From the NCBI GenBank assembly GCA_000388065.2, contig KB932207.1: a DNA stretch of 25,101 bases; one strand, written 5' to 3'. The stretch comes from Fonticula alba ATCC 38817 (Eukaryota > Protista > Nucleariida). Of the stretch, positions 1 through 25,101 are shown one piece after another (position 1 is the first letter of the stretch; every line of letters starts with the position of its first letter). Made by a program: the position numbers and the translations under genes. A model generated the notes under the pieces. That model was given only the letters and a program-made list of their open reading frames with translations, searched no databases and was not told where the DNA came from.

Positions 1-7
1 GTTCGTC

Positions 8-350
8 GGCCTAACTGGTGCTTCGGCTATACTTCCGTATACTCTTCGACACACAGCTGCTAAGGCTTTCGCTCTCAGGAGGCTCTCAACGAGAGTCCCC
101 CTTTTTGACCTTTGGGCTCGGTCAGGGGTTGGAACTGAGAACCCCCGCGGCTGGGCCCGCCCACCCGCGTATCTCCGTCCTCGGTCGAGCGTTTATGCCG
201 CTCGGCCTCGGCGGCCACCTGGCTGTTGTTCTACCCCGCATTCCTCTCCGAGGAATGCTGTTCTGGGATGCTATCATTCCCACGATGTAACACGTGTGGC
301 AATTCACTCACGTGTTGCTTCATCTATCGTTTACATGGGGATTCCACTAC
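8..350 (+). ncRNA. Candidate structured non-coding RNA, possibly RNase MRP-like (may extend left of the window)
   Basis: Eight stem-loops read by eye: 8-67 (long, internal loops), 78-100, 106-124, 125-145, 146-169, 183-207 (9 bp), 238-258 (perfect 9 bp), 287-318 (10 bp). Several G-U pairs work only on +. GAGAGTCCCC (91-100) resembles MRP CR-I and can pair with GGGGATTC (337-344). The canonical GGGGCU of CR-V and a GARAR loop are missing. Confidence 0.3.
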
Positions 351-692
351 AATTAACACACGAGCAGACGGACACCCACACCCACACACGAGCACACGGA
401 CACACGGACAGACACGAGCATATAGCATCATGCTCACTTACATACAGACCTCCATGCGCACCCCCCCCCCCCTGCCAGCCACATACCGGCCCTGCCTCAC
501 TGCCGAGCAAGGACTCCCGAACGGAACGGACCACGGACAGAGCAGGATACCCGCCTCTTCCCCGGCCACTCGCAAAATGAAGAGGGCAGGCGTTTGTACA
601 TTTACGCAATACAAAGGAGAAAGCCAACGAGAGGGAGGAAACTGAGAGGGGAATATATGTGAGGGGAGGGGAAAAGGCAGGCCAGATGGGTG

Positions 693-2110
693 TCACTTTT
701 TCGACGACGAAACCGGCCGGCTGGACACCGACTGCCGGGCACCCTTGCCGGAGGCCGGGGCGCGCGAAGACTGGCCGGCCGGCCCGCGCGAGGACGGCGC
801 CGGGGCACTTCCACCATCGGCCGGCGGTGCGGCCGGCTCGCCATCCTGATGCATGTCAGTGTCGAAATCCAGCTCGTACAGGGAGTCCACATCCGGGTCG
901 TCGTCCTGCGGATCGGCAGCAGCACCCTTGCCGGTGGTCGACGACGAGGGCTGAGACGACAGGAGCGACACCCCGGCCGGGGGCATCTGGCTGAAGTCCA
1001 TCACAGCCGGCTCCGGCGGAGGACCGCCAGCACGCGGGCCGCCCCGCGGGACGAAGTCCTCCGGCGAGAGGCTGGCCTCGGCCAAGACAATGATGTTCTG
1101 CGGCTGCGAGGCATTCATGACGATCGGCTGTGGCCGGGAGGCCGGGAGGGCTGTGGCCGGGGCCGCGGTCTTCAACCCGGCCAGCGACGGATACAGGGGC
1201 TCCTCCAGGCTTCGGAGCTCCGAGGCATGGGCCAGATTCTGCTCGGAGAAGGCGATCACCGTCCCGGCACCGAGCTTGCTGGCCAGCGTCGCGGAGGGCG
1301 CCTGCGGGTCGTCCCCCGGGGCAAAGGCCCCGCCGCCATGGTGGCCACCAAGCCCGGGGCCACCATCGGCACCGCCAACGCCACTGCCTCCCGCCGAGGG
1401 GGTGAACACAATCGACGACAGGGGATCGGCAAACTCATTGTCCCCGAAGGAGGCCATCATCCCGCCCGACAGGCTGTTCGAGCTGAAGTCCGACATGAGC
1501 AACTCATCCGCGTCAAATTCCTCATCGGCATCGTGGATGTGATCGAAGTCCCCATCGGCGTCCTTCGGCCCGGCGCCCGCGGCAGAGGGGCCCCCGGCCG
1601 CGGCTCGGGCCTGTTGCTTGGCCGCGCGCATGCGGGCCAGGCGCTCCTGCCGGACGCGCTCCGTCGCCTCATTCGGGTCGACGGCCACCTGGCGGTAGTC
1701 GTACTCCGGATTTTGCCCGGGGAGGAAGCGCGGGGCGGCCATATCACCGCCGCCGCCGCCGCCACGGAGGTGCTGCTCGGCCTCGTCCTCCGAGTCGGCC
1801 CAAGAGTCATCCCCGGGGCCGAGGCTCGCCCCGCCGCCCAGGCGGCCGCCCGAAAGCCCGGCCACGGCCACCGGCACATGGTCCGCCAACAGGGCGGCCA
1901 GCCCCTCCACCATGCCGGAGGAGTAGGCCCCAACGCCGGAGGCCGAGGCTGCTGTGATGGCGTCCCGGCTCCAGACCGACGCATGGTCCCGGGCCACGGC
2001 CACCGTGTATCGGACATGCTCCAGCGCATCGGACAGCGAGCCGCGCATGGCTGTTCCCGAGGGGATGTGCTGCGAGTCGCCCAGCAGCATGGCCGCCGCA
2101 TCGAGGGTGG
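693..2110 (-). CDS. BCAS3: BCAS3-like exon 6: acidic/low-complexity C-terminal tail
   Basis: Acceptor ATGCAG|CC at 2111 (phase 1, matches the donor). Open to TGA at 695-693 in ORF 693..2615. Confidence 0.8.
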
Positions 2111-5100
2111 CTGCATGGTCACAGCGCAACCCGATGCCCGCATCCAGGCGGTCGCGCGGGGGGGGGGGGGGGGGGGGAAAAAACACCAAAGGCCAGGGGC
2201 AGTGAAAGTCCCCACCATTGGGCGAGCAAAGGGCCGGGAGGGAGGGCCGACACACGGCCACATGCATGCGCAGGAGCCCGTGCGCGTGTGCGTGTGTGTG
2301 TGCGTGTGGCCGGGCCGAGGGGACCATGCGTACCATCGTCAATCGTCTCGAAGTCATCGGTGTCCGAGTCGGAGTCGGCGCCAGCGGTGGAATGCTGCAT
2401 GTCGGGCGAATCGTCGGCCAGCCTGCCGGGCACCGACCGCGAGCCTGGGCGAAGCAGCGGCGGCGAGGCGCCCCCGGCCACGGTGCCACTGGTGCCGACC
2501 CCCGGGCCGGCCGCCTGGAAAGATACCTGCGGCCGGGTGTGCGGGATATGCGTGGTGGCCGTGCGGTTGAAGCTCGGGATCCCGGGGACATTGTGACGCG
2601 AGGGAAGAGGCCCAAGGGCCAGGCCGCCGGCCTCCGAGGAGGACAGCGACATCGACGGCTGGCCGTAGTACTGGAAGAGGAAGCTCGGATGGCGCCAAAG
2701 GGGCGGCGGGAGCCCCGGGCTCGGGGAGAAGGGCGGCAGCAGCAGGTGCGACCGCCAGACCGTGGCCGAGCTATCCACCGCCTCCGGGGTCAGCAGGGAC
2801 CCGGAAGAAGAGCCACCGGCCGGTGGCGTGGCCCCGGCGGCAGGGCCGCCGCTCGCGGCCCCGGCCAGCACACTCTCCGAGCTCCCCCCGGGCGAGGACC
2901 CGGGCGAGCCGTCGGGCGTGGACCGACCCCCGGGACTGCTGGGGGCCGGGGCCACGGCGCTGCCCACCGGCGTCGACATGGCCAGGAGATTCATCGGCAG
3001 CGGATACCGGTAGAAGGGCAGCTGGTCCGACGCCGGGACCGCATGGCGGAAGTACTCCACACAGCTGACATGCAGGGATTCCTCCAAACCGGCGGGAACC
3101 GGCGAGCCAGATGACCCGCCCGGCCCGGCGGCGCCCCCGTGGCCCGATGGCGGGGAGGAATTCCCCGACCCGCCGGGGCCGGCGCCCGCCGGCAGGCCAA
3201 ACTCATGCGCCAGGAAGTCCGAGCTGCTGGACGGGTGTGCTCCCGACCCGACGGGCAGGCGCCCGACGCCCCCCGCAGCAGCGGGGTCATCCAGGGAGAT
3301 GCCGCCCGCACCGGCGGAACGGCCGCCCCCGCCGGACCCGGACAGCCCGGGCCCGGGCCCGGCCCCAGCCCCGGTGCCCGTGCCCTGGGCATTGGTCACA
3401 AAGGCCGGCAGGAAGTTGCTGGCCCCGGCGGCCGAGGCGGCCGCGGCGGTGGCCTCAACCGCGGCCGAGGCCATGCGCGAGGCCGCCGCCGCGGCATTCC
3501 GCCCACGCGACACACGCGACTCCGGGATCAGTCGCGCGTACAGCAGCGGCCCGGGGGAGTTCGGGCCGGAGCCCGCCAAGCCGGCCGCATTGAAGTAGTA
3601 CAGGGCCTGGGTCGGGCCGTGCACCGGGCCGATGTATTCGAAGCCGGACTCCGGGTGCAGCCCGGCCGGGCCGCCGCCGGTGGAGCCACCGCCACCCGGG
3701 CCCCCGGCCGACCCACCACCCGGGCCACGCCCATGGGTCACCTCCAGGCCGCCGGCCTCATTGGTGGTGTAGTAGAGCCCCGGCTGGGCTGGGGCCGGGG
3801 AAACCAGGGCACTGGGGAACATGAAGACCGACATGGAGGACCGGAAGCCCTGGAGACGATCGCCAGAGCCACCGGGGCCGGCTCCAGCCGACTCGGCCTG
3901 CGGATCGTGCAAGCCACCGAGGCCACCGGCCCCGGCCCCGGCCCCGGCCCCGGCGCCCGGAGCCCGGCCAGCCGGGGCCGAGATCGTGTCCTTGATGCGA
4001 TAGGCCGCGCGGATGTCCACCGGCTGGCGGAGGGCATTCGGCGGCAGGTGATCGAAGAGGGACTGCTCGGTCGGGGGCCGATAGCCGGCCGGCGCGCGGA
4101 CCAGCCGGCGCAGGGTGTGCGTGTTGATGCCCACCGGGCCGCCCACCGGGGAGATGGGGAAAAAGTGCGCCGTGCCACGGTCCGAGCAGGCGACAACCCA
4201 ATTGCCGGCCGGGCTGAACTGCAAGTGCTCAATCACACACGGGGTGATGCCCCGCTGAAGGCGATACAGCAGCTCGGCCCCGCCATTGGGCCCAAGCCCG
4301 GGTGGCGATGCCCCGCCCCGAGGCCGGACCCCCGCGCCCGGGCCACCGGCCTGATGATGGTACAGGTCCGCCGCCGGGGGGGGAGGCCGGATCCGGAAGA
4401 CATGCAGCACCTTCCCGTGGGCCGGGGCCGTGACCAGCAGGGTGCCGGACGCGTCGAAGGCCATGGCGGCAATCGGCGCATCGTGATGCGCCACGAAGTG
4501 CGCAATCACACGAAGATCCTCCCCGGAGGTGGCATCACCACTGCCACCGGGACTCTGCAGAGACCGGATCATGACGATGCCCGGCTCGGCGGCGGCCTTC
4601 CCGGACCCGGGGCCGCCGGTGCCAGCAGCACTGGACCCCATTCCGGCCCCGGGGCCCGCCCCGCCAGGCCCCGTGCCAAGGACCCCGGTCGCCCCGAGGG
4701 AGGATCCCCCGGCCACAGGGGCCGAGCAGCCCGCCCCGCCGGCCATGCCGTCCGAACAGTCAACCCCGCCACCGGGGGCCATGGACCCGGGACCGACGCC
4801 ACCGGGGCCGCCACCAACGCCCGGCAGCCCATGCGGCGTGCTCCGGGGCGAGGCCCCATTGAAGACATCAGACCAATTGGTGCCGGCCGAGCTGGGGGAA
4901 GGGGAAGGGCCGGTGTCACCGGTGTAGGCGGACTTCCGACCGAGCCAGCGCCAGCCGGCAGCCACCTGCGAGCTGATGGCCTGCACGGCGGCCGACGCGG
5001 TGGCCGCCGCAATGGAAGCCGTCTTATGCAGGGAGTTTGACGATTGGCCATAGGAGCCGGACCTGGCGGAGAGAGGCGCGAGGACGCGGGGAAGGGGGAA

Positions 5101-7315
5101 GAAAAGAGCCGGAGGAAGGGACAAAAGGAGGAGGGAAAAAAACGATGGTCAGAGGGGGAGGGAGGGGGGGGGGGGGCATAGGCAGAAGGTGCGCTCGCAC
5201 GAGGGCATCGAAGGGACGCACATCATGACGGGGCTCTGGTCGGTCCAGGTCCGCGACGCGTAGGCCATCCAGCTGGCGCCCAGGGCGGCCACAACCCCGC
5301 GCGAGCCCACCACCGACGGCCGGCAGTCCGTCAGTTCGAAGGAAGGCTGGTATGCGTCGAAGTTGCGCAGATCCCCGGCCGACGCAGGCCCGACCGGCCC
5401 GGCTGCCGGCAGGTCCGCCAGGTGGGACTTCTGGCTGGGACCCCACAGGCGGAAGGTGCTGATCTTGGTCCGGCCCAAGAGCGCCAGGATCTGCGAGTTG
5501 GACAGGGCTTCGCGAATGTGGTTGTCATCCGAGGCGTAGGGGCCGCCAGCGGGCCCGGACCCGACCACGGCTGCCAGCTGCGAGGAGTTGATGTGCAGCA
5601 TGCATACAATGGCCGTCGTACGAAGCGAGATAATGCGCATCTCCCGGACACCGGTGGTCTGGGAGAAGGAACTGAAGAGCGGGTCGGGACGCGTGTCAGA
5701 AAGTGAACCAATGCGGGGGGGGGGGGGGGGGGCAATACACCCAGTGATGGTGGCGGCGGGAGCCCCGAGGGGAATGGCAGAACAAGAAGAGGAGAGAAAG
5801 GCCGTACACAACAAGAGCATGGGGGCGGTCGGAGTTGGCCAACTCGGCGGGCGTCATGTTGCTGGGATTCTCGATGAGCTGCCAGCCGGGGAACGTTCAG
5901 GGGTTAACAGACAGACAGAGAGATGGGGGGGGGGCGGGTGGCGAAACAGGCGAAACAGGCGAAACAGGCGAAACAGGCGAAACAGGCGAAACAGGAAGCA
6001 TGGGCACAGCAGGCACGCACCCGGAACACCAGGACCGGCAGAGTGGACTCGGCGGAAAAGATGCGACGCGCGGCGCGGGGATCATCGACATCCCACAGCT
6101 CGTAGCGGTCGGTCATGCCGAGACACAGGCACAGAGGCCCCTTGGACCCGGGGCTGGGCTTGGACAGCTGGGGGAGGTGCTCAAAGCGGGCATAGATCAC
6201 CCGGCTGGCGGCGCTGGTCCCGGCCGCGGCGCCGGTCGACCCGGCGAAGCCCACCCCCGCCCCGACCCCGGTGGCCTTGGTGATGCGTGACATGAAGTCA
6301 TGCACCGTGGAGGCCGAGGAGCCATATGCCACCTCCAGGAAGGACCGATTGGAGAGATTGGCCCGGATGGCCGTCGTCACCGGGGGAATGTGCAGCATCG
6401 ACATGTCCGGCTGCGGTGGCGGCCGAACCGGCGTGCCGGGCAGGATGGCCGGCACCCCGCGCGGCCCGGGGACCGGCTCGCTCGCACCGACCCCCGGGAA
6501 GCCAAAGGCCCCGCCATCCGCCGAGGGGGGGTATTGCGGCAAGGCATCCGACGGGGTGCCCGCCGTGGGCCTCATGTCGGGGATATTTTCCAGATGCGAG
6601 AAGTCCATGCTGCCGGAGGAAGTGGCCCTGGCTGGCGGAGTAGCCGGCCGGAAGAGGTGCTGCCTGTTGGGGAAGAGGCCATCGCCGGCCGGGCCGGTCT
6701 CCGGGTCCTCTTCGGAGGAAGAAGTCGAGGGGGAGGACCCGGTCGCATGGGGGGCCGCGGTGACCGGCCCGACAACCGAGTCGTCGGCCGTCCCATCAAG
6801 TCGACCACCGCTGGCCGAGGCCATGACCGGGGGCGGGGGCGAGGTCGGGGGCGTCCCGCCAGACGCCGCGCCCCTTGCATATGTGTCAAAGACAGCGGCT
6901 CCCGGCACCGGGGAGCCCGGCGTGGCCGGGGCCGCCGGCGATTCCAGGTCAATGTCCAGCAGCTGGCCGGTGCTGCCGCTGCCGGCCGGAGTGCCACCAT
7001 GCTCGGTGGCAGCCGGCCCGGGCGACATGAAATCCCCATACGGGAAGTGGCTCAGCCCCGGGTGAGTGGACCGCCCAAGATCCAGGCTGACCAGACCGTC
7101 ATTCAGGAAGGAACCCCGCGAGTCATCCTCATCATCCTCATCATGGCGATCATGGTCGTGGCCTTCGGACGAGCCGCCCGGCCGGAAGCGCCCATGCTCG
7201 GCCACCAGCGAAGGCGGCGAGTCAAAGGGCAAGAATGATGGGGTGTCAGACGCAGGGGGGGGAGGACCATCGTCCAGGGGCGACAAGTCCAGGAGGGGAT
7301 ACTGAGCCGACAGGG

Positions 7316-7370
<55 letters not shown>

Positions 7371-7668
7371 CGGGACCGCCACCGGAGCCTCGATCTTCGG
7401 CTCGGGAATCGACTCCGGCTCGGGAATCGACTCCGGCTCGGGAATCGACTCCGTCCCCGAGACAGACTGCGACTTGGACTTGGCTTTGCCCCCGGACGCT
7501 GGCGAGGCCTTGGCCTGAGATGTGGGCTCGGGCTCGGGCCCAGGGGCAGGCGTGGACTCGGTCTTAGGTTCAGCCTTGGACTTAGACTTGGACTTGGACT
7601 TTGTCTTAGACTTGGGCTCGGGCTCGGGCTCGGGTTCAGACTTAAGTTCAGGCTCAGGCTCGGGCTCA

Positions 7669-7729
<61 letters not shown>

Positions 7730-9173
7730 ACTTAAGTTCAGGCTCGGGCTCGGGCTCAGACTTAAGTTCAGGCTCGGGCTCGGGCTCGGGCTTAAGTTCA
7801 GGCTCAGGCTCAAATGTAGGCTCAACAGGCGACACGGACTTCGAGCTGACAGCAGGCTCCGATACCGGGACAGGCCCCGGCTCGGCAACAGGCTCAGGGT
7901 CCGGAGGGCTGGTGGCCTTTTTCTTCTTGCGCTTTTTGCTCTCCTCCCTGCGAGGGGAGGACTTTTCCTTGCGAGGCGTGGGCTCCTCCTTGGCTGCCGG
8001 AGGCTCGGCGGAGATGACAGACTGCTTTTTCTCCTCGCGCTGGATGGACTCCGCCGAGGAGGACGAGACGATCTCCGAGGAGGAAGCAGATGAGGAAGGA
8101 GGGGACATGGCGGCGTTGGGGCCGGGCAACTGATTGGCCGGCCGCATGGAGGGCGCCGGCGAAGGCGGCGAAGGCGGCGATCGAAGCTCCAGCTCGGCGG
8201 CTGGAAGTGGCGAGAGATCCAGCAGGAGACCAGGCGAGGCCCCGGCGGCTGGAGGCCCGGCGGCTGAAGCACCAGCGGACACGGGGGCCGGGGTCAAGGA
8301 GCTGGCAGTCCCTGGCGTGTCGCTGGGCGGCGTGCCCGGCGGGGTGGAGATGGCCTCGACCTTGGGACCGGCGGCAGGCTCAATGCTGACCTCGCCCGGC
8401 TCGGCGAGCCGGGACTCGGCCTCGCCGCCACCCTCACCAGCATCAGAACTGGCATTGGCATGGGCAGTGTCATTGTTGCCATCGTCCGCAGCAATGGTCG
8501 CAGTGGCATCAACATCGTCGGCACCAACATCGAGTCGAGCATCGGGCTTGGTGGTGGTGCAATTGCCCTGGGGCGTGGCCTCGACAGAAGCCGCACGATC
8601 AACCACTTCGGCATCGGCCTCGAGTGGGGGCTCCGGGTTGTCATCTGCGTCAAAGGAGAAGAGAGTCAATGTCACGACTCAGACGGGGGGAGGCAGAAAA
8701 AATGAGAAAAAAAAAGGCATCCACATACCCTGTTGATCCGACTTCGAGGCAGCTGCCGAGGCGACAGCCGACCAGCTTAGCGGAGCGACTGGGGTGTCTG
8801 CCGGCTGTTCCCTGGCCGGACTCTTGGAGGCCTTCGCCTGGTCCGCCTTGACCGGTGAGGAGGCCGCCCGAGTGCCGCTTTGGGAGGTCGGTGAGGGGGA
8901 AGATGACCGATCGGCCTCGGCAGGAGCCTCGGTGGCAACCGAAGTGACCGGACCGCCACCGGGCAGCAGGTCGCTCGAGGAGCTGGGGCTCGGCTCGGGT
9001 GAATTATCGGGGCTTGGCGCGGCAGAGCCCTTGGGGCTTGGCCCGGTGGAGTTGCCGGCTGAAGAGCCAGCAGAACGCGTGGGCACATTGGCATTGGCGC
9101 CCCGGCCCCTGCGAGACGGGGAGCCACCACCGCCACCTTCCGACAGTAGGTCCGAAAGGTTTTTGATGCCCAT
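693..9173 (-). CDS. BCAS3: BCAS3-family (plant ATG18f-h-like) PROPPIN-related WD40 autophagy protein, ~2578 aa, with very long low-complexity extensions; whole gene span
   Basis: Exons 9173-8729, 8644-6021, 5878-5808, 5671-5222, 5062-2334, 2110-693. All introns are GT-AG, all phases match, total 7737 nt = 2579 codons including TGA. BCAS3 motifs: [73 protein letters not shown]...[56 protein letters not shown]. Confidence 0.88.
2334..5062 (-). CDS. BCAS3: BCAS3-like exon 5: lipid-binding propeller blades and BCAS3 C-terminal domain motifs
   Basis: Lies in ORF 2119..5124. Acceptor GCCAG|G at 5063, donor G|GTACGC at 2333. Contains the [13 protein letters not shown] and [10 protein letters not shown] motifs. 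Confidence 0.9.
5222..5671 (-). CDS. BCAS3: BCAS3-like exon 4 (WD40 blades)
   Basis: Acceptor CTTCAG|T at 5672, donor AT|GTGCGT at 5221, both phase 2. Encodes [14 protein letters not shown] and [10 protein letters not shown]. Confidence 0.85.
5808..5878 (-). CDS. BCAS3: BCAS3-like exon 3 (71 nt; [24 protein letters not shown]); not in the ORF track
   Basis: Acceptor GGCAG| at 5879 (phase 0), donor GT|GTACGG at 5807 (phase 2). It bridges the frames of exons 2 and 4, and RPHALVV matches BCAS3 RPllavv. Confidence 0.75.
5941..5994. repeat. Perfect tandem 9-mer (GCGAAACAG)x6 inside BCAS3 intron 2
   Basis: Units start at 5941, 5950, 5959, 5968, 5977 and 5986. Confidence 0.95.
6021..8644 (-). CDS. 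BCAS3: BCAS3-like exon 2: long disordered N-terminal region plus the first propeller elements
   Basis: Lies in ORF 5904..8675. Ends YARFEHL...[14 protein letters not shown]...VLVFR followed by donor GTGCGT at 6020 (phase 0). Confidence 0.85.
7317..7367 (-). repeat. Pure (CAG)17 encoding a poly-Gln tract
   Basis: (CTG)n on the + strand, in frame in BCAS3 exon 2. Confidence 0.9.
7399..7452 (-). repeat. 18-nt coding tandem repeat x3 (IPEPES)
   Basis: CTCGGGAATCGACTCCGG-type unit repeated three times on +. Confidence 0.85.
7560..7815 (-). repeat. Coding hexamer array: (Glu-Pro)n with interspersed ELK(S/P), followed by (Lys-Ser)n
   Basis: (GGCTCG/GGCTCA)n with recurring CTTAAG on +; the translation matches the ORF track. 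Confidence 0.9.
8729..9173 (-). CDS. BCAS3: BCAS3-like exon 1 ([10 protein letters not shown]...SDQQ)
   Basis: ATG at 9173. Donor G|GTATGT at 8728 (phase 1) matches acceptor GACGCAG|AT at 8645. Confidence 0.75.
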
Positions 9174-9820
9174 GGTACTGGCCGAAAGAGGAGGAAGGGG
9201 GGGGAGAGAGAGGGAGAGAGAGGACGTGCGCGGAGGAAGAAGAGAAAGGAGAGAGAGAGAGAGAGAGAGGGAGGGAGGGCCCGGACGGCGCTCGGATCTG
9301 GGCCGAGGGCCAAGTGAAACGAGCACAGGGAGGGGAGGAGCAGTGGAGGGGGAGAAGAAAGGAGAGGAGTGGGAGAATGAGGGAAGGGAGATGTGGCGCG
9401 GCCCAGGGGGAGGGTGGCGGGGCCCTCTTTTTTCTGGGATCTCCTCCCTTGCGTAATCCCCGGCGCTTCCCCGGCGGTGAAAAAAAGACGCCCCCCGCCC
9501 ACCCGCCCCCCTCCCCCAACGCGTACACATCCCCCGAGGGGCTCCCCGGCCCGCTTGAATTCCTTTGGTTTCTCCGGACACCCTGGTCCTCGGGAGAAGC
9601 GGGGCCGGGGGGGCCGGGGGGGGGGACAAAGAGAACAGGCCGGACGGGTGAATGAAGAGAAACACCGGCCCCTGAGAACGAAGGGGGGACGCGGAGAACC
9701 TGGACAGCGCCGGACGCCCCCCGCCCCCATGAGAGTCATCATGCTTTTTGCCAGGCGCTTCTCGTCCACCTCTCCACCTGAGCGCCACAAGCCAGCGAAA
9801 AGCACACGGGGGACCGGCCC

Positions 9821-9826
9821 GTTAGT
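9821..9826 (-). promoter_or_regulatory. Consensus spliceosomal branch point ACTAAC of a putative intron 9981-9778
   Basis: The minus strand reads GTATGT (9981) ... ACTAAC ... GCTCAG| (9778). Confidence 0.6.
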
Positions 9827-10736
9827 TGGAATCTGCCCCCCCCCCCCCCCGGCCGGTCGACCAGCCACCTCGCCCGAGGGAAAGCATTGGTGCTTGGGTG
9901 CGAGCCGTCGAGCTCCCGGCCTGCGTCGCCTGCTGTCTGCCACTCTGCCCGATCATGATCATTCCATTACCACACACATACAGATGGCAAACCCTGTCAC
10001 ACTCGATCATTTAAGAATCCCCATGCTGAGGACCCAGACTCGGACAGTAGACCCGTCCCAAAGGGGCAGCCGGTGGATGATTGAGCTGGCCTTGGCGTGG
10101 CGGGAACAGAGCGAAATGGTCCAGCAGCTTCCTCAGGAGGCAAGGCCGCGTCATGTGTTCCGGATGTATCCCGTGGTGCCGCGTTGGGGCTGACCCCAGT
10201 GCTTTGCACCGGGCCGTTTGTGGCGATGCCGGCCGACAGCCAACGGAAGGCCGGCCTGGGACAAAGTCGCCGTCTGAATCCGAAAAGTGGGACACAAAAA
10301 AGGACAAAAAGAGGGACACCGCGGTGCGATGAAAGCCGAAAAGTGTGTATGTGAGAAGGATATTGGTACAGAGAGACGTGTAATGAACGCCGAGGAGAGG
10401 AGATTGGCGAGGAAGGAGGGTAGCCACAGGCACTTGCTGAGGCCCAGGCGGTGGCGGGGATACGAAAAAGGGAGTGTCCCTTTGCCAGGGAGTGTGTGCG
10501 CTCGTCCTCGCGGGCATGCTGCCCCTTCTCTCCCGCGAGCCGTCCCCTGCCCCCTCCACCTTCGCTGGAGGACAAGCGAACAGAAGGGAGTTGGCCTGGG
10601 ACGAGACTCAGGTAGGCCTCTGGGGGGGAGGGAGGGCAAGATGATAGTAGGCCGGGGAGGAGGGGGGGAAGGAACCTCACACCGCGTCCACGCCCACACC
10701 TCACAATCACCTGTGCCCTCCTCCTGCCCTGGGGCC

Positions 10737-10738
<2 letters not shown>

Positions 10739-10778
<40 letters not shown>
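10739..10778. repeat. (TG/CA)20 microsatellite in a putative 3'-UTR intron
   Basis: Read directly from the sequence. Confidence 0.95.
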
Positions 10779-10787
<9 letters not shown>

Positions 10788-10858
10788 GAATATGTGGCGT
10801 GACGCATGAGCACCCTCGCGCCCGGCTGGCCCCCATGCCGACCCGCGACTTACCACGC

Positions 10859-12588
10859 TCACGAGCCGGCGGAGGATGGCCAGGCATGGTGACGATCGGT
10901 GGGGGGCGGTTGGAAATTGCCGCCGCCATGAACGTGGGCGAAACTCGGCGGGACGCCGGCCGTCACATAGGAGCCCCGGCGGTGGTGGGCCCCCTCGCCG
11001 CCGGGGCCCGTGTGCGACGTGTTCTCCAGCACATGCCACCCGATGAAGTACCGACGATAGCGCTCCCACATGCGATGCTTGAGCCACATTTGGTGGAACA
11101 CCTTGTAGAGAGCACGCCCGGCGATGATGATGGCTGCCAGAGGATGGGCAAAGGCCACCTGGTTGAGGATGGTGGCCAGGCGGAAGTCGGCCAGGGCCAT
11201 GAGCAGGCCCATGGCCCGGCGAAGGATCAGGCCTGTCAGCGAGGGCAACCCAGGCGAGCCGGTGGGGCCGGTGCCGGCAGCCGTGCCCCCACCGGCCAGG
11301 GTGGCCATCACATCGGCCGCCAGGCTGAAGGTGGACCCCGGCGACTGGCCGGAAGACACCGTGACCAGCAGACGCGCCAGAGCCCGAGCCAGGCCGGTGA
11401 GCCAGAAAACCACCAAGTGCGAAGAAACCTTCACGAGGAAGGCCCCCAACAGCGGGACCACCAGGAACTGCAGAGACGTGGACATGGGCCGGAGCATCAG
11501 CAACTGGATGTGGCTGAGGCCGATGTCCAACGGCTCGGTGGCCATCTGCCCCTCGGAGGTGATCCACGAGAGGGCCGCCCGGCGGCCATCGCCCGGGAAG
11601 AGGGCCCGCCGCTCGATCCGGGGATAGATCGAGGCCGGGCGCAGGATCAACGAGAGGAAGGACCCTCCGACTCCGAGCCAGCCGCCGCCGCCGCCGCCGC
11701 CGCCGACCGGGCCGCTGTCGCTCCAGGAGTCCACAAAGTTCACCTCATCCTCATCCTCATCATACTCCTCGTCGTAGCCCTGATTCTCCTCATGCAGGTC
11801 GAAGGGGAAGTCATGATGCATCAAGCCGGCCGGCGTGGAGCCGAGGGCATCCGCCGGCGCGCATTGCGAAGATGCCCCGACGCCGGTCGCCATGCCGTCA
11901 CTCGGGCCATGCGCAAGCTGCGCCGTGGCCAGGCCACCTACGGGTCGCGGGCCCACTGTGGAAGAGGCGACCGGCGTGGTGGCGATGGTGGCGGCCATGG
12001 GGCCGGGGGCGGTGTCCATCCTGGCGGCGGCAGGGGCCATGACCGTGGCACCGGCGGGCACGGCCGTTGCTGCCGCGGCAGCAGCCGCCGCCGCCGCCGC
12101 CGCCGCCGCCGCTTGTTCTTGTGCTGCGTCCAGCTCCTGGGCGCGTGCCATGTCCGGATAGATCCAGTGGCCGACGATGCGCATGGCCCAGCCAGTCAGC
12201 CACCACTGGAAGAGACACAGCAGGAGGTCGGTCAGACCCTGCTCCGTGCGCCAGGTCGAGGCGAAGAGTGGCAGCTCCAGCGGCGACTGGTATCCGAAAA
12301 CCAGCTGCCGGGCCACACGCAAGACACTGGCATCCAGAGCCAGGCCCACCGAAATGTAAGTCGCGGCTCCGATGCACCAGGCCCGGATCATTTCCCGGAG
12401 TTGCCCAGTTAGCAGGGCCACCGCCGCCTTGCGCCAAGCGGTCGGCAGCCAAACTAGCTCCCAGAAGAGGGGGAACACTTGGACAATGAAGAGTCCCAGC
12501 CGGAGGAGCGCAATCCCGGAGGCCAGCGCCCAGCCATCGCTCTTCCAGAAGCTCGGCAGGTGGAAGCAGAAGGACCGGCCGACGGCAA
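10859..12588 (-). CDS. MARCHF6: MARCHF6-like terminal coding exon (last TMs and C-terminal element)
   Basis: Acceptor CGCAG|TT at 12589 (phase 1). Open to TGA at 10861-10859. Confidence 0.85.
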
Positions 12589-15500
12589 CTGCGAGCCCGG
12601 GAGAGACGGGGGGGGGGGGGGGAGGGGGGGGGAACATGGTCAGTGAAGCTCTCCGACACGGCGGCGGGAGGGGTGGTGGAGGAACGCACTGGGCGCCGCG
12701 ATGGCCAGCGTCCAGAAAACCATGATGCTAGCGGCGGAAATCAAAAGATACATGACCAACTGTGGGAGATGTCCCGGCCGCGCCCAGCCAAAGGCCCGCC
12801 AACGGTGCAGAGCACGAGTGCATGGGTGAGTGGCGACCCTCAGAAGGGGGGGCAGCACAGGGCAGAAGTGAAAGAATGCACAGCCGGCCTCCGGGCCCTG
12901 GCGAGGTGGCCGGTGCGCCGCGTGCGCGCGCGCGCGAGCGCGTACCTTGGTCTTAAGCAGAAGGCGCGACCCCGGTCGGCCGAGAGCGCCCGACGCATCC
13001 GGGAACAAGTACCCCTCCAGGCCGAGACTGATGGCCGTCAGGTAGGAAGCCAGGAGGCTGGAATAGGACACAATGTGCTGGACGATGCTCCCATGCCAGA
13101 AGCGCCGGTCAACCGCAGGGGCAGCACCATGGCCGGCCGAGGACCGGTCGGCGCCGGTGCTCTCCTGCAAGAAGCCCAGCTTCCAGGCAAGGGTGTCAAC
13201 AAGGAGGGCGGATGCCGGCGGCGAGGCCATGCCGATGGGGGCCTGCTTGTCGGCCGCACCGGCTGCCTGAGCCGCCGCCACCGCGGCACGCTCCTGGCGG
13301 TACCCCTCACGGGCACGGGTGAGCACCGTTTGCACGGCGGCCGTCACCCGGGCGCTGGCGCCTCGGCCCACCGGGGTAAAGAGCAGGCCCGAGACCGCCC
13401 ACCAGATGGCCGCCAGCTGCAGGGCCAGCTGGACAATCGGCCCAAGGCCTGGCGACCAGGCAGGCGGGGCCACGGTCGACAGGCGCAACAGACACTGGCT
13501 CCATAGACACTCGGCTTCCGGATGCTGGCCCGGCCAGGAAAGCAGCGGCAGGGATACGGCCGCCGGGCCGCCAGCGCGCAGCGCCCCGGACCGCATGTCC
13601 CCAGGGGCCGGCCCCGAGGCCAGCGGGCCAAAGAGCGACAACCCCACGCCGCCCAGATCGAAGGAGGGCGGAGACCAGGCCCGATCGAGCAGCCCCGGCA
13701 GGAGCAGGCGCCGGCCGGCCGCCGTGAGCGCCGTGGAAACCGGCCGACCGGTGACACCCGCGCGCGAGTTGGTGCCGGCCGGTGCCACCCGCGTGCCATT
13801 GCCCCCGAGCAGCACCCCCCCGGTGTCGAGGAGGTGCTCAAGATACAGGCGTCCAGAGTCGACGAGGCCCAGCAACACACGCAGGCCGAAGGTCAGCGAC
13901 CAAAGGACGAGGCTGCCCAACAGCAGGCTGGACACCGTGATGGCAAGCAGATGCAAGCATGATAGGACCTCCTGCTTGAGGGGCAGCTCAAGCTGAAAGA
14001 GGCAAGCGTGAACCGGAGGCAGGAAGAGAGAGGAGCGAGAGTGAGGGAGTGAGAGTGAGGGGGGGAGAGCGGGGGAGGGGGAGAGCGGGGGGGGGGAGGG
14101 GAGGGCAAGGGAGCGAGAGTGAGAGAGAGAGATAGAGAGGGAAAGAGAGCAAGTAGGTGAGAATCGGCCGAAGAGAAGAGGGAGAAGGGGAATGCATCCA
14201 GACAGGTGAAGAGAGGGGGGGGGGTAGAGGTGGGGGGTGGGAGGGGAAGAGGGAGGGGGGGGGAGAGAGGGAGGGGGGGAGAGCGGGGGAGGGGGAGGGA
14301 GGGCAAGGGAGCGAGAGTGAGAGAGAGAGATAGAGAGGGAAAGAGAGCAAGTAGGTGAGAATCGGCCGAAGAGAAGAGGGAGAAGGGGAATGCATCCAGA
14401 CAGGTGAAGAGAGGGGGGGGGGAGGCCGACACGCACGCGATTGAGAATGAGCTCGCCAATGTGGTTGGACGCCACGAAGGCCAGCCCGCGGCGTGGACCA
14501 GGGTCTAGGTTGGGAGGGGGAATCGCCAGCCCGGCAACCGGGCGATCCGGGTCCTCCAACACGCCGTCGCCGCCGGCGCCCAGTAAATCATCCACCATGG
14601 GGGTGTCTGACACGCGGCCGGAGGGGGACCCCTCGGCAGGGGCAAGGCCCAGCAGCAGGTGGAAGTATCGCTGGGCCGAGGGCCGCGGGGTGAGCCGGGC
14701 CAAATGCCGGCGCAGGTAGTCCACCAGCCGAAGCAGCAGGAACCCCAAGCACCAGGTGAACACCAGGCTCACGATGGCCGTCTCATACTCGGTCGACAGC
14801 TGACACGATCCATCGAGATCGGTGCCGGCCAGGGTGGTCAGCAGACTGGGCCGAAGGAGTGCAAGCGGCCCGGCGCCCTGGAAGTTGAAGAGGGCTCCAC
14901 ACCGGCCGGTCACCGTCAAGGGGACCGCCCCGCGCGTGGTGGCCAGCGAGGCGGCCAGCGAGGCCGATTCGCGCAGAACCGCCCCGGTCGCCTCGCCGGA
15001 GCTCGCACTCCCCACGCTGAAGACCCCACGCAGGAGGGAAGTGGAGACATAGTCCCAGAAGAGCTGGCGCACATTGGCCGCCCGCGGGAGGGTGGCCCCG
15101 GTCGTGAGCATGGCCGCCCCGGTGCCAGGCAGGACGCTTAGCGGTGCCACAAACAGGCTCAGCAGCAGGCGAGCCATCTTGCCCGTGAAGATGGGCGCCA
15201 GTAGGAGGTGAAGAATCACCAGGATGAGGAACTGCATGGCGCCAGGGCCCCGGGAATGGGCGCATCAGAGGGCGAGAGGGATGGAAGGGGGGCAGGGGCG
15301 AGAGAGGGAGAGGGACGGTAGCAGGGCGAGAAAGACGGGTCAGGGAGGGTCGAGAGGTGGCGAGCGAGCGCGAGGGGNNNNNNNNNNNNNNNNNNNNNNN
15401 NNNNGACGCGCGTGGCAGGAGGCAGAAGCAAGAGAAGGGCGCAGATGGAGGAGGGATTCCGGCCATCCGCTGGGCGGGCGGCACGCACCTTGCCAAGGAA

Positions 15501-16935
15501 AGAAAAGAAGTCCGCTACCAGGATCAGCCCGGCGGCAAAATGCTGGCCACCGCCCATGGACGACTGCATGAACGAGAAGTCATTCTCGATGCCAGTGTCC
15601 GGGTCCAGGGTATCAGCCAGGGTCGCTGCCTGTGCGTCTAGCGTCTCCAGGGGATCGCGCTCGGCAGTGTGAGCCAGGTCGGCCGCATGTCGGTTGGCCC
15701 CGTGGGCTGCGGGGGCTCCGTTGGCCTCGGCCGCCATCGAGGCCGGGTCCCTCGCCATGTCCGACCCGTTGCCGGTGGCCGAGGCACCAGTCGGCGCGGT
15801 ATCGGCCGCAGGGTGAGACGCCTGGCCGGCGGCCACGGACCCGGCCAGCCCGGCGGCAGTCGGGTTGTTCCCCAACAGCCGGCCCATGGCTCGGAGGTAG
15901 GCATACACCGCCAGCCCACTCAGGACGTAACCCACCATCAGAGCCACGGCCAGGTCCAGCACCAGGGCAATGGACCCGGTTAGCGGACTGAGCTCATGCC
16001 CGGAGGAGGACATCCCGAAGAGCTTGAGCGGGATCTTCATCAGAAGCCCGCTGAGCCAGAGCCGCGCCTCGGGGAACAGGCGCTGAAGCGGCCGCACGGC
16101 CACCTCTTGCAAGCCGGCGAGCAGGATGTCCAGTCGCAGCAGGGTGGCCACCGGCCGGAGGGCCGCGCCCACCGGACCCAGCAGCATGGTCAGGCTGCGC
16201 GAGGCGAAGAGCCCCTCCCCCAGCAGGCCGGAGTAGAGCCGCGTCTCGGACAGTTGGTCTCCGGGCGCCAGGACTGGGACCGCCTCCACCAGGGCCGAGC
16301 ACATGCCCTGGCCGAAGACCAGCCGCCCGAGAAGCAACGGGCCCGGCGCCTTCGAAGCGCCGACCGCCACCCCGGAGATGGACGCCGGGCAGACGGCCGT
16401 CCGGATGGCCTCGCCGGCGGTGATGCCCTGAACGAAGTAGTGTTCCAGGCGCCCGGGAGAGGCCAGCCAGAAGGCCGAGTCCAGCCCGAGAGCCGCGCGG
16501 CAGCTGGACCAAACCGACGACACCAGGGTGGTCACCCACTGGAGGACGCCGGCTGCCGTGGCTGCCGTGGCTGTAGCGGCCACCGAAGCCGAGGTGGTGG
16601 TCCCTGTCGTCGGGAGCAGGTGCTTGGCGGTCAGGCGGGCTGCCGTGTGTCCGCCGCCGGCAAGGATGGCCCCGGGGGTTGTGGCAGCCGAGCTGCCGAC
16701 CAGGCGATATGCCCGCGCCGAAGGGCCCACAAGCAGCGAACTAACCGCCCGTCGGCTGAGGTAGTCAGCCAGAAGACGGAAGGGGGTCCGAATGCCCGGG
16801 GCCAGGACATTACGCAAGAGCAGGCCAATGTTGGGGAAGATCGGCGCCACCAGGTGACTGACCCCGGACAATAGCGCCGAAGTCAGCTAGGATGTCGGTG
16901 GATGGCCGCGTATCGATGCACAGCCCGGTGGGCGA

Positions 16936-17017
<82 letters not shown>

Positions 17018-17855
17018 CAGCCAATAGAACGGGACCAGGAAAGGGGTGATAGTTGAGCAAACAGCAGGAACAAAAAGAGCCTCCGAGAGAGAATGAGAGA
17101 GAGAGAGAGAAAGAAAGAGCCAGGGAAGCCACGCGTACCGCCAAGCCACACTCCCCAATGACCCAAGGCAGGAAGCCGAAGGATCCGAGAAAGACCGAAT
17201 TGAACATCAACACCCAGAGGATGTTCTCCAGCATGGAACGGAAGGACCCGCCAAAGCCAAGCAGCTCTTTCAGGAGCTTGAGGAAGGAATTCTCGGTTTC
17301 CCCGCGTCCTGTGCCGGCCTCGGGCTCCGTCCCGCGTGACAGCAACCCATGCAGCGAGTCATTCAGGTTATTGATGGCGGCAATCAGCTCATTGCGACGT
17401 TCTTCCTGGGCAGCGCCATGGTTCAGTCCCGGGGGCAGGCCCCCCATGCCAGGAAGCCCGGCTGCCAGGGCCGGCTCCCCACCGCCAAGCGCCACCCCGG
17501 GCGGGGCACCGAAATCCATGCCGGCCCCACCGCCAAAGAGCCCCCCGGCCATGGGCATCAACCCCGGGAGGGGAAGATTGCCCGCGGCCTCGAGAGGCGG
17601 ATCCCCCATGGCCATGGAGTGGATGGTGCCATCTAGCAGGCCGCCACTCGGCCCGGGGGAGGGAGACCTCCGGAGGAGATGCCCCCCGACACCGCCCAGC
17701 GGCGACGCACGGCCATAGCTGGCACTCCCCCGGCGGGAGGACCGGCCGGAGCCCCCGATCCCGACGCCCAGCAGTGGGCTCGACGCGAGGCCATAGTAAT
17801 TGCCCGAATCGGCCCACTGGCCTCCGGGGGAAGCCATGTCATTGCTGTTGCTGTG

Positions 17856-17910
<55 letters not shown>

Positions 17911-19250
17911 TCACTGCTACTGATGCCGGTGTGGCTGCTGCTGATGTTGATGCTCCCGCCGATGGTGATGCCCTGACCAGTGACAGTGCTGCCCGCGGGC
18001 GGACCCATGCGGCTGAGGGAGGGCAAGGAGTCCGAGCCCGGGGCAGCTGGAGAGGCAAAGCGCCCGGACGCCGAGCCAGCCCCAGGCAACAGGTGAGCCT
18101 CCCGTGGTCCAGGATAGGACGGCGAGCCGGACGAGGCTCCGGAATGATGGTATGCCACATTCGGCGGCAGGAGCATGGGTGACCCGGCATTGGCGGTTGC
18201 AGAACCGGCGGCCGCCTCGCGGCCTGGGTAGGCCGACGAACCGGACATCCGCCGGGGAGCAAGCCCCGGGGACCGGGCACCGCCGCCGGGCACCGCCGCC
18301 AGGCCACTTCCGAGGCTGGGGCTCTCCCCGGGCACATTGCCACCGGGGTCGGCTCCCATGGGCCCGCCGACATCGGCCGGGCCAGTGAACATGTATGCGC
18401 TGTGGCGTGCGGCCGAAGATCCCCAGGAAAGACTGGCAGACCGGCGCCGAGTCCCCCGGCCGCCGAGCTGCGATGGGCCGGAGCCGACACTGGCAACGGA
18501 CGCCCCGGGGCCGAGGTCCTCCGACTGCTGACGCCAGCTCCCATCGGCATGGTACATTAGCCGGGCCAGGGAGGAGCTCGGCACCCCTTCGGCCGGGCTC
18601 CCAGCATAGGCCCCACGCCCGGGCATGCCGCTAGACCCAAAGTACGGCGAGCCGTCCATGCCGCCGGTGGGCGAACTCAGCCGCGTGAAGTCCATGCCCC
18701 AATTGCCCGGACGTGGGTGATCGCTTGCCATGAATCCCTCCGGGCCGGGGGACTCGAGCCGGGTGAAGAACTCGTGAGACTCGGAGCCCAGCCCGAGCCC
18801 CGGGTCGGACGTTTCCTCGGACACCGGCGTCAAACCACGGCTATAGGCAGCATGAGGGGCACCCGGGCGGCGATCGCTGGCCGGCGAGCTGCCTGGCCCC
18901 CGGCCGAAGGCATACTCCGGCGTGGCGGCAACCGGCCCGCCGGAGGAGCTCCCGGAGGCCGAGAAGACCCCCGGCGACCCGAGCCCCGAAAAGGACGCCG
19001 AGACAGCCGAAACCCCCGGCGAGTTGACCTCCCCCAAGGAGGGTGAGGTTGGCATGCTGGTCGAGTAGCTGAGGGAAGTCCGGCGGAGAGAGGGCCGCGC
19101 CGGGCTGCTTGGCACCGGGCTCCCCGGGCTCTCGGCCATGTTGATACCAAAGCGACCCAAGTCCGACTCGGCCGCCGGCAGCCGGCCGGACCCCTCGGCA
19201 GACCGAGTTCCAGAGGCGGCCGACCCGCTCGCGGGGCTGGCGGATGAGGG

Positions 19251-19284
<34 letters not shown>

Positions 19285-19838
19285 GCGCCCACGACCACAA
19301 GAGTGGCAGGCGGGCCGGCGCAACGGGAGGCAGCTGCGGGGACAGTGGCCGGGGCGGGGGCGGGGGTGGAAATGTGAGCGGCCGAGAGTGCGGCAACCGC
19401 CGGGGCGTCTGACGTGGCAGCCCCTGCCGTCGAGGGCAATGTGGCTCCGGACGGCGGGATGGCGCCCGAGGGTGCGGAGGCAGCATCTGCGGCCGACCCA
19501 GCCGTGGCGGTCGACGGGGGGGACGAAACACTGGTAAGGGCAGGGGCAGGGGGCCCAGCGACGCTGGGCGCGAGTGAGGGGCTGGCATCGGGGTGCATGT
19601 CGTCGCTGTCAGCCGTAGCCATGGCCGCCACCGCCATGGCCGCCAGATTGGGCGATGGATTGGGACTCGTGCCGGAGCTCAGGCTCTCGGGAAAGAGCCC
19701 ATCAAACAGGAAAAGCCCCAGCGGGTCATCCGGCTTCTTGACCGACAGAAACCCGGAGCCCGGGCTAAGGGTACGAAGTGGCGAAGAGGGCGAGGATGAC
19801 GGCGAGGCAATGGCGGCGGCGGCGCCAGCGGGGAGGGA

Positions 19839-19871
<33 letters not shown>

Positions 19872-22800
19872 ATCGGGGATGGTGGCGGAGGGGGGGAAAA
19901 CAGGCGAAGAGAGGTAGAGTGCTGCGTTACCTGCAGCAGGGGGGGTGGTGGTGGTGGCCAGTCGGGAAGTCGGGCTGCCTTCCGCATGAGCAGCCAGGGG
20001 CATGGGCGACGCGGCGCTCGAGGAACTCGGCGACAGCTGGCCCAGGACCAGGGTCGAGGCCATCGGCGAATAGAGACTGTGGGAGCCACGGCGATGGGGA
20101 GACATGGCGAACATGCTGCCCGACCGGGGCCGGCTGTGCGGGCTGCCCGCAGCCCCGGCCGGGTACCCCGTCGGCGATGGCGACGGACTGCTCGGGGTGC
20201 CCGGGCTCAGGTAGGCGGACATGCTGCTGGGGGATCCGCGGCTCAAACCAGGCGAGGGGGACCGGCCCCCGGTGGACCCGGTGTGACCGCCGCCATACGG
20301 ATGACCCATGCCGCCGCCGCCGCCGCCGCCGCCGCCGATGGGCGCCGCCAGATGAGGAGACCCGGCGGGCTGGGCGCCGCCGAGAAACCCCGGCGACAGG
20401 GGCATCGGATGGATGGGCGATCGGGCGCCAGTGGCCGGCCCGCCGAAGCCCAGGCTGTCAAGAGACCCGGTGACCGCCATCGGGGCCGATCCACGCCGCG
20501 AGGAGGACCGCGACGAAGCGAACTCCGACGTGTAGCGCTCGCTCTCGCGACGCCCCATGACCGAGCGCGGCCGCATGCCGGTCAACAGTGGCGACGAGTC
20601 GTCGCTCATGTCATTGGCGATGATGCTGACTCGGCGTTGGATTTGCTGCTGCACCGAGAGCGATGTGCTGCGCTGGTGCCCGCGCCCCGGGGGGTGCGGA
20701 AACACATGTCCCGAGGACAGATGCTGGTAAGAAAGGTACCCCCCGGCCGCCGGGCCGCCGGGCGAAGAGGGCGCGTAAGGGTTGCCATGCAGCTGAACCG
20801 GCGAAAGGGGCGTCCGCAGGCCGGGCGGCGGCGACCCGGTCAAGTGCTCCATTCCCGTGGCAGCCAAGCCGGTGCCATTGGTGTCGGCCGCGAATGGGCC
20901 CTCATCACCCGGTCCCGGGGACACCGCCCGCTGGGCAGCCACCATCCCCGGGGAGTAGTACCCCATGTCGGGCACCGACGAGGGCCGAAGGTAATCCGCC
21001 GAAGGGGACCGCCGCCGGACGAACCCCCCCGGCATCGAAGCACTGCCGCCACTGAATGGGGCATCTGGAGGCCCGCCATCTGTCAAGTCGATCAATGACA
21101 TGCTGCCGGTGAAACGCACGCCGGGGCTGGGAATGGATCTGATCAGGCCGCCGGATGGAGGGCGCCCGGCCTCCGTCGAGGCAGTCAGGCCCGCGGCCGG
21201 TTCGGCCGCCGCGGCATCCGCAGCAGCATCTCGGCCGTCGGCGGGGGTAGCAGCTGCAGCTGCAGGTGCGCCGGCGGCGGCGGCGGCGGCAGCGGTGGCG
21301 GCGGCGGCAGCACTGGCCGCCGCTGTGGCACTCTCCGCGGCCGCCGCATCGCTGTTATTCACCACGCGAGTACGGATCTCGGTCAGGCCCATCAGGGCCG
21401 ACATGTTGAAGGCGTACAGCAGGATCCCGGCCACGCAATCGGCAAGGAGTGCCAAGAGCCAGCCAAGGGGCTGGATCAGCCGCGGAAACCGCGACCGGTC
21501 GGCCGCAACCACGGCCGCGTCCGGTGCCGCCGCGGTATCCGGCGTCTCCGGCGGGCTGGCTGGCCGGTCGTCGGCCGAGCCACCAGTCGCCAGGGTGTCA
21601 CGCACGCCCGGCGGCAGGAGGGCCGCGCGTCCGGGCCCGGCCACATGCGTCCGTAGGAGCTGCCGGCTGGGCGTGCTGCCGCCCTCAAGCGAGATGGCCG
21701 TTCGCCAAGTGCTCAGGGGGAAGAAGTGGAAGGCCTCAGCCCCGAGGGCCGAGTGCACGCTCAGGCTCTCGATCAGCGCCTCGATGTCCGGGCTTTGGGG
21801 GAAAGTCCCGGCGGAAGGTCCGCCTGGCGGGTGGTCGATCGACGGGCCGCCGGGTGTCCGGCCAGGCGCCCCGGCCGGCGGGCATGCCTGGCCACAGACC
21901 TCCAGCAGGATGCGCGCCGGTGACAGGCCCGAGGCGCGGGCCTCCCCGGCCAGGGGGAACAGAGCCGTGCGAGAGAGCGATGTCGACAAGGCAATATCCC
22001 CGAAGGTCACCGGCCCAAGAATGGTGGCCGAATCCAACAACACACTGGACCCAGGTGTGGTGCCGGAATCCAAGCGCACAAGACACCGGCCCGGCTGGCT
22101 AAGGAGAACCTCCTGCGGCTCGGCCGAAGGGCCGGCTATCGAGGCCGACAGACCGCCCGGCGGGGATACAGCCACCGGGACGGGGGATCGGCTGTGGTCA
22201 TCACCCGCCCGGCCGCCGAGCGGCGTGAAGGCACCAATGTGCGTGAGCCAGCCCGTCGGATCGAGGGTCCGGCTGAAGAGATCCGCCAAGGGGGGGTTGA
22301 GATCCGGTCCGACAAAGGGGTCCGGCTTGGTCGGGGCCATGCTCGGGAACTGGGCCACCAGCAGCCAGGGCGCCTGCCCGAAGTACATGTACCAGCAGAG
22401 GCGCACTGTCAGCGGGACGATGATCAGCCAAGTGAAGATGACTACCGTCGGCCGAGTGACCGTCTGCACGAGAGATTGGAAGCCGGCCTTCAGCAGGCTG
22501 CTGGTGGAAATCTCGCGCTCCTGGCTGTGAAAGACTGGGTGCGTGTGCGTGTGCGTGTGCGTGTGCGTGTGCGTGCATGATCGGGGGGAGGGAGGGGCGG
22601 TCAGCGAGGGTGGGTGTTTTTGCAAACCCCAAGAGAGGGGCAAAAAAAAAAAAGAAAGAAGAGCGTACCGGGCTGGTACACGATCTCATGGTTGCACACT
22701 TCGCAGGTCCTGCAGAAGGAAAGGCGGGGAGCCCAGTTGGGGTAGGAGGGGGTAAGTTGGAAGAAAAAGCAGAAAGGCCACGAGGAGGGGGGGGAGAAAG

Positions 22801-23516
22801 GAGGGATGTGGCCAGCACCGGCCGAAAGTGCGTACTTGGAGTTCCGCAGAGCAACCCATGTCAGGAGACTGGGTGCAGTGTCACAGTCGATGGCACACAT
22901 GCACACGCAATAACAAGAAGACAGGCAGATCCGCATGTACGCGAAGGGGTGGTGGTGAGAGGCAAGGCGAGAGAGGGAAAGAAAGGACGAAGGATCGAGG
23001 GACCGAAGGATCGAAAGGAGGAACGAAAGAAAGAGAGATGGTGGAATGGCACACATCAGCAGAGGAACAGCGGAAAGGGAAGTCAGTGGCGGATGGATCG
23101 CGGGGTCGTCGGGGGGGGGGGGGGGGCACACCCCCCGGCGAGGGGGGGGGGGGAGGCAAAGGGGCGCAACGGACACAAAAAAACAAAGGGAAACGGACAA
23201 TGCTGCCGGAGCACATGCAAGGCTTAACAAAGGTGTTGTAGTAGCCGATGATGCTCATGCGGGTGGCATCGGACACCCGGCCGCCACTGAGAACCGGTGT
23301 GGCGGCCGTGCCGAAGAGCGAGGAGATCCGATGGAGCTGGGCCGGTCCCCAAGGGGAGCTGGTTGAGGCGTCAGCCAGGCCCTCGCCCAGGGCGCCATCC
23401 TCGCCCCAGAGCTGGGCCATGGGATTGGACGACCGACAGATCCGACACTCGGCCTCATTCTGATCAGGTCCCGGATGGTGGGCCGGCTCGGACGACGGAC
23501 CGGTCTCCATGGTCAT
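10859..23516 (-). CDS. MARCHF6: Divergent MARCHF6/Doa10(SSM4)-family multipass ER membrane RING-CH E3 ubiquitin ligase, ~3600 aa; whole gene span
   Basis: Exons 23516-23199, [unresolved 3n+2-nt piece], 22868-22836, 22709-22669, 22534-17139, 16886-15489, 15231-14437, 13992-12946, 12759-12690, 12588-10859. Family motifs occur in the correct order: CRIC...KPCMCSGSI, LLTW...CEVCNH, VIFTWLIIVPLT (TM1), LLADCVAG (TM2), LLGFGGS...LENILWVLMFNSVF...FLPWVIG, VGYVL, K|FLILVILHLLLAPIFTG, AAP|IAVGR, RYRRYFIGWHVLEN (compare MARCHF6 DKYLVGQRLVNY). Confidence 0.85.
12690..12759 (-). CDS. MARCHF6: MARCHF6-like 70-nt exon (one TM helix, LVMYLLISAASIMVFWTLAIAAP)
   Basis: Acceptor CACAG| at 12760, donor A|GTGCGT at 12689. 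Joins to give AAP-I-AVGR, like MARCHF6 LP-V-FAGR. Confidence 0.8.
12946..13992 (-). CDS. MARCHF6: MARCHF6-like exon (LELPLKQEV...LLKTK)
   Basis: Acceptor TTTCAG| at 13993, donor AAG|GTACGC at 12945, both phase 0. Confidence 0.8.
14101..14422. repeat. Direct duplication inside MARCHF6 intron 14436-13993 (~120-nt identical core, 198-nt period)
   Basis: GAGGGCAAGG...GAATCGGCCG...GACAGGTGAAGAGAGGG starts at 14101 and again at 14299. Confidence 0.9.
14437..15231 (-). CDS. MARCHF6: MARCHF6-like exon with TD-domain TM5/TM6 equivalents
   Basis: Acceptor ATGCAG|TTC at 15232, donor CGC|GTGCGT at 14436, both phase 0. Confidence 0.82.
15378..15404. other. Assembly gap (27 N) inside an intron
   Basis: N run. 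Confidence 1.
15489..16886 (-). CDS. MARCHF6: MARCHF6-like exon (LTSALLSG...VGYVL...FLGK)
   Basis: Acceptor CCTAG| at 16887, donor AAG|GTGCGT at 15488, both phase 0. Confidence 0.82.
16936..17017. repeat. Compound microsatellite (GC)n(AG)20(TG)n in intron 17138-16887
   Basis: Read directly from the sequence. Confidence 0.95.
17139..22534 (-). CDS. MARCHF6: MARCHF6-like giant exon (5396 nt): TM1, expanded luminal loop, TM2, giant loop, TM3
   Basis: Lies in ORF 16887..22643. Acceptor CCCAG|TC at 22535 (phase 1), donor GCG|GTACGC at 17138 (phase 0). Confidence 0.85.
22539..22575. repeat. (GTGC/GTGCGT)n simple repeat at an intron 3' end
   Basis: Read directly from the sequence. Confidence 0.85.
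22669..22709 (-). CDS. MARCHF6: MARCHF6-like 41-nt exon (TCEVCNHEIVYQP)
   Basis: Acceptor CTGCAG|G at 22710, donor G|GTACGC at 22668. Encodes the last CxxC of the RING-CH. Confidence 0.82.
22836..22868 (-). CDS. MARCHF6: MARCHF6-like 33-nt exon (LLTWVALRNSK)
   Basis: Acceptor CCCAG|T at 22869, donor AA|GTACGC at 22835 (phase 2/2). Contains the conserved RING-CH Trp. Confidence 0.75.
23199..23516 (-). CDS. MARCHF6: MARCHF6-like exon with the first half of the RING-CH domain
   Basis: MTMETG...ECRICR...KPCMCSGSI followed by donor GTCCGT at 23198 (phase 0). Confidence 0.8.
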
Positions 23517-23582
23517 TGAGACGGCGCGCTTCGGGAAGGGGGACCCGGGGCAATGGGCAGATACTGTTGAAGAGGAAGATCG

Positions 23583-23636
23583 CGTGTGTGTGTGTGTGTG
23601 TATGTATGTGCGTGCGTGCGTGCGTGCGTGCGTGCG
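23583..23636. repeat. (GT)n/(GCGT)n simple repeat in a putative 5' intron of MARCHF6
   Basis: Read directly; followed on the minus strand by acceptor TCAACAG| at 23564. Confidence 0.85.
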
Positions 23637-24237
23637 ACAAAGGAAGAGAGATCGAGAGGAATGGAGGAAGGCAGGGGCCAGGGCAGGGTGCCCGAGTTGG
23701 CACAAGGAGGTCAATAAGTGCCTGTCGAGTACTCGGAGAGGGTTGGTGGCCCGACTCACGCGCACCTTGCGCTCCACTGGGAGGAAAGGAAGAGACAGGA
23801 AGACAGATAGAAGGAGAGGGGAAGACCGCGGCAGGGGCAGTCCCGAGTGGCCCGGTGGGAGAGGCAGGGGCGGCGTGGGAGGCCGGCAGACAGGCGCCCA
23901 GCACAGGAAAAGGGCAGGCAGATGGCGCACGCGTGGGGCGGGCGGCGGAGGGCGCTTCACGACCCCGTCATCAGATCGAGGGCGCGCGCGGGGACAACTT
24001 AGCCAGGATGGCCGAGTGGATGGGCAGGGGACGGCGGGAGGGGGGGGAGGGGTAGACGAGTCTGCAGAGGAGAGGGGAGGAGGAGAGGGGAGGAGGAGAG
24101 CCAAAGAAGGGAGGGGACAGGAAGCGAGGGGGAAGGGGGGCAGACCACCGGGGGGCAGGGAAGGGGGAATGGAAGTGGGGAAGGCTCGTGCTGGGGGGCG
24201 GGGGGGGGGGGGGAGATGGCCGGGGGCAGGGCCATCC

Positions 24238-24588
24238 NNNNNNNNNNNNNNNNNNNNNNNNNNNNNNNNNNNNNNNNNNNNNNNNNNNNNNNNNNNNNNN
24301 NNNNNNNNNNNNNNNNNNNNNNNNNNNNNNNNNNNNNNNNNNNNNNNNNNNNNNNNNNNNNNNNNNNNNNNNNNNNNNNNNNNNNNNNNNNNNNNNNNNN
24401 NNNNNNNNNNNNNNNNNNNNNNNNNNNNNNNNNNNNNNNNNNNNNNNNNNNNNNNNNNNNNNNNNNNNNNNNNNNNNNNNNNNNNNNNNNNNNNNNNNNN
24501 NNNNNNNNNNNNNNNNNNNNNNNNNNNNNNNNNNNNNNNNNNNNNNNNNNNNNNNNNNNNNNNNNNNNNNNNNNNNNNNNNNNNNNNN
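24238..24588. other. Assembly gap (351 N)
   Basis: N run. Confidence 1.
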
Positions 24589-25101
24589 GGGTGAGGACAA
24601 TGCTCGCAGGCCGATCAATGCCTGGCAAACTTCCCCAATCAATGGGTGCGGGCCCGGAGACAGGCAGGCAACGAAAAAGAACATGAGACAGAGCCCTGGG
24701 CCAGACAACATCAGTCCCACCGGGGGCCGGGGGGGGGGGGGGGGGTAATAACAGACTGCAGACTGGCAGGCAAGTTGGCCAGACACACGGCCGTCGGCTG
24801 GCGACCGCCAGGTACATTTCGATCGAACGACTGGGGAGACGTTTTCGCTGCACCCCACCCCAGGGCGCCCGCTCGGCCAGACGGTGGTCTGTTGGGGTCC
24901 GGGGAGATGATCGACCTCGTTCGGGCCTCCACAACACCCAGCCTTTCTCCCTGGCCCCAGGGCCGACAGGAAGAGCGCCCGGGAAACACATCACATCCCC
25001 ATCTTGCCCAGGGTCCCAGCACGAGAAGGCCCTTGGGCATTTGCTTCCCGCTTCCGGCCTGCAGAGAGCGCGCGCGCGAGGGAGAGAGAGAGAGAGAGAG
25101 A

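Follow-up and report, generated by a model that had tools for sequence, protein, structure and literature searches.

Close to the left end of the window, by which we mean the whole 25,101-nt stretch of DNA analysed here, positions 125-352 fold into a compact structure that is favoured on the + strand and that may represent, with somewhat less than an even chance in our estimate, an orphan structured RNA domain read from that strand. The original prediction had described a densely folded element of about 340 nt occupying all of 8-350 and carrying a partial RNase MRP signature. Our results indicate that dense folding does exist but covers less than had been described, being located in 125-352 with the + strand favoured, and that the MRP signature is not supported, as it is compatible with chance and fails the tests that define this RNA family. 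The segments concerned are:

125..237, + strand: Domain A, a four-way junction on which the minimum free energy (MFE) and centroid folds agree almost exactly
238..258, + strand: Domain B, a perfect 9-bp hairpin, GCAUUCCUC-UCC-GAGGAAUGC (inverted repeat I5, 100% complementary)
259..351, + strand: Domain C, a 93-nt irregular hairpin of about 30 bp in the MFE/centroid fold
1..124, no strand assigned: left part with stem-loops 8-67, 78-100 and 106-124, delimited by split folds and cut by the window edge
356..419, no strand assigned: degenerate CA-rich tandem repeats with a 16- to 28-nt unit (TRF array 356-406; direct-repeat families D1 and D2)

When folded against dinucleotide shuffles on both strands, positions 1-350 gave z-scores of -3.4 (+) and -4.5 (-), and this stretch was the most negative of 69 consecutive 350-nt segments on either strand, over a background with a mean near -0.5 and a standard deviation of 1.4. 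Sliding 120-nt segments and split folds were used to locate the signal, and the excess proved to be confined to 125-352; dense folding across all of 8-350, as originally claimed, does not hold, because 1-124 on the + strand folds no better than shuffles, with a z of +0.4 and a diffuse ensemble. The + strand of 125-352, on the other hand, has an MFE of -101 kcal/mol and a z of -6.0 to -6.7 (-6.0 with 200 shuffles, 0 of 200 being as good), an ensemble diversity of 18.6 vs 54.5 +/- 16.6 in shuffles, of which 0.7% were as low, and an MFE structure nearly identical to the centroid, and the - strand of the same segment reaches a z of -3.6 with an ordinary ensemble diversity. The + strand is ahead of the - strand here by about 2.4 z units and 10 kcal/mol, a lead owed to eight G-U pairs that become A-C mismatches on the other strand. 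The suggestion that G-U pairs favour the + strand is accordingly upheld for 125-352, where the MFE structures contain 8 such pairs on + vs 3 on -, but not for 1-124, where they contain 4 and 3 and it is the - strand that folds better; the + strand preference is moderate and limited to 125-352. In 1-124 the strand preference is in fact the opposite, the - strand scoring a z of -3.4 to -3.5 with a well-defined fold (MFE frequency 0.136), and this left part could belong to a separate - strand unit running off the window edge.

All eight of the stem-loops originally listed can be drawn where they had been placed, and each folds on its own. The strongest are 146-169 (-14.5 kcal/mol), 183-207 (9 bp including one G-U, -15.0 kcal/mol), 238-258 (9 bp, perfect, -12.3 kcal/mol) and 287-318 (10 bp, -14.7 kcal/mol), and an inverted-repeat search recovers the arms of 183-207, 238-258 and 284-321. 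Domain A is closed by a 10-bp stem (125-129/233-237 and 131-135/228-232, with 130 bulged) that holds three hairpins, 137-175 (with its apex at 146-169), 183-207 and 210-227. Domain B, whose energy is the same on each strand, adjoins domains A and C without a linker. The apex of Domain C is 287-318, with arms AACACGUG/CACGUGUU, and its 3' strand uses the CR-V-like GGGGAUUCC in local pairing with 264-272 (341-346 with 264-269). On the + strand, the 120-nt segments 121-240 and 161-280 have z-scores of -2.8 and -4.6, respectively; further right, 201-320 reaches -5.5 on + vs -2.35 on -, and 241-360 reaches -3.35 vs -0.96. The fold of 125-352 stops exactly where the tandem repeats start, and these repeats (356..419) form the right edge of the non-repetitive element. 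As the original prediction had it, the low-complexity style of the rest of the window is absent from the element, since TRF reports no tandem repeat in 1-355 but 38 rows for the rest of the window, with the first array beginning at 356, and 1-355 is the only repeat-free part of the window's left end.

The DNA of the window is that of a GC-rich, intron-containing eukaryote in a draft assembly. The G+C content lies between 61 and 76% in every 1-kb interval but the last, which contains an N gap, and the gaps (15378-15404 and 24238-24588), together with long runs among the many G or C homopolymers (e.g. 460-472 and 23105-23125), indicate that the assembly is a draft; frame breaks such as that between the overlapping ORFs 693-2615 and 2119-5124 may stem from introns or from sequencing errors. 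The tail-to-tail arrangement with BCAS3 that had been proposed is correct as far as orientation goes, and involves the following features:

693..5124, - strand: BCAS3-like gene (Pfam BCAS3_WD40, GC3 0.80-0.82, GGTACGC sites)
2328-2334, - strand: likely 5' site of a BCAS3 intron, G/GTACGC (motif search)

The BCAS3_WD40 domain lies in the - strand ORF 2119-5124 (Pfam, E 2.5e-15), and the adjoining - strand ORF 693-2615, in which codon bias is equally strong (GC3 0.80), is likely the last exon of the gene, with its stop at 693-695. Because the BCAS3-like gene is on the - strand and ends there, a + strand element in 1-350 would be convergent with it. This was the sole convincing Pfam domain among the 18 long ORFs of the window; a search with the WD40 exon returned one distant metazoan-like fragment among 5.8 billion proteins, and the whole BCAS3 ORF used as a protein query gave zero matches, and hence no syntenic locus. 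An exact-match query of public assemblies with one ORF of the window gave no record either. The heptamer GGTACGC is found four times, always on the - strand (2328-2334, 12940-12946, 17133-17139 and 22663-22669; 1.39 expected), and at 2328 and 22663 it coincides with reading-frame breaks, so that G/GTACGC looks like a 5' splice site of this organism. By eye, what appears to be a RING-CH (MARCH-like) zinc-finger gene, apparently intron-split, is recognised at about 22650-23510 (-), with the pieces CRIC...PCMCSGS, LTWVALRNSK and CEVCNHEI in different frames and low-complexity DNA between them; the single ORFs of that region gave no Pfam match. Elsewhere, a 198-nt unit is repeated in 1.8 copies (97% identity) within purine-rich DNA at 14059-14422.

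Two other explanations for the element were considered and set aside. Protein coding was rejected for 1-720, as no frame has a Pfam match and GC3 is too low, at 0.50-0.64 in the element vs 0.78-0.82 for the genes of the window; in + frame 2 there is an open stretch from 2 to 577, with a GC3 of 0.50 and a low-complexity product. A generic 3'-end feature is unlikely as well, since the 350-nt segments just below the stops of other long - strand ORFs have z-scores between -1.9 and +1.7.

Shuffle z-scores in this genome have a heavy tail. Across the window, 125-352 ranks third of 208 among 228-nt segments; the first rank belongs to a 30-nt-period repeat array (6.8 copies, 7608-7811, with the strongest folding z in the window, -7.5 on the + strand) and the second to the antisense strand of the BCAS3 coding segment 3317-3544, which carries the inverted repeat CGGCCGCGG/CCGCGGCCG and which, with 200 shuffles, has z-scores of -4.45 (+) and -3.43 (-) and a well-defined fold. 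That a coding segment attains such a score leaves the function of 125-352 unproven, and means that z-scores for folding have to be judged against an empirical background in this genome. It is in fact almost as likely as the orphan RNA domain that the segment has no function at the RNA level and is intergenic DNA with a cluster of short palindromes, which could be sites recognised by dimeric regulators of a neighbouring gene (candidates are CACGTG at 291-296 and 309-314, and TTCC-N7-GGAA within 238-258) or a product of chance in a GC-rich genome with heavy-tailed folding. A DNA-level origin is made viable by the finding that both strands beat shuffles and that all genes recognised in the window are on the - strand, owing to which 1-690 could also be a spacer before a further - strand gene to the left. 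In addition, DNA palindromes, perfect or nearly so, make up the strongest stems, and about half of the signal of 125-352 comes from near-perfect palindromes, which fold equally well on both strands. The lead of the + strand through its eight G-U pairs argues the other way, however, as do two stems that are not simple palindromes, namely the long-range stem closing Domain A and the lower one in Domain C. Moreover, the window contains 17 perfect inverted repeats with arms of at least 8 bp; just two fall in 125-352, and while most of the others consist almost entirely of G and C, these two have a mixed composition.

The copy-number question raised by the original prediction was answered for the 25-kb window, which is what our search covered, and in which 1-700 has no second copy. 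This bears on a possible origin as the 3' terminus of a transposable element or of a SINE-like retroposon, with 356-419 as its simple-repeat tail and the window starting inside it. Some non-LTR elements have 3' ends of this kind, with a structured region and then a simple repeat, and here the structured region is followed directly by a 16-nt-period tandem repeat; + frame 2 is, besides, open from the window edge onwards, and the base composition of the element is unlike that of its surroundings. We nonetheless regard such an origin as unlikely, given that neither a second copy nor a fragment is found in the 25 kb, that no frame contains a reverse-transcriptase or other Pfam domain, that the open frame has the low GC3 and low-complexity product described above, and that no tRNA-like head is present. 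Metagenome, viral and prokaryotic collections, in addition, gave no match to the element beyond chance. A metagenome scan with GAGAGTCCCC-N(217-247)-ACATGGGGAT returned 15 loci, all of them chance matches (3 of the 15 were bacterial TctC-like coding genes). The 21-mer palindrome of 238-258 is in no viral contig and is also present in two gut metagenome-assembled genomes, a Candidatus Merdimorpha (locus L017, 5046-5066) and an uncultured Flavobacteriales (locus L018, 6860-6880), where it is the tip of a 59-nt palindrome with 19-nt arms on each side; as the flanks there are unrelated to the window, the sharing of the 21-mer was taken as chance.

The case for an RNA domain in 125-352 thus combines the z of -6.0, the low ensemble diversity, the 8 vs 3 G-U pairs and domains that follow one another without linkers and end at the tandem repeats with the single copy in the window, a GC3 that is non-coding, the absence of Pfam domains and the fact that this is not a generic 3'-end feature. 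It is weakened by the fact that a single sequence is involved, by the heavy-tailed background, by the palindromes that make up about half of the signal and by the lack of an Rfam family. What the original prediction called an unannotated structured ncRNA therefore survives in part: 125-352 is compact and favours the + strand, but the extent is reduced, as 1-124 drops out. If, as we infer, 125-352 is transcribed, is read from the + strand, and has ends and a function of its own, its three abutting helical domains (the four-way junction, the perfect 9-bp hairpin and the 93-nt irregular hairpin) would form either a small ncRNA of some 230 nt, specific to the lineage, or the structured terminal portion of a longer transcript from the + strand that converges on the BCAS3-like gene. 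If functional, such a structure might serve as a rigid scaffold, either binding proteins or protecting the end of an RNA, and would not be a ribozyme of the P/MRP type. That 125-352 represents a new family of structured RNA of about 230 nt is conceivable, although we hold it to be somewhat doubtful. Should the segment turn out to be both transcribed and conserved, it would be an orphan structured RNA from a very poorly sampled lineage, a finding useful for annotation and not a surprising one. The more useful result, in our opinion, is the negative one on the MRP signature.

The published consensus used to search for the P4 helix is gaaAGuCCCC on the 5' side (CR-I) and acnnnanGGGGCUnannnu on the 3' side (CR-V), and the loosest published P4 search tolerates no more than two deviations overall, or a single broken pair (PMC1796607). 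Both motifs named in the original prediction are present in the element:

91..100, + strand: CR-I-like decamer GAGAGUCCCC, one base off gaaAGuCCCC
333..348, + strand: CR-V-like ACAUGGGGAUUCCACU, with four deviations from acnnnanGGGGCUnannnu
102..106, + strand: T5 run right after the CR-I-like motif (direct reading)

Positions 91-100 read gagAGuCCCC, and match the CR-I consensus at 9 of 10 positions, the single deviation being in an unpaired base. The exact consensus, GAAAGTCCCC, is however found at 2204-2213 (+), antisense inside the BCAS3 coding region, and the window contains 3 matches with at most one mismatch vs 5.98 expected, so that the CR-I motif alone carries little weight and the decamer at 91-100 is probably a chance match. 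As we read it, the universal CR-I pattern of P/MRP RNAs is GNAANNUC, and an A conserved in it is a G here. Positions 330-348, in turn, read uuuacauGGGGAUuccacu, with four deviations from acnnnanGGGGCUnannnu (the a, the c, a paired C changed to A, and the final a), and a scan of the window with this consensus did not recover 333-348 within two mismatches. The original prediction had already noted that CR-V contains GGGGAU and not GGGGCU. Taken together, CR-I and CR-V carry five deviations from the P4 consensus. Owing to the C to A change, G95 would lie opposite A341 if U96 were bulged, so that the G-C pair adjoining the bulge is lost; P4 is then possible only as an unbulged helix of 8 bp between 93-100 and 337-344, as had been proposed. 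An 8-bp run with the decamer is seen in 13% of shuffled downstream regions. The helix has a probability of 0.9 when exactly 1-350 is folded, and of 0.05-0.08 for 1-380, 1-450 and 1-700, where a local hairpin displaces it, and forcing it costs 2.3 kcal/mol; the P4-like helix is, in short, compatible with chance.

Searches with the Rfam models gave no RNase_MRP or RNaseP_nuc at the gathering score in the whole window, nor at E<=10 on either strand of 1-700 or 1-380; as the Rfam E-value counts 4227 families, only matches of roughly 15 bits or more are listable at that threshold. MRP RNAs have a three-base-pair P5 immediately after CR-I (PMC13184271). A 3-bp P5 next to CR-I is absent here, where CR-I runs into CUUUUUGACC, and the next junction-closing stem, of 10 bp, starts at 125, which is 24 nt away. 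No usable CR-IV (AnAGUnA or AGNNAN, 0-3 nt before the P2 3' strand) was found in 100-333, the sole AGNNA between these positions being AGGAA (251-255), which lies in the perfect hairpin 238-258 as part of its 3' arm, and inspection revealed no P2 partner of at least 6 bp. Because CR-IV is unrecognisable in some alveolates (PMC1796607), and some protists lack CR-IV or GARAR, the absence of CR-IV alone is not decisive. The absence of a GARAR pentaloop, conceded from the start, is evident from the loops themselves (CCCG, UUUAUGC, ACCU, UCC and an apical loop of 8-12 nt), and GAGAA at 137-141 is either paired (137-140 with 172-175) or in the 9-nt loop of an alternative hairpin, 125-145. The proposed P3 (8-67) does end 23 nt before CR-I, as had been pointed out; it can be drawn as a helix 8-12/63-67, an internal loop and a helix 23-32/37-49, and lies in the part of the + strand with a z of +0.4. 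A P1-like pairing of 7 bp can be formed by 1-7 and 367-373, with the window starting at position 1 and the partner, GACGGAC, lying within the repeat family. T runs terminate Pol III, and the T5 run at 102-106 is a candidate Pol III stop inside the proposed 340-nt RNA; no downstream T run occurs before 696-700.

A highly divergent RNase MRP RNA would have 8-67 as P3, 91-100 as CR-I, 125-237 as a specificity domain with a P5-like closing stem, 287-318 as P19, 333-344 as CR-V and 1-7/367-373 as P1. The order of these elements (a hairpin, a CR-I-like motif, a four-way junction, further hairpins and a CR-V-like motif) resembles P/MRP topology, the CR-I-like motif agrees with the consensus at nine positions, and the 8-bp P4-like and 7-bp P1-like helices together cost only 2.3 kcal/mol over the MFE of 1-380. 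It is because of this MRP-like order, and of the alveolates and other protists without a recognisable CR-IV or GARAR, that we keep this reading as a very small probability and do not dismiss it altogether. The claim of a divergent MRP RNA is otherwise not supported: no model matches at E<=10; P4 departs from the consensus at five positions, GGGGCU to GGGGAU among them, and loses its bulge; a conserved A of GNAANNUC, as we read that pattern, is replaced; the only CR-IV-like string sits in a perfect stem, and a GARAR pentaloop, a 3-bp P5 and a P2 are all missing; 23 nt separate the supposed P3 from CR-I, and a T5 run follows the latter; the 5' part, 1-124, has no excess structure on the + strand; the P1 partner lies in a repeat; and both motif and helix are expected by chance. 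We find it scarcely credible that the element is a functioning RNA of the P/MRP type, contributed by a poorly sampled, GC-rich eukaryotic lineage and with a core departing from an otherwise universal consensus; such an RNA would entail, with the same slight probability, an unbulged P4, a CR-V reading GGGGAU, one purine exchanged for the other in CR-I and the lack of a recognisable CR-IV. At 65-72% G+C, chance alone is expected to produce a CR-I match at nine of ten positions along with a complementary GGGG motif, and the two amount to an MRP signature only if the CR-V consensus, CR-IV and a model match are also present.

Compared with known systems, the element resembles RNase MRP RNA (RF00030; 7-2/MRP, NME1) in size, at about 340 nt as proposed, and in the succession of a hairpin, a GARAGUCCCC-type decamer, a stem-closed multi-hairpin domain, more hairpins and a GGGG motif that pairs back. 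It differs from it, in spite of these similarities, in that it has no covariance-model match, its CR-V reads GGGGAU without the upstream 'ac' and the downstream 'a', its P4 has no bulged U, and CR-IV, the GARAR loop, P5 and P2 are absent, to which the long spacer between P3 and CR-I, the internal T5 run and a 5' third that is unstable on the + strand should be added. With nuclear RNase P RNA (RF00009) the element shares a stem that, several nucleotides past the CR-I-like motif, closes a four-way junction, which in nuclear RNase P is formed by P7 with P8, P9 and P10/12; it differs in having no Rfam match, no CR-I pattern, no CR-II/III loops and no 8-nt CR-IV, and in that its third arm is a 7-bp hairpin and not a long P10-P12. 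Other candidates fared no better, as the only Rfam matches from the searches at the gathering score and at E<=10, PyrR207 and CRISPR-DR47, are noise, no tRNA or SINE head was found, and, by eye, none of a telomerase template, H/ACA and C/D boxes, an Sm site, a U1 5' end, the SRP helix-8 motifs, the CUGAGA context of a TPP riboswitch or a tRNA-like cloverleaf fits the sequence. The remaining comparison is with orphan lineage-specific ncRNAs and structured UTR domains, a class normally defined by expression or conservation; with these the element has in common that it is single-copy, non-coding and non-repetitive, and that it adopts a compact multi-domain fold favouring one strand.
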